64,000 bases of DNA, taken from contig JAAFJM010000006.1 in the NCBI GenBank assembly GCA_013298895.1, positions 27,673 to 91,672 on the forward strand, read 5' to 3'. Of the stretch, positions 1 to 64,000 are shown in pieces. The translations under genes were made by a program, and so were the position numbers. Under the pieces are notes generated by a model. The model made no database searches. It was not told the origin of the DNA and saw nothing but the letters and a program-made list of their open reading frames with translations. This DNA is from Bacteroidota bacterium. GTDB lineage: Bacteria > Bacteroidota > Bacteroidia > UKL13-3. Position 1 is the first letter of the stretch, and every line of letters begins with the position of its first letter.

Positions 1-2261
1 GGATTTGCTTTAAGGTCTAATATTTCTGCCTCAAGTAAAACTTTATCTAGTAATAAATCAATGTTCAAACCTTTTTTAGCAGAAATTTCTTGGGTTTGGT
101 ATTTACCACCCCATTCTTCTACTAGTATATTCATTTGGGCTAATTGCTCTCTGATTTTTTCAGTATTAGCACCATCTTTGTCTATTTTATTGAATGCAAA
201 AACTATAGGAACACCAGCTGCTTGCGCATGACTGATTGCTTCTTTTGTTTGAGGCATTACACTATCATCGGCAGCAATAACAATAATTACAATATCGGTA
301 ATTTTAGCACCACGAGCACGCATAGCGGTAAATGCCTCGTGACCAGGAGTATCTAAAAATGCAATTTTTTTGCCACTATCTAATGTAACTTCGTAAGCTC
401 CAACGTGCTGAGTAATACCACCCGCTTCTCCTGCAATAACATTTGCTTTACGTATATAATCTAACAATGAAGTTTTACCGTGATCTACGTGACCCATTAC
501 TGTTACAATTGGCGCACGAGGTAATAAATCTGCAGGATCGTCAATATCTTCTTCTACTGCTTCTTGTACCTCAGCACTCACAAAGTCAACTTCAAAACCA
601 AATTCTTCTGCAACAATACTAATAGTTTCTGCATCTAAACGTTGGTTAATTGAAACCATCATACCCAAACTCATACAAGCTGAGATAATTTGAGTAACCG
701 TTACTTCCATCATTTTAGCTAATTCATTAGCTGTAACAAATTCGGTAACTTTTAATACTTTGTTGGCTAATTCAGCCTCAATTGCAGCTTCTTCTCTTTC
801 ACTTCGCGCATCATCTCTTTTTTGCTTACGTATTTTTGAACGAACAGCTCCAATATTTGGATTTTTACTTCCTGGATTTAAACGAGCTAAAGTTGCTTTT
901 AATTTATCTTGAACTTCTTTATCAGTAATTTCTTTCTTCTCACCTGGTTTGTATGGTGTATTATTACCAAAGCGATTTCCACCAGCAGTATTATTACCAC
1001 CTTTATTAAATGGCGGACGTGTACCACCGTTTGGATTATTTCCTTGATAACCTGGGCGATTATTGTTTGGGTTGTTTCCTTGGTAACCTGTTCTAGGAGT
1101 ACCTGTTCCATTATTAGGATTATTTCCCTGATAACCAGGTCTATTTCCTCCAGTATTATTTCCTTGGTATGGAGGGCGAGTTGTACCGTCTGCAGGTTTG
1201 TTAAATTTATTTAATTTATCATTAGAAGTATCACTTCCACCTATATAATTATTGCGTTTACGTTTTTTCTTGTTATTAGCATCACTTGATGCTACCGGTT
1301 TATTGCTACTTTTTGGTGGGTCAACTGGTAGAACAATTTTACCCATAACTTTAAGGCCGGAAAGTTTTTCGTAATTTGTTTCCATTACCTCTGTAGGTTT
1401 AACCTCAGTAGCTTCAAAAATAGGAGCTTCACTTACAGGAGCAACAGTTTCAATCTTAGCTTCTATTTCTTTTTCTACCTCTTTAGCAAGAATTATTGGT
1501 TTTTCAACAACCTCAATTTTAGGAGTTTCTTCCTTTTGAACTTGAACTTTTGTTTCCTTTGGAGTTGGTTTTTTCTCAACCACTTTAGATTTTTTTGTCT
1601 CTTTCGGACGTTTATCAGGTCGGGTTTTTGTATTTAATGAATCTAAATCAATTTTACCTAAAATGGTTAATTTAGGCGTTTCAGAGTCATTATCTTCACT
1701 ATTAATTTCTGATGATTTCTCAACAATTGGTTCAACTTTGGGTTCTTCAATTGGTTTCGATTCAATTATAATTTTCTCTTCAACTTTAGGAGCTACTTTT
1801 TCAATAACTTCAGAAACTGGTTCCTTAATTGGAGCTATAACAATTGGTTCTGTGATTATTTCAACAGCTGGTTCAGCTATTTTTTCTGAAGGCTGTTCAA
1901 CTGTCTTTGAAGTTTTAACTTCAATAGGTTTTTCATATCTATTTGATAAGCCTGATTTTACAACAACAATTTCGTCCTCGTAATCATCATCGCTAACATT
2001 AGCTTTTGGTTTCAGTTGTTCAATGGTTATATCTTTAGGCTTAACTTTGTTGTGGCTAAGTTGTTTAGATTCTTCCTTGTTTTTCTTTTCGCTTTGAAAA
2101 TCACTAAGCAACACCTTATATTGCTCTTCTGAAAGCTTTGTAGTTGGCTTAGCCTCAATGCTATGACCTTTTTTGGCTAAATGGTCCACAAGGGTTTGCA
2201 TTCCTACATTCAGCTCTTTTACTACCGCATTTAATCGTTTTGTTCCTGTGCTTTCGCTCAT
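1..2261 (-). CDS. infB: Translation initiation factor IF-2 (3' end runs off the window)
   Basis: Absent from the ORF track because no stop codon lies in the window. Manual translation from ATG at 2261 gives [20 protein letters not shown]...; G-domain motifs [39 protein letters not shown] and NKID are read near 150-500. Confidence 0.97.
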
Positions 2262-2522
2262 TAAAATTGTATCGAATTCTTTATAAATTTGTGCGAATAT
2301 CGTTATTTTTACTGAAATACATTGTTTTCTGTAAAAACTATTTTAATATTTAAAAAAATTTTATCAAAACTGTAAGGTAATTTTAAGCGTTACTTTAAAA
2401 TGAAAATGTGGTTTAATGTAGCGATAATACTTCAGACCTAGCCTTTTTCTACAGTAATTGTTGGAAATAATTTTTTAGTTTTTAGTTTTAATTTTAGTAA
2501 AAACATGACAAAAAATCTTTAT

Positions 2523-3707
2523 TTATACTAAATCTAAATTCTTTAAAATAATTTCAATTCCAATATTCAATTCATTTTTGCTTATCGTTAAGGGAGGTAC
2601 TATCCTTATAGAGCTATTGGCATATAAAAACCAATCAATAATTAATCCATCTGCCAAACATAACTGACATAATTTTAAGGTTTGCTCAAAATTATCTAAT
2701 TGTGCAGCAAGCATTAAACCTTTTCCACGTATTTCTTTTATTTTGGGGTGAATTAGATTTTCTCTAATAAAATTTTCTTTATCAGGTATTTTATTTATCA
2801 AATCAAGGTTTTCAATTTCAATTAATCCAGCCAATGCAGCTGCAGCTACCACTGCATGTCCACCAAAGGTGGTTATATGCCCCAAAATTGGATTGTCTGT
2901 AAACACATGCATCATTCGTTTTGAGGTGATAAATGCACCAATGGGCATACCTGCTCCTAGTGCTTTTCCCAATAATAAAACGTCTGGAACAATATTCCAA
3001 TGTTCAAATGCAAACATTTTCCCTGTTTTTCCAATTCCGGCTTGTATTTCATCAAAAATGAGCAATGCACAATTTTCTCTACATTTTTGTTGCAACGCAC
3101 TCAGAAATTCAATGGTTGGTTCTATATATCCTGCTTCACCTTGGATGGTTTCTATAATGACACATGCTGTTTGTTTGTCAATAATTTTTAAACTTTCAAT
3201 ATTGTTAAACTCTATAAATTCTATATCGGGTAATAGAGGACGATAAGGTTGTGTGTAATATTCATTACTGTTTAAACTTAAAGCAGCATGTGTACTGCCA
3301 TGATAAGCATTTTTGCAAGCAATTATTTTTGATTTTTTTGTAACACGTTTAGCTAATTTTAAGGCTCCATCTGTGGCTTCTGCGCCCGAATTTACTAAAT
3401 ATACGCAATCTAAATTTTCGGGTAAATAGTCTGTTATTTTTTTTGCTAATAATGCTGTAGGCTCCTGAATAAACTCTCCATACACCATTAAGTGAAGATA
3501 TTTGTCTACTTGGTTTTTTATAGCTGTCTTTACAGCTTCATTTCCATGACCTAAACTGCTAACCGAAATTCCCGATATGAAATCTAAATATTTTTTACCA
3601 GTTGAATCGTATAAAAACACACCTTCAGCTTTCGAAACTTCTAGCATAAGTGGGAAATTAGTTGTTTGTGCCTGATGTGAAAGAAATAATTGTCGGTTTG
3701 TAAGCAT
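2523..3707 (-). CDS. Class III PLP-dependent aminotransferase (acetylornithine aminotransferase family)
   Basis: NSGAEA, YHGST, ETIQGEAG, FDEIQAGIGKTG and LGKALGAG (PLP lysine) motifs. Confidence 0.9.
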   Translation of the reverse strand: MLTNRQLFLSHQAQTTNFPLMLEVSKAEGVFLYDSTGKKYLDFISGISVSSLGHGNEAVKTAIKNQVDKYLHLMVYGEFIQEPTALLAKKITDYLPENLDCVYLVNSGAEATDGALKLAKRVTKKSKIIACKNAYHGSTHAALSLNSNEYYTQPYRPLLPDIEFIEFNNIESLKIIDKQTACVIIETIQGEAGYIEPTIEFLSALQQKCRENCALLIFDEIQAGIGKTGKMFAFEHWNIVPDVLLLGKALGAGMPIGAFITSKRMMHVFTDNPILGHITTFGGHAVVAAAALAGLIEIENLDLINKIPDKENFIRENLIHPKIKEIRGKGLMLAAQLDNFEQTLKLCQLCLADGLIIDWFLYANSSIRIVPPLTISKNELNIGIEIILKNLDLV

Positions 3708-3908
3708 GTTGCAAATTAATTGAAAGTATCGGAAAATTTATAGACATAACTAATGCTGACAATAGTCAATATTAATAGTGACCGAGTGATTATTTTGTAC
3801 ACCACATTCAAATTAATTTTGAGTATCAAATAAGTAAAACTTATAACATAATTTTAAATCCCAATGTGTTTTTACTTATAATATTGTATTTGTAAAATCT
3901 TGACTATA

Positions 3909-4736
3909 ATGATAAATAAAATTCTAGTACCAACCGACTTTTCTGAAGTTGCAAATAATGCGTTGCAGTATGCAATAAGTTTGTCGTTAAAAATTAATGC
4001 AGAAATTCATCTTTTGTATGTTAAGAATGTTCCATTGGTTGATAGTTCTTACCCTGATACAATTTATCAAAGCTATATGAGTGAAATTGATGATTATACT
4101 ACAGATAGATTTGCTCATTTAAAAAATAGTACTTTGGAAATGAGTGGCGTAAAATATGTAACTCATTCGGCTTTTGGATTCATTAATGATGAAATTCAGG
4201 AGTTTACCAACCACAACAAAATTGATTTAATCATATTAGGTACAACTGGAGCAAGTGGTATTCAGGAAGTACTGATAGGTAGTAATGCTGCTTCTGTTGT
4301 TGCTAAATCTGAGGTCCCTGTTTTAGTAATTCCTCCATCGGCAAAATTTGAAGAGATAAAACATATTGTATATTCAAGTGATTTCAACGAGCCCGAATTT
4401 CCAGCTTTATCTCGTTTGGCATATTTTGCAGATTTATATAACGCTGAAATTAGTATTTTACACGTTAAATCTGAATTTGATAATTATTTTGATGAAGAGC
4501 ATAACTTTTTTGTAAAAAATAAAGATCAAATAGCTTTAAACAACTGGAAAATTGTGAAAGTAGAGGAAATAAGCAATGTTATAGATAGTATAAATAGTTA
4601 TGTAGAGAAAGAACACACTAACTTACTAGTTATGGCTAAGCACAATCGGAATTTCTTTGATAGATTATTTCACAGAAGTTTAAGTAAACAAATGGCTTAT
4701 CACACCAAAATTCCTTTATTGGTTTTAAATAAATAA
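3909..4736 (+). CDS. Universal stress protein (tandem Usp domains)
   Basis: KILVPTDFS N-terminus, LGTTGASG...IGSNA, and C-terminal IPLLVL; ATG at 3909 preferred over TTG at 3900. Confidence 0.92.
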   Translation: MINKILVPTDFSEVANNALQYAISLSLKINAEIHLLYVKNVPLVDSSYPDTIYQSYMSEIDDYTTDRFAHLKNSTLEMSGVKYVTHSAFGFINDEIQEFTNHNKIDLIILGTTGASGIQEVLIGSNAASVVAKSEVPVLVIPPSAKFEEIKHIVYSSDFNEPEFPALSRLAYFADLYNAEISILHVKSEFDNYFDEEHNFFVKNKDQIALNNWKIVKVEEISNVIDSINSYVEKEHTNLLVMAKHNRNFFDRLFHRSLSKQMAYHTKIPLLVLNK

Positions 4737-4775
4737 AAGGGTCTAAATTTTACACTAAAACAGGAGATTACATAG

Positions 4776-4815
4776 TTAAAAATGCCATTTATCAAGTGAC
4801 AAATGGCATTTTTAA
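4776..4815. terminator. Bidirectional intrinsic terminator between convergent usp and OmpA-domain genes
   Basis: TTAAAAATGCCATTT-N10-AAATGGCATTTTTAA inverted repeat. Confidence 0.8.
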
Positions 4816-4835
4816 TTATATAACTATATTAGAAA

Positions 4836-7295
4836 TTATTTAATTATTTTAAATTCAACTCTCCTATTTTTGGCTCTTCCTTCCACCGTTTTATTATTAG
4901 CTACTGGGTTTTTACTTCCAAAACCTTTAGCTGTAAGTCTAGTAGATTCTAAGCCTTTTGAAATTAAAAATTCTTTCACAGCATTTGCCCTACTTTGACT
5001 TAATTTTAAATTACTAGCTGGTTTACCTACATTATCTGTAAAGCCATTTATATTTAACTTATATTCTGACTTAATAATTAGTAATTCGGCTAATTCGGTT
5101 AAACTTAATAATGAACTCTCTTTAATTTTTGAAGTCCCTGTTTCAAACTCTAAATTACTAAAGGCTTCATTCAGTACTTTGGTTTCCTCCAGTGTCAGTA
5201 CCACCGCTTCAGGAATAGGATTAATAGCAGCAACAGGACAACCAGCGTTAGAAATAGGACCAGCTTCATTAGGGCAGTTATCTTCAAAATCGGTTAAACC
5301 ATCTAAATCACTGTCAGGACAACCATTTAACTCTTTTAAACCTTTTTGTGTAGGGCATTTATCTCGTTTATCTATGACACCATCACCATCTGAATCTGGG
5401 CATCCATTGAGTATTTTTAAACCGTAAACAAGTTTACAAGAATCTTGGTAATCGGCTACACCATCATTATCTATATCTGGGCAACCATCAAGTTCTAATT
5501 TACCATATTCATTAGGACATACATCTTCGTTATCAATAACTTTATCTCCATCTGTATCAGGACAACCATTCATATCTATTCTGCCTGAATCTAATGGACA
5601 CTTATCGTCTTTATCTGCTACACCATCATTATCTTTATCGGCACATCCCATCAATTTAGCATTTCCCTTTTCATTTAAACAACTATCTTTATAATCAGGC
5701 ACACAATCATCATCTTTATCAGGACAGCCAAATGCACAAGGCTTACCTGCAACATTAATGCAACTGTCTTTATTGTCAGCAATCCCATCTTTATCTTTAT
5801 CAGGGCAACCGTTCAATTCAATAGTGCCATACTTTTTAAAGCACTTATCTTTTTTGTTTGGAATTCCATCACCATCTCTATCGTTATTGTTACCAAAATT
5901 CCAATTTATCCCTGTTCTTATATTGATAAATTTTGCTTCATCATATTGAGTAACTGCCAATAAATTATCACTAAATAAATAGGTTTGAAATGGACCAAGA
6001 TTTAAAGACAAACCCAAACCTGCATTGTTAATTGTTTTGTTGTAATAAGTACCACTAATTCTTAAATCTAAAATTGACCATACTTTTTTGGTAAAAGCCA
6101 AACTAAGTGCTGGATTAAAAGTTTTTACTCCAAAATTATTAAAAAAAACAAAGTCGAAAGTATTATTATAATTGATTGCATATTGACCTCCTAAGTACAT
6201 TTTTGTACTTAAACTTGTTGAATAACTTCCTGTTGTTTCTTTAGGCACAAATACATTTTTTAAAAGAGAATCTTGCAAAGTTTTAAATCTATTCTCAATG
6301 AAGTTTGAATCATTTATTTGATTTAGTTCTTTTATGTCTTGTCCTTTATAGTTAAACTCTGCAACTGGCATATCATAAGATCTAGTATTTTTATTCCAAT
6401 TTATACTTCCTATGTCAATTATACTTGCAGATACTGAAAAATGTTGGTTGAATTTGTAATTTGCACCAATATCAAAACCCCAACCAGAGCCAGAAACAAG
6501 ACCTCTTTTGTCAAAAAATTTAGATATATCATTCATGAAATTATAATCACTTGGTACATCTTGGCTATTATTCAAAGTAGAATAAAACAACTTGTCAATA
6601 TTGAAATCATTTTTTCTTAAATCATCAATTCCGGCAGTATTAGCCTTAAAGCCCGCTTTTACATAAATAGAATCCATGTTAGATGAAATATTTAAAGTAC
6701 TTTGATCAATATTAATATTATAAATTCCTTGCAAATATTTTACCCTAAATCCAATACTTAATTTTTTACCAAATTCTCTAGTATAACCTAAATGAAAGTT
6801 ATAAGAAGCAGTGGAATTAATATCAATATTTCCTAAATTAGCTTGACGATTCAATGTATTTTGAAAAAAAGTTGATCCTTGTGTAAAACCGAGAATGTCT
6901 TTAGGAGGGCTACCATAAAAGTCAAAATTAGTTTGCAATCCTAAACTAAAATAATTTTTCTTAATGGCAAAGCCAATAAAAATTGGATCAAAAGTGGCAG
7001 ATAGCCCCACATTATTGAACGACAAATTATTATCACCCACAATACGTTTAAAAGTACTATCTGGATTTTCATTTTTGTTAAAAATATCTGCTAAAGTAAT
7101 TTCGGGTGTTTGGACACTTATATAAGAACCCACAAGGCCAAATGTAAAATTAGCTTGCGGTCTAATTCCTGGATTTAGTAAATTACTTTGACCAACATTT
7201 CTGAAATTATATAAGTTTAAATTAGTTTGAGCTTTTACAACGACACTCAAAATAAATAACTGAAAAACAATATTTAAAAAATATTTTATCTTCAT
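4836..7295 (-). CDS. Outer-membrane protein: DUF5723-like beta-barrel, 8 thrombospondin type-3-like repeats and a C-terminal OmpA peptidoglycan-binding domain
   Basis: Signal peptide; beta-strand-rich N-terminal region; eight DxDxDG(V/I)xDxxDxC repeats; GFTDNVG...NLKLSQSRA...NRRVEF OmpA motif. The DUF5723 label is by resemblance only. Confidence 0.8.
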   Translation of the reverse strand: MKIKYFLNIVFQLFILSVVVKAQTNLNLYNFRNVGQSNLLNPGIRPQANFTFGLVGSYISVQTPEITLADIFNKNENPDSTFKRIVGDNNLSFNNVGLSATFDPIFIGFAIKKNYFSLGLQTNFDFYGSPPKDILGFTQGSTFFQNTLNRQANLGNIDINSTASYNFHLGYTREFGKKLSIGFRVKYLQGIYNINIDQSTLNISSNMDSIYVKAGFKANTAGIDDLRKNDFNIDKLFYSTLNNSQDVPSDYNFMNDISKFFDKRGLVSGSGWGFDIGANYKFNQHFSVSASIIDIGSINWNKNTRSYDMPVAEFNYKGQDIKELNQINDSNFIENRFKTLQDSLLKNVFVPKETTGSYSTSLSTKMYLGGQYAINYNNTFDFVFFNNFGVKTFNPALSLAFTKKVWSILDLRISGTYYNKTINNAGLGLSLNLGPFQTYLFSDNLLAVTQYDEAKFINIRTGINWNFGNNNDRDGDGIPNKKDKCFKKYGTIELNGCPDKDKDGIADNKDSCINVAGKPCAFGCPDKDDDCVPDYKDSCLNEKGNAKLMGCADKDNDGVADKDDKCPLDSGRIDMNGCPDTDGDKVIDNEDVCPNEYGKLELDGCPDIDNDGVADYQDSCKLVYGLKILNGCPDSDGDGVIDKRDKCPTQKGLKELNGCPDSDLDGLTDFEDNCPNEAGPISNAGCPVAAINPIPEAVVLTLEETKVLNEAFSNLEFETGTSKIKESSLLSLTELAELLIIKSEYKLNINGFTDNVGKPASNLKLSQSRANAVKEFLISKGLESTRLTAKGFGSKNPVANNKTVEGRAKNRRVEFKIIK

Positions 7296-7331
7296 AAAAG
7301 TAAATAAATTAATGGTAAAAAATAAATAGAA

Positions 7332-9428
7332 TTAAAGTTTAAAAGACGTAGTTACACCAAGAGATACTTTAATAAAATAATCACTAAAAACTTTCACAGT
7401 TTTGTTTCCATTATTTTCTGTTTTTAAAGTTGATTTCGTAATGATTTTATCTACTCCACTTTCCTTTAATTTTTTTAATAATATTTCATTTATTCCTATT
7501 TCACTCCTCGATTTTGTAGTTTGTATAACTTTACCATCGGCATCGGTTATTGCACTCAGTAAAATTGTTTTGTCGTTCAATGAGTCAATAATGGTGTTGG
7601 TTTTACTATTATAAAAATATAGCTTTAAAGTAGTTTCAAAAGGAAAACCATTTTCGGTATTTAAACCTAATGTAAATCTCGTAAATTGATTTAAAGAATT
7701 TATATCGAATTTACTAGTATCTGAAAGAGAAAAATTAGTTGTTCTTATTGCCAAAGGCAAATCTAACTCCACATCAACGCTTATACTTGAACCACGTTTT
7801 ACAAATTGATTTTTTGATTGGTCTTTAACAGCGTTAGTAATGGCTTTTCCTTCTACTTTAATACTGTGTGGTGGAAGCGACATGAGTTCATTAATTTTAC
7901 CATTATTATTTTTATTGCTATATACCTGTGTAGTTAGTTTTGTTTGATTAACCTCACTCACCGATGGGTAATTAGCTTCAAAAGGCAATAATTGGGCATC
8001 TTGACTTATACCATCGTTGTTTTTACCAATAAAATTATAATTAAATTTAATTGGTATCCCAATCGAATTATTCACTTTTAATTTAAGTTCTCCATCGTAA
8101 AGATTTAAGCCACCTTTTATTTTATCTAAAAATGAAAGGTTGATGAAATTATTATTATCTGATGGAACTTCAATTGTCCCTGGATAACCTTCAAAATATT
8201 CAAGTTGTAACTTGGTAGTTTCAATTCGTAAATTTATGTAATCCGAAGAGTCAAAAGCTACTGCATTACCGCTTGAAATAACCTTGGCAGTATAATTTAC
8301 TGGAATATAATTATATGGTTTATTTGGATTCTGTGTTAAATCAAAATCAACATTTGATATATCAATAGATGAATCAATAATGTTTGTGCCATTACCAGTA
8401 TATGGAATGTTAATAATTTGACTAGGAAACGGTAAACCATTCCTTTTGGCACCTGGAAAATTTATGGTTAGTTGAATAGGTTCTTTAATTGTAGATTGGG
8501 CAACAAACTTTAATTTACCTGCAGCCAAGTTCAACTTTCTGACCCTTTGTGTTGTATCGGATGGTGTAAAATCTATTTCAGTGCTCTTGGCTGGAATATC
8601 TTGATCAGGGAATTTAGCTACCCCGCTAATGGCACGTAAATTTCTTCCAATTGCATTGATAACGATTGAATCTTGGTAATTAATTAAAACAGCTGTTGGA
8701 GCTGAACTATTGGTATTTAAAATTGGTAAATTATATCCTAAAGTATTGCTCAAAGATTTATTTATTAATTGAATAGAATCCGATTTGCTGGCACCAGGGG
8801 CTATATTTGTGTAATTAAAAACACCAAGTTCCAATGGTGTTGGTGTAAGATTATATAATTTCAGCTGTATTGTATTTAAATTGACAGGTAATTTATTGGT
8901 GATTTTAATTATTAAGTAACCCTCCGAAAAAGTTATAGACGAAAACTCTGTAAAAGCTTCAAAAGAAGTAATATTTGAAATGTTTTCGCTTATGGCAGGA
9001 AAAATACTAACTGTACCTTCTACTGCATCAAAAGCAGCCTTGGACGCTGGGTTAAAACTTGTAGATAACTCTTGTAAGGTAACCTGTTTTGTGTTTCTAA
9101 CTTCTGAAATAAGAATTGAACCTAATTTATTATTTAAATTGGTCTTATTGGGGTTTTCAAATTCAAAAAAATCAGCCACATCATATTTGTAAAGGTTATC
9201 CTCTCTATATATAAAACGAACCAAACCGTTTGCATCAATCTTAATATTGGTAGTATCTTCTTCAACATAATTAAGCATACTTATTTTAGTATTTACCAAT
9301 GGTATGGCAAATTCAGGTGTAGGTTTATAAGTATCAAATTTCGAAAAATCAGTAGTGTCTTTCTTACATCCATTTAAAAAAAATAGACCAAAACTTAAAA
9401 CTAAAATTAAAGAGTACTTGTTTGTCAT
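7332..9428 (-). CDS. Large beta-rich lipoprotein of unknown function
   Basis: Lipobox FLNG-C followed by KKD; 698-aa ORF 36 bp upstream of the barrel gene on the same strand. Confidence 0.8.
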   Translation of the reverse strand: MTNKYSLILVLSFGLFFLNGCKKDTTDFSKFDTYKPTPEFAIPLVNTKISMLNYVEEDTTNIKIDANGLVRFIYREDNLYKYDVADFFEFENPNKTNLNNKLGSILISEVRNTKQVTLQELSTSFNPASKAAFDAVEGTVSIFPAISENISNITSFEAFTEFSSITFSEGYLIIKITNKLPVNLNTIQLKLYNLTPTPLELGVFNYTNIAPGASKSDSIQLINKSLSNTLGYNLPILNTNSSAPTAVLINYQDSIVINAIGRNLRAISGVAKFPDQDIPAKSTEIDFTPSDTTQRVRKLNLAAGKLKFVAQSTIKEPIQLTINFPGAKRNGLPFPSQIINIPYTGNGTNIIDSSIDISNVDFDLTQNPNKPYNYIPVNYTAKVISSGNAVAFDSSDYINLRIETTKLQLEYFEGYPGTIEVPSDNNNFINLSFLDKIKGGLNLYDGELKLKVNNSIGIPIKFNYNFIGKNNDGISQDAQLLPFEANYPSVSEVNQTKLTTQVYSNKNNNGKINELMSLPPHSIKVEGKAITNAVKDQSKNQFVKRGSSISVDVELDLPLAIRTTNFSLSDTSKFDINSLNQFTRFTLGLNTENGFPFETTLKLYFYNSKTNTIIDSLNDKTILLSAITDADGKVIQTTKSRSEIGINEILLKKLKESGVDKIITKSTLKTENNGNKTVKVFSDYFIKVSLGVTTSFKL

Positions 9429-9512
9429 AAATTTATTTCATTTACCACAAATTAAGTCATAATTATGTAAAAAAAAACATTCGAGTAAGTTAACTCTAAT
9501 AACTAATACAAA

Positions 9513-11483
9513 TTACATCTTAAAACTTCGCAATTCAAAAGTAAAAACAGTGCCTTGTCCTTTTTCACTTTCGGCATAAATAGTTCCATTATTTTGTTTG
9601 ATAAAATCATGGCAAAGCATTAAACCCAAACCTGTTCCTTTTTCATTAGCCGTTCCTTGAGTGCTTGGGTTTTTATGTTGGGTAAAAAGTTTGTTTAATT
9701 TATCTTTATCTATTCCAATTCCGTTATCAATCACTGATACTTTTGTAATATCATTTTCAGTGATACTTGCTATACTTACCTCTCCCCCATCGTTGGTAAA
9801 TTTAATAGCATTTACTATCAAATTACGCAGCACCAAATTGATGGTATTGCTATCTGCAAAAATTGTATCTTCAGTATTACATAAGTTTACCAAATTGATG
9901 TTTTTTTGATGAGCCAAACTGGCTGCTAAAGCAATATTTTTATCAACTAACTCTACTACATTTAATGGCTCAAAAACCAATGGCATGCCTTTTATTTGCG
10001 CAGCAGCCCATACCAATAAGTTCTCTAGTAAGTCAATATTATTTTCAACCGATGAAGCAATTTGCCTAGTAAGTTCTTCTGTATTTTCTGGCTTGTATTT
10101 TTTATTACTCATCAAATCAAAATACAATTTCATGGTAGTTAAATTATTGCGCAAATCGTGACTGATAATACTAAAAAATCTATCCTTTACATTGTTTAAT
10201 CTACCGAGTTCTTCTGTTTGAATTTCTAAGGTTTTATTTTGATTAGCCAATGATTTACTAATACGTTTGTTATTGATAAAAAAATAGAAAAACACAATAG
10301 CCAAAAGCACAAATAATCCAACTATGGCCAAAAGCATATTCCTGAGTTGTTTTTCTTTTACCAATTGCGCTTGACTTAACTCTTCATTTTGTTTCAGCAA
10401 GCTCAATTGTTGTTGTGCTTTTTCTTTATCGTAAATCAATTGTGTATTGGTTACGCTGGCTAAAATAGAGTCGTTGAACAATGAATCTTTTATTTGATTA
10501 CTCAATAACGAAAATGTTTTAGATTCAAAACCTTGGTTCTTTGATTTTGAAATAATAGCCAAACCTTCGTAAGCTTCTTTCAACTCAAAACGTTGGTTTA
10601 ACAACTTGGCTTTTTGTAAAGCTTGTTTGTAATTTTGCTCCGCAACTCCATAATTATTGAGCATTAACTCGGTATTTCCTAAGCCTAATAAAATACTTGT
10701 TTCCAATACATCCGAATTGGCTTGTTTTGAAATATTGTACGACATTTGGTAAAATGTCAAAGCACGCTTATAGTCCATTTGCGCGTAATAAAGTTTGGCT
10801 ATATTTTGGTAAGTAATGGCCTCACCTGCTTTATTGCCAATGCTTTTATAAATGCTCAAAGCCTTTTTATAATACACTTCCGACAATTTATACTTTTTTT
10901 GCAAAGCATAAATTTTACCAATATTTTCATATACCGTTAAAGTTCTAAAAGTATTTTTATTGTTCTCAAAAATTTGAGCAGCTTTTAAGTTAAACTCTAT
11001 GGCTTTAGTAAAACTATTTTGTCTTTCGTAAATACTTGATATGAGCACATACACATTTATCAATTCATTGGGCAAGTTTAATGCTTCAAATATTTTTAGC
11101 GCTTCTAAACTTAATTTGATGGCATTGGGTAAATTACCAAGGGCATAATTACAATCGCCAAGTGCGTAGTAAATTTGTGCTTTGGCTTTATTGTTTTCAG
11201 TAGTCAATTCTAAAGCCTTTTGATAATTAGCTATGGCCAAACCAAAATTAGCCGATAGGTAATAATAAGCTCCTAAGGTTCTGTAGGCCTTAACTTTTAA
11301 TGGAATATTATTTGAATTTTCGGTTAAAGCAACTGCCTTTTTACTTAATTCAAGTGCTTTAGTTATATTTTGTGTGCCTAGTTTATTAGCAGCATCTATT
11401 AAACAATCAGCTCCATTTGTAGCATCTTGGCAAAAAACATTGCCAACCAAAAACATAAAAACAAATAGATAGATATAGCGCAT
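9513..11483 (-). CDS. TPR-containing sensor histidine kinase
   Basis: Signal peptide, TPR helices, TM segment, H-box IISHDLRNNL, N-box NLIVNAIKFT, G-boxes DNGIGI and GTGLGL. Confidence 0.93.
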   Translation of the reverse strand: MRYIYLFVFMFLVGNVFCQDATNGADCLIDAANKLGTQNITKALELSKKAVALTENSNNIPLKVKAYRTLGAYYYLSANFGLAIANYQKALELTTENNKAKAQIYYALGDCNYALGNLPNAIKLSLEALKIFEALNLPNELINVYVLISSIYERQNSFTKAIEFNLKAAQIFENNKNTFRTLTVYENIGKIYALQKKYKLSEVYYKKALSIYKSIGNKAGEAITYQNIAKLYYAQMDYKRALTFYQMSYNISKQANSDVLETSILLGLGNTELMLNNYGVAEQNYKQALQKAKLLNQRFELKEAYEGLAIISKSKNQGFESKTFSLLSNQIKDSLFNDSILASVTNTQLIYDKEKAQQQLSLLKQNEELSQAQLVKEKQLRNMLLAIVGLFVLLAIVFFYFFINNKRISKSLANQNKTLEIQTEELGRLNNVKDRFFSIISHDLRNNLTTMKLYFDLMSNKKYKPENTEELTRQIASSVENNIDLLENLLVWAAAQIKGMPLVFEPLNVVELVDKNIALAASLAHQKNINLVNLCNTEDTIFADSNTINLVLRNLIVNAIKFTNDGGEVSIASITENDITKVSVIDNGIGIDKDKLNKLFTQHKNPSTQGTANEKGTGLGLMLCHDFIKQNNGTIYAESEKGQGTVFTFELRSFKM

Positions 11484-11563
11484 GAAAAAAGTTTATAAGG
11501 CAAATCTAAAATAAAACTACTAAGTTTTTTCTTAAAATGAATCAATGTAAAAACTATCCTAAA

Positions 11564-11585
11564 AGGTTGGTGAAAACACCAACCT
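11564..11585. repeat. Short perfect palindrome, REP-like
   Basis: AGGTTGGTG-AAAA-CACCAACCT with no U-tract on either side. Confidence 0.5.
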
Positions 11586-11641
11586 CAGGCAAAACGTTTT
11601 CAATGTAATGAAAAGTAGAATAAATGTTATTTTTAGTATTT

Positions 11642-12289
11642 TCATTTGGATAAGTAATTAAATTCAACTCTTGTTTGATTATTTTTTATAGAAAAAGTTC
11701 CAAATTCTTTATTAACAAATGCAATAGCAAAAGCCGAGTCGTTCAAATTATGATATATATCTATAACATCTTTATAGGTATTATTTCCTCTAACTAAACT
11801 ATCATAAAATGTTCCCCCAGCTTTTGAACCAATCCTAAAGTCTCTAACTAAAAAATATAATTCATTAAATTTAATTTCTACTAAATCGGGTAATATTCCA
11901 AAATAGTAGCCTTTTTTACTATGCCTCACATCAAAACTCCCATTTCCTTTAATAGTAGTATATGTATTATGCAAAGTTTGGTAACAATTTTGGTCGTTAT
12001 TATCAGGGTTGCTCGTGGTACGTTCGCAATACCAAGATGTATCGGTTTTGGTTTTTACAAAGGTTAAGGTATCGCCTTTATCACTTGCAAAGCTTATGGT
12101 ATCAAAAGCCTTATTGGTAAAATAAGGTGTTTGGTTTAGCTGCGCTGCTGTTAAGTAAAAGTAATATTTCTTGGGGTTGTAGTTTTGTGAATTGTTGTTG
12201 TCTTTACTACAACTTTGGGTTAGCATAATTATTGTTATTATGCTTAGTAGTTTTAGTTTTATAATTATCGTATAGTTTAATGTTTTCAT
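11642..12289 (-). CDS. Hypothetical lipoprotein
   Basis: ATG at 12289 gives MKTLNY..., a hydrophobic stretch and lipobox LTQS-C; no family recognised. Confidence 0.7.
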   Translation of the reverse strand: MKTLNYTIIIKLKLLSIITIIMLTQSCSKDNNNSQNYNPKKYYFYLTAAQLNQTPYFTNKAFDTISFASDKGDTLTFVKTKTDTSWYCERTTSNPDNNDQNCYQTLHNTYTTIKGNGSFDVRHSKKGYYFGILPDLVEIKFNELYFLVRDFRIGSKAGGTFYDSLVRGNNTYKDVIDIYHNLNDSAFAIAFVNKEFGTFSIKNNQTRVEFNYLSK

Positions 12290-12591
12290 ATTATGTAAGT
12301 TTAAACAATACTTAAAATAAGGTATGTTTTCAAAAAACAAACATTGGTTATTTTTATTTAATTACAAAGGAAAGTATTTGTTTATCAAACTATCCTATAA
12401 GTTAGCGCAGCACTACTAAGATTTAAAATGAATGTGATGTCAAATAGCTATTAAACTCTATGCTTTTGCCTTGAGCACAAGATTACGAACGGAAGTGAGA
12501 AGTAATTTCAAAGTATTACATAATCTGATAAAAATTAAACATTACCATGTAAATGGTATTTGTATTTAATTCGCATAAAATTTTAAAAACC

Positions 12592-13782
12592 ATGTACAAA
12601 ACATTACAACCCATTTTACAAGCTGAATTAAAGGAAATAGAAGAAGCAGGTTTATTTAAACGCGAACGCATTATTACCAGTCCGCAAGCTGCCGAAATTA
12701 AAGTAAGTACTGGAGCCGAAGTGTTAAATTTTTGTGCCAATAATTACTTAGGCTTATCAAGCCATCCTAAAGTTTTGGAAGCTGCTAAAGCTACTATCGA
12801 TACACATGGTTTTGGGTTAAGTAGTGTGCGTTTTATATGTGGTACACAAGATATTCATAAAACTTTAGAAGCTAAAATTTCGGAATTTTTAGGAACTGAA
12901 GATACCATTTTATATGCCGCAGCCTTTGATGCAAATGGTGGTGTTTTTGAACCATTATTTAACGAAAAAGATGCCATTATTAGCGATGCTTTAAACCATG
13001 CAAGTATTATAGATGGTGTACGTTTATGCAAAGCAGAACGCCACAGATATGAGCACAATAACATGGCCGATTTAGAAGCTAAATTACAAGCCACTGCTCA
13101 TTGCCGTAACCGCATTATTGTTACCGATTCGGTATTTAGTATGGATGGAACCATAGCACAGCTAGATAAAATAGCTGAATTAGCCGATAAATATGAAGCA
13201 TTGATTATGATTGACGAGTGTCACTCAAGCGGATTTATGGGCAAAACCGGAAGAGGAACTCATGAACATTGTGGCGTATTAGGGAAAATTGATATTATAA
13301 CTGGTACACTGGGCAAAGCTTTAGGCGGAGCAAGTGGCGGGTTTACAAGCGGTAGAAAAGAAATCATTGACATGTTACGTCAACGCTCACGCCCCTATTT
13401 ATTCAGTAATACTCTAGCTCCAAGCATTGTTGGTGCAAGTATTGCGGTATTAGATATGTTAACCGAAACTACCGAATTACGCGACAAATTATGGGAAAAC
13501 ACCAAATACTTTAGAACCAAAATTGAAGAAGCTGGATTTGATGTAAAACCGGGCGAACATGCCATTGTTCCTGTAATGCTTTACGATGCTAAACTTTCGC
13601 AAGACTTTGCTTCACGTTTGTTAGAGGAAGGAATTTATGTGATTGGGTTCTATTACCCAGTTGTTCCAAAAGGACAAGCGCGTATTAGGGTTCAAATTTC
13701 GGCAGGACATGACAGAGTCCATTTGGACAAAGCCATTGCCGCATTTACCAAAGTTGGTAAAGAATTAGGAGTAATAAAATAA
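12592..13782 (+). CDS. kbl: Glycine C-acetyltransferase (2-amino-3-ketobutyrate CoA ligase)
   Basis: [44 protein letters not shown]; ATG at 12592. Confidence 0.96.
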
Positions 13783-13801
13783 CTTATAATCAACACAATA
13801 G

Positions 13802-13833
13802 AAAAGCGAAAACCAAAAATTTTCGCTTTTTTT
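13802..13833 (+). terminator. Intrinsic terminator after kbl
   Basis: AAAAGCGAAAA-loop-TTTTCGCTTTT followed by a T tract. Confidence 0.75.
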
Positions 13834-13913
13834 ATTTTAGTACAATAATTTTTTTTCAGCCATACTGACATTGGTTTGATTTTTGTTAAGTTTGTTTCAC
13901 AAATATTTGTTAA

Positions 13914-14411
13914 ATGACAATTCCTTTTAGCCAAATGCCGCCAAACGCCAAAGTTTGGATATATGCTAGCGATAAAATTATCAATGCTTCGCAATTAGAA
14001 ACCATCCATCAAATGTCAGTTCCATTTATTCAAAACTGGACCGCTCATCAAAATCAACTAAAAGCAGAGTTTGCAGTTTTGTATAATTGTTTTTTGGTTT
14101 TTATGGTTGATGAAGGCTTTAATGAAATCAGCGGTTGTGGTATAGATAAATCTGTTAAATTGGTCAAAGAAATAGAACAAGCCACAGGCTTAAATTTATT
14201 CGACAGACTAAAAATTCAAATATTAGAAAATCAAAATATTCATATTTTCTCAAAAACAGAAGCACTTAAACGAATAGAGAACAATGAACTAAGCACAGAG
14301 GCAAAGGCGTTCAATAACCAAGTAAGTGTAAAATCACAATTTGATGCTGAATGGATAATTAACATAGAAAAAGCTTGGTTTTACCCAAAAACAAAATTAC
14401 AATCAGTTTAA
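13914..14411 (+). CDS. Conserved Bacteroidota hypothetical protein (family often loosely labelled 'ABC transporter ATPase')
   Basis: KVWIYAS, WTAHQ, SGCGID and FDRL motifs; no Walker A motif. Confidence 0.75.
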   Translation: MTIPFSQMPPNAKVWIYASDKIINASQLETIHQMSVPFIQNWTAHQNQLKAEFAVLYNCFLVFMVDEGFNEISGCGIDKSVKLVKEIEQATGLNLFDRLKIQILENQNIHIFSKTEALKRIENNELSTEAKAFNNQVSVKSQFDAEWIINIEKAWFYPKTKLQSV

Positions 14412-14488
14412 AATACATTTTGCTAGGTCAAAACTATTTGTAGTTTTGAAAAAATATAAAAATTAATCAAAAATAAATAATACCTTAA

Positions 14489-16567
14489 ATGGCCGATATC
14501 AATTCAAACGATTTAAAACCTCAAAACGAAAACAATCCTAGTCCACGCAAAAACAGCAATTTGCCTAAATTCAACTTTTATTGGATTTATGCCATTATAG
14601 CTATTGTAATGATTGGCTTGTTTTTCCTACCAAAAGATTTTGCACAAAAAACAACTTGGCTTTCGGTAAGAAACAACATGATTTTAACCCACGATGTTGA
14701 AAAAATTATAGTGGTTAACAAAGAAAAAGCAGAAGTTTTTATCAAGAAAAACTCTCTTTCAAATACCAAGTACAAAGACGTAAAAGGCCAAGGAAGTTTT
14801 GGAGAAACAGGACCTCAATACTATTTTGAAATAGGCGATTTACAACAATTTGAAAAAAACATGGATGAAGTGCAAAAAGACTTTGGCCAAAATGAAAAAA
14901 TTGTTGTTGAATTTGCCAATACACGCGAAACATCTAACTTTTTAGTAAATTGGTTACCCATTTTATTATTAATTGGTTTTACCTTCTTTATGGTACGCAG
15001 AATGAGCGGTGGTTCAGGCGGAGGAGGCGGAGCCCAAATATTTAATATTGGCAAAAGCCGTGCACAACTATATGACAAGGAAACTAATGTAAATATTACC
15101 TTTAAGGATGTAGCTGGTTTAGACGAAGCCAAAGAGGAAGTAATGGAAATTGTTGATTTCTTGAAAAATCCTAAAAAATATACTGTACTTGGAGGAAAAA
15201 TCCCGAAAGGAGCCTTATTAATTGGTTCACCAGGAACTGGTAAAACATTATTAGCTAAAGCTGTAGCTGGCGAAGCTGGTGTTCCATTCTTCTCACTTTC
15301 AGGTTCCGATTTTGTGGAAATGTTTGTAGGTGTTGGTGCTAGCCGTGTTCGTGATTTATTCAAACAAGCCAAAGAAAAAGCTCCTTGTATTATTTTTATT
15401 GATGAAATTGATGCTGTTGGTCGTGCACGTGGTAAAAATGCCATGCAAGGTGCTAACGATGAGCGTGAAAATACCTTAAACCAATTGCTAACCGAAATGG
15501 ATGGTTTTGGAACTGATATTGGAATCATCATTTTAGCTGCAACCAACCGTCCTGATATTTTAGATTCAGCTTTATTACGTCCAGGAAGATTTGATAGACA
15601 AATTTCAATTGACAAACCAGATTTAAAAGGCCGTGCTGCTATTTTTAGAGTGCATTTAAAACCTTTGAAATTAGCCGCTGATGTTGATGAAACTAAATTA
15701 GCTACTCAAACTGCTGGTTTTGCTGGTGCCGAAATTATGAATGTTTGTAACGAAGCAGCTTTAATTGCAGCCCGTAGAAATAAAGAAATGGTTGACATGG
15801 CTGATTTCCAAGCAGCTGTAGACAGAGTTATTGGCGGTTTAGAAAAGAAAAACAAAGTAATTTCTGACCACGAAAAACAAATAGTAGCATACCACGAAGC
15901 AGGTCATGCCATTTCAGGTTGGTTCCTAGAACATGTTGATCCATTGGTTAAAGTTAGTATTGTTCCTCGTGGAGTTGCTGCTTTAGGTTATGCTCAGTAT
16001 TTACCAAAAGACCAATATTTATACACTACCGAACAAATGATAAACATGATGTGTATGACCTTGGGAGGACGAGTAGCTGAAGATATCATTTTTAATCGCA
16101 TAAGTACAGGTGCGCAAAACGATTTAGAACGTATTACCAAAATGGCTTACGCAATGGTTACCATTTACGGAATGAATGAAAAGGTAGGTAATTTAAGCTT
16201 TAATGACCCTAATAATGAATATGGTTTTACCAAACCTTATAGCGATAAAACAGCTGAGTTAATTGACCAAGAAGTAAGAGCTCTTGTGGATTTGTGCTAT
16301 CAAAAAACAAAGGCCTTATTAATTGAAAAGAAAGAACTTCTTGAAATTTTAGCTCAAGAATTATTGAAAAAAGAAATAATATTCCAAGCTGATTTAGAAG
16401 TAATATTAGGTAAACGTCCGTTTGAATACCGCAATCAAGAAATTGAAGCAATGGATGCTGAAAAACTAAAATTAGACGAAGAGGCAAAAGAGTTAGCCGA
16501 TAAGAAAACAGAAACTTCGGAAATTAAAGATACTTCCAGTGAATCAATAGCTGATTCCAATATTTAA
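14489..16567 (+). CDS. ftsH: ATP-dependent zinc metalloprotease FtsH
   Basis: Two TM helices, GSPGTGKT, FIDEIDAVG, SRH ATNRPDILDSALLRPGRFDR, HEAGH. Confidence 0.98.
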   Translation: MADINSNDLKPQNENNPSPRKNSNLPKFNFYWIYAIIAIVMIGLFFLPKDFAQKTTWLSVRNNMILTHDVEKIIVVNKEKAEVFIKKNSLSNTKYKDVKGQGSFGETGPQYYFEIGDLQQFEKNMDEVQKDFGQNEKIVVEFANTRETSNFLVNWLPILLLIGFTFFMVRRMSGGSGGGGGAQIFNIGKSRAQLYDKETNVNITFKDVAGLDEAKEEVMEIVDFLKNPKKYTVLGGKIPKGALLIGSPGTGKTLLAKAVAGEAGVPFFSLSGSDFVEMFVGVGASRVRDLFKQAKEKAPCIIFIDEIDAVGRARGKNAMQGANDERENTLNQLLTEMDGFGTDIGIIILAATNRPDILDSALLRPGRFDRQISIDKPDLKGRAAIFRVHLKPLKLAADVDETKLATQTAGFAGAEIMNVCNEAALIAARRNKEMVDMADFQAAVDRVIGGLEKKNKVISDHEKQIVAYHEAGHAISGWFLEHVDPLVKVSIVPRGVAALGYAQYLPKDQYLYTTEQMINMMCMTLGGRVAEDIIFNRISTGAQNDLERITKMAYAMVTIYGMNEKVGNLSFNDPNNEYGFTKPYSDKTAELIDQEVRALVDLCYQKTKALLIEKKELLEILAQELLKKEIIFQADLEVILGKRPFEYRNQEIEAMDAEKLKLDEEAKELADKKTETSEIKDTSSESIADSNI

Positions 16568-16592
16568 TTTTAAGAAAAATAGCTATTTAAGA

Positions 16593-16627
16593 CAGCTTTG
16601 AAATTCGATTTCAGAGCTGCTTTTTTT
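16593..16627 (+). terminator. Intrinsic terminator after ftsH
   Basis: CAGCTTTGAAAT-TCG-ATTTCAGAGCTG followed by a T tract. Confidence 0.75.
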
Positions 16628-16852
16628 ATTTATGGTAATTAGCAAGCTGATAAAATACTAATTAAAGACTGCTTTTCATAAAATTACATATTTTGGTAAA
16701 ATATTATTTCTACATTTCAAAATTGAACTAAAAAACTATATTGCACGTTCAAAATTCAACCAATAGTCTATAGAATATACATTATACTTAAACAAACTTT
16801 ATTTAGTAATTAATTTCATAAGCAAGTTACTTGTTATAAATAAAATGTATAG

Positions 16853-18154
16853 ATGAAAAAGCAAACAATGTTAAATTTTAAAAAACTTAGTTTATTTGTT
16901 GCCGCAAGTTCAGTAATTACAACTGTATTTGGGCAAAAAACCATTACTACCAAAGACTTACAGAATGGTCAAAATTCAATAAGTACAGCTGTTCCTTTCT
17001 TGGGTATTTCGCCCGATGCGAGGGCTGCGGCCTTAGGAGATGCAGGGGTGGCAATGCCCGATGACATTAATGCGATGCATTGGAATTTAGCCAAAACACC
17101 TTTCAATACTAAAAATGGAGCAGTTGCAATTTCATACACTCCTTGGCTACGTAATTTAGTACCCGATATTTCATTATCTTATTTAACGGCTTATTATAAA
17201 CTCGACAAGCGCTCTGCAATTGCAGGTTCATTGCGTTATTTTTCTTTAGGTCAAATCCAATTTACAGATAACTATGGTGCGAGTACAGGTAATTTTACAC
17301 CAAATGAATTTGCCATTGATTTAGGCTATGCCACTAAACTAAACGAAAAATTTAGTTTAGGAGTAGCTTTCAGATATATTTATTCGAATTTAGCTGGTGG
17401 ATTTAACCAATCCCAAACTCCAATAGATGCAGGTGTTTCGTATGCAGGCGACATAAGTGCCTACTATAAAGATAATACTACTTTTAAAGACAAAGCAAAC
17501 GGAAAAAAATACAATGTAAATTATGGTTTTGGTGCTGTAATTTCAAATATTGGTTCTAAATTAACCTACACCTCAGCTCAATTTGAAAATTTTATTCCAA
17601 TAAATTTGCGTCTAGGAGGTTATGCCAATGTTGATATTGATGAATACAATAGTGTAGCATTTATGTTAGATTTAAATAAGCTAATGGTTCCTACAAATCC
17701 TTATTACCTAAGAAATTCAAAAAATACAGCAGATTCATTGGATAGAAACAGAAAACCAATAATATCAGAGGGAGTGGATCCAAATGTGCCAGTGGTTCAA
17801 GGAATGATTCAATCGTTTTATGATGCTCCAGGTGGATTCAGTGAAGAAATGTCAGAGATTAATATTTCTACTGGTTTAGAGTATTGGTATAATAAACAAT
17901 TTGCTTTAAGAGGTGGTTATTTTCACGAACCTCTTACAAAAGGAAATCGCCAATATGCAACATTTGGTGTTGGATTACGCTATAATGTATTTGGTTTAGA
18001 TGTAGCTTATTTATGGCCTTTCCAACAACGCCATCCTTTAGAAAATACTTTACGATTTACACTAACATTTGACTTTGATGCATTTGTGGATCAAAAGGAT
18101 GAGCCTACCAAGAAAAAAACAAAAGTAGTAGAAGAAGACGCTCCTGCTGAATAA
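16853..18154 (+). CDS. porV: Type IX secretion system outer-membrane shuttle PorV
   Basis: TAVPFLGISPDARAAALGDAG, SYTPWLRNL, EYWY...FALRGGYF, KGNRQY, HPLENTLRF; followed by ispF as usual in Bacteroidota. Confidence 0.93.
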   Translation: MKKQTMLNFKKLSLFVAASSVITTVFGQKTITTKDLQNGQNSISTAVPFLGISPDARAAALGDAGVAMPDDINAMHWNLAKTPFNTKNGAVAISYTPWLRNLVPDISLSYLTAYYKLDKRSAIAGSLRYFSLGQIQFTDNYGASTGNFTPNEFAIDLGYATKLNEKFSLGVAFRYIYSNLAGGFNQSQTPIDAGVSYAGDISAYYKDNTTFKDKANGKKYNVNYGFGAVISNIGSKLTYTSAQFENFIPINLRLGGYANVDIDEYNSVAFMLDLNKLMVPTNPYYLRNSKNTADSLDRNRKPIISEGVDPNVPVVQGMIQSFYDAPGGFSEEMSEINISTGLEYWYNKQFALRGGYFHEPLTKGNRQYATFGVGLRYNVFGLDVAYLWPFQQRHPLENTLRFTLTFDFDAFVDQKDEPTKKKTKVVEEDAPAE

Positions 18155-18164
18155 TAAAAAATAA

Positions 18165-18638
18165 ATGAGAATAGGGTTTGGGTTTGATGTGCATCAATTG
18201 CAAGAAGGTCGTGACTTTTGGTTAGGAGGTATTAAAATTCCTGCCGAAAAAGGAATATTAGGCCACAGTGATGCAGATGTGCTTTTACATGCTATTTGTG
18301 ATGCCATATTGGGCTCTTTGGCCCTTGGTGATATTGGAAAACATTTTCCTGACACTGATAGCTCATTTAAAGGAATAGATAGTAAACTATTACTTATAAA
18401 AGTAATGGAATTAATTACCAATAAAGGTTATAAAATAGGCAATATTGATACAACTGTAGTTTGCCAAAAACCTAAAATTATGCCTTATGCTGATGATATG
18501 AGAAGCTGTATTGCAAAAATTTGTAATATTGGAATGGATGACATTAGCATAAAAGCAACTACTAATGAAACCATGGGCTTTATTGGTAGAGAAGAAGGAA
18601 TAGTTGCCTACTCAGTAGTACTTTTACTACCTATTTAA
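18165..18638 (+). CDS. ispF: 2-C-methyl-D-erythritol 2,4-cyclodiphosphate synthase
   Basis: RIGFGFDVHQL, GHSDADVLLHAICDA, GDIGKHFPD, IKATTNE. Confidence 0.98.
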   Translation: MRIGFGFDVHQLQEGRDFWLGGIKIPAEKGILGHSDADVLLHAICDAILGSLALGDIGKHFPDTDSSFKGIDSKLLLIKVMELITNKGYKIGNIDTTVVCQKPKIMPYADDMRSCIAKICNIGMDDISIKATTNETMGFIGREEGIVAYSVVLLLPI

Positions 18639-19654
18639 TTCCATACTTTTGTACCTTCAGTACAATTAGTACATATATCAATTTCTTTTCTGCTTTTTAA
18701 AATGGCTTTTCTAAAGTTGTTGTATTGTTCGCCACTCCAAACACTTTTAAAACTTTGTTTAGTAATATTTCCAAAGCGATGAGTTGCGTCTTTATCAAAA
18801 CAACAAGGAACAACTAAACCGTCCCAAGTAATCACACTTCCTCTCCACATTCTCCAGCATTGATTTAACAATTTATTTTTTATTTGATACCCAGTTTCAG
18901 TTTTTGAATACCTACTCAAATCTTCGTTTTCTGGAATAAATTCATTGCTTGTTTGATAATCATAAATTTGAGCTGTTTTTATTCCAAGTTCATCCACACC
19001 TATTTCTTTGGCTAGTTTCTTAATTTCAGGAATTTGGTGCTCATTGTGCTTAAATGCAATAAATTGCCATATAATATGCGGTGTTTGAATGCCAAGCTCC
19101 TTTTTCCATTTTAAAAGATTTTCAGTACCTTCAATCACTTTATTTAATTGTCCACCTTTTCTGTATTTACTATAAGTTTCTTGATTGGTTCCGTCTATTG
19201 AAATTATTAATCTGTCTAAACCCGACTCAACAGTAGCTTTCGCCATTTCATCATTAAAATAGTGCGCATTACTACTTGTGGCAGTATACAAATTTTTGGA
19301 CGCTGCATACTTTACGAACTCTAGAAAACTTTTGTTTAAAAAAGGTTCTCCTTGAAAATACAAAATAAGCCATACTAGTTCGGGGTGTAATTCATCTATA
19401 ATTTTTTTATACAGATTTAAATCTAACATGCCTGTATCACGAGTGAATTCTCTTAACCCACTTGGACATTGGGGGCAACGAAGATTACAACTAGTTGTTG
19501 GTTCTATTTCCATACTTAGTGGCATACCCCACTGTATGGGTTTTTTAATGGTTTTTGAAATATAATAGCTGCTAAATAATTTAACCGCATTTAATATGCG
19601 CCTGCTATTTAACTTGGAAAATAAGTTTAAACCATCCTTTAAATTTCTATTCAT
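18635..19654 (-). CDS. Radical SAM/SPASM domain protein
   Basis: CNLRCPQC (CxxxCxxC), QGEP, and C-terminal C...CC...CTNC SPASM-type cysteines; stop overlaps the ispF stop. Confidence 0.9.
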   Translation of the reverse strand: MNRNLKDGLNLFSKLNSRRILNAVKLFSSYYISKTIKKPIQWGMPLSMEIEPTTSCNLRCPQCPSGLREFTRDTGMLDLNLYKKIIDELHPELVWLILYFQGEPFLNKSFLEFVKYAASKNLYTATSSNAHYFNDEMAKATVESGLDRLIISIDGTNQETYSKYRKGGQLNKVIEGTENLLKWKKELGIQTPHIIWQFIAFKHNEHQIPEIKKLAKEIGVDELGIKTAQIYDYQTSNEFIPENEDLSRYSKTETGYQIKNKLLNQCWRMWRGSVITWDGLVVPCCFDKDATHRFGNITKQSFKSVWSGEQYNNFRKAILKSRKEIDICTNCTEGTKVWN

Positions 19655-19744
19655 GTATTATTTCAAAAAACGACATTATTTTATTGCCAAACAAGTACTA
19701 TTAATGAAATATTGGAAAGAGGTATCAATTAAGGTTTAAGTAAT

Positions 19745-21112
19745 TTAACCAAATAAAAAACTAAGCATTTCTTCAATCTTCCCTACTTCTATAATTTTTA
19801 TTGATAATCCTTTAGGAAGCTTATTAAATTTTGATAGATAAATAGTGGTAAAACCTAGTTTTTCAGCCTCACTCAAACGTTGTTCAATTCTATTAACAGC
19901 TCTAATTTCTCCACTTAATCCAACTTCACCAACAAAACATATTTTACTATCAATGGCTATATTTTCGTAACTTGAAACAATAGCCGCTATAATGCTTAAA
20001 TCAATTCCAGGATCTTCTACTCTTAAGCCACCAGCTATATTGATAAAAACATCTTGCATACCCATTCGTAAACCACATTTCTTTTCTAAAATAGCCAAAA
20101 GCATGTTCAAACGTTTGGTATCGTAACCATTGCTATTACGCTGAGGTGTTCCATAAACTGCTTGGCTTACTAGTGCTTGCGTTTCAATGAGTAATGGACG
20201 CATGCCTTCAATGGTTGCGGCAATGGTTACCCCACTCAAGGCTTCGTCACGCTGACTAATTAGGATTTCAGAAGGATTTGAAACTTCACGCAAACCGCCA
20301 TTTTGCATTTCATAAATTCCAATTTCACTTGTGCTCCCAAAGCGATTTTTAGTAGTTCTTAAAATTCGGTAAACATGGTGACGGTCGCCTTCAAATTGCA
20401 AAACAGTATCTACCATATGTTCCAACAGTTTGGGACCTGCTATGGTTCCATCTTTGGTAATATGGCCAATTAAAAAAACTGGAGTTCCTGTTTCTTTTGC
20501 AAAACGAATCATATCACTTGCAGTTTCTTTAACTTGTGAAATACTGCCGGGAGTTGCATCAATTAATTCACTTTGGAGTGTTTGAATAGAATCAACTATG
20601 ACAATATCAGGTTGTAATTCTTGGAAAGCTTTGCCAATTTTTTGGGTAGAGGTTTCGGTAAATAAATAGCAATTATCATTATTAAAAGGCAAGCGCTCAG
20701 CACGCATTTTTATTTGTGTATCGCTTTCTTCACCACTGATATAAAGAACTTTTAAGTCGTTAAATTGTAATGCTATTTGTAATAATAAAGTTGATTTTCC
20801 AATACCAGGTTCACCACCAATTAATATTACAGAACCCGGAACCAATCCACCACCCAAAACCCTGCTAAATTCTCCATCCTTTAAAACAAGTCTTATATCA
20901 TTTTTTTGTTCAACTTGATTAATTGGAACAGGCTTTAATGCTCGTTGTGCATTACTCGTTTCTTTCCAAGTACTTTTATAATCAAGTTTTTCTTTATGAA
21001 TTACTTCTTCAATATAAGTGTTCCATTCACCACAGCTATTACACTTACCTACCCATTTGCTTGATGAAGCACCGCAGTTTTTACAAAAAAAAGATGTTGA
21101 AGTTTTTGCCAT
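19745..21112 (-). CDS. radA: DNA repair protein RadA/Sms
   Basis: C4 zinc finger, GEPGIGKS, KNRFG motif, Lon-like C-terminal domain. Confidence 0.98.
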   Translation of the reverse strand: MAKTSTSFFCKNCGASSSKWVGKCNSCGEWNTYIEEVIHKEKLDYKSTWKETSNAQRALKPVPINQVEQKNDIRLVLKDGEFSRVLGGGLVPGSVILIGGEPGIGKSTLLLQIALQFNDLKVLYISGEESDTQIKMRAERLPFNNDNCYLFTETSTQKIGKAFQELQPDIVIVDSIQTLQSELIDATPGSISQVKETASDMIRFAKETGTPVFLIGHITKDGTIAGPKLLEHMVDTVLQFEGDRHHVYRILRTTKNRFGSTSEIGIYEMQNGGLREVSNPSEILISQRDEALSGVTIAATIEGMRPLLIETQALVSQAVYGTPQRNSNGYDTKRLNMLLAILEKKCGLRMGMQDVFINIAGGLRVEDPGIDLSIIAAIVSSYENIAIDSKICFVGEVGLSGEIRAVNRIEQRLSEAEKLGFTTIYLSKFNKLPKGLSIKIIEVGKIEEMLSFLFG

Positions 21113-21280
21113 AATTAATTTGATAAAATTGTTTTTAAATAAACATAATGCATTCTAAAATCATAATCCTGTTTTTAAGTTAAAATAATTCCTTTCAATT
21201 AAGATTTAGCTTGTAAAAATAAAATAAATATATTTGTTTTTTATTTTTATAAAATACATTCTTTAAATTAACACATTATT

Positions 21281-23725
21281 ATGCTGAGATATAAGACAAA
21301 ATTTATTTATTTATTAATAATGCTCCTTTCAACTTTTATGCACTTAAAGGCTCAGGTAGAAAGTGAAAAAGATAGCTTAGAATCTCTATTACCATATGCT
21401 AAAGATAATCAGCGAGCAGATATTTATATAGGATTAGCAGAGGCAATTAAACAATATGATTCTGTAAATGCAATTAGTTACGCAAAACAAGCTTTAAAAA
21501 TATCTAATTCATTAAGTTATGATAAAGGTATAGCCGGTGCTAATATCATTTTAGGTTATATTGACAGAAACAATGGAAACTATAAAAGTGCAAAAATAAG
21601 GTACTTATTTGCGGTATCTTATGCATTAAAATCAAATGATTTAAATACAATTGCTTGGGCTTATCAAAACATGGGTAATTTATATTATATACAAGCTGAC
21701 TACCCTAAAGCTATGCGCTATTATTTAGGTGCTTTAAAAAAAGGAGAAGAGGCTGGTAATTTAAAGAGAATTGCTTTAGCATCTAATCAAATTGGTTCAT
21801 TATACTCAAATATAAATGATACAAATAAAGCTACTTTCTTTTATCAAAAGGCTTTCAACATATTAAAAGATTTGGGCGATGAAATAGCATATGCTCGTAT
21901 ATCAACAAATTTAGGAAATATTTATAAAAGTAAAGAAGAATATATGAGGGCTTTGTATCATTACAACCAAAGTTTAGAAGTTTTTAGAAAGCATAAATTA
22001 CTTACGGATATATCAACTGTTTTGAATAATGTAGGTACAATTTATTTAGCACAAAAAAAGATTAAAAAAGCATTCCCCTTCATAGCAGAATCATACTTGA
22101 TAGATTTACAATCTAAAGATATGCTTTCATTGTCCGTATCTTCCATGAACTTATCTAGCTATTATTTCGAAACTAAAAAAATAGATAGTGCCATTTTTTA
22201 TGGAGAAATTTCCTTTAACACTGCAAAAAAAAACAACTTTGGTCTTGAATATACAGAGGCTTGTTTGCATTTAAGTAAAATTTATAATTCAAAAGGAAAT
22301 AAAGAACGAGCTTTCTATTATTTAAATGAAAGCAATAATTCGCAAGTACTGAGTGCAAACAACGGTGCAGAAATAGAAGGTATAAGATCTGATTTTGAAA
22401 AGGCAAAAAAAGATGAAGTATTAACTAAACTTGATGCTGAAAACAAGGAAAGTAAAAGCACAGCCAAAGAAAGTAAACTAAATTCACAAAAAAAGAATGT
22501 TGTATTACTGGTTTTGGTATGTGTAATTGTTTTTTTTATATTGATAATTATTCTATTCTTCTACTTTTTAACTCAAAAGAAAAAAACTAAAAATTTAGAA
22601 ATTACTTCTGCGTCTAAAAGCAATATCCTTAACAGAATAAATCACGAATTAAGAACCCCTTTAAATTCATTAATTAACTATAGCTATTTAGCCAATGAAA
22701 GTAAAAATCTAACTGAACTAAGAGAATACTTATCAGGTATTAACGCCTCAAGCAATGATTTGTTATTTAGTATGAATAATATTGTAAGTTATTTACAAAT
22801 TGATGCAAAGAATGATTTGGTTTTTGAAGAGCATTTTGACTTTTTAGATACTTTAAAATCAATCTTTAGTACATTTCAAATTCAATGTAATCAAAAAGGT
22901 ATTTTATTTTCACAATTAATTTCACCAGAATTACCAAGGTATTTGAAAGCTGATAAAACAAAAATTACCACAATAATTCAAAATTTATTAAACAACGCAC
23001 TCAAATTCAGTGAAAATGGTGTAATTAAAATTGAAATCAAACATCTAAACCAAGATAAAATTCAAAACTATACTAAGTGCTTCATTTTAATTTCCGTAAC
23101 TGATGAAGGAAAGGGTCTTAATGGTAAAACTTTAAAGGATTTAATTTTAAATACTAAAAAAGAAAATAATAACGGCTTTGGGCTTGGGTTATTCATTGTA
23201 AAAAAATATGTTGAAAAACTTAACGGTTCTTTTGAATTAACTAATAATGAAACAATAGGCTGCAATGCAATTGTTAAATTTGAGTCTACTATTGACAACA
23301 AAGAAGATAATGAGGACACTATTTCTAGTTTAAACAATATTAAGCTAAGTAAAAATTTATCCATCCTATTGGTTGAAGACGACTTAACAAATAGTTATAC
23401 TTTACAAAAAATATTAGAGCGTAAAGGATATAATGTAATTTGTGTAGATAAAGGAAAGGATGCTTTTACTGAATTGCTAAAAACATCCATTGATATTGTT
23501 TTAATTGATTTAGGTTTACCTGATATGAGTGGATTAGAAGTAGCTAAATGTATTAGGCTAGGAGGAGAATTCTCTCTAGAAAAAGACATTCCAATTATTG
23601 CTTTATCAGCCAATGCGGACCCAATAGAAATGCAAGATTGCGTAAAAATTGGAATTAATGAATACCTAACCAAACCAATAAATAAAGAGTTGTTGATTAA
23701 TAAAATGCATGAATTAGTTAAATAA
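21281..23725 (+). CDS. TPR-containing hybrid sensor histidine kinase with receiver domain
   Basis: TPRs, TM helix, INHELRTPLN, NLLNNALKFS, GFGLGL, receiver LLVEDD...IDLGLPDMSG...KP. Confidence 0.92.
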   Translation: MLRYKTKFIYLLIMLLSTFMHLKAQVESEKDSLESLLPYAKDNQRADIYIGLAEAIKQYDSVNAISYAKQALKISNSLSYDKGIAGANIILGYIDRNNGNYKSAKIRYLFAVSYALKSNDLNTIAWAYQNMGNLYYIQADYPKAMRYYLGALKKGEEAGNLKRIALASNQIGSLYSNINDTNKATFFYQKAFNILKDLGDEIAYARISTNLGNIYKSKEEYMRALYHYNQSLEVFRKHKLLTDISTVLNNVGTIYLAQKKIKKAFPFIAESYLIDLQSKDMLSLSVSSMNLSSYYFETKKIDSAIFYGEISFNTAKKNNFGLEYTEACLHLSKIYNSKGNKERAFYYLNESNNSQVLSANNGAEIEGIRSDFEKAKKDEVLTKLDAENKESKSTAKESKLNSQKKNVVLLVLVCVIVFFILIIILFFYFLTQKKKTKNLEITSASKSNILNRINHELRTPLNSLINYSYLANESKNLTELREYLSGINASSNDLLFSMNNIVSYLQIDAKNDLVFEEHFDFLDTLKSIFSTFQIQCNQKGILFSQLISPELPRYLKADKTKITTIIQNLLNNALKFSENGVIKIEIKHLNQDKIQNYTKCFILISVTDEGKGLNGKTLKDLILNTKKENNNGFGLGLFIVKKYVEKLNGSFELTNNETIGCNAIVKFESTIDNKEDNEDTISSLNNIKLSKNLSILLVEDDLTNSYTLQKILERKGYNVICVDKGKDAFTELLKTSIDIVLIDLGLPDMSGLEVAKCIRLGGEFSLEKDIPIIALSANADPIEMQDCVKIGINEYLTKPINKELLINKMHELVK

Positions 23726-23889
23726 AGCTGTTATATCAATTCATGATTTTAATTTTTTTTGAGAAAATAACTCTATAAATCAAATAATTGTAAATATTAT
23801 AAAATCAATAAAAATATTTAGTGGCTTATAAAAACGCTAGTTTTATTTAAATAAAATAGCATATTTGCCACACTTTTAAAAAAATAAAA

Positions 23890-24774
23890 ATGGCAGTTTT
23901 AGTTAATAACGATTCAAAAGTAATTGTTCAAGGATTTACAGGTAGCGAAGGAACTTTCCACGCTCAACAAATGATAGAATACGGAACCAACGTAGTTGGT
24001 GGTGTTACTCCTGGTAAAGGTGGTCAAACTCATTTAGATAGACCTGTATTTAATACAGTTAAAGATGCTGTAGAAAAAGCAAGTGCTAATACCTCAATTA
24101 TATTTGTACCACCAGCTTTTGCTGCTGATGCAATTATGGAAGCGGCTGATGCTGGAATTAAAGTAATTATTTGTATTACTGAAGGTATTCCGGTAGCAGA
24201 TATGATTCCAGTAAAAGAATATATCAAATCGCGCGGTTGTACATTAATCGGTCCAAACTGCCCAGGTGTTATCACTCCAGGCCAAGCTAAAGTTGGTATT
24301 ATGCCAGGGTTCGTTTTCAAATCAGGTAGAGTAGGTATTGTTTCTAAATCTGGTACTTTAACTTACGAAGCAGCCGACCAAATTGTAAAAGCTGGTTTAG
24401 GTATTTCTACTGCTATTGGTATTGGTGGCGATCCAATTATTGGAACTCCAACTAAAGATGCAGTTGAATTATTAATGAACGATCCTGAAACTGATGCCAT
24501 TATTATGATTGGTGAAATTGGAGGAAGCTACGAAGCAGATGCTGCACGTTGGATTAAAGCTAATGGTAATAAAAAACCTGTTGTAGGTTTTATAGCTGGA
24601 CAAACTGCTCCTGCTGGCCGCAGAATGGGTCATGCTGGTGCTATTGTTGGTGGACACGATGATACTGCTGCTGCTAAAATGAAAATTATGGCAGAATGTG
24701 GTGTTCATGTTGTTGATTCGCCCGCAGAAATTGGTTCTAAAATGGCTGAAGTATTAGGCTTAAAAGCTAACTAA
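23890..24774 (+). CDS. sucD: Succinate--CoA ligase subunit alpha
   Basis: [29 protein letters not shown] (phospho-His). Confidence 0.98.
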
Positions 24775-24793
24775 TATATACTATAACATTTAT

Positions 24794-24831
24794 AAAAAGA
24801 AAAGCTAATATTGAATTAGCTTTTCTTTTTT
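24794..24831. terminator. Bidirectional intrinsic terminator after sucD
   Basis: AAAAAGAAAAGCTAAT-ATTGA-ATTAGCTTTTCTTTTT inverted repeat. Confidence 0.8.
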
Positions 24832-24832
24832 A

Positions 24833-24904
24833 GGCCTCATAGTTCAATGGATAGAATAGATGTTTCCTAAACATTTGATATGAGTTCGATTCTCGTTGAG
24901 GCTA
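24833..24904 (+). tRNA. tRNA-Arg (anticodon CCT)
   Basis: Cloverleaf: acceptor GGCCTCA/TGAGGCT, D arm GTTC-AATGGATA-GAAT, anticodon arm GATGT-TTCCTAA-ACATT, T arm ATGAG-TTCGATT-CTCGT; CCA not encoded. Confidence 0.92.
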
Positions 24905-24920
24905 CTACAAAATTATTGTA

Positions 24921-25451
24921 TTATTGATTAAACATTTCAGCATAAACTTTGCTTAAATCAACATAACTTTGAGCATTGAGTTTAATTTTTTCAACTTGCT
25001 CAGGTGTAATTTGCTTAACCACTTTTGCAGGTGAACCCAATACCAACGAATAAGGTGGAATTTGCGTGCCATCAGTTACCAAAGAATTTGCCCCAATTAT
25101 GCTAAAATCGCCAATAACAGCATTGTTTAAAATGGTTGAATGCATGCCAACTAACACATGATTTCCAATTTTAGCACCATGAACAATGGCCGAATGACCA
25201 ATGATACAATCATGTCCGATATGAGTTGGACAATTTGGATCAACATGAACTACTGCATTGTCTTGAATATTACTTCTGTCGCCAATAATTATTTCATCTC
25301 CATCGGCACGCAAAACGGCACCAAACCAAATGGAAACCTCATTGCCTAAATTTACATTGCCTATAACTGTAGCAGTTTGTGCTATAAATACTTCATTACC
25401 TTTAACAATTGCTTTAGTTAAAGTAAGTTTCATTTTTTCTTTATTAAACAT
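24921..25451 (-). CDS. Gamma-carbonic anhydrase family protein
   Basis: GAVLRAD, SNIQDNAVVH, IGHSAIVHGA hexapeptide repeats with His ligands; start may be 25433. Confidence 0.93.
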   Translation of the reverse strand: MFNKEKMKLTLTKAIVKGNEVFIAQTATVIGNVNLGNEVSIWFGAVLRADGDEIIIGDRSNIQDNAVVHVDPNCPTHIGHDCIIGHSAIVHGAKIGNHVLVGMHSTILNNAVIGDFSIIGANSLVTDGTQIPPYSLVLGSPAKVVKQITPEQVEKIKLNAQSYVDLSKVYAEMFNQ

Positions 25452-25457
25452 TTTATT

Positions 25458-26615
25458 TTATAAGGCTAAAGCAATATCTAAATACACAAAAATATCATCA
25501 GGTAATTCATCTCCTTTTTTAGTAGCACGTTTATGCCCAGTTCGAACCACAATTAAATTGTTATCAGGCACCGCAAAAATGTATTGGCCCCTAATTCCTC
25601 TGCAATAAAATATATCGTGACCTTTGTGTTTCATAACCCACCATTGGTAACCATATTTATCGTTTGGTTTGCCATCAATATCTTTTAAGTTAGCCAATTG
25701 AATTGATTCTTGAATGTATGAAGAGTCTAATATTTGCTCACCATTCCAATTACCTCTGTTCATATAAAGTTTAGCAAAACGAGCAAAATCGCGGGCTGTT
25801 GCATACCAACAGCAGCTTACTTTTTCCATTCCATCTGCTTTATCTAAACTCCAAAAAGCAGGTTGTTCTGCCCCCATTTTTTGCCATAAATTTTCAGCAG
25901 CAAACTGCGAAACAGTTTTATTACCCAAAACTTTTTTCAAAATTATTCCAAGTAATTGTGTGTCGCCTCCTTTGTATTTCCAAGTAATTCCTGGTGTTTC
26001 TTTTACTCCTGCTTTTAAAGTTAAGGCATTTACATCGTTTCCATAATAAGCCTCGCTTGGCCATGCTAAAGGACTATTATATGTTTCATCAAAATCAATT
26101 CCGCTACTCATGGTAAGCAAATGTTTGATGGTAATTTTAGCTTTATCACCTTCTTTATAACTATCAATATAATTGCCAACGGGTTCATCTACACTTTTTA
26201 TCAAACCTTGTTTAATGGCAATACCAATTAAAGCAGCAGTAAAACTTTTAGCCATACTGAACGAGTTGGTTACACTTTTATCATTGTTTTGTTCCCAATA
26301 GTTTTCGTAAACAATCGAATCGTTTTTAATCACCAAAAATGAAGTTGTTTTAAACGATTCCATTTTTTGGATGAGGCTAGCATCAATTTTTGCCTTGTTG
26401 TAATTTACCGAAACTACCCAAGGTTGTGGTTTGGTAGCAGCCATTTCTCGGTAAGGAAATAAATGAAGTTCATCAATATCAGGACTTAATTTGCCACTAA
26501 AAATAGTCATGGCAAAAACACGATTTAAAAATGTTTTGCCATTAATTAATATGGCAGCTTCGCCAATAATTAGTAAGCTAATAATAACTATAAAAAACCA
26601 CTTGATGAATTTCAT
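25458..26615 (-). CDS. Serine hydrolase of the beta-lactamase class C-like family
   Basis: SxxK (SMAK), HLLTMSSG, downstream Tyr motif, N-terminal membrane anchor. Confidence 0.88.
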   Translation of the reverse strand: MKFIKWFFIVIISLLIIGEAAILINGKTFLNRVFAMTIFSGKLSPDIDELHLFPYREMAATKPQPWVVSVNYNKAKIDASLIQKMESFKTTSFLVIKNDSIVYENYWEQNNDKSVTNSFSMAKSFTAALIGIAIKQGLIKSVDEPVGNYIDSYKEGDKAKITIKHLLTMSSGIDFDETYNSPLAWPSEAYYGNDVNALTLKAGVKETPGITWKYKGGDTQLLGIILKKVLGNKTVSQFAAENLWQKMGAEQPAFWSLDKADGMEKVSCCWYATARDFARFAKLYMNRGNWNGEQILDSSYIQESIQLANLKDIDGKPNDKYGYQWWVMKHKGHDIFYCRGIRGQYIFAVPDNNLIVVRTGHKRATKKGDELPDDIFVYLDIALAL

Positions 26616-26646
26616 TTTTTATTCTAAATTACACTTTAAAAGATAA

Positions 26647-27744
26647 TTAAGAAAATTTATCGTTGAATTTTATTTTTATATCAGTAGCAATTTGTTTCAC
26701 TTCTTGTTCTTGGTTTTTATCGCAAATTAATAGCACATCAGGAGTATCTACTATGATTAAGTCTTTCACCGATTTTATGGCTATTATTTTGTTCCCTAAT
26801 GTTTCAGCTTTGTTTACCAAACATCCATCCACATTGTAAAGAAAAACATTTTTACCTTTAATAGCATTTTCGTTGTCATCCTTTGTCGATATTTCGTACA
26901 ATGAGGTCCAAGTGCCTAAATCACTCCAACCAAATTCGCTTGGAATAACATAAACATTATCAGCTTTTTCCATTATTCCATAATCAATACTAATACTACG
27001 ACATTGTTCATAAAATGTTCTAATAGTCTCAGCTTCGTTTTCGGTAAATAGGTTCTGTGAAGCACTTTCAAAAATATCATATTGCTCAGGCAAATGCTGC
27101 TTAAATGCTTTTTTTATGGATGAAATAGACCAGATAAATATACCTGCATTCCATAAAAAATCTCCACTTTCAATAAAAGTTTTTGCTATTTCCAAAGTAG
27201 GCTTTTCAGTAAACGTTTTTACTTTATGGATATCAGCAGTTACCGTTTCCTCGATATATTGAATATAACCATATCCTGTGTCTGGTCTGCTTGGTCTAAT
27301 TCCTAAAGTAACAAGTGAAGGACTTTTATGTGCATACGCCATTGCTTCGCCAACATATTTTAAAAATTTTTCTTCATCTATTATCAAATGATCGCTTGGT
27401 GCTACTATACAAGCTGCATGAGTATTTAGTTTATGAATTTTAGCGCTAGCATATGCAATACAAGCAGCAGTATTTTTTGCTGTTGGCTCACCTAAAATTC
27501 TATCTTCAGGCATATTAGGTAATTGCTCTTTAACTAAAGAAATATAAGCAGCATTGGTAACTATAAAAATATTTTCAGGTAAAAAAGATTTCAAAAACCT
27601 ATCATAGGTTTGCTGCATTAATGTTTTTCCTGTCCCTAAAATATCTAAAAACTGTTTTGGATATGTGCTTCGACTAGCAGGCCAAAAACGACTTCCAACT
27701 CCACCTGCCATTATAATGGCATAATTATTTTTATTTTTTTCCAT
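26647..27744 (-). CDS. Mannose-1-phosphate guanylyltransferase
   Basis: MAGGVGSRFWPASR..PKQFL, PSDH, TGYGYI, FTEKP, WSDLGTW. Confidence 0.95.
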   Translation of the reverse strand: MEKNKNNYAIIMAGGVGSRFWPASRSTYPKQFLDILGTGKTLMQQTYDRFLKSFLPENIFIVTNAAYISLVKEQLPNMPEDRILGEPTAKNTAACIAYASAKIHKLNTHAACIVAPSDHLIIDEEKFLKYVGEAMAYAHKSPSLVTLGIRPSRPDTGYGYIQYIEETVTADIHKVKTFTEKPTLEIAKTFIESGDFLWNAGIFIWSISSIKKAFKQHLPEQYDIFESASQNLFTENEAETIRTFYEQCRSISIDYGIMEKADNVYVIPSEFGWSDLGTWTSLYEISTKDDNENAIKGKNVFLYNVDGCLVNKAETLGNKIIAIKSVKDLIIVDTPDVLLICDKNQEQEVKQIATDIKIKFNDKFS

Positions 27745-27989
27745 TAATTAAACTTAAAGTTGAAATAAAACTTCTTCTATTAAGGCTGGCAATTTACTTT
27801 ATTTTTAAAGTTTTATAAAAATTTATTTTACCTAATAAAAATAAATTTATTTGTTAAAATTGTTTATGTATTCACATCATCACATTAAATTATTGCCTTG
27901 ATAATTGCAAAAATTCAAATGGTTATTTGATTATTATCAACTCCAGTTCAATTGTTTTTAGGTATTTTTACCAAAAATATTTAACACAA

Positions 27990-29324
27990 ATGCAAGAAAA
28001 AATTACAATTGTAGGTGGTGGTCTTTCGGGTTCATTATTAGCTATATACATGGCAAAACGTGGTTTTGAGGTGAGCCTTTTTGAACGCAGACCCGATATG
28101 CGTAAAAACAAAATTTATGCTGGTAAATCAATCAACTTGGCATTGTCAACTCGTGGTTTAAATGCACTGTCTAAAATTGGTTTAGATACCGAAATATTAA
28201 ACGATGCCATTCCCATGGCTGGCCGTATGATGCATAGTGTAAAAGGCGAACTTACTTATCAGCCTTATGGTAAAGAAGGGCAAGCCATTAACTCGGTATC
28301 GCGCGGCAGGTTAAATACCAAATTGGTAGAACTAGCCGATGAATACCCAAACATTACCATTTACTTTAATGCTAAATGTGTGGATGTAGATTTAACCAAA
28401 AACTTGTGTGTTTTTGAAATGGAAGATGGCAGTAAAAAAGAAGTTTGGAGCGATAGAATTATAGGAACCGATGGTGCTTTTGCAGCTACTCGTGGTAAAA
28501 TGCAAATGGGCGATAGGTTTAATTACTCTCAAAATTATTTGCATGTAGGTTATAAAGAATTGGTTATTCCTGCGGGTCCTAATGCTGAGTTTTTAATGGA
28601 AAAAGGGGCATTGCATATTTGGCCTCGTGGCTCATATATGATGATAGCTTTACCTAATCCTGCAGGCGATTTTACGTGTACTTTATTTATGCCTTTTGAA
28701 GGTGAATATGGATTTACAAACTTAGATACAAAAGAAAAAGTAGTTGAATTTTTTAAAACCAATTTCTCTGATGCAGTAGCTTTAATGCCTACTTTGGCCG
28801 AAGACTTTTTTACCAACCCAACTTCAAGTTTGGTTACTGTTAAATGTTATCCTTGGGTAAAAGAAGATAAATTGGCTTTAATGGGCGATGCTGCACATGC
28901 CATTGTTCCATTTTATGGTCAAGGTATGAACTGTAGTTTTGAAGATGTAGTAGTTTTTGATGAATGTGTAGAAAAGTATTTTCCTAATTGGACAAAAGTA
29001 TTTGACGAATACCAAAAATTACGCAAACCAAATGCGGATGCTATAGCCGATTTGGCTGTTCAAAATTATTATGAAATGGCCGATAAAGTAGGCGACAAAG
29101 AGTTTTTACATAAAAAACATATTGAGCACGATTTAAGCGATTTATATCCTGAAAAATACAAATCGCAATACGAGTTAACTACCTTTAGTTTATCATCGTA
29201 TAGTTATGCTTTAAACCAAGGAAAGAAAAACGAAGCTTTGATTGACCGCATCATTGCCGATAAAGCCGAAGACAAAATAAAAGATGCAGCATACATGGAT
29301 ACCTTGTGGCATTTATTAGCATAA
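27990..29324 (+). CDS. kmo: Kynurenine 3-monooxygenase
   Basis: GGGLSG, GKSINLALSTRG, ALHIWPRG, FTCTLF, GDAAHAIVPFYGQGMNCSFED; ATG at 27990. Confidence 0.92.
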   Translation: MQEKITIVGGGLSGSLLAIYMAKRGFEVSLFERRPDMRKNKIYAGKSINLALSTRGLNALSKIGLDTEILNDAIPMAGRMMHSVKGELTYQPYGKEGQAINSVSRGRLNTKLVELADEYPNITIYFNAKCVDVDLTKNLCVFEMEDGSKKEVWSDRIIGTDGAFAATRGKMQMGDRFNYSQNYLHVGYKELVIPAGPNAEFLMEKGALHIWPRGSYMMIALPNPAGDFTCTLFMPFEGEYGFTNLDTKEKVVEFFKTNFSDAVALMPTLAEDFFTNPTSSLVTVKCYPWVKEDKLALMGDAAHAIVPFYGQGMNCSFEDVVVFDECVEKYFPNWTKVFDEYQKLRKPNADAIADLAVQNYYEMADKVGDKEFLHKKHIEHDLSDLYPEKYKSQYELTTFSLSSYSYALNQGKKNEALIDRIIADKAEDKIKDAAYMDTLWHLLA

Positions 29325-29382
29325 ATTTTTTTTGTAAGGAACGAAGTAATTTCGTAAAGAGATTGCTGTAATAAAGATTTTG

Positions 29383-29638
29383 TATCAAACGTCAATGCGA
29401 ACGAAGAGAAGCAATCTCAAGCGATAAAAATTGTACTTCATAACTTGAGATTGCTTCGTTCCTCGCAATGACGAATACTTCCGCAGCTTGCTCAAAAATA
29501 AAGCTTTCTTGACCGATAGTTATCTGACTTGCAATTACAATTATCCTTTATCAAACGTCATTGCGATCGAAGAGAAGCAATCTCAAGCGAGAAAATTGTA
29601 CTTCATAACTTGAGATTGCTTCATTCCTCGCAATGACG
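29383..29638. repeat. Two tandem copies of an ~84-bp REP-like palindromic element
   Basis: Copies at 29390-29473 and 29556-29638: CGTCA(A/T)TGCGA..GAAGCAATCTCAAG-loop-CTTGAGATTGCTTC..TCGCAATGACG, each preceded by TATCAAA. Confidence 0.9.
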
Positions 29639-29702
29639 CGCTCAACTATATATTAATTTAGTCATGCCGATTGCGTTAAATATTTTTACTTTTGTAACCA
29701 CT

Positions 29703-30137
29703 ATGAAAAAAATACTTTTTGTACTCACCATATTGCTTTGCCAAAAAGCATTTGCGCAAAATTATACTGCCGAAAAATTGGCTATTTCTCAACTATTAAT
29801 AAAACAACAAGCTGCTTGGAATAATGGCAATATTGAAGGTTTTATGGCTCCTTATTGGTATAGCGATAGTCTTCAATTTATTGGTAAAAAAGGGATAACC
29901 TTTGGTTGGCAAAATACCTTAGACAATTATAAAAAATCGTACCCTGATACTTCGGCCATGGGTCAGTTAACTTTCGAAATTGTAAAAATTGATGTATTGG
30001 CTAAAAACAATGCTTTTGTTATTGGTAAATGGTTTTTAAATCGCCAAGCAGGTAAAGGAAATCTAGGAGGTTATTTTACTTTATTGCTTAAAAAAATGAA
30101 AGGTAAATGGGTTATCGTTTCCGATCATTCATCATAA
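29703..30137 (+). CDS. Secreted NTF2-like (DUF4440/SnoaL-like) protein
   Basis: Signal peptide; AWNNGNIEGFM..YW, MGQLTF and terminal DHSS. Confidence 0.85.
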   Translation: MKKILFVLTILLCQKAFAQNYTAEKLAISQLLIKQQAAWNNGNIEGFMAPYWYSDSLQFIGKKGITFGWQNTLDNYKKSYPDTSAMGQLTFEIVKIDVLAKNNAFVIGKWFLNRQAGKGNLGGYFTLLLKKMKGKWVIVSDHSS

Positions 30138-30269
30138 AAGAAAATTTAAAAGGCTGCTTTTGTTAAGGCACCCTTTTTTATTTTATTACATTGAGATGTA
30201 ATGCTATATCAAAGAACTACATCTAAAATAAAGTTTTAAATAGTTAAACTAAATTATGATTTTCCCATT

Positions 30270-30376
30270 AGCGATGTGCGTGGGGTCGGCAAAAAAGCGG
30301 GCCAGCCTGAGCCATGTGCGTGGAAGCATTTTTTTGCCTTGATTTTTTGTTTCTTTTTCATCTAAGGAAAAAGAAA
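30270..30376. other. GC-rich structured intergenic element (repeat or ncRNA candidate)
   Basis: Two stems, an internal 10-bp direct repeat and a possible pseudoknot pairing, between convergent genes. Confidence 0.55.
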
Positions 30377-30459
30377 GCAGAAAAAAAGAAATACTTTCCT
30401 TACATATTTCACTGTTTTTGGAAATCTCTCCCACTAACATGCTATGTTTCTATATGCTT

Positions 30460-31008
30460 TTATGCAAAAATAATTAAGAACAATATTGGAAAAACAATTC
30501 CTGCTAAAGCCAATTTCCAACCTCTTTCCTTAAACGATAATCGGCCTTTCGGAATCATAATAATACCTGTAATGGCAATGGTAATCAACGATAATCCGAA
30601 AATATCAGAATAATAAATCCACCAATTAGAAGTATTTTTATGTAAAGTCATCATTTGGCTAATTAAAGGCGTTTTGGTAAAAGCTATAATTTCGCCCTTG
30701 CCGGTTGCTAGTTCTATTTCTAATTCGTGGTTTTCAGCTATAATTTTCAGCTTGCCTTTACGCACAAAATGTTTCTTCACTTTATCTTTAATGCCTAGTT
30801 CTGTATTTACATAGTTTTTTACATAGTCTTCGGTAATCGAATCTTCTTTGGGCAGTTGCTTTTGAATTTCGGTAATATTTAAAGTATATTTTTCGGGGTG
30901 CCAGCTATCGCGGTGGTTCATCATAATACCCGATAAGGCAAACGATAAAATAAGTCCTACATAAAAATAACCTAAATCTCGGTGTATGGCTCTGCTTGTT
31001 AACTTCAT
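30460..31008 (-). CDS. PepSY-associated TM helix domain protein
   Basis: HRDLGYF...SGIMMNH, LHK...W..YSD motifs with TM helices; directly downstream of the TonB receptor. Confidence 0.85.
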   Translation of the reverse strand: MKLTSRAIHRDLGYFYVGLILSFALSGIMMNHRDSWHPEKYTLNITEIQKQLPKEDSITEDYVKNYVNTELGIKDKVKKHFVRKGKLKIIAENHELEIELATGKGEIIAFTKTPLISQMMTLHKNTSNWWIYYSDIFGLSLITIAITGIIMIPKGRLSFKERGWKLALAGIVFPILFLIIFA

Positions 31009-31017
31009 TGTTATGTT

Positions 31018-33141
31018 TTAAAATGTTAATCCTACTTGTACTGAGTAATTAATGGGGGCAATTGGATTTAAGCTGTTATCGTCATGTATATTATAACTCA
31101 TTTCGTTTAATACATTGGCTAATTTTCCGTTCAATCTCCAATTTTTATACTTGTATCCAGCTACTAAATCCAACACAAAATAATCGTTTACTGGAATTAA
31201 TCTATAAATATCGTTAGCTACTGTTAATCTGGTAGAACGACCTGCAAAGCGGTTTCCAAAATACTGACTAATTAAGCCAACGTTTAAGTTTTTTAACTTG
31301 CCTTTGGCAATTTCATAATTAACACTTGCATTAGCTGTGTGGTTTGGATTATAGCGCAATTCGCTACCTACTATAAAAGTATTGCTTTTGGTATAAGTAG
31401 ATTGGTTATAGCTGTATCCTGCCATTATTGAAAGGCCTTTTATGGGTTTATACATACCATCTATTTCAATGCCTTTACTTTCTGTTTCACCAGCTAGTTC
31501 TTTAATATTACTATTGGTATTTCCATTTAATAAGGATGTTTGGGCTAAATTGCTATTTACAATTAAATATACAGTAGCGTTAAGTTGCATTTTTCCATTT
31601 AAAAAGCGGTTTTTTACACCAATTTCGTATTGGTCAATAATGGATGGTTTTATTGCATTTCCGTTAATATCTACACCAGTATTTAAAGCAAACGAGTTAG
31701 AGTAGCTACTAAAAATAGTATGGTTAATGGTTGGTTGTAAAATTATACCAACTTTGGGCGAAAATGGCTTGTCAAAAGTTTCGGTATTTACTGTTTTATT
31801 GGTAGAATATGTTAATACTTCTGATTGGCTTTGAACATAATTATACCTGCCGCCAATAAATATTTTTACATATTTAGGAAAACTAATCAAGTTTTGAGCA
31901 TACACACCAAAACGATTAATTGGAGTTTTGGTCAATGTGTTTTTAGTTAAATTAGGTGCGTTGGTTTCATTATTGGCATTGTACTCGTTGTAAATATTTA
32001 TAGAGTCGTAGTTAGCAAAGTTGTTATAAGCAGTAGTTTGAGTGGTAAATTGTTCTGCATCGGCACCAATTAATACTTTATGAGTTATTCTGCCAGTTTT
32101 AAATAATACATTGGCATCTATTTGTTGGATGGTGTAATCATCACCAACTTCCGATTTTTGTATACTACGTTTCCAATTTCCATTAGCTAATACTGCTGTA
32201 GAGCTTGGCCTTGCATTGGCAAATAACTCAGTGCCATAATTTCTATAACCTACTAAAGCGCTTAAATCCCATCTTTTGTTAAGGCTAATATTGTATTTAG
32301 CCGATAAAAATGATTGGTTAGCATTATACCTTCCCCAACTTACGCCTGTAAATCTATCTCTTGGTAAATCAACTATTTGGTAATTAATAATACCTGCTCC
32401 AAAATCAGGAACGGTGCTACTTTTGGTAAAATCACCTTCAATTAATAAGGTTGATTTTGGGTTTATTTTAAACAATAACGATGGATTGATGTAAAACGAA
32501 TTACTTTCCACATATTTTCTAAAACTATTACCCTGTTGGTACGAGGAATTTAACCTAAATGCAATGGTTTTACTTTTATTTAAAGGTCCAAATACATCAA
32601 TTTGAGGTTTAAAATTATTGAAGCTAGCGTATGTAAAATCTATATTTCCGCCAAATTCAAATTTGGGTTTTTTAGTAATAATATTCAATACACCTCCCGG
32701 AGCCACATTTCCATATTCAATAGCGGTATTACCTTTTAATACTTCAATTTTATCAATTCCGCTCATTTCTATTTTCATTCCATTAAAAAAGCGGATACCA
32801 TTTTTAAAAGTATTGGTTGATGAAATATTTGAACCTCTTGATGCAATTTCCTCTTGATAACCTCCCGTGGTTCCCATTATATAAACACCATTTACATTTT
32901 TGAGCACATCGGTTAAATTACTAATTTGTTGCTGTTGCAATGTTTTTCCATCTAAAATGGTAATGGCTTGTGGTAAATCCATTTCAGTAATGCCATTTTT
33001 CGATATTTTGGGTGTTTTTATAATAGAGCCTTCAATGGTAACCTCTTGTAATTCTTTGTTCTTGGTTGAATCCCTTTTGTTTTTTTGTGCCAATGCAAAA
33101 ACTGACATCAAGACTAAAATTGGTAAAATTATTACTCTCAT
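31018..33141 (-). CDS. TonB-dependent siderophore receptor
   Basis: Signal peptide, LQEVTI TonB-box region, plug motif IEVLKG...YGNVAPGGVLNIITKKP, terminal Phe. Confidence 0.93.
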   Translation of the reverse strand: MRVIILPILVLMSVFALAQKNKRDSTKNKELQEVTIEGSIIKTPKISKNGITEMDLPQAITILDGKTLQQQQISNLTDVLKNVNGVYIMGTTGGYQEEIASRGSNISSTNTFKNGIRFFNGMKIEMSGIDKIEVLKGNTAIEYGNVAPGGVLNIITKKPKFEFGGNIDFTYASFNNFKPQIDVFGPLNKSKTIAFRLNSSYQQGNSFRKYVESNSFYINPSLLFKINPKSTLLIEGDFTKSSTVPDFGAGIINYQIVDLPRDRFTGVSWGRYNANQSFLSAKYNISLNKRWDLSALVGYRNYGTELFANARPSSTAVLANGNWKRSIQKSEVGDDYTIQQIDANVLFKTGRITHKVLIGADAEQFTTQTTAYNNFANYDSINIYNEYNANNETNAPNLTKNTLTKTPINRFGVYAQNLISFPKYVKIFIGGRYNYVQSQSEVLTYSTNKTVNTETFDKPFSPKVGIILQPTINHTIFSSYSNSFALNTGVDINGNAIKPSIIDQYEIGVKNRFLNGKMQLNATVYLIVNSNLAQTSLLNGNTNSNIKELAGETESKGIEIDGMYKPIKGLSIMAGYSYNQSTYTKSNTFIVGSELRYNPNHTANASVNYEIAKGKLKNLNVGLISQYFGNRFAGRSTRLTVANDIYRLIPVNDYFVLDLVAGYKYKNWRLNGKLANVLNEMSYNIHDDNSLNPIAPINYSVQVGLTF

Positions 33142-33147
33142 ATTTGC

Positions 33148-33209
33148 TATTTAGAATTGTTATAAATAATGGCAAATATATTTTTATTTAGATTTGGTCT
33201 AAATAAAAA
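33148..33209. promoter_or_regulatory. Two palindromic operators (putative Fur-type boxes) flanking a -7 promoter element of the TonB receptor gene
   Basis: TTTTTATTTAGA-TTTGG-TCTAAATAAAAA (33181-33209, perfect arms) and TATTTAGA-ATTGT-TATAAATA (33148-33168); minus-strand TATATTTG at 33173-33180. Confidence 0.75.
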
Positions 33210-33574
33210 TAGGTTGATATTTATCAAAAATTAATCTAATATTAGTTGCTATTAATTTTGATCTTCATCTTAATTTTATAATATACTGATAAGTAATTAT
33301 TTGTAGATTAAATGAAATTATGAAGTAGAGTTTTGCTAAATTAAACAAATCAACAAGCTACCCCTTTAATTCAGGGCTTCTCTTAGAAATATTCTTTTTG
33401 AATTAGGATTAGATTTAACAAAATAAGCTAAAGAATGAAAATACACTCAAGGATTTTTATTTACTTTTAGCTTATTTAATTAAATAAAAAAATGTCATAG
33501 TTTTAATCTTTACCTAACAATAAATATTGGTACATTATTTAAAATTTAGGTTTAAATTAGTACTTTCGCTTTCT

Positions 33575-34150
33575 ATGTTTATTGAACCTCGCGCACATAC
33601 TGATAAAAGAAAAGGCTGGATTGAAGTAGTTTGTGGCTCTATGTTCTCGGGGAAAACCGAAGAATTAATTCGTAGATTAAATAGGGCAAAAATTGCTAAC
33701 CTTCAAGTTGAAATTTTTAAACCATCGGTTGATACACGCTATGATGAAATAGAGGTTGTGTCACATAATCAAAACTCAATTCACTCAACTCCCGTGGCAT
33801 CATCGCTTAATATTTTATTGATGTGTGGAGAAGCCAATGTAATTGGAATAGATGAGGCTCAATTTTTTGATCAAGAATTGGTTTTTGTATGTGAAAAATT
33901 AGCTGAGCAAGGTGTAAGGGTTATAGTGGCAGGATTAGATATGGATTATTTGGGTAAACCATTTGGACCAATGCCTGCTTTAATGGCTATAGCCGAATAC
34001 GTTACTAAAGTTCACGCCATTTGTATGGTTTGTGGCGATATAGCAACACATAGTTACCGAAAAATAAATAATGATAGTTTGGTTATGTTAGGCGAACAGG
34101 ATACTTACGAAGCTAGATGCCGCTTTTGCTTTAACGATGGTATGAAATAA
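33575..34150 (+). CDS. tdk: Thymidine kinase
   Basis: GSMFSGKTEELIRR, IDEAQFF, AGLDMD, CxxC...YEARCRxC; ATG at 33575. Confidence 0.97.
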   Translation: MFIEPRAHTDKRKGWIEVVCGSMFSGKTEELIRRLNRAKIANLQVEIFKPSVDTRYDEIEVVSHNQNSIHSTPVASSLNILLMCGEANVIGIDEAQFFDQELVFVCEKLAEQGVRVIVAGLDMDYLGKPFGPMPALMAIAEYVTKVHAICMVCGDIATHSYRKINNDSLVMLGEQDTYEARCRFCFNDGMK

Positions 34151-34194
34151 CAATTTGGATAATTGCCACTGCAATTTTTAATACAAAACTCTAA

Positions 34195-35412
34195 TTAAAC
34201 TGCTGCTGCGCCTGTTCCTGCTATAAAGCCAGTTGTCCATGCCGCTTGAAAATTAAATCCTCCAGTTACACCATCTATATCAAGAACCTCTCCAGCAAAA
34301 AACAGACCTTTGATTTTACGACTTTGCATGTTTTTAAAATCAACCTCATTCAAATTCACTCCACCACATGTAACAAACTCTTCTTTAAAACCAGTTTTGC
34401 CTTCAATTTGATAGGTATCGTACAATAAAAATTGTACCAATTTATTTACTTGATCTTTGCTAATTTCTGCCCAATTTAGTTTTGAATTGATTTCACTTTT
34501 TTCAAATAAATAATCGAGCAATCGAGCTGGCAATTTAAATGGAAACAAATTATTTACCTGACGGTTTGGGTTTGCGGCCTTAATATTCATCAATTCATTT
34601 CTGCAAGACTCTTCCTTTTTATCGTTCAGCCAACTAATTTGAATTTCGAAATTATAATTTTTATCTGCTATTAAACGAGCTCCAAAACTTGATAAACGTA
34701 AAACTGAAGGACCACTTAAACCCCAATGGGTAATCATAATTGGACCAGTATTTTCAAGTTTTAATTCAGGAATTCTAACTTTAACTGGATTAACAGCAAT
34801 ACCTGAAAGTTCGTTTAATGGATTATTGGGTAAGTTAAATGTGAATAATGAAGGAACAGGATCTATAATTTCATGACCTAAGGTTTTTATCCAATTAATC
34901 TGTTCAGATTTAGGAGCACCACCAGTAGTAACAATTACTTTACTGCATTCAATATTTTCACCGTCAGCAATATATAATTTGAAACTTGTATCACGTGTTT
35001 CAATTCTTCTTACCTCTTTGTTGTTTAAAATTTCAATTTTCAGCCTTTTAGCTTCCTTCATCAAACAATCGATAATGGTTTGACTATCGTCAGTAATAGG
35101 GAACATGCGCCCATCAGGCTCAGTTTTAAGCTTTACTTTTTTGCTTTCGAACCATGCAACCGTATCATTGGTTGAAAAGCGACTAAACGCGCTCTTAAGG
35201 TGTTTTTCACCTCTAGGATACGACAATGACAATAGCTTCAAATCAAAGCATGCATGTGTAATATTGCATCTTCCACCACCCGAAATTTTTACTTTTTGTA
35301 AAAGCTTAGCTGTTTTTTCTAAAATAATAACTTCGGCTTCAGCATTAGCATTAGCAGCACTAATAGCTGCAAAAAAACCAGCTGCTCCTCCTCCAATTAC
35401 AACAATTTTCAC
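34195..35412 (-). CDS. HI0933/BaiN-family flavoprotein
   Basis: GGGAAG, KVKISGGGRCNITH, GRMFP, THWGLSGP, GEVLDIDGVTGGFNFQAAW. Confidence 0.93.
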   Translation of the reverse strand: MKIVVIGGGAAGFFAAISAANANAEAEVIILEKTAKLLQKVKISGGGRCNITHACFDLKLLSLSYPRGEKHLKSAFSRFSTNDTVAWFESKKVKLKTEPDGRMFPITDDSQTIIDCLMKEAKRLKIEILNNKEVRRIETRDTSFKLYIADGENIECSKVIVTTGGAPKSEQINWIKTLGHEIIDPVPSLFTFNLPNNPLNELSGIAVNPVKVRIPELKLENTGPIMITHWGLSGPSVLRLSSFGARLIADKNYNFEIQISWLNDKKEESCRNELMNIKAANPNRQVNNLFPFKLPARLLDYLFEKSEINSKLNWAEISKDQVNKLVQFLLYDTYQIEGKTGFKEEFVTCGGVNLNEVDFKNMQSRKIKGLFFAGEVLDIDGVTGGFNFQAAWTTGFIAGTGAAAV

Positions 35413-35509
35413 TAGCGATTATAGGTTTAAATAAATTTTGTGAGGATGCAAAAGTAAGTGTTTTTGTAGCTAATATCCAAATTTTGGGGCTTTTACGATT
35501 TATATCAAA

Positions 35510-35545
35510 AAAAAGAGCCTGCAAATAAATTTGCAGGCTCTTTTT
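35510..35545 (-). terminator. Intrinsic terminator after the T9SS cargo gene
   Basis: AAAAAGAGCCTGCAAAT-AA-ATTTGCAGGCTCTTTTT with an extended A tract on the left. Confidence 0.85.
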
Positions 35546-35567
35546 ATGTTTTTAATTAAAGATAAGC

Positions 35568-37088
35568 TTATTGAATTGCTAAACGCTTAGTTGCGCTTGC
35601 TCCATTAGCTAATTTTACGTTCACTAAGTAAATACCTTTTGTAAAGTTTTCAGTGTTTAAAACTACTTCGTGAGATGAAACTGCATTTTGAGTTAAAACT
35701 ACTTTACCAGTAATATCAAATACATTTACTTGGCTAATAACTGCTTGGCCTTTATCCATGCTAACAGTTACATTTTCTTTAGCTGGGTTAGGATATAAAC
35801 CTAATAAACTTGACACATTAACTACTTCATTTACACTTGTGTTAGGTAATAAATCTAACTGAACAGCAATACGAGGAGAAATAAATTGAGCAATAGTGTC
35901 AATATATGCTTTAGCTCGTGCAGCAGACATAAACGGATTTGTTTTAATTGCTAATGAATCAGCATTTCTTCCTGTTCCTAAGCCATAAGTATTGTTTGCT
36001 TGAACTGACGGTCTATCCCACCATTCCCATGGAGAACCTTCTGCAGGGAAACTTGAAATAAAAGGATATAAATTTTTAATACCTCCAGTAATAGATAAAG
36101 CTCTTGTACTGATTGCATCATTGTAAACACCAGCATTCATTTTATTATTTATACCTAATGAATTTGCGTAAGGAATTACTGAACCAGCACCTGAAGCACT
36201 TTCAATAACAGTAGCACCTGAAGTAGGTACAATTACATTTCCTGTTTTGTATGGTGCAAAAAAATCAGTTGGGCAATGTAAACCAATAATTGGTAAAGTT
36301 GCATTATCCATCCAAGTAGTATCGCCCATAGCACCACCGTAATTAAATACCATGTGAGCATTTCCTGATACTGCAGCATCGCCACTGTAGTTAAAGAAAG
36401 GAACTCCGCCAATTCCATTCCAATCGCCTAATGTATCTACATTAACCATCGGAGAGAAATCACCTCTTTGGAATTTCAACTTACCTTCAATATCTAATCT
36501 GCTATTTACCGCAGCTAAACCTAAAGCAACATATCCACCTGTACCTTGACCACCAACAACGATTTTTGATGTATCAATTTTATAAGTTCCAGCATTCACA
36601 CGCATAAAACGAATAGCATTTCTTACATCTTGAATTGCACGGTAAGTAGCTTTAATCAATTGTTCAGTAGCTGCTGCAGCCGCTGCATTAGGATTCCATC
36701 CTAAACGGTAATTAACTGCCATAACCACGTAACCACGTTTTGATAAACGATTTGCTAATTCAACAATAGAACTATCGTTTTTGTTACCCGTAGGCTGTTG
36801 ATTAATAATAGCTGGTAAATAACTACCAGTAGAGGCTAAAATAATCAATGGTCTTTTAGCTGCTGTATCACCTTCTGGTTGGTAAATATCGCATCTTAAT
36901 GAAGTTGTGATAATTGGAGGAGTGTTGGGTGGAAAAATATTGATGGCTCTATTTGAGTCATACTCAATATTCGCAGTTTTTAAAACATTAGTAAAAACCT
37001 CATCAACATAACGCTTTTGTGCAGTTGCATTCATGCAAATAGCCGCAAAAGCAAATACTGTAATAAAACTTAGTAAATTCTTTTTCAT
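35568..37088 (-). CDS. Secreted alpha/beta-hydrolase-fold (carboxylesterase-like) protein with T9SS type A C-terminal sorting domain
   Basis: Signal peptide from ATG 37088; DIYQP..D...RPLII, RGYVVMAVNYRLG, QDVRNAIRF, IDTSKIVVGG; CTD YPNPA...GIYLV...KRLAIQ. Confidence 0.85.
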   Translation of the reverse strand: MKKNLLSFITVFAFAAICMNATAQKRYVDEVFTNVLKTANIEYDSNRAINIFPPNTPPIITTSLRCDIYQPEGDTAAKRPLIILASTGSYLPAIINQQPTGNKNDSSIVELANRLSKRGYVVMAVNYRLGWNPNAAAAAATEQLIKATYRAIQDVRNAIRFMRVNAGTYKIDTSKIVVGGQGTGGYVALGLAAVNSRLDIEGKLKFQRGDFSPMVNVDTLGDWNGIGGVPFFNYSGDAAVSGNAHMVFNYGGAMGDTTWMDNATLPIIGLHCPTDFFAPYKTGNVIVPTSGATVIESASGAGSVIPYANSLGINNKMNAGVYNDAISTRALSITGGIKNLYPFISSFPAEGSPWEWWDRPSVQANNTYGLGTGRNADSLAIKTNPFMSAARAKAYIDTIAQFISPRIAVQLDLLPNTSVNEVVNVSSLLGLYPNPAKENVTVSMDKGQAVISQVNVFDITGKVVLTQNAVSSHEVVLNTENFTKGIYLVNVKLANGASATKRLAIQ

Positions 37089-37406
37089 TATTTTCTCATT
37101 TTTGTGTAGTGGCAAATAAATGGTATTTTATGAAAACAAAAAATATGTTTTTCTTAAAATCGTTAATTAGTTTCAAAATTTAATACTTACTTAATTGTGA
37201 TTTTTAATAAACTTTGATTTTCAAACGAACTTATTCAAACTAACAACCAGTTCAAATATTTCAGCAAGCAATTTATTCGATCAATGGTTAAACATCAAGT
37301 TCATATTTTTAATTTTATATTACATTATCATAAAATAAACTTAATTGTGATTTTAATACAGTAAGATTTTTTTTAGTATTTATACATTCGTAAAAAAATT
37401 ACCACT

Positions 37407-38114
37407 ATGACCAAAGCTATTCAAACACACATACTTTTAGCAGAAGATGAAACCAGTTTAGGTTTCTTAATGAAAGAAACATTGCGTCTTGAGGATTACT
37501 CAGTAAGGCTTTGTAAGGATGGTGAAGAAGGTCTAAACTCCTTTATGAACGAACGTTTTGATCTTTGCATCTTTGATGTAAATATGCCAAAACTTAATGG
37601 GTTTGAGTTAGCAAAAAAAGTAAGGGAAAAAGATGAGCATATTCCAATCGTTTTTTTAACTGCCAATTCTTCGGAAAGCGATAAACTTCAAGGCTTTTCT
37701 ATAGGTGCCGATGAATATATTACCAAACCTTTTAGTACCCCAGAATTGTTGGCGCGCATAAAAGCTGTTTTAAAACGCAGCAGTACAAGACCAGAAACCG
37801 ACTTAGCTGCTAAAGAAGAAGTAATTAATATTGGCAATACTTCTATTGATATAGTAAATAATACTCTGATAGTAAATGGAACACAGAAAAAAATGAGCAA
37901 TACCGAAGCTATGCTATTAAAATTACTGATTCTAAATAAAAATGCATTATTACCAAGGGCTAATATGCTGCTTCATGTTTGGGGTAGAAACGATTTTTAC
38001 ACGGCCAGAAACCTAGATGTTTACATTAACAAAGTTAGGAAACTGATAAAAGAGGATGAAACCATAAGCATTGAAAACGTGCACGGAAGTGGTTTCAAAT
38101 TAATTGCTAGCTAA
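37407..38114 (+). CDS. OmpR/PhoB-family response regulator
   Basis: LLAEDE, DVNMPKLNG, FLTA, GADEYITKPF, winged-helix VWG...LDVYINKVRK...HGSGF. Confidence 0.95.
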   Translation: MTKAIQTHILLAEDETSLGFLMKETLRLEDYSVRLCKDGEEGLNSFMNERFDLCIFDVNMPKLNGFELAKKVREKDEHIPIVFLTANSSESDKLQGFSIGADEYITKPFSTPELLARIKAVLKRSSTRPETDLAAKEEVINIGNTSIDIVNNTLIVNGTQKKMSNTEAMLLKLLILNKNALLPRANMLLHVWGRNDFYTARNLDVYINKVRKLIKEDETISIENVHGSGFKLIAS

Positions 38115-38123
38115 AACTATTTT

Positions 38124-38357
38124 TTATAAAGAATCAAGAATTTCAGCCAATTTTCTATCTTTTTCAGTTATGGTATTACCAGCATCGTGAGTGGTTAAAG
38201 TTACATGTACTTTATTGTAAATATTGGACCATTCAGGATGATGATCTAACTTCTCAATAACAAATGAAGCTTTTACCATCCAGGCTATTGCATCGGCAAA
38301 AGATTTAAAAACAAAGGTTTTTGTTAATTTATGATTTTCTTCCTTCCAATTATCCAT
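38124..38357 (-). CDS. Pterin-4-alpha-carbinolamine dehydratase
   Basis: DHHPEWSNIYNKV...TTHDAG..ITEKD. Confidence 0.93.
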   Translation of the reverse strand: MDNWKEENHKLTKTFVFKSFADAIAWMVKASFVIEKLDHHPEWSNIYNKVHVTLTTHDAGNTITEKDRKLAEILDSL

Positions 38358-38359
38358 AG

Positions 38360-39106
38360 CTATATTAGTTTATATAAAACAGGTTTACTTGGGCTTGCAT
38401 CACTCTCGAAAGAAGCAATTTGCATATTAATTAAATACATACCATCAGGTATGGCGCTATCAACAAATACCATTTCTGTTATAGTTGCATCCATCCTTGT
38501 TTCATGGGGATATTGCCAAAATGCATGATGAGTAGCCAAGGCACCTCCATCTTCTTCTCTATCCACAGAGGGTAAATCAACCAACAAATGTTTTACCTTA
38601 TTATCAGCTAAAAACGCTCCTAAAGCTGGCTCTAAATAAGTTGGGTTATTGCCTGAATATTGACTTAATTTTTTATTATTACTATTAGGCAAGGTTCTTA
38701 TAACCAACGCATTTGCAGTTTTATTATAATGCTTTGCAATACTTTCGTTTGTAACTATCCAATCACCATTTTCTATTTGTTTTGGATTAACTGAAATTAC
38801 TTGGGCAATGGCAAAAAATTGTTTTAAAGTTTGATTGATGGTAATTCTCTCCTTGCTAATATGTCCAACGCATTCAGTATGCGTGCCATTCCCATGTGCA
38901 TTCAAAAATAAATTTTCGCAATTGCAAGCACCACCTTCTTGCACCGACCCAACAAAACTACCAACTTTTACAGGTTCAAACTTAGGATTAGCAATATAAA
39001 ATGCATTTGGATTATCCTCACCACTAAAAAGGGGTAACGAAATATCTAAAGGCTCAGATAGGTTAGCTGAGTACTTGGTTTCATTATGTAGAAATTCAAT
39101 TATCAT
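38360..39106 (-). CDS. Cyclase family protein (kynurenine formamidase-like metal hydrolase)
   Basis: HGNGTHTECVGH, DLPSVD, ITE, DASPSKP; start at ATG 39106 because the longer ORF would cross the glmS terminator. Confidence 0.85.
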   Translation of the reverse strand: MIIEFLHNETKYSANLSEPLDISLPLFSGEDNPNAFYIANPKFEPVKVGSFVGSVQEGGACNCENLFLNAHGNGTHTECVGHISKERITINQTLKQFFAIAQVISVNPKQIENGDWIVTNESIAKHYNKTANALVIRTLPNSNNKKLSQYSGNNPTYLEPALGAFLADNKVKHLLVDLPSVDREEDGGALATHHAFWQYPHETRMDATITEMVFVDSAIPDGMYLINMQIASFESDASPSKPVLYKLI

Positions 39107-39135
39107 TTGGTTTGCAATATAAAATAATAGCCAAT

Positions 39136-39166
39136 AAAAAAGCCTGTAAGAAAATCTTACAGGCTT
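39136..39166 (-). terminator. Intrinsic terminator after glmS
   Basis: AAGCCTGTAAGA-AAA-TCTTACAGGCTT with an A tract on the left (U tract on the minus strand). Confidence 0.8.
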
Positions 39167-39185
39167 CAATTTTTTAAAAATAATA

Positions 39186-41027
39186 TTATTCAACAGTAAC
39201 TGACTTGGCCAAGTTACGCGGTTGATCTACGTTACACTCGCGTAAAACCGCAATGTGATAACTTAATAATTGCAATGGGATAGTGGCAATTAAAGGCAAC
39301 ATAGATTCTTCGCAAGCAGGAATATAAATAACATGATCAGCCATTTCAGCCACATGTTTATCGCCTTCAGTTGCTATAGCAATTACTTTACCTTTACGAG
39401 CTTTTACCTCTTGAATATTGCTTACTACTTTTTCGTAATTAGCATTTTGAGTAGCAATAACTACTACTGGCATTTCTTCATCAATTAATGCAATAGGACC
39501 ATGCTTCATTTCGGCAGCTGGATAACCTTCTGCGTGTATGTATGAAATTTCTTTTAATTTTAAGGCGCCTTCTAAAGCTACGGGGAAACCATAACCACGA
39601 CCAAGATATAAGAAGTTTTTAGCATCTTTATATTCTTTGGCTAGCTCCTTAATCATGTCATTTGATTTTAAAGCTACTTCAATTTTTGCTGGAACTGTTT
39701 CAATTTCTGCAATCATTTCGCGTAAACGTTGGGTAGTTAAAGTGCCACGTTTCTGACCAATTGATAAGGCCATTAATGTTAAAGCAGTAACCTGAGCAGT
39801 AAATGCTTTAGTAGAAGCCACACCAATTTCTGGACCAGCATGAGTGTAAGCACCAGCATCGGTTAAACGAGGAATTGATGAACCTACCACATTACAAACT
39901 CCAAAAATTGTAGCACCTCTACTTTTTGCTAACTCTAAAGCAGCTAAAGTATCAGCTGTTTCACCACTTTGGGAAATAGCAATTACAAAATCATTTTCAT
40001 CTAAAACTGGATTTCTGTACCTGAATTCAGAGGCATATTCAACCTCAACTGGAATTCGAGCAAAATCTTCAAATAGATACTCTCCAACTAAACCTGCATG
40101 CCACGATGTACCGCAACCAACGATGATTATACGCTTGATATTTCTAAATTTATCTTCAAATTTGTCAATACCAGCCATGGTAATTAAACCTTCATTAATA
40201 TGAATTCTACCACGATATGAATCAAGAATTGAACGAGGTTGTTCGAAAATTTCTTTCATCATAAAATGCTCATAACCCCCTTTTTCTATACTTTCCAAAT
40301 TAATTTCTAATTCATGAATGTAGGGTGTTTTGATTGTATTGTCAATGGTTTTTATTGTTAAATCAGTTCCTTTTATAATAGCTATTTCACCATCATTTAA
40401 GTATACCACATTTCTAGTATATTCTACAATGGGAGTTGCATCACTTGCTATGAAGTGTTCACCATCGCCTATACCTAATACCATTGGACTTCCTTTACGT
40501 GCTCCAATTAAATAATTTGGGTCTTTTTTACTTAGAATAACAATTGCATAAGCACCAATAACTTGGGTTAAACTCATACGAACGGCTTCTTCAAAGCTTA
40601 CTTCATTATTTTTATGAACTTCTTCGATTAAATGAATTAAAACTTCTGTATCAGTTTCACTTTTAAATTCATGCCCTCTTTTGGAAAGCATTTCTTTAAG
40701 CGCAGCATAGTTTTCTATAATTCCGTTATGAATAATTGCAAATTCGCCATTACCACTTAAGTGAGGGTGTGCATTTAAATCGTTTGGAACCCCATGTGTG
40801 GCCCAACGAGTGTGTCCCATACCAGTATGAGCTGTTGTACTTTGTGTTCCTATTGAAGCTTCTAAGTCCGCAACTTTTCCGGTTTTTTTATAAATTTTAA
40901 ATTCTTTACTGTCGTCAAGTAAAGCAACACCCGCGCTATCATAACCACGGTATTCTAATCTTTTTAGCCCTTTTAATACGATTGGGCAGGCCTCTCTATG
41001 GCCAATATAAGCTACTATTCCACACAT
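39186..41027 (-). CDS. glmS: Glutamine--fructose-6-phosphate transaminase
   Basis: MCGIV, LEYRGYDSAG, HTRWATHG, SQSGETADT, PRNLAKSVTVE. Confidence 0.99.
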   Translation of the reverse strand: MCGIVAYIGHREACPIVLKGLKRLEYRGYDSAGVALLDDSKEFKIYKKTGKVADLEASIGTQSTTAHTGMGHTRWATHGVPNDLNAHPHLSGNGEFAIIHNGIIENYAALKEMLSKRGHEFKSETDTEVLIHLIEEVHKNNEVSFEEAVRMSLTQVIGAYAIVILSKKDPNYLIGARKGSPMVLGIGDGEHFIASDATPIVEYTRNVVYLNDGEIAIIKGTDLTIKTIDNTIKTPYIHELEINLESIEKGGYEHFMMKEIFEQPRSILDSYRGRIHINEGLITMAGIDKFEDKFRNIKRIIIVGCGTSWHAGLVGEYLFEDFARIPVEVEYASEFRYRNPVLDENDFVIAISQSGETADTLAALELAKSRGATIFGVCNVVGSSIPRLTDAGAYTHAGPEIGVASTKAFTAQVTALTLMALSIGQKRGTLTTQRLREMIAEIETVPAKIEVALKSNDMIKELAKEYKDAKNFLYLGRGYGFPVALEGALKLKEISYIHAEGYPAAEMKHGPIALIDEEMPVVVIATQNANYEKVVSNIQEVKARKGKVIAIATEGDKHVAEMADHVIYIPACEESMLPLIATIPLQLLSYHIAVLRECNVDQPRNLAKSVTVE

Positions 41028-41043
41028 AATTAGAGCAATATTA

Positions 41044-42081
41044 TTAAATATTTTGGGATTTCAAAAATTTGTTTGTGTTAAGAAAATCTGAACTTTTGTT
41101 AATGGCTGATAGCAATGGCTTTGAATATTCTATAAAGTCTTCAAACTCTTGAAAATTTAAAGCTTGTTCACCATCGCTTAATGCTTGCTCTGGATTCGGG
41201 TGAATTTCAATCATTAACCCGTTCGCACCAGCAGCAATTGCAGCTAAAGCCATCTTATTTACAAAGGCAGCTTTACCTACACCATGGCTAGGATCTGCAA
41301 AAATAGGTAGGTGGGAAAGTGATTGCATTAATGGTATTACGCCTAAATCAAAAACATTTCTGCTTTGCATATCAAAACTCCTTATACCACGTTCGCATAA
41401 AATTACATTTTCGTTACCACCACACAATAAATAATCGGCAGCTAAAAGCCATTCTGTAGCTTTTGCACTCATTCCACGTTTAAGCATTATTGGCTTATTT
41501 GTTTTTCCAAGTTCTGCCAACAAAGAGAAATTACTCATGTTTCTTGCACCAATTTGTATAATATCAGTGTGATTATAAACTTCATCAAGGTTACTTAAAT
41601 CCATTAATTCTGTTACAACGCGTAAATCATATTCATCTGCTGCTTTGCGAATTAACCTCAATCCTTCATTTCCAAGACCTCTAAAACTGTAAGGAGAAGT
41701 ACGTGGTTTGAATGCTCCACCTCTAATAAATTTTATTCCTTGCGAATTTAAAAATTTTGCAACACCAAAAATCTGTTCTTCTGTTTCAACTGAACAAGGA
41801 CCTGCAATTAAATTCAAATCGTCACCACCAATTTCAACACCTTTTACTTGAAATGTAGTTTTCTCTTTTAACTCCTTTGAGGAAAGCTGAAAAGGCGTGG
41901 TAATAGGAATAATTTTTTCAATAAAATCAAACTGTTTCAGTTCATCCGTTTTGTAAAATGAAGGTACAATCAATTGATTATTAAAATCTTGATATAAGTA
42001 TTCAAATCCTTTCAATTGAAAGAATTTTTTTAGGTTGCTAATTTGATTAGCAATAACAGTTTGGCTTAATTGAATTATCAC
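41044..42081 (-). CDS. 3-deoxy-7-phosphoheptulonate (DAHP) synthase, type I-beta, with short N-terminal extension
   Basis: AGPCSVE, RGGAFKPRTSPYSF, QIGARNM, LKRG, CERGIR, DPSH, EIHPNPEQALSDG. Confidence 0.92.
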   Translation of the reverse strand: MIIQLSQTVIANQISNLKKFFQLKGFEYLYQDFNNQLIVPSFYKTDELKQFDFIEKIIPITTPFQLSSKELKEKTTFQVKGVEIGGDDLNLIAGPCSVETEEQIFGVAKFLNSQGIKFIRGGAFKPRTSPYSFRGLGNEGLRLIRKAADEYDLRVVTELMDLSNLDEVYNHTDIIQIGARNMSNFSLLAELGKTNKPIMLKRGMSAKATEWLLAADYLLCGGNENVILCERGIRSFDMQSRNVFDLGVIPLMQSLSHLPIFADPSHGVGKAAFVNKMALAAIAAGANGLMIEIHPNPEQALSDGEQALNFQEFEDFIEYSKPLLSAINKSSDFLNTNKFLKSQNI

Positions 42082-42097
42082 AATAAATAAAAACTAC

Positions 42098-43465
42098 TTA
42101 TTTTATAACAGTATAATTTAAATTTAGTTTCAAATTCTTTGTATCTAAAACTACACGTCTTGCTGTGGTTTGAAAAATGGAACCTAAGGTACTATTTGGA
42201 ACTACAATACTTAAACCATAGTGAGTATTTCCAACCCCATTTCGAATATTTTTTAAAATATTATTTAACTCACGAGCAAAGTTAAATCTATATTCTCCCC
42301 TATCTACACTCCCTCCAATATATTGAAAACTTTCAGAATAGGAGTCAACTGTTAACTGACTTCTCCCAAGCGAATCGGTTGAAAGTAATGTAAGTTGATT
42401 TGGAATTTTAAAATTATTATTATCAAATCCGGCAAGTGCTTTTACCACAATTTCGGCTTTTTGTATGGCAAGTTGTGGTGTTTTGGCTAATCTTTGTAAA
42501 ATGGAATCAGCTATAAATATTCTAACTTTTGTACCAGCCATTGATTGTAAATAACAAGTATCTTTTTGTTGTGAAACATTAAATCTTGTGGTTAAAGGAT
42601 TTGTAAGAGACTTGTTACTATTCTCATATTTATTATAGCGTGCATTTCCATTTAAAATTGGAAATTCAGTTCTGAGTCTTGTAGTATCGTTTCTATAATA
42701 CACCACCATATTAGTGTACGAAGAATTTAAATTTATATACCAAAATCCCCCTTCACCAACTGCAAAATTGCTTTCATCAACAATGGCAAAACCTTTGAAT
42801 AAATCATAAAAATCTGAAGAATTGAAGGTGTTTTTATTTTGAAGTTTTAATTTAAAATCATCAGTAAGTTTAATTCTAAGACTTGCAGGGATTTTTACTG
42901 TACTATTTACGTATGTATTAGCAATACTGTCACTTGGCGAAAACTTACCATTAAAGTTACCAGCTAATATTGCGGATTTTAGGTAATTTCGATTAGAGAA
43001 ATAAATCGAATCATAACTTAATTTTTCGCTCATTTCATATACACTTATGTTATGTACAGCATTTGCATCACCTGCAAAAGTACTATCATTTCCAATACGT
43101 AATTGCAAAACAACAGAATCTACAATGGCATTAGTACCAAATGAAAATGATGCTGCATTATTTGGAATAGTGTAAGAAGTTAAAATAGCGGCATTCGACA
43201 ATCCAAAAATAGGGTCATTAATTGCACCCAAAATATACAATGATTGTCGGTGTGTGGCCAACGAATCCATAGGCGCAGTATATGAGTTTAATCCAACCGT
43301 TTCAAATGTTGAATTAAAAGTTGAATCTGGATTAATAAATCCAACCTGTAACGTATTCGTATCTTTTTTACAAGAAGAATAAAATAGTGCTATTGCACTA
43401 ACAAATAGAATAAGATTTTTGATAGTAGTTTTGATTTTAGTTTTGAACTTGCAATAACTCTTCAT
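42098..43465 (-). CDS. DUF4270-family lipoprotein
   Basis: Lipobox YSS-C followed by KKD; LGAINDPIFG, VDSVVL, FKGFAI, YLQSMAG; typical position between the GT5 gene and glmS; likely ATG at 43465 overlaps the upstream gene end. Confidence 0.8.
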   Translation of the reverse strand: MKSYCKFKTKIKTTIKNLILFVSAIALFYSSCKKDTNTLQVGFINPDSTFNSTFETVGLNSYTAPMDSLATHRQSLYILGAINDPIFGLSNAAILTSYTIPNNAASFSFGTNAIVDSVVLQLRIGNDSTFAGDANAVHNISVYEMSEKLSYDSIYFSNRNYLKSAILAGNFNGKFSPSDSIANTYVNSTVKIPASLRIKLTDDFKLKLQNKNTFNSSDFYDLFKGFAIVDESNFAVGEGGFWYINLNSSYTNMVVYYRNDTTRLRTEFPILNGNARYNKYENSNKSLTNPLTTRFNVSQQKDTCYLQSMAGTKVRIFIADSILQRLAKTPQLAIQKAEIVVKALAGFDNNNFKIPNQLTLLSTDSLGRSQLTVDSYSESFQYIGGSVDRGEYRFNFARELNNILKNIRNGVGNTHYGLSIVVPNSTLGSIFQTTARRVVLDTKNLKLNLNYTVIK

Positions 43466-44252
43466 ATAAATTGTCGTATGCATCTCCATACATACCTTCC
43501 ACATGTTCGTGCATTAATTTACCTTTTTGTTTCTTGATAAATTTCGATACTTCTGCATCTATATCAGCACTTGCTTTTACTATTGCATCAGCATGTGTAA
43601 TTCCTGTAATATAAAGCGCGTTGCTATCAGATTTAGCTAAGGAAGCAACTTGTTTATTATCAATTTCGTTTAGGCCAGCCTTACGAGCAAAATCTTTTCC
43701 TAAATTTTCTTCAAATTGATTTTCGAAAACTGAATATACAACTTTTGCATTTCTAAATACAGGCTCATCCTTGTATATAGTTTTCAAATACAATGGGATT
43801 AAGCTTGTCATCCAACCTTGACAGTGAATAATATCGGGCTGCCAACCTAATTTTTTAACAGTTTCTAAAGCTCCTTTACAAAAGAAAATGGTGCGTTCAT
43901 CATTATCATTATAAAAAACATTTTTATCATTAGCAAAAACAAACTTACGATGAAAATAATCTTCATTATCTAAAAAGTAAACTTGCATTTTAGCTTCCTG
44001 AAGAGATGCTACTTTAATTGTTAGTGGGTTATCGTTATCATCAATGGTAATATTGATACCTGACAAGCGAACCACTTCGTGTAATTTATTTCGTCTTTCA
44101 TTGATACAGCCAAAACGAGGCATCAAAACACGTATTTCATTGTTTTTTTCCTGAATTGCTTGTGGTAATCTTCTTGCTAATTCGCCAACATTGGTTACTT
44201 GCAAGTAGGGTGTCATTTCTGATGAAATAAAAAGAACTTTTTTCTTAGCCAT
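43437..44252 (-). CDS. Glycogen/starch synthase N-terminal (GT5) domain-only protein
   Basis: SEMTPY, RVLMPRFGCINERRNKLHEVVRLSG, PDIIHCQGW; only 271 aa. Confidence 0.88.
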   Translation of the reverse strand: MAKKKVLFISSEMTPYLQVTNVGELARRLPQAIQEKNNEIRVLMPRFGCINERRNKLHEVVRLSGINITIDDNDNPLTIKVASLQEAKMQVYFLDNEDYFHRKFVFANDKNVFYNDNDERTIFFCKGALETVKKLGWQPDIIHCQGWMTSLIPLYLKTIYKDEPVFRNAKVVYSVFENQFEENLGKDFARKAGLNEIDNKQVASLAKSDSNALYITGITHADAIVKASADIDAEVSKFIKKQKGKLMHEHVEGMYGDAYDNLYEELLQVQN

Positions 44253-44367
44253 ACTAAAATTTACTTTTTAAAAAAGTATGCAAATTTACGATAATGTTAA
44301 TATATTGATTAATATTGGAGGCAAAAAAATTAGTAAAAATAGACAACGTGCTGTAAATCAAACTCAA

Positions 44368-45219
44368 GTGATTGTATTTAAAACCATAAATGAGCTTAAA
44401 AACTACCTAAATGACCAAAAAGGTAGTGGAAAAACCCTAGGATTTGTTCCCACAATGGGCGCATTACATCAAGGACATATTTCATTAATTCAAAAATCTT
44501 TAACCCAAACTGACATCACAATTTGCAGTATTTTTGTTAATCCTACACAATTTAACAATTCTATAGATTTAGAAAAATATCCGCGAACAACAGCCGAAGA
44601 TATGAAACTTTTAGCTGCTGCTAATTGCGATGTACTTTTCATACCAAGTGTTTTGGAAATGTATCCCAATGGTCAAATCAAAAATACAGAAGATTACGGT
44701 TCCATTACCACCCTATTTGAAGGAGAAAAAAGACCTGGTCATTTTGATGGTGTGATAACTATTGTTTCACGTTTTTTTGAAATTATTAATCCTAATCAAA
44801 CTTTTTTTGGTCAGAAGGATTACCAACAATGCATGGTTGTTGCTGAACTTATAAACCGACATTTTAAAACAATCAAACTTTGTATTGAACCAACTGTAAG
44901 GCAAAATGATGGGCTAGCCATGAGTAGCAGAAATTCTCGTTTAAACAAATCTGAATTGCTTGAAGCATTGGCTATTTCAAAAGCTTTGTTCTATGTTAAA
45001 GAAAATTGGGGAAGTTATGAAATCAATGATCTCTTACATGAGGCAAGAAATATTATTCAATCCGCAGGAATTCTAAAAATAGAATATTTTGAAATTTGCC
45101 ATAAAATAACTTTGGAAAGACTTTCGGGACATTCGAACCAATACGATGACGCTGTTGTTGTAACTGCTGTTTTTTGTGGAGATGTAAGATTAATTGACAA
45201 TTTAATTGTTTACAAGTAA
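44368..45219 (+). CDS. panC: Pantoate--beta-alanine ligase
   Basis: FVPTMGALHQGH, SIFVNPTQF, RPGHFDGV, FGQKDYQQ, AMSSRN, RLIDN; likely GTG start at 44368. Confidence 0.97.
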   Translation: MIVFKTINELKNYLNDQKGSGKTLGFVPTMGALHQGHISLIQKSLTQTDITICSIFVNPTQFNNSIDLEKYPRTTAEDMKLLAAANCDVLFIPSVLEMYPNGQIKNTEDYGSITTLFEGEKRPGHFDGVITIVSRFFEIINPNQTFFGQKDYQQCMVVAELINRHFKTIKLCIEPTVRQNDGLAMSSRNSRLNKSELLEALAISKALFYVKENWGSYEINDLLHEARNIIQSAGILKIEYFEICHKITLERLSGHSNQYDDAVVVTAVFCGDVRLIDNLIVYK

Positions 45220-45269
45220 TATTTAAATTTAACTGTCACTCAGTATTTTTGTTACAAACAAATACCGAA

Positions 45270-46031
45270 ATGAAAGTTAAAAACATAGTTATGGCAATTA
45301 GTGCTCTATTATTAGCAAGTTGTAGTAATAATGCCCCAACTCAATTACCAGATGAAAAGCCAACCATTTATGGCAATTGGCTGCTGGCTAGCCTAATAAA
45401 TTACGTGGATTCAACTCAAAGCATTTTAGGGCATAAACAATTTTTTTGTTCTGAGATAATTATTGATAAGAACAGTGATAGCGTTACCATTGTAAATGGC
45501 GATTACGAATATTGGAAAACCAAATACGATAGCATATCTGAAACCGAAATTTCTCTACAACATTTATCTCACATGCCTCATAGTAATTTATTTTTGACAG
45601 ATGATAATAAACTGTTGTACTACGATTCTGCTGCACAAAAAACATTTTACTTCATTAAAGCCGTTAATAATCCAATTGTAAAAACAAATAGCGATTTACC
45701 TGCCATGAAGTATGAAATAAATAAACGTTTATTTGAACATACTTTTATTGATATAGAAACCAATAAATCAATTTCATTTACAGCACTAAATGAAGTTAAA
45801 AATGAAAAAGAATTTACTCATTACCAAACATTTATTAATAACGATAAGGCTAATATGAGTGAAGATAATTTAATGGAGTGGACCAACCCTAAGACTAAAC
45901 TCACTAAATTAACCATTTGGAAATTCAATGGCGACACTTTGAAAATTTATTCTACAATAAACACTGAATGTAAAGATTGTAAACCATTCTATGAGCGTGG
46001 CGTTATTTGGAAATCACTATTAAAAAAATAA
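45270..46031 (+). CDS. Hypothetical lipoprotein
   Basis: Lipobox LLAS-C; no family recognised. Confidence 0.7.
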   Translation: MKVKNIVMAISALLLASCSNNAPTQLPDEKPTIYGNWLLASLINYVDSTQSILGHKQFFCSEIIIDKNSDSVTIVNGDYEYWKTKYDSISETEISLQHLSHMPHSNLFLTDDNKLLYYDSAAQKTFYFIKAVNNPIVKTNSDLPAMKYEINKRLFEHTFIDIETNKSISFTALNEVKNEKEFTHYQTFINNDKANMSEDNLMEWTNPKTKLTKLTIWKFNGDTLKIYSTINTECKDCKPFYERGVIWKSLLKK

Positions 46032-46037
46032 GCTGAT

Positions 46038-46583
46038 ATGATAGATGAAAAGTTGAATCCTTGGAAAACCAAGAGCATAAAAACTGTTTACGAAAACAAT
46101 TGGATTGAGGTAGAACATCATGAAGTTTTAAATCCAAGTGGTAATGATGGTATTTATGGAAAAGTTCATTTTAAAAATTTAGCTATTGGTATTATTCCTC
46201 TTGATGAAAACAATAATACATGGTTAGTTGGTCAATACAGGTACCCATTAAATAAATACAGTTGGGAAATTCCTGAAGGTGGCGGCACAATTGGGATTGA
46301 GCCAATAGAAAGTGCAAAACGAGAACTTTTGGAAGAGTGTGGTCTAGTGGCCAATGAGTGGACAGAAATCCTTCAAATGCATTTGAGCAATTCTGTTAGC
46401 GATGAATTAGCCATTATTTATGTGGCTAAAGGATTAACCCAAAAAGAAGCTGAACCTGAAGATACAGAGCAATTACAAATAAGAAAACTACCCTTTAATC
46501 AGGTCTTTGAAATGGTGATGAATGGTGAAATTACCGATAGCATGAGTGTAGCTGCCATATTAAAACTTAAACTATTAATGTAA
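46038..46583 (+). CDS. NUDIX hydrolase (ADP-ribose pyrophosphatase-like)
   Basis: QYRYP, WEIPEGG...AKRELLEECG Nudix box. Confidence 0.93.
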   Translation: MIDEKLNPWKTKSIKTVYENNWIEVEHHEVLNPSGNDGIYGKVHFKNLAIGIIPLDENNNTWLVGQYRYPLNKYSWEIPEGGGTIGIEPIESAKRELLEECGLVANEWTEILQMHLSNSVSDELAIIYVAKGLTQKEAEPEDTEQLQIRKLPFNQVFEMVMNGEITDSMSVAAILKLKLLM

Positions 46584-46644
46584 TTACTTTTTTACTAATA
46601 CAAACCTTACCAAAATAAAATTACATAAAAAATTTAAAACTCTT

Positions 46645-47772
46645 TTGTCGGGCATTTATATACATATTCCTTTTTGTAAGCAGGCTTGCTACTATTGTAA
46701 TTTTCATTTTTCTACTCAATTAAAAACCATGGATGAAATGGTAAATGCCATTTGCCATGAAATAGATTTACGATATTCTTATTTAGCCGAAACCGAATTG
46801 CAAAGCATTTATTTTGGGGGAGGAACGCCAAGTTTATTGAGTAATGCTCATTTGAGCCAAATTTTCGAAACCATAAAAAAGTATTTTACCATAACTAAAG
46901 GTGCCGAAATCACTCTAGAGGCTAATCCTGACGATTTAACCGAAGAGAAACTTTTGGCTTTAAAGCAAACACCAATTAATAGGTTAAGCATTGGGGTGCA
47001 AAGTTTTTTTGATGCAGATTTAAAATGGATGAACCGCGCCCACAATGCTAACCAAGCTCAGCAAGCCATTACTTTTGCTAAACAAATTGGTTTTCATAAC
47101 ATTACCATTGATTTAATTTATGGAACTCCTGGTTTAACCAATCATAATTGGTTAACAAATATTGAAACCGCTATTGGTTTAGGTGTAAATCATGTAAGCA
47201 GTTATGCTTTAACGGTAGAGCCAAAAACGGCTTTGGCTTCGTTTATTGAGAAAGGAAAATATACCGAAACCAACGATGAGCAAGCTGCCGAACAATTTGA
47301 TATTTTGGTAAACACGCTTACCGAAAATGGTTTTATACATTACGAAATTAGTAACTTTGGTAAATCAGGATTTTTAGCTGTTCATAATAGCAATTATTGG
47401 AAAGGCAAACATTATCTTGGAATTGGTCCATCGGCACACTCTTTTAATACCAAATCGCGCAGTTGGAATGTGGCTAATAATCAGCAATACATAAAAGCAT
47501 TGCAAAGCAATTATTGCGAAGCAACTGAAGAAATACTTAGCCTTAACGACCAAATAAATGAGTATATTATGACTGGTTTGCGCACCATTTGGGGCTGCGA
47601 TTTAAAGTATATCGAAACCCAATTTGGAGCCGATCAAGTATTGCGAATTATTAAATCAGCTGAAAAATTTATTGCGCAGCAATTATTAATAATTGAAAAT
47701 AATGTGCTAAAAACTACAGCTAAAGGTAAGTTTTTGGCCGATGGTTTGGCCGCAGATTTATTCATTATATAA
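46645..47772 (+). CDS. hemW: Radical SAM heme chaperone HemW
   Basis: YIHIPFCKQACYYCNF, YFGGGTPS, EANP, YEISNF, HNSNYW. Confidence 0.92.
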   Translation: MSGIYIHIPFCKQACYYCNFHFSTQLKTMDEMVNAICHEIDLRYSYLAETELQSIYFGGGTPSLLSNAHLSQIFETIKKYFTITKGAEITLEANPDDLTEEKLLALKQTPINRLSIGVQSFFDADLKWMNRAHNANQAQQAITFAKQIGFHNITIDLIYGTPGLTNHNWLTNIETAIGLGVNHVSSYALTVEPKTALASFIEKGKYTETNDEQAAEQFDILVNTLTENGFIHYEISNFGKSGFLAVHNSNYWKGKHYLGIGPSAHSFNTKSRSWNVANNQQYIKALQSNYCEATEEILSLNDQINEYIMTGLRTIWGCDLKYIETQFGADQVLRIIKSAEKFIAQQLLIIENNVLKTTAKGKFLADGLAADLFII

Positions 47773-47915
47773 TTTAAAAATAACCTGTCGAGTACACACC
47801 TCATATGGAACTCGTAAAACTAAAGTTAGGAAAAGCAAATTTATTACCAAATCATCTACATAATTTTGGTGCTTAAACTATATTTAATTACTATTGTAAC
47901 AATAATTAAATATCA

Positions 47916-48815
47916 ATGAACGTAAATTTTGATTGTAACTTATGTGGCTGTAAAGAAGGAAAAACTATTCCTTTTAGATATGCTTTTAAAGATAAATTTT
48001 TATGGGGTGTAAAATGTAATAACTGTGAGTTGGTTTCCATTTGGCCACGCCCTACAGAAGAAGAAATAGTTGAAATGTATGAATCTGACTATTTTACTGG
48101 AAACGATAAAGAAACCCATCACATGGAGGTAGCTTATGTTGATTTACTGGCGGCAGGTGATTATGCTGACGGAGTTGAATATATGAAAAAATATTGCCCA
48201 ACCGGTAATATTTTAGATGTTGGGTGTGCTACTGGAAATTTTCTGTATGCATTAAAGAATAATGGTTATAACGTAAAAGGAATAGAACTTTCGAGTTTTG
48301 CTGCAGAATTTGGACGGAAAAACTTTGGAATAGACATTATAAATAAGCCATATGATTTTAAGTTATTAAACACTGAACTACCCGAAAATCATTTTGATGT
48401 GGTACTAATGGGCGATGTTTTAGAACATTTTACCAATCCAACCGAAGCTATGAAACTTACCTATAAAATTTTAAAACCTGAAGGAGTTGCATTAATTCAA
48501 TTACCCGGAACACTAAATTTGCTATCAAGTAAACTAGGCTTTATAGTTTATAAGCTAATCGGCTCTCAAAAAACCATGCATATACCTCCTTTTCATTTAA
48601 CTGAATTTAATGCAAAAACGGCTAAGCAAATGTTTAAAGCGTGTGGCTTTAGTAGGGTTATTATCAAAGAAGAGGTTAAACATCCAAGTACTATTCCTTT
48701 ACGTGGTTCTTTTCTTGAAAACACAGTAAAATATATTTTCCAACATATCAATTTTCATTTAACTAAATGGTTTGGCATAGCTGGAGATAGAATTATTATT
48801 GAAGTTTATAAATAA
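47916..48815 (+). CDS. Class I SAM-dependent methyltransferase with N-terminal CxxC...CxxC
   Basis: CNLC...CNNC, LDVGCATG, GIE, DVLEH, LKPEG. Confidence 0.9.
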   Translation: MNVNFDCNLCGCKEGKTIPFRYAFKDKFLWGVKCNNCELVSIWPRPTEEEIVEMYESDYFTGNDKETHHMEVAYVDLLAAGDYADGVEYMKKYCPTGNILDVGCATGNFLYALKNNGYNVKGIELSSFAAEFGRKNFGIDIINKPYDFKLLNTELPENHFDVVLMGDVLEHFTNPTEAMKLTYKILKPEGVALIQLPGTLNLLSSKLGFIVYKLIGSQKTMHIPPFHLTEFNAKTAKQMFKACGFSRVIIKEEVKHPSTIPLRGSFLENTVKYIFQHINFHLTKWFGIAGDRIIIEVYK

Positions 48816-51800
48816 ATGAAAAGAATGAAAAGGAATATTATTACAATAATACTTGTTTTATTATGTCAATTTTTATCTGCACAGATAAGTGTCACAATGA
48901 GGCCAGATTCAGTTGCAGGTAAAGACGCTTGGGTTGCTAGCGATTTTTTAAATACAAATTTTAGTAATTATCCAACATTGGGTGCAATCTCTTGGACAAA
49001 AAATAATCAAACTGTAGTATTCAACTCAAGGGGTCTTTTAGAATTTGATTTAAGTACAATACCAAGCTGTGCTGTAATAAATAGCGCAAAGATTAGTCTT
49101 TATTGTAATACAACCTCTGACCACACTCAGTTAAATTCAAGCTTTAGTGGTTCAAATGCAGCTTATTTGCAAAGAATAACTTCCAATTGGAATGAATATT
49201 CTGTTACTTGGAATAATCAACCTTCAACAACAACTTTAAACCAGGTTTCACTTGCCCAAAGTACAAGCTCAACTCAAAACTATGAAAACATAGATGTTAC
49301 CAATTTAATTAAAGACATAAAACAAAACCCCACAACAAGTTTTGGATTAATGTTAAAGCTACAAACAGAGGCTTATTACCGAAGTTTTATTATGTCAACT
49401 TCAGACCATGCTGATAGCACCAAATGGCCTAAGTTAGTAATTGATTATACCAGTCCTCCATTAACAAATAATACAATTAATATTTCTCAAAATACTTTTT
49501 GTGCTGGCATTTTGTACCCTTCAATAACAGGCTCAATTCCAATTGGTGGCGATGGTACATTTTCCTACAATTGGATTGTTTCAACAACAAATGCAAATGA
49601 AGGCTTTTCAAATGCAGGAGGAGTTAATAATTTACAAAACTACACCCCAATTAATCTAAACGTTAATACGTGGTTTAAAAGAATAACTTATTCATGTGGA
49701 TCTATAGATACTTCTGAGGCTATTGCATTAACTATTTTACCAAAACCAATAACTAGTTTTAGCATAAACAATAATGCTCAGTGTTTAGCTGGAAATAATT
49801 TTATATTAACAGATAACACTAGCTTTTCAGGTATTGGAGGATATACTCGCTTGTGGAATTTAGGAAATGGAAGTACAGACACATCTAGCTTGGCCAATTT
49901 AAGCAAGAGTTACAATACCTCAGGAAGTTACACTATTAAACTACTAACAATTGGAAACAATGGTTGTAAAGATTCATTAACACAATCAGTAACAACAGGA
50001 GTTAAACCAATTGCAGGATTTACCATTAATAGCAGCAATCAATGTTTAAATAATAATAACTTTACCTTTACCGATACTTCAATGGTGAATAGTGGTACTT
50101 TAACTCGTGTTTGGAATTTGGGTTCTCTCAATAATACATCAACATTAGTAAGTACAAATAAAACATTTACTCTAGCAGGAAACTATACTATAAAATTAAT
50201 ATCAAACAACCTTGGTTGCAGAGATACTATAACTAAAACTGTTTCAGTGTTTCCAAATGCTAAAATTGGATTTTATAGTAATAATGGAACACAATGTTTA
50301 AATGGAAACAACTTTGTTTTTAATGATACCTCATCAGTTTCAAATGGAACTTTAACACGAAACTGGGATTTTGGTAACAATACTTTCGATAATTCAAGCA
50401 TAGCTTTTGTAAATTATACTACGCCTAATTCTTATCCCGTAAAATTAGTAGTAATAACCAATAATGGCTGCAAAGATTCATTAATTAAAACAGTAAATGT
50501 AATCTCCAATCCAAATGTTGGATTTATGTTAAATAATTCAGAACAATGTATAAATGGTAATAATTTTATTTTTACTGATACCTCAAAAACAACAAATGGT
50601 AATTTATCAAGAACTTGGAACTTTGGAACAGGAGTAAACGACATTTCTTCAAATATTAATCCAAGCAAAACCTATACCAATAGCGGCATTTATCAAGTTA
50701 AATTATTAGTAAACAATAATGGCTGTAAAGATTCTATTACTAAATCAATAACAGTATTTCCCAAGCCAGTAGTTGGTTTTATAATAAATAATACCACGCA
50801 ATGCTTAAAGGGAAATAATTTTATTTTTAATGATACCTCTTCAATTAGTGCTGGAAATTATACCCGAAATTGGAGCTTTGGTAATGGTACTTTTGCCACT
50901 TCAAGTGGAGTAAATACTACCTATGAAAATGCAAACAATTACTCCATTAAATTAGTTATTACAAGTAATAATGGCTGTAAAGATTCATTAAGTAAATTGA
51001 TAATTGTAAATGCTAACCCAATTGCAGGATTTACAATTAATAACAAAAGTCAATGTTTGGTTGGAAACAGTTTTTCATTTATAGATACATCAATAACAAC
51101 AAATGGAAATTTACAGCGCCTTTGGAATTTCGGAAACAATGAAAGTTCTAATTCAATCAATCCTAATAAATCATATACTGAAGCTAATGTTTACAATGTA
51201 AAACTAGTAATTACTGCAAGTAATGGTTGTAAAGACTCGGTAGTAAATACTGTTAGCGTTAACCCTAAACCTACTGTTGGTTTTACCGTTAATAACTATT
51301 CACAATGTTTAAAAGGCAATAATTTTATTTTCAATGATACTTCGGTAATAAGCAACAGGGAAACACTAACAAGTAGTTGGGATTTTGGAGATACTAGTTT
51401 TGCAACTGCCAAAACTTTTAGTAAAAGCTATGGTAATTTGAATAATTATGTTGTTAAATTATTGGTAACAAGTGCTAATAATTGTAAAGATTCATTATCC
51501 AAAATTGTAACACTAAATCCTTCTACAACTGCAATGATTAGTGCTAATGGTAAAACCGATTTTTGTCAAGGTGAAAACGTATTGTTAATTGCTAATTCAG
51601 GCAATGGCTTAAGCTACAATTGGCTTAATAATGGTGTTAAAATAATTAATGAATTAAATTCAACTTTAACTGCTAATACCAATGGAGTGCATAAAGCTGT
51701 TGTTACAAATTCATTTGGATGTAAAGATACTTCAAATCCTTTAAATATAATTGTAAATTCAATTCCAAATATTGGAAATATTAATGGTATAGTTAATGCA

Positions 51801-52265
51801 AATACGAACGATACATTTACTTATTTTGTAACTCCACAATCGGGTTTTGGTTATACTTGGTATGCTATTAATGGAACTATTTTAAACGGACAAGGAAACA
51901 ATTTGGTTAAAGTTAAATGGTCTAATTTAGGTTCAGGAAATTTAAAAGTATTGGTGTCAAATGCTAAACTTTGTTTAGATTCTTCTAAAATAAATGTTTC
52001 AATTTTAAACACAGGAATTAGCGATTTATTGGCAACAAATTTTACAGTTTTTCCCAATCCAACCAAATCAATTTTAACAATTAATAGCAACAATATTTTA
52101 GTAGGTAATAAATTTACCATTACTAATTTAATAGGTCAGGTAATCATTACAGGTAAATTAAACCTTGATGAGACTATTGTAAATACTGAATCTTTAGCTA
52201 TTGGAATGTATTTGCTCAGTATTGAAGGAGTAAATAAACAAGCTATAAAGATTATTAAAGAATAG
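48816..52265 (+). CDS. Secreted surface protein: DNRLRE-like domain, 7 PKD repeats and T9SS type A sorting domain
   Basis: Signal peptide; GKDAWV...RGLLEFDLS.IP...VTWNNQP...PKLVIDY; seven ~85-aa repeats QCLxGNNFxFxDTS...WNFG...GCKDS; CTD FPNPT...GMYLL...KIIKE; start may be 48825. Confidence 0.88.
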   Translation: MKRMKRNIITIILVLLCQFLSAQISVTMRPDSVAGKDAWVASDFLNTNFSNYPTLGAISWTKNNQTVVFNSRGLLEFDLSTIPSCAVINSAKISLYCNTTSDHTQLNSSFSGSNAAYLQRITSNWNEYSVTWNNQPSTTTLNQVSLAQSTSSTQNYENIDVTNLIKDIKQNPTTSFGLMLKLQTEAYYRSFIMSTSDHADSTKWPKLVIDYTSPPLTNNTINISQNTFCAGILYPSITGSIPIGGDGTFSYNWIVSTTNANEGFSNAGGVNNLQNYTPINLNVNTWFKRITYSCGSIDTSEAIALTILPKPITSFSINNNAQCLAGNNFILTDNTSFSGIGGYTRLWNLGNGSTDTSSLANLSKSYNTSGSYTIKLLTIGNNGCKDSLTQSVTTGVKPIAGFTINSSNQCLNNNNFTFTDTSMVNSGTLTRVWNLGSLNNTSTLVSTNKTFTLAGNYTIKLISNNLGCRDTITKTVSVFPNAKIGFYSNNGTQCLNGNNFVFNDTSSVSNGTLTRNWDFGNNTFDNSSIAFVNYTTPNSYPVKLVVITNNGCKDSLIKTVNVISNPNVGFMLNNSEQCINGNNFIFTDTSKTTNGNLSRTWNFGTGVNDISSNINPSKTYTNSGIYQVKLLVNNNGCKDSITKSITVFPKPVVGFIINNTTQCLKGNNFIFNDTSSISAGNYTRNWSFGNGTFATSSGVNTTYENANNYSIKLVITSNNGCKDSLSKLIIVNANPIAGFTINNKSQCLVGNSFSFIDTSITTNGNLQRLWNFGNNESSNSINPNKSYTEANVYNVKLVITASNGCKDSVVNTVSVNPKPTVGFTVNNYSQCLKGNNFIFNDTSVISNRETLTSSWDFGDTSFATAKTFSKSYGNLNNYVVKLLVTSANNCKDSLSKIVTLNPSTTAMISANGKTDFCQGENVLLIANSGNGLSYNWLNNGVKIINELNSTLTANTNGVHKAVVTNSFGCKDTSNPLNIIVNSIPNIGNINGIVNANTNDTFTYFVTPQSGFGYTWYAINGTILNGQGNNLVKVKWSNLGSGNLKVLVSNAKLCLDSSKINVSILNTGISDLLATNFTVFPNPTKSILTINSNNILVGNKFTITNLIGQVIITGKLNLDETIVNTESLAIGMYLLSIEGVNKQAIKIIKE

Positions 52266-52272
52266 CCATTTA

Positions 52273-52317
52273 GTAAATACCAATTTTAAAGCATATTGTT
52301 TTGAAATTGGTATTTAC
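52273..52317. terminator. Hairpin after the PKD protein gene, probable terminator
   Basis: GTAAATACCAATTT...AAATTGGTATTTAC inverted repeat. Confidence 0.6.
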
Positions 52318-52430
52318 AATTTGTTTATTTCGTTAAAGTTTTACTACCAAATTAATTTTCTTACTTTCGCACCTCATTTAAAAAATCAAAATATTGGCAG
52401 CGCTATTATTTTGATTGAATTTACACGATT

Positions 52431-54182
52431 ATGCACAGAACACATACCTGCGGAGAACTTAGAATTACTGATATTAACACCACCGTTACCTTGAGTGGTT
52501 GGTTGCAAAAAAGCCGCGATTTAGGCGGAATGACTTTTATTGATTTACGCGATAGATATGGCATTACGCAATTGGCTTTTAATATGGAAACCAATGCAGC
52601 TATTTGCGAAAAAGCACGCAAATGTGGCCGTGAGTTTGTATTAAAAGTTACTGGTAAAGTAATAGAACGCAGCAGTAAAAACGCCAATATTCCTACTGGC
52701 GAAATTGAAATAGAAGTAACGGAATTTGAAATTTTAAACGAAGCGCAAACTCCTCCGTTTACCATTGAAGATAATACTGATGGTGGTGATGATTTGCGTA
52801 TGAAATATCGTTATTTAGATATTCGCAGAAAACCTGTTCTTGATAATTTATTGTTGCGCCATAAAATGAGTCAACAAACTCGTGTTTATTTAGATGCACA
52901 ACAATTTACCGAGGTTGAAACTCCAGTTTTAATTAAATCAACTCCCGAAGGTGCACGCGATTTTGTGGTGCCAAGCCGCATGAACCAAGGACAGTTTTAC
53001 GCTTTGCCACAATCGCCACAAACTTTTAAACAATTGCTAATGGTAGCTGGTATGGACAGATACTACCAAATAGTAAAATGTTTTAGAGATGAAGATTTGC
53101 GTGCCGACCGTCAACCAGAGTTTACACAAATTGATTGCGAAATGAGCTTTGTGGAACAAGAAGACATTTTAAACATGTTTGAAGGCTTGGTAAAACATTT
53201 GTTTAAAAATGTAAAAGGTGTTGAAATTGATACTTTGCCAAGAATGACCTTTGCCGATGCCGCAAAATATTATGGTTCTGATAAACCTGATACAAGGTTT
53301 GAAATGAAATTTGTGGAGTTAAATGAAATAACCAAAGGTAAAGGTTTCCCTGTTTTTGATAATGCAGAATTGGTTGTAGGAATTTGTGCCAAAGGTTGTG
53401 CTGAATATACCCGCAAACAGTTAGATGAATTAACTGAGTTTGTTAAACGTCCTCAAATTGGCGCAACTGGTTTGGTTTATGCTAGAGTAAATGCTGATGG
53501 TTCGGTAAAATCATCGGTAGATAAATTTTACGATGAAACCACTTTAAAAAAATGGGCCGAAGCTATGAATGCAGTTCCTGGCGATTTGTTATTAATAATG
53601 GCTGGCGCAACAGATAAAACCCGCAAAGCATTGTGCGAATTACGTTTGGAAATGGGAACCCGCATAGGTTTACGTAATCCTGATGTGTATTCATGTTTAT
53701 GGGTAATTGATTTTCCATTGTTAGAGTTTATTGAAGAAGAAGGCCGTTGGTTTGCAATGCATCATCCTTTTACTTCACCAAAACCTGAAGATATAGACCA
53801 TTTAACTAATGGCGATTACGCCAAAGTAAGAGCCAATGCTTACGATATGGTTATAAATGGAGTAGAAGTGGGCGGAGGTTCTATCCGTATTTTCGATAAA
53901 ACACTGCAAGGCAAAATGTTTGAAGTATTAGGTTTTACAAAAGAAGAAGCGCAAACTCAATTTGGATTTTTAATGAATGCTTTTGAATATGGTGCACCAC
54001 CACATGGTGGAATTGCATTTGGTTTCGATAGGTTATGTTCACTTTTTGGAGGCGAAAATTCTATCAGAGATTTTATAGCTTTCCCTAAAAATAACTCAGG
54101 TCGCGATGTAATGATTGATGGCCCAAGCCCAATTGATCAAAAACAATTGAATGAGTTGGGAATTAGTGTTAATAGTTTATAA
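52431..54182 (+). CDS. aspS: Aspartate--tRNA ligase
   Basis: [56 protein letters not shown]. Confidence 0.99.
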
Positions 54183-54195
54183 ATAATTGAACATG

Positions 54196-54232
54196 AAAAA
54201 AGCCGAACAAATTGCATTTGTTCGGCTTTTTT
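54196..54232 (+). terminator. Intrinsic terminator after aspS
   Basis: AAAAAAGCCGAACAAAT-TGC-ATTTGTTCGGCTTTTTT. Confidence 0.88.
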
Positions 54233-54350
54233 GTTTACGATTGATTGAAAATAACGTAGGTTTAAGTCTTGTTTTTTATTATTAAATTTTATTATTAATA
54301 TTTTATGCTTAATATTAATAAATTGATATTTAAGTATTTGCAAGTTTTAT

Positions 54351-54398
54351 TTTTGTCAAATACGGAATTGGATTCCGTATTTGACAAATTTTATTATA
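54351..54398. repeat. 48-bp direct repeat, copy 1, containing a palindrome with 17-bp arms
   Basis: TTTGTCAAATACGGAAT-TGG-ATTCCGTATTTGACAAA at 54352-54388, followed by TTTTATTATA. Confidence 0.95.
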
Positions 54399-54408
54399 CA
54401 TTTGTTTT

Positions 54409-55569
54409 ATGATTCAGAGGGTAGCTTCAACTAAAATAAAACAACTGGCTAAGAAATTTCCAGCTATTGGTTTACTTGGTCCTAGGCAATCGGGTAAAAC
54501 TACTTTGGCTAAAGAATTATTCCCTAAAAAGCCATACATTAGTTTCGAAAATCAGGATAATGTAATATTAGCCATGAGCGATCCTCGTGCATTTTTAACT
54601 AAGTATAAAACAGGTGCCATTTTCGATGAAATACAGCGTGTACCTAAATTGCTTTCATACATGCAAGGCGTGATAGACTCACAACCTAATAAAGTGGGTT
54701 TATTTGTAATTACAGGCTCGCAAAATCTATTATTATTAGAAAGTGTTTCCCAAACATTAGCAGGTCGTATTGCATTTATTCATTTATTGCCATTTAGTAT
54801 TGCGGAATTGGCTACCAGCAAATTTTCAACTCAAAGTTTAAATAAGTTGATTTTGAATGGTGGCTATCCACGTTTGTATGATAAAAAAATTAGCCCTCCT
54901 GATTTTTATCCCAACTACTTACTCACTTACGTAGAACGAGATGTAAGGCAAATAAAGAATATTGCCAATTTGAGTTTGTTTCAAAGATTTTTGAAAATTT
55001 GCGCAACCCGTGTTGGGCAAGAAATAAATTACACATCAATAGGCAACGATACTGGAGTTGACCAAAAAACAGTAATGAGTTGGTTTGGAATTTTAGAAGC
55101 TAGTTTTATTGCATTTAGGTTGCAGCCATTTTATAATAATTTAGGCAAACGCATTACCCAAATGCCAAAACTTTATTTTTACGATACAGGTTTATGTTGT
55201 TCATTGCTCGAAATTGACAACGAATCTCACGTAAACACCCATCCACTGCGTGGCTCATTGTTTGAAAACTTAATTATTTTGGAATTACTAAAAAAACGAT
55301 TGAACAACGGACAACGAAGTAATTTGTATTATTGGAGAGAACGTTCAGGGATTGAAATTGATATTTTAATGGAGCAAGCATCGCAAATTGTGCCAGTTGA
55401 AATAAAAACTGCCACTACGTTTAATAGTGATTTTTTGAAGGGAATTAATTATTGGAAAAAGTTAAATCCATCAATCAAAAATTCATATTTGGTTTACACT
55501 GGAAAGGCCTCAGCAATTGATAATACTGATATTCTAAACTGGAAACAAATTATAGATATAAAAAATTAG
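54409..55569 (+). CDS. AAA-family ATPase with DUF4143 region (ATPase, winged helix and PD-(D/E)xK-like C-terminal domain)
   Basis: Walker A GPRQSGKT, Walker B IFDEIQ, ITGS, LAGR, GGYP, PKLYFYDTGL, FEN, YYWR, EIDIL...PVEIK. Confidence 0.92.
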   Translation: MIQRVASTKIKQLAKKFPAIGLLGPRQSGKTTLAKELFPKKPYISFENQDNVILAMSDPRAFLTKYKTGAIFDEIQRVPKLLSYMQGVIDSQPNKVGLFVITGSQNLLLLESVSQTLAGRIAFIHLLPFSIAELATSKFSTQSLNKLILNGGYPRLYDKKISPPDFYPNYLLTYVERDVRQIKNIANLSLFQRFLKICATRVGQEINYTSIGNDTGVDQKTVMSWFGILEASFIAFRLQPFYNNLGKRITQMPKLYFYDTGLCCSLLEIDNESHVNTHPLRGSLFENLIILELLKKRLNNGQRSNLYYWRERSGIEIDILMEQASQIVPVEIKTATTFNSDFLKGINYWKKLNPSIKNSYLVYTGKASAIDNTDILNWKQIIDIKN

Positions 55570-55591
55570 TGTAATTTATTTTTGAATCAAC

Positions 55592-55639
55592 TTTTGTCAA
55601 ATACGGAATCTGATTCCGTATTTGACAAAAATTATTATA
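55592..55639. repeat. 48-bp direct repeat, copy 2, containing a palindrome with 19-bp arms
   Basis: TTTTGTCAAATACGGAATC-T-GATTCCGTATTTGACAAAA at 55592-55630, followed by ATTATTATA; 44/48 identical to copy 1. Confidence 0.95.
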
Positions 55640-55723
55640 AGCGTGAAATTTTGGATTTATAATTTATTTGATGAAATTCTTCAGTTTTAATAAAAATCAA
55701 TTAAAGTTTATTTTATTTACAAC

Positions 55724-56215
55724 ATGAAAAAACTATTCTTTCTTTTAGCCTTTTTCTCTTTTCAGTTTGTAAAAGCACAAACTAGTGATTCCATCTATGT
55801 TCAGGTACAAGTTGCTCCCGAATATCCGGGTGGTGAAAATGCCATGTATGAATTTATTAGTAAAAATGTTACTTATCCAGTCAAAGAAAAAGAAAATGGT
55901 ATTACTGGGAGAGTCGCTGTTAGATTTGCGGTAATGCAAGATGGGAGCATTAACAATATTGAAATTCTAACTAAAACTCCAGAAGGCTTTAATCAGGAAG
56001 TTATTAGAGTTGTTAAATTAATGCCCAAATGGAAGCCAGGTATTCAAGATGGAAGAGCAGTTCCTGTATACTTCACTTTGCCAGTTTCTTTTCAGTTAGA
56101 CGATAATACCAAACCCATTAAACCTAAATCGCGAGACAAGGCAAATGTTGTTGGCTTCTTTGGAATTGCCTTCGGAATTGTTATTGGAATATTAATTTAC
56201 AAACTTGTTAGGTAA
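55724..56215 (+). CDS. TonB C-terminal domain protein
   Basis: PEYPGG...YP...GITGRV.V.F.V..DG...EVIRVV..MPKWKPG.QDG..V.V.FTLPVSF. Confidence 0.88.
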   Translation: MKKLFFLLAFFSFQFVKAQTSDSIYVQVQVAPEYPGGENAMYEFISKNVTYPVKEKENGITGRVAVRFAVMQDGSINNIEILTKTPEGFNQEVIRVVKLMPKWKPGIQDGRAVPVYFTLPVSFQLDDNTKPIKPKSRDKANVVGFFGIAFGIVIGILIYKLVR

Positions 56216-56354
56216 TTCATTTTAACAAATTATTCTCATTTCTTTTCCACACGCTTTATAGTTTGCGGGCAATAATTATCTTTGCCCAATTTTAAGCAGT
56301 TCCATTTTAGAACCTCGCTTTAGATTGCTCCATTCAATCAACAAATTATAAAAA

Positions 56355-59174
56355 ATGCCTAAAGATACCAGCCTTAAATCAGTACTTATTATTGGAAGTG
56401 GACCTATTATTATTGGTCAAGCATGCGAATTTGATTATTCGGGAAGCCAAGCCGCTCGTTCATTAAAAGAAGAAGGAATTGAAGTTACCTTAATTAACTC
56501 CAACCCTGCTACTATTATGACAGATAAGGTTACAGCAGATAATGTGTACTTATTACCATTAACAGTTGAAAGTATTGAACAAATTTTAAAAGAGCGCCAC
56601 ATTGATGCAGTTTTACCAACTATGGGAGGTCAAACAGCGTTAAATTTAGCTATTGAAGCCGATGAAATTGGGCTTTGGGCAAAATACAATGTGCGCATGA
56701 TTGGGGTTGATATTGATGCCATTAACACTACCGAAAACCGCGAGTTATTCCGCCAAAAAATGATCGACATTGGGGTGCCCGTTGCACAATCAAAAGTGGC
56801 AAACTCATTTTTAGAAGGAAAAGAAATTGCACAAACAATTGGTTTTCCGTTAGTTATACGCCCTTCATTTACATTAGGTGGAACAGGTGGAGGATTTGTA
56901 CTTGATAAATCGGAATTAGATGCTGCTTTAAAACGTGGTTTGGAAGCTTCGCCAACTCACGAGGTGTTGGTTGAAAAAGCATTATTTGGTTGGCAAGAAT
57001 ATGAATTAGAGTTATTGCGCGATAAAAATAATAACGTAACAGTAATTTGTACCATTGAAAATTTTGACCCAATGGGAATTCATACTGGTGATTCAATTAC
57101 AGTGGCTCCAGCCATGACATTGAGTGACAGTACTTACCAACGCATGCGCGATATGGCTATACACATGATGCGCAGTATAGGAAACTTTACAGGTGGATGT
57201 AATGTTCAATTTGCTGTAAACCCTGAAGACGAGCAAATTATATCCGTTGAAATTAACCCTCGTGTTTCGCGTTCATCGGCATTAGCAAGTAAAGCAACTG
57301 GTTATCCAATTGCAAAAATTGCAGCTAAATTGGCAATTGGTTATCATTTAGATGAACTAAAAAACCCTGTAACAAAAACTACTTCAGCATTTTTTGAACC
57401 TGCCATTGATTATGTTATTGTAAAAGTACCACGTTGGAACTTTGATAAATTTAAAGGTGCTGATAAAACTTTAGGCTTACAAATGAAATCGGTAGGCGAA
57501 ACCATGGGAATTGGCAGAACATTTACCGAGGCACTACAAAAAGCCATTCAATCGTTAGAAATTAAACGCAATGGTTTAGGTGCCGATGGATACGAACAAA
57601 AGAAATTAGAGGATATAGTTGACAAATTAAAAAACCCAAGTTGGGATAGAATATTTGCAGTAAAAGATGCCTTGAGTTTAGGGGTTCCTATTTCATCGGT
57701 AGAGAAAATGACGCGTATTAGCCGTTGGTTCTTAAACCAAATTAGCGATATGGTGCATTTAGAAAATACAGCCAAACGTTTTAACGTAACCAATATGCCT
57801 AAAGAGGTAATGATTGAGTTAAAACAAAAAGGATATAGCGATGCGCAAATAGCACATTTATTAGGCGGAAATACTGTAGAAGATGATGTTTGGAACTTGC
57901 GCACGCAAATGAATGTGAAGCGTGTTTATAAAATGGTAGATACTTGTGCTGCCGAGTTTCCATCGCCAACCAACTATTTTTACTCAAGCTTTGACCAAGA
58001 AGACGAAAGCATAGTTAGTGATAAAAAGAAAGTAATTGTTTTAGGTTCAGGACCTAATAGAATTGGCCAAGGAATTGAATTTGATTATTGCTGCGTTCAT
58101 GGACTTTTAGCTTCAAAGGAATGTGGTTATGAAGCAATCATGATTAACTGTAATCCAGAAACAGTTTCAACCGACTTTGACATGGCTGACAAATTATATT
58201 TCGAGCCAATTTTCTGGGAACACATCCGCGAGATTATAGAAAAAGAAAAACCAGAAGGTGTAATTGTTCAATTAGGAGGTCAAACTGCACTTAAATTAGC
58301 TCGTAAATTACATGAACATGGTATCAAAATTATAGGAACCAGTTTCCCTGATATGGATTTATCGGAAGATAGAGGTTCTTTCTCAGATTTATTAAAAGAA
58401 TTAGATATTCCTTATCCAAATTATGGTGTGGCCGAAGATGCTGACGAAGCCATTGCGGTTGCAAAATTAGTAGGTTACCCGGTTTTGGTTCGCCCAAGTT
58501 ATGTATTAGGCGGACAAGGAATGAAAATTGTAATCAATGATGAGGATTTGGAAAAAGCTGTAATTGATTTATTGGGCGATTTACCTGGAAACCGTGTATT
58601 AATTGATCATTTTTTAGATAGAGCAGAAGAAGCAGAAATTGATTTGATTTGCGATGGTGAAACTGTTCATATTATAGGAATGATGGAACACATAGAACCT
58701 GCTGGTATTCATAGTGGTGATTCAAGTGCGGTATTACCTCCATTTAGCTTGAGCGAAAATGTTCAAAAACAAATGGAAGATATTGCCACTAAACTAGCCT
58801 TTAAAATGAATATTAGAGGTTTGATGAATATGCAATTTGCCATTAAAAACGAAAAGGTGTATGTAATTGAAGCTAATCCTCGCTCTAGTAGAACCGTTCC
58901 GTTTATAGCCAAAGCTTATGGAATAGCATATGTAAATATTGCTACTAAAATAATGTTAGGCCAAAATAAATTAACAGACTTTACTTTTGAAAGAAAGCTT
59001 ACTGGTTACGCAATAAAAGAGCCAGTATTTTCGTTCAATAAATTCCCGAATGTGAATAAGGAATTAGGCCCTGAGATGAAAAGTACCGGAGAAGCCATTA
59101 GATTTATAAAAGATTTGAACGACCCTCATTTCCGCCAATTAAGAAGTGAGAAGAGCATGTTCTTAAGTAAATAA
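56355..59174 (+). CDS. carB: Carbamoyl-phosphate synthase large subunit (short form)
   Basis: IGSGPIIIGQACEFDYSG, two ATP-grasp halves, GSGPNRIGQGIEFDY, GPEMKSTGE. Confidence 0.97.
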   Translation: MPKDTSLKSVLIIGSGPIIIGQACEFDYSGSQAARSLKEEGIEVTLINSNPATIMTDKVTADNVYLLPLTVESIEQILKERHIDAVLPTMGGQTALNLAIEADEIGLWAKYNVRMIGVDIDAINTTENRELFRQKMIDIGVPVAQSKVANSFLEGKEIAQTIGFPLVIRPSFTLGGTGGGFVLDKSELDAALKRGLEASPTHEVLVEKALFGWQEYELELLRDKNNNVTVICTIENFDPMGIHTGDSITVAPAMTLSDSTYQRMRDMAIHMMRSIGNFTGGCNVQFAVNPEDEQIISVEINPRVSRSSALASKATGYPIAKIAAKLAIGYHLDELKNPVTKTTSAFFEPAIDYVIVKVPRWNFDKFKGADKTLGLQMKSVGETMGIGRTFTEALQKAIQSLEIKRNGLGADGYEQKKLEDIVDKLKNPSWDRIFAVKDALSLGVPISSVEKMTRISRWFLNQISDMVHLENTAKRFNVTNMPKEVMIELKQKGYSDAQIAHLLGGNTVEDDVWNLRTQMNVKRVYKMVDTCAAEFPSPTNYFYSSFDQEDESIVSDKKKVIVLGSGPNRIGQGIEFDYCCVHGLLASKECGYEAIMINCNPETVSTDFDMADKLYFEPIFWEHIREIIEKEKPEGVIVQLGGQTALKLARKLHEHGIKIIGTSFPDMDLSEDRGSFSDLLKELDIPYPNYGVAEDADEAIAVAKLVGYPVLVRPSYVLGGQGMKIVINDEDLEKAVIDLLGDLPGNRVLIDHFLDRAEEAEIDLICDGETVHIIGMMEHIEPAGIHSGDSSAVLPPFSLSENVQKQMEDIATKLAFKMNIRGLMNMQFAIKNEKVYVIEANPRSSRTVPFIAKAYGIAYVNIATKIMLGQNKLTDFTFERKLTGYAIKEPVFSFNKFPNVNKELGPEMKSTGEAIRFIKDLNDPHFRQLRSEKSMFLSK

Positions 59175-59214
59175 AAAACAAAAAGCCACTTTTAAAAAGT
59201 GGCTTTTTGTTTTT
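59174..59214. terminator. Bidirectional terminator between carB and the phosphomutase gene
   Basis: AAAAACAAAAAGCCACTTTT-A-AAAAGTGGCTTTTTGTTTTT. Confidence 0.9.
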
Positions 59215-59215
59215 A

Positions 59216-60619
59216 TTAAGCTAATAAAACTGCTTTGGTTGCATCTAATATGGCAGTAGCTTTATCGTTAGTGCTCGATTCGCTGTATACACGCAATACA
59301 GGTTCGGTTCCACTAGCACGAATCATAACCCATTCGCCATTTCCTAAATGGAATTTAAATCCATCTAAGTCTTCGGTTTTTTCTATTTTATAGTTTCCAA
59401 ACTGTGTGTATTTTCCTGCTTTGCAATTAGCCAAAACAGTTTGTTTAATTTCTTCGGTTATGTGTAAGTCAATTCTGCCCATTGCAAAACTTCCTACTAC
59501 GTCATAAACTTCTTGAATTAATTCGTCTAAGGTTTTGCCAGTTTTAGCCATAAATTCCCAAAGGGTTAAGCCAATCCAAATACCATCACGCTCAGGAATA
59601 AAGCCTTTAATAGCAATTCCACCACTTTCCTCGCCACCTACTAATACATTTTCAGTAACCATTTTTTCGCAAATATATTTAAACCCAATTTTGGTAATTT
59701 CGACTGGCAAACCATAAGCTTCGGCTAGTTTGGTAATTTTTGAAGTAGCACTAAAAGTAGTAATTACTTTACCATCCATACCTTTGTATTTATGCAAGTA
59801 ATGAACCAATAAAAGTATAATATGGTGCGAATCTACAAACTCACCTTTGCCGTTGTATAAACCGATTCTATCAGCATCCCCATCAGTTACCAAGCCGCAG
59901 TCAATTTCTTCGCTAATGCGAATTAACTCACTGAACTCAGTTAAATTTTTATGGATAGGTTCAGGAGCTTGTCCATCAAAACCAGGGTTATAATCGCAAT
60001 GCAACATGGTAATTTCAGGAAAAACCCTACGCATTACATTTTGTCCTGCACCATACATGGCATCGTAAGCAAATTCAAACTTGCTTTCTTTTATAAGTTT
60101 TAAATCAAATTTGCTTTCTACCTCGTTTACATACATGGTTTCAAGGTCGGCATAAGTTACCATGCCTTCGCTTACCAAAGTATCAATACTTTTTAAAGGT
60201 AAACTAAATATTTCTGGAATTGCATTTTCAACTGCATCAATCACAGCAGGGCTGCTTGGTCCTCCATAATGTGCTTTTAGTTTAAAACCATTATAAGCCG
60301 GTGGATTATGACTAGCAGTAATAATTACTCCTAATGCTGCGCCATGTTTTACAGCACCTAAACTAATCATAGGTGTGCTCACAAAACCTTTAGCCATTAT
60401 TACTTTAATGCCATTGGCACATAAAACTTTTGCGGTAGTTTCAGCAAAAAGCTCACCTGCAAAACGGCAATCGTGGCCTAACACTACGGTTAAATTATTA
60501 GCAAAATTTGCTTTAACATATTCAGCTGTTCCTTGTGCTACACGCTTTACATTTTCAACAGTAAATTCATCGGCTATAATACCTCGCCAACCGTCAGTTC
60601 CAAATTTTATTATGTACAT
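59216..60619 (-). CDS. Phosphoglucomutase/phosphomannomutase family protein
   Basis: FGTDGWRG, TASHNP, DGDADR, GGEESGG, RASGTEP. Confidence 0.95.
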   Translation of the reverse strand: MYIIKFGTDGWRGIIADEFTVENVKRVAQGTAEYVKANFANNLTVVLGHDCRFAGELFAETTAKVLCANGIKVIMAKGFVSTPMISLGAVKHGAALGVIITASHNPPAYNGFKLKAHYGGPSSPAVIDAVENAIPEIFSLPLKSIDTLVSEGMVTYADLETMYVNEVESKFDLKLIKESKFEFAYDAMYGAGQNVMRRVFPEITMLHCDYNPGFDGQAPEPIHKNLTEFSELIRISEEIDCGLVTDGDADRIGLYNGKGEFVDSHHIILLLVHYLHKYKGMDGKVITTFSATSKITKLAEAYGLPVEITKIGFKYICEKMVTENVLVGGEESGGIAIKGFIPERDGIWIGLTLWEFMAKTGKTLDELIQEVYDVVGSFAMGRIDLHITEEIKQTVLANCKAGKYTQFGNYKIEKTEDLDGFKFHLGNGEWVMIRASGTEPVLRVYSESSTNDKATAILDATKAVLLA

Positions 60620-60880
60620 ATTTTTAATGTTTAATTATATCACTGCAAAAAAGTAAAAAATATTACAAAATACTGCTATACATTGTCAGTTATTTTAATG
60701 ACAGTGTCTAATATACTAAAAAGCGGTTTTTATGTTATTCTAAATTAGTTCTAATTATTTTTTAGTATAAAATGTAAGAATAACTTATCTTTGAAGACCT
60801 TTAATTTTTTTCTTAGCTAAGCCCTTTCAAAAGCCGTAGCCCTGTAAAACAATTTGGGGCAATAAACTTAATAATAAATA

Positions 60881-61420
60881 ATGGCCAAATCACAAGAAAC
60901 TTTTAGTAAAAAAGAAAAAGAAAAATTAAAACTTAAGAAAAGAAAAGAAAAAGAGGAAAAACGTGAAGAACGTAAAGCCAATGCGGTAAAAGGTCAAAGT
61001 TTAGAAGACATGATGGCATATGTTGACGAAAATGGAAATATAACCAATACCCCTCCTGACCCCAAAAAGAGAAGAGTTGTAAATGCTGAAGATATGCTTA
61101 TTGGAGTAGCAAAACAAGTGGCAGCAGAACCTCAAGATCTTATACGTAAAGGCGTTGTTTCGTTCTTTAACGAATCAAAAGGCTATGGTTTTATTAAAGA
61201 TTTAAAAACACAAGACAGCGTATTTGTGCACATAAATGGTATTTTAGATAAAGTAAAAGAAGGCGATAAAGTAACTTTTGAAACAGAAATGACTCATAAA
61301 GGGGCTAGTGCAGTAAAAGTTAAATTAGAAGTAGTAGAGAAAGTTAAACCTATTGAAAAATTAGAGGAGATAAAAACAGAAGAATTACCTATTATTAAAA
61401 CTGATTCATCAGAAGCATAA
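60881..61420 (+). CDS. Cold-shock domain protein with Lys/Glu-rich N-terminal extension
   Basis: GVVSFFNESKGYGFI (RNP1), VFVH (RNP2); N-terminal AYVDENGNITNTPPDP segment. Confidence 0.92.
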   Translation: MAKSQETFSKKEKEKLKLKKRKEKEEKREERKANAVKGQSLEDMMAYVDENGNITNTPPDPKKRRVVNAEDMLIGVAKQVAAEPQDLIRKGVVSFFNESKGYGFIKDLKTQDSVFVHINGILDKVKEGDKVTFETEMTHKGASAVKVKLEVVEKVKPIEKLEEIKTEELPIIKTDSSEA

Positions 61421-61480
61421 GATAATTTAACATTTTTTAAAGATAGTAATCTTATAATTTAGTACTTAATTGCTTTGATT

Positions 61481-61527
61481 TTTCATAAAAAGCGACACTA
61501 TGTTAAAGTGTCGCTTTTTTTATGAAA
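61481..61527. terminator. Bidirectional terminator between the cold-shock and FAH-family genes
   Basis: AAAAAGCGACACT-ATGTTAA-AGTGTCGCTTTTT, extended by TTTCAT/ATGAAA. Confidence 0.85.
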
Positions 61528-61529
61528 GT

Positions 61530-62537
61530 TTAAATTCCTTTTTTCAATGCAAGAATAGAAAAATCGGTATTTACCTTTTTAATATTGTTAGTTAATTTTC
61601 CTAAGCCAGTAATTTCCATATCAACTATATCTCCATCTTGTAGCCATTGAGGCTTAAAGTTTTTATCATTCAATAGACCAGTGCCGTTTAATTCTAAAAA
61701 GCATCCTGTCCCCACTGTTCCGCTTCCTATTACATCTCCAGGTAAAATATCAACGCCATAGGCGCAACGTTCTAGTATTTCGGCAAACGTCCAGTCCATA
61801 TCGGCTACATTTCCCTCACTTACTAAAACCCCATTTACCCAACATTTCATACTTAAATTGTAGGTATTGCCAACATGATTAGGCTTAGCTGGTACTTTGT
61901 ATTGCTCTAGTTCGTCTGGGGTTACAAAATATGGACCAATAACAGTTGAAAAATCTTTTCCTTTAGCCGGTCCAAGGTTTAATAACATTTCTTCCATTTG
62001 CAAAGTGCGGGCACTCATATCGTTCATAATCATATAACCTGCAATGTATTCATCTGCTTCACTTGCTTTAATATTACGGCCCTTTTTACCAACAACAATT
62101 GCGGCTTCCAATTCAAAATCTAGCTTTTGAAAATGATCTGGCATGCAATCTATTTGGCCAGGACCTTGAATGGCATTATGATTGGTAAAATAAAATATTG
62201 GATATTGGTCAAACTCTTCAATCATTGGCACTCCACGATTTCTTCTTGCTGCTGCCACATGTTGCCTAAATGCATACCCATCTCTACAAGAGGTAGGTTG
62301 AGGAACTGGGGCTTCTAAAATAACATCCGATTCTAAGGTAAAAGGTTTTTCTACTTTACCTAATTTTATTTGAGCATCCCAGTTTTTAGCTTTTTCCATT
62401 ACTTGTTCCCCTGCAAATAAAAATTTGCGCATTTTATCAGGAAAGGAAGAATCTAAATCTTTAAGTGCCCAAATTTTACCATCGTGAATAATACCTAACT
62501 GAGAGGATTTATTGTGTATATATGTAACTAATTTCAT
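61530..62537 (-). CDS. Fumarylacetoacetate hydrolase family protein
   Basis: RDGYAFRQH, LDFELE, NDMSAR, KGKDF, PGDVIGSGTV; ATG at 62537. Confidence 0.92.
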   Translation of the reverse strand: MKLVTYIHNKSSQLGIIHDGKIWALKDLDSSFPDKMRKFLFAGEQVMEKAKNWDAQIKLGKVEKPFTLESDVILEAPVPQPTSCRDGYAFRQHVAAARRNRGVPMIEEFDQYPIFYFTNHNAIQGPGQIDCMPDHFQKLDFELEAAIVVGKKGRNIKASEADEYIAGYMIMNDMSARTLQMEEMLLNLGPAKGKDFSTVIGPYFVTPDELEQYKVPAKPNHVGNTYNLSMKCWVNGVLVSEGNVADMDWTFAEILERCAYGVDILPGDVIGSGTVGTGCFLELNGTGLLNDKNFKPQWLQDGDIVDMEITGLGKLTNNIKKVNTDFSILALKKGI

Positions 62538-62619
62538 AAATTTTTGTACCAATTAAAAATTCAAATATAAAATCATTTAAGTGTATTAAACTACATGAAT
62601 TTTATTGGGCAAAACTAAT

Positions 62620-64000
62620 TTATTCTAAAATCATATTATCGCCAAATGCAGGAATTGTAATATGTTTAAATCCTGCATCTAATAAATGTTCTTTATAGTG
62701 AACCTGCGTTGGGTATTCGCCATGTACTAAAAAAATGTTTCTAACTTTACTTTTATTTTGGCAATTTAAATATTGAATCATTTCATGGTAATCGCCATGA
62801 GCACTGTAAGAATCCATTATAACTACATCGGCATACACTTGATGTTCTTCGCCAAATATTCTAATGGTTTTATCTCCATTGCGTAGCTTACCTCCAGTAG
62901 AATGCGGCTCAGCATAACCTACTATTAAAATAGTGTTTTTAGGATTACCAATATTATTTGCTACATGGTGTTTTATGCGTCCAGCTTCGATCATACCCGA
63001 TGCAGATATAATAATACATGGTCCTTTTATTTCGTTTAATTTTTTCGAATCCTCTACACTTTGAACATAAATAAGATTATTGAATCCAAAAGGATCATCA
63101 TCTTTTTTCATGTAAGCTAATATATCTTCGTTAAAACACTCTTCATGTTCACGCATAATATTAGTGGCATTTATTGATAATGGACTATCAACATAAACAG
63201 TTATTTTGGGTAGTTTTTTAAGTGTTGCTAATTGATCAAGTGCATATACTATTTCTTGCGTTCTACCAAGGCTAAAGGCTGGAATAATTAGCTTGCCTTT
63301 TTTTACCACACAAGTGTTATGAACTACTTCTAAAAGCTGCTCTTCGCTCATGGTATTATTGCTATGTAATCTATCGCCATAAGTTGATTCAGCTATGATA
63401 TAATCTGCCTGAGGAAAAGGTTGAGGGTCTTTTAAAATAGAACCGTTATAACGACCAATATCTCCAGTAAAAGTTAAATGTCTTGTTTTATGTCCTTCTT
63501 TGTATTTTAAATTAATGGCAGCACTTCCTAAAATATGGCCCGAATCGGTAAATGTTACCCAAACCTGATTACAAACTTTGTACTCGTTTCCATAGGGTAC
63601 ACAAATAATTTGCTTTAAAGCTTGCTCTACATCATCAATATCATAAAGTGGTTCAAGCGGTTCTTCACCTCTTTTTATTCTTCGCTTGTTTACAAACTTT
63701 AAATCGTTTATTTGTATATGAGCACTATCCGAAAGCATTATTTTACATAAATCTGCTGTGGCAGGTGTACAAATGATGGGGCCTGAAAAGCCTTGTTTAA
63801 CCAAGTTTGGAATATTCCCTGAGTGGTCAATATGGGCGTGCGAAAGAATTAGGTAATCAATTTTACTGGCCTCAAAGCCTAAAATACGGTTTTTATCGCC
63901 TTCGCCACTTCCTTTTCCTTGAAATAAACCACAGTCTAATAAAATATTTTTGTTATCAATAGTAGTAAGCAAATGCTTGCTGCCTGTAACAGTTTGTGCT
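62620..64000 (-). CDS. Metallo-beta-lactamase/beta-CASP RNase (5' end outside the window)
   Basis: Frame is open to the window edge (AQTVTGSKHLL); LDCGLFQG, SHAHIDHSG, GHILGS, ESTYGDR, YSAHGD, LVHGE. Confidence 0.93.
   Translation of the reverse strand, partial: AQTVTGSKHLLTTIDNKNILLDCGLFQGKGSGEGDKNRILGFEASKIDYLILSHAHIDHSGNIPNLVKQGFSGPIICTPATADLCKIMLSDSAHIQINDLKFVNKRRIKRGEEPLEPLYDIDDVEQALKQIICVPYGNEYKVCNQVWVTFTDSGHILGSAAINLKYKEGHKTRHLTFTGDIGRYNGSILKDPQPFPQADYIIAESTYGDRLHSNNTMSEEQLLEVVHNTCVVKKGKLIIPAFSLGRTQEIVYALDQLATLKKLPKITVYVDSPLSINATNIMREHEECFNEDILAYMKKDDDPFGFNNLIYVQSVEDSKKLNEIKGPCIIISASGMIEAGRIKHHVANNIGNPKNTILIVGYAEPHSTGGKLRNGDKTIRIFGEEHQVYADVVIMDSYSAHGDYHEMIQYLNCQNKSKVRNIFLVHGEYPTQVHYKEHLLDAGFKHITIPAFGDNMILE

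Follow-up and report, generated by a model that had tools for sequence, protein, structure and literature searches.

The locus raises the question of why a single gene for a putative ATPase-nuclease should lie between two nearly identical copies of a long palindrome. From the letters of the 64,000-nt stretch of Bacteroidota DNA that was analysed (the window), it had been proposed that the palindrome is the recognition site of the encoded protein, the unit being either a cassette that inserts or excises or a pair of operators that loops the gene. The explanation that we favour, and to which we give an even chance of being right, is that the gene is bracketed by two private hairpin-capable sites, both of which its winged-helix domain would read: upstream an autoregulatory operator, downstream a second anchor under selection. 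Judged from comparative sequence data, the palindromes most likely serve the protein itself as docking sites and are not the ends or scars of a jumping element, since both copies are almost unchanged across many related bacteria.

Table 1 Features of the bracketed gene and its immediate context (window coordinates)
Feature	Position	Strand	Details
Upstream 48-nt repeat	54351..54398	.	Palindrome core 54352-54388; 17-nt arms (54352-54368 / 54372-54388); centre TGG
386-aa AAA_14 + DUF4143 gene	54409..55569	+	Pfam, PADLOC, invariant residues, AlphaFold2, fold matches
Downstream 48-nt repeat	55592..55639	.	Palindrome core 55592-55630; 19-nt arms round single central T; centre CTG
aspS intrinsic terminator	54196..54232	+	Perfect 17-nt G+C-containing stem (100%), then T run; context, outside the unit

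A repeat search recovered the direct repeats that had been reported to flank the gene, 92% (44/48) identical and with a start-to-start spacing of 1241. They sit at the distances claimed, the upstream copy ending 10 nt before the ATG and the downstream copy beginning 22 nt past the stop, and their four differences do fall at the centre and the right edge. The upstream arms are perfect, as described, and the downstream palindrome has 22-nt arms at 95% with 1 nt between them, 19 nt being perfect (palindrome length 37-39 nt per repeat). Folded as single-stranded DNA, the two palindromes reach -16.8 and -17.7 kcal/mol (z -10.2 and -7.8), and none of 200 shuffles did as well. An assembly artefact can be discounted as the source of the duplication, since an independent metagenome study yielded a 3235-nt contig that covers 54150-55784 at 43 differences. 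An Rfam search of 54100-55800 gave nine matches at E up to 1, all far under the gathering score. The aspS terminator is also found 3' of aspS in relatives without the unit, and in one relative (G002) it is located after the unit.

The palindrome is private to this gene. The window contains four exact copies of the 17-nt arm, two in each palindrome; with up to 3 mismatches allowed the expectation is 0.56, and 1 of 100 shuffles reached 4. The 3.6-Mb assembly that serves as the reference genome of the window (G000) holds the exact arm at these 4 places only, and thus the report of no further copy extends from the window to the genome, which has two palindromes, both at the gene. Single arms with 2 mismatches occur at 3 other places in the assembly, and the reversed control pattern at 2. 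The same genome encodes one DUF4143 gene, and the palindrome was not found in a viral contig collection.

Linkage between site and gene is strict. Among 61 relatives, palindrome and orthologue occur together in all 14 genomes that bear the orthologue, each with exactly two palindromes that both flank the gene, and the palindrome is absent from 46 of the 47 relatives without it. In a set of 119 genomes from the same bacterial family the palindrome is present in 44, and 31 of the 43 inspected have both copies round the gene; these genomes are kin, and the counts overstate independence. One copy is missing from 3 of 34 complete loci (G077 and G076 keep only the upstream copy, G115 only the downstream one), and thus the downstream copy is dispensable in some genomes. 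Three further genomes (G006, G091 and G084) carry a solo palindrome without the gene.

Comparison of five cross-genus orthologues with the reference demonstrates purifying selection on both copies. Codon third positions are 0.43-0.53 identical and ungapped flanks 0.19-0.39, against 0.88-1.00 for the palindrome arms, upstream and downstream; for the downstream repeat taken by itself the arms are at 0.88-1.00 and the flanks at 0.19-0.75. We aligned 36 upstream and 36 downstream copies (alignment A2) and used 76 palindromes for the column and covariation counts. Eighteen columns are invariant, the same set upstream and downstream, and the 3-nt centre varies freely. The arms covary: of all cells 90.9% are paired, both partners change in 10 of 21 pairs, and the covariation score was unmatched in 500 shuffles (0/500). 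Pair 9-37, for example, is A-T in 41 cases, T-A in 34 and unpaired in 0. In four genomes (G066, G075, G121 and G072) non-conserved complementary positions differ between the two copies of the same genome. The nested TTTGWCAAA quasi-palindrome, which had been singled out within each arm, does not stand as a meaningful sub-site, with 0 pairs changing on both sides and the motif broken whenever columns 5 or 6 vary.

The position of the upstream copy suggests what it could do. The sequence TACATTTG (54398..54405, + strand) matches the Bacteroidota -7 promoter box, TAnnTTTG. From the end of this box to the start codon the distance is exactly 4 nt in 14/14 orthologues and in 40/82 family genes, so that the mRNA is expected to be leaderless; as a control, a box lies within 10 nt of the start in 50 of 1302 ORFs of the reference genome. 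The palindrome ends 9 nt upstream of the box; counted from the A of the ATG, the upstream core reaches from about -57 to about -21. By sequence position, the private palindrome overlaps the putative core promoter, its upstream copy covering the -33 region of a leaderless promoter. No -7 box follows the downstream palindrome. The TTGACA within the arms matches a -35 hexamer; Bacteroidota promoters differ from the sigma-70 type, and a sigma-70-type promoter scan returned 6 matches where 9.3 were expected and is hence uninformative. A single 181-nt RNA-library contig covers 54918-55098, too little to claim transcription.

The protein is a plausible reader. Pfam assigns AAA_14 (E 5e-25, 88.4 bits, cut-off 27) and DUF4143 (E 2.3e-51, 174.1 bits, cut-off 28.1) and no other domain, including no HUH/Y1 transposase, and the PADLOC model PDLC04790 for PDC-S01 matches residues 1-368 (E 4.5e-96). 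The AAA_14 ATPase occupies residues 18-134, with Walker A at G24-K30 and the acidic pair D73-E74, the winged helix about 188-258, and the DUF4143 PD-(D/E)xK nuclease 176-334. In 50 aligned family members the Walker residues G24, G29, K30, D73 and E74 are invariant, and so are E286, D318, E331 and K333, which bears out the nuclease signature recognised in the original prediction. The winged-helix stretch is the best conserved part of the protein (mean column conservation 0.935, 50/71 columns invariant in 34 orthologues). An AlphaFold2 model (pLDDT 92.1) was matched by Foldseek to archaeal AAA+ proteins (2fna, 2qen), to Orc1/Cdc6 on origin DNA (2qby, E 3.7e-06; TM-scores low, 0.29) and to Can2/Cdn1; by sequence, the PDB gave no match at E up to 1. 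The fold matches suggest that the protein holds the parts needed for site reading, an Orc1/Cdc6-like AAA+ ATPase and a winged helix. A homodimer prediction (two copies, alignment A1) scored 0.00, weighing neither way on oligomerisation.

If the protein reads its own palindrome, relatives of the gene should have palindromes of their own, and many do. A match between the upstream and the downstream flank scoring at least 22 was found at 16 of 66 non-orthologous family loci, against 3 of 1288 control ORFs of the reference genome, one of which is the DUF4143 gene itself. An upstream palindrome scoring at least 12 is present at 43 of the 66 (null 38/1288). Most other relatives have a private palindrome upstream only; twin palindromes of their own type occur in a second paralogous lineage and at no fewer than three further loci. 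A second orthologous group has twins of the CCCGAAAWTTGTCAGTT type and is syntenic across at least 6 genera, at 64-99% identity. No twin was found at six homologues from other phyla, plasmids or a phage-labelled record, so the bracket is no requirement of the AAA_14 + DUF4143 family.

The proposal that the palindrome is the protein's own recognition site is thus most likely correct, because the site is private to the gene, linked to it in 14/14 genomes and gene-specific in homologues; the alternative of a pair of operators fits the anatomy. That the encoded protein is the reader is inferred from linkage, and repression on binding and cooperation between the two sites are likewise inferences. 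The Orc1/Cdc6-like AAA+ ATPase, with its winged helix and PD-(D/E)xK nuclease, would read both private cis-sites sequence-specifically. Because the upstream site lies over the -33 region of the leaderless promoter, protein bound there would silence its own, potentially toxic, gene. The downstream site would be a second anchor retained by selection, and an ATP-dependent oligomer may hold both ends of the gene, as a loop or as a pair of roadblocks that also insulates it from neighbouring transcription. Complementarity at arm positions that are not conserved would not follow from a symmetric dimer on duplex DNA alone, and therefore hairpin formation or homogenisation of the arms has to be added to the model. 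In the version that we prefer, both sites would form intrastrand hairpins or cruciforms in vivo often enough to keep the arms perfectly complementary.

The first alternative, which we regard as unlikely, takes the palindromes for the termini or recombination sites of a mobile or selfish cassette with a single gene. Such a cassette would enter as palindrome-gene-palindrome and could leave solo palindromes behind. Entry could be, for example, through a Campbell-type crossover between a circle and a solo palindrome, or through cutting of a hairpin or cruciform by the cassette's own nuclease. The wider family is horizontally mobile (a 51% identical homologue lies on a Wolbachia plasmid, and homologues occur in 387 plasmid records), the palindrome is patchy within the bacterial family (44/119 genomes), and within one genus the unit takes four arrangements relative to aspS, tonB-like genes and uvrA. 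One genome (G034) has a second copy mirrored about the palindrome (135/144 identical). A search for an empty aspS-tonB interval yielded no true empty allele, the five gene-less genomes of the same genus having other neighbours after aspS. A comparison of occupied and empty sites succeeded for the only usable pair: between G002 (occupied) and G016 (empty) homology resumes at the outer edge of the downstream palindrome and the empty site has no palindrome, with a left boundary that is fuzzy. The solo palindromes in G006, G091 and G084 also fit such a cassette, but that in G006 retains a promoter remnant, and is thus a decayed upstream copy rather than a clean recombination product.

Several observations weigh against activity of such a cassette in this lineage, as originally suggested. 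The protein tree tracks genera (11 label changes, where the minimum is 8 and the shuffled mean 24.1; g1 monophyletic at 100/99), aspS and the gene diverge in step (80-82% versus 83-84% across genera), there is one unit per genome, and the viral contig collection yielded no copy. The remark that no recombinase is present also stands, none being found within about 12 kb, a stretch occupied by aspS, the gene of a TonB_C protein, carB and further housekeeping genes. Nor was there a clean joint of an excised circle: no joint links the two palindromes in contigs of four public runs (assembled contigs, in which starts, ends and rare forms are not visible). The central spacers, TGG and CTG, are ill-suited to crossover within the spacer, and both copies have been retained long after any insertion. 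The tree and the absence of a nearby recombinase indicate that the lineage is passed on vertically, not hopping, and the mobile-cassette reading is weakened accordingly; the unit may nonetheless have originated by cassette insertion or tandem duplication, given its discreteness in the one occupied/empty pair and the three solo palindromes. In the four public runs many short contigs share the palindrome only and then continue into other sequence. Two joints between opposite strands (54232/54388 in X7; 54393/55469 in X5, depth 5.4, six differences in 42 letters) were set aside as probably due to other organisms or to the palindrome itself.

We consider it distinctly improbable that the palindromes act through structure only, as insulating hairpins without a dedicated sequence reader. 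The upstream hairpin would then terminate or block incoming transcription, and the downstream one would be a terminator or would stabilise the 3' end. Arm complementarity is what covaries, both copies fold strongly, and a simple scan lists both as terminator-like; palindromes of the second lineage begin at the stop codon and end in T runs, and G077, which lacks the downstream copy, has a canonical terminator after the gene. Structure-only elements normally drift in sequence, however, and the 76 copies share 18 invariant columns at a divergence that has saturated synonymous sites. The stems go from T-rich to A-rich and lack a 3' T run on either strand. Columns 5-21 contain 9 G-T and 18 other mismatches, which shows no preference for G-T pairing. 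In G002 the downstream palindrome is followed at once by a canonical terminator, and with the conserved -7 box as the promoter the upstream copy would not be transcribed.

A more elaborate reading, which we think a shade less probable again, is that the ATPase-nuclease recognises the twin palindromes as extruded hairpins or cruciforms and not just as duplex. On this reading DNA structure would gate the bracket: the AT-flanked palindromes would be extruded when supercoiling or replication changes (for example, in phage infection). Extrusion would then release or activate the protein, or both cruciforms would be resolved by its PD-(D/E)xK domain, freeing a 1.24-kb hairpin-ended or circular copy of the gene.

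Very unlikely, in our estimate, is that a local or tandem duplication of the promoter palindrome left the downstream copy behind as a neutral remnant, kept similar by occasional gene conversion only. As expected for a copied promoter piece, the direct repeat of the reference genome extends 10 nt beyond the palindrome toward the would-be -7 box, and the box itself is missing downstream; duplications about the palindrome do occur (G034), and copies differ at a mean of 1.7 of 34 arm positions within genomes and 3.2 between genomes. Yet the downstream arms hold their cross-genus identity in surroundings at random level, 23 of 36 downstream copies are perfect over the 17 inner pairs with a single mismatch in the other 13, and the same layout is kept in the second paralogous lineage. 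In several genomes the upstream and downstream copies differ from each other at covarying positions and in their centres, and gene conversion is therefore not frequent. A genome-wide REP/BIME repeat is ruled out, the exact arm being confined to the two palindromes of the 3.6-Mb assembly.

Among known systems the protein itself resembles PDC-S01 (COG1373; AAA_14 + DUF4143), through the profile match, both Pfam domains and the solitary gene described for PDC-S01, which is a candidate defence system only. In the portion of the source available to us, PDC-S01 ranks fourth in frequency among the defence candidates of prokaryotes, at about 39,500 instances, and is described as an ATPase fused to a PD-(D/E)xK domain (PMC12988326). 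One representative, assayed in E. coli B against T7, T5 and T4, was not among the four protecting systems according to the accessible part of that report (bioRxiv 10.1101/2024.09.26.614923), and the parts of the published PDC-S01 accounts at hand make no mention of cis-palindromes. A short, private and strongly conserved DNA site is now available as a candidate ligand of a PDC-S01 protein and can be synthesised for testing; in Bacteroidota both flanks of the gene retain it, and its arms stay complementary. Should the protein bind these sites, this would be a new layout of self-control, in which a toxic effector represses its own gene and grips it at either end, and would give a route to finding what releases the protein. 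Cutting of the folded form would make the system still more unusual, and structure-gated reading, if true, would define a new kind of self-contained element and provide the first mechanistic handle on a very common uncharacterised defence candidate.

Palindromic autoregulatory operators are familiar from defence genes, as in the C-protein/C-box pairs of restriction-modification systems, where, as at this locus, a private palindrome lies on the promoter of a potentially toxic nuclease gene and co-varies with it. Unlike in those systems, the presumed reader is the effector itself and not a separate small regulator, and the site is about 40 bp long with perfect arms, complementarity at non-conserved positions and a selected second copy behind the gene. 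The AAA+ plus winged-helix fold (2qby) likens the protein to archaeal Orc1/Cdc6 initiators, whose inverted-repeat binding sites adjoin the protein's own gene and an AT-rich stretch; in contrast to these, a nuclease domain is fused, the sites bracket the gene and not an unwinding element, the locus shows no sign of origin function, and TM-scores are low (0.29). A single gene between hairpin-forming palindromes that are recognised by its own product is also the plan of RAYT/REP units and IS200/IS605 ends, but the locus lacks an HUH/Y1 transposase, its palindrome is undispersed (two per genome) and inheritance is vertical. Integron attC cassettes are likewise single genes bounded by imperfect palindromes, which act as folded single strands with conserved structure; the present gene, in contrast, has no integrase nearby and forms no array, and its sites are short and nearly perfect, share their sequence, and in one case overlap the gene's own promoter.

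On either side of the 386-aa gene (Pfam domains AAA_14 and DUF4143) stands one copy of a 48-nt direct repeat; each copy is in turn palindromic, its arms pairing perfectly over 17 or 19 positions. On re-checking, the coordinates and counts of the original prediction for gene and repeats were all correct. The window, which is low in G+C, comes from contig C56 of the G000 assembly (3.6 Mb, 90 contigs), in which there is a single DUF4143 gene. A type IX secretion sorting domain in a neighbouring protein places the organism in the Bacteroidota, and the public runs containing this stretch are biofilm and freshwater metagenomes. Searched for genome-wide, as originally proposed, the palindrome has only the two gene-flanking copies; the exact 17-nt arm is confined to them in the entire assembly, which rules out a genome-wide REP, and occurs four times in the window against 0.56 loose matches expected. 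Single-strand folding of the copies gave -16.8 and -17.7 kcal/mol (z = -10.2 and -7.8). An assembly artefact as the source of the duplication is countered by a 3235-nt metagenome contig from an independent study, which includes both palindromes and has 43 differences.

Coordinates of the features discussed (window positions unless another sequence is named)
Feature	Position	Remarks
aspS	52431-54182	
Stretch covered by the independent metagenome contig	54150-55784	
aspS terminator	54196-54232	
Upstream and downstream palindromes (48-nt direct repeat)	54351-54398 and 55592-55639	44/48 identical
386-aa gene	54409-55569	sole gene between aspS and the TonB_C gene
Sigma-70-type promoter match	55573-55600, minus strand	palindrome arm TTGACA, TAAATT 16 nt on; score 10/12; directed into the gene's 3' end
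TonB_C gene	55724-56215	single in G000 and G014
Solo palindrome L047 (G006, C23)	885-946	
Solo palindrome L131 (G091, C50)	1801-1831	
Solo palindrome L133 (G084, C5)	1801-1831	
Mirrored gene copy L022 (G034, C44)	1-300	leftward from the same palindrome; contig ends within
ORF L148 (G000, C7, outside the window)	53423-54427	flanks share a 39-nt direct repeat with mismatches; no Pfam match
ORF L149 (G000, C45, outside the window)	219249-222122	perfect 34-nt flank direct repeat; weak fibronectin type III match
Homologue L142 (plasmid pWALBA2, NZ_CP101659.1)	2769-3914	Wolbachia endosymbiont; 51% identity

The sigma-70-type match is probably without meaning in a Bacteroidota host. In several relatives (L010, L012-L014, L016) a second TonB_C paralogue (45-53% identity) precedes the first, so the region is often rearranged.

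A family member (E up to 1e-20) was found in 34 of 61 related genomes, and an orthologue (82-100% identity) in 14, the window's own included. In all 14 the gene has the palindrome on each side; 46 of the 47 orthologue-less genomes have none. The one exception, G006 (77% complete), has a solo palindrome and a promoter remnant but no gene. Across the bacterial family the palindrome is present in 44 of 119 genomes, 43 of which were classified (G142, with two copies, was left out). Both copies surround the gene in 31 (14 from the 61 relatives and 17 others); two genomes (G063, G068) have two copies on two contigs, each by a partial gene, and three (G094, G132, G122) have one copy by a gene cut at a contig end. 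Only the upstream copy is present in G077 and G076 and only the downstream copy in G115, G061 has a diverged upstream palindrome belonging to a 47% paralogue, and in three genomes (G006, G091, G084) a solo palindrome is present but the gene is not. In G006 the solo copy retains part of the promoter in decayed form (62 nt, 87% identical to the upstream copy), and it adjoins a gene that in G011 and G012 is the convergent neighbour of aspS. The metagenome-assembled contigs of G063, G068, G094, G122 and G132 (L135-L141) end in the gene or no farther than about 100-400 nt from a palindrome, which suggests strain variation or extra copies beyond the assemblers' resolution.

Several observations favour the mobile cassette of the original prediction. 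G002 (occupied) and G016 (empty) have both flanks in common; their homology restarts just where the downstream palindrome ends on its outer side, and G016 lacks a palindrome at the empty site. The unit takes four arrangements within one genus (aspS-terminator-unit-tonB; aspS, other genes over about 1.3 kb, unit; aspS-unit-terminator; aspS-tonB-tonB-unit-uvrA), solo palindromes occur in three genomes, and G034 has a second, mirrored copy. Other observations speak against mobility: the protein tree tracks genera (g1 monophyletic at 100/99; label changes number 11, where 8 is the minimum and shuffling gives a mean of 24.1), and there is one unit per genome. Divergence of aspS and the gene is also in step, the genes around the unit have housekeeping roles and include no recombinase, the palindrome was not found in viral contigs, and no excision joint was seen in public-run contigs, which are contig-level data only. 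That the palindromes are the ends of a cassette is in our view unlikely. We conclude that the unit's lineage is an old resident, vertically inherited and often lost, and that its cassette-like edges are a trace of its origin or of local rearrangement. The mirrored G034 copy repeats the promoter together with the ATG and the first 35 codons (135/144 nt identical); either the sequence was duplicated in inverted orientation around the centre of the palindrome, or the assembler fused two strain variants.

Five orthologues from other genera have identities to G000 of 0.43-0.53 at codon third positions, 0.19-0.39 in ungapped flanks, and 0.88-1.00 in the arms of the upstream and downstream palindromes. 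By these comparisons, selection acts on both copies. Of the 76 palindromes that were aligned, 36 are upstream copies, 36 downstream copies, three solo copies and one belongs to a paralogue; 18 columns are invariant, and the three central bases are freely variable. With the arms modelled as a 21-pair stem, standard pairs fill 90.9% of 1575 stem cells, changes occur on both sides at 10 pairs, and the observed covariation score was reached by none of 500 shuffles; shifting the partner by 1-3 columns lowers pairing to 25-51%. Pair 9-37 is A-T in 41 sequences, T-A in 34 and unpaired in none, pair 15-31 is A-T in 62, T-A in 7 and C-G in 2, and pairs 5-41 and 6-40 alternate among T-A, C-G and A-T. 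The centre flips from TGG in G000 to CCA in G004 and G014, with upstream flanks 97% identical. Covariation is absent from the nested TTTGWCAAA motif, which we do not regard as a meaningful sub-element.

Column 9 is the same in both copies in 27 of 31 genomes. In G066, G075, G121 and G072 a genome's own two copies differ at covarying positions, yet each is still symmetric; the preserved trait is therefore complementarity within each palindrome, atop invariant sequence. Mixed sites at pair 9-37, expected if a symmetric dimer merely tolerated either base, do not occur. Hairpin-templated copying is known for quasi-palindromes. Either a folded form (hairpin or cruciform) matters or such copying homogenises the arms, and both require hairpin formation in vivo. 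G-T pairs (9, against 18 other mismatches) are not favoured and thus do not point to RNA over DNA. Hairpins acting by structure only, as insulators, could show the same complementarity, but the invariant columns speak against them; we consider this reading quite improbable. We give very little credence to a downstream copy that is a scar maintained by conversion, and a neutral duplication scar would be gone at the time scale of the third-position identities.

PADLOC assigns the protein to PDC-S01, a single-gene phage-defence candidate (E 4.5e-96). Walker A/B residues G24, G29, K30, D73 and E74 and nuclease residues E286, D318, E331 and K333 are invariant in 50 aligned family members. The confident AlphaFold2 model (mean pLDDT 92.1) includes a winged helix of three helices and two strands at about residues 188-258. 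Foldseek matched the N-terminal two thirds to archaeal AAA+ ATPases (2fna, 2qen), STAND proteins and Orc1/Cdc6 initiators on origin DNA (2qby), and the C-terminal part to the PD-(D/E)xK nucleases Can2 and Cdn1; a sequence search against solved structures gave no match.

A TAnnTTTG match, which we take to be the Bacteroidota -7 promoter box, ends exactly 4 nt 5' of the start codon in 14/14 orthologues and has the same placement in 40/82 family genes; within 10 nt of the start it occurs in 50/1302 control ORFs of G000. A box so close to the ATG implies that the mRNA is leaderless. On this reckoning the upstream palindrome runs from about -57 to -21 and covers the -33 region, and the downstream one has no -7-type box behind it. 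Our preferred reading, which we hold with about even confidence, is that both palindromes are private sites, able to form hairpins, which the winged-helix ATPase-nuclease encoded by the gene itself recognises. The upstream copy would be an autoregulatory operator on the leaderless promoter, with bound protein and RNA polymerase competing for the -33 region, and the downstream copy would be a second anchor under selection.

The layout recurs with other sequences at homologues, whose flanks were surveyed as originally proposed. The 61 relatives have 83 family loci, of which 80 were used; the remaining three lacked gene bounds or had flanks that were too short. As control served 1288 G000 ORFs of at least 300 aa. 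Upstream palindromes scoring at least 12 occur at 43/66 non-orthologous loci and 38/1288 controls, those scoring at least 15 at 31/66 and 14/1288, and upstream/downstream flank matches scoring at least 22 at 16/66 and 3/1288 (one being the window gene); the loci are kin, so these counts overstate independence. By eye, 14 of the 16 have twin palindromes: CCCGAAAWTTGTCAGTT-type at L031-L035, L065, L067, L068, L070 and L074 (variant at L063), ATCCTTGTAAATT-type at L029 and L060, and ACCGTGAAAATT at L079. The CCCGAAAWTTGTCAGTT-type lineage is its own orthologous group, syntenic in seven genomes of the genus, with 64-99% identity over at least six genera. Homologues of 44-52% identity have the upstream palindrome only, with the same GGAAT-N3-ATTCC core. 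Six homologues that come from other phyla, from plasmids or from a record labelled as phage have no twin. The Moraxella bovis plasmid homologue has an upstream palindrome of 21 pairs, and those on Salipiger and Agrobacterium plasmids (L144, L145) instead have ttcaatcggtcgg-like and tttaaatcagacg-like direct repeats, three or four in number, in the 130 nt before the gene.

The 52% homologue L023 (G041, C4) has a short upstream palindrome, TTGGAATCAGATTCCAA. A direct repeat that is not palindromic (about 40 nt) begins some 95 nt ahead of its ATG and recurs directly after the stop, which resembles a long target duplication. L148 and L149 are the only other long-flank-repeat ORFs among the 1288 in G000. 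L142, the closest plasmid-borne homologue, lacks a twin palindrome and adjoins an Rpn-family recombination-promoting nuclease gene; its presence in an alphaproteobacterial endosymbiont points to cross-phylum transfer of the subfamily.

DUF4143 is listed among PD-(D/E)xK families of unknown function (PMC3424549); in one paper a DUF4143-related REase figures among effector domains, and one tabulates a Thermus gene induced by plasmid DNA. Among defence candidates PDC-S01 is ranked fourth by frequency, with counts of 9986 in archaea and 29,494 in bacteria (PMC12988326), and one representative was outside the 4/8 candidates that protected E. coli B from T7, T5 or T4 (bioRxiv 10.1101/2024.09.26.614923). 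Titles and abstracts on COG1373 include none on cis-elements, and in the literature searched we found no printed account of palindromes around DUF4143, COG1373 or PDC-S01 genes. The palindrome is an immediately testable candidate ligand for the protein. Self-operators of defence genes are known, and the unit would be of the same kind, a new variant in a very abundant, uncharacterised family.
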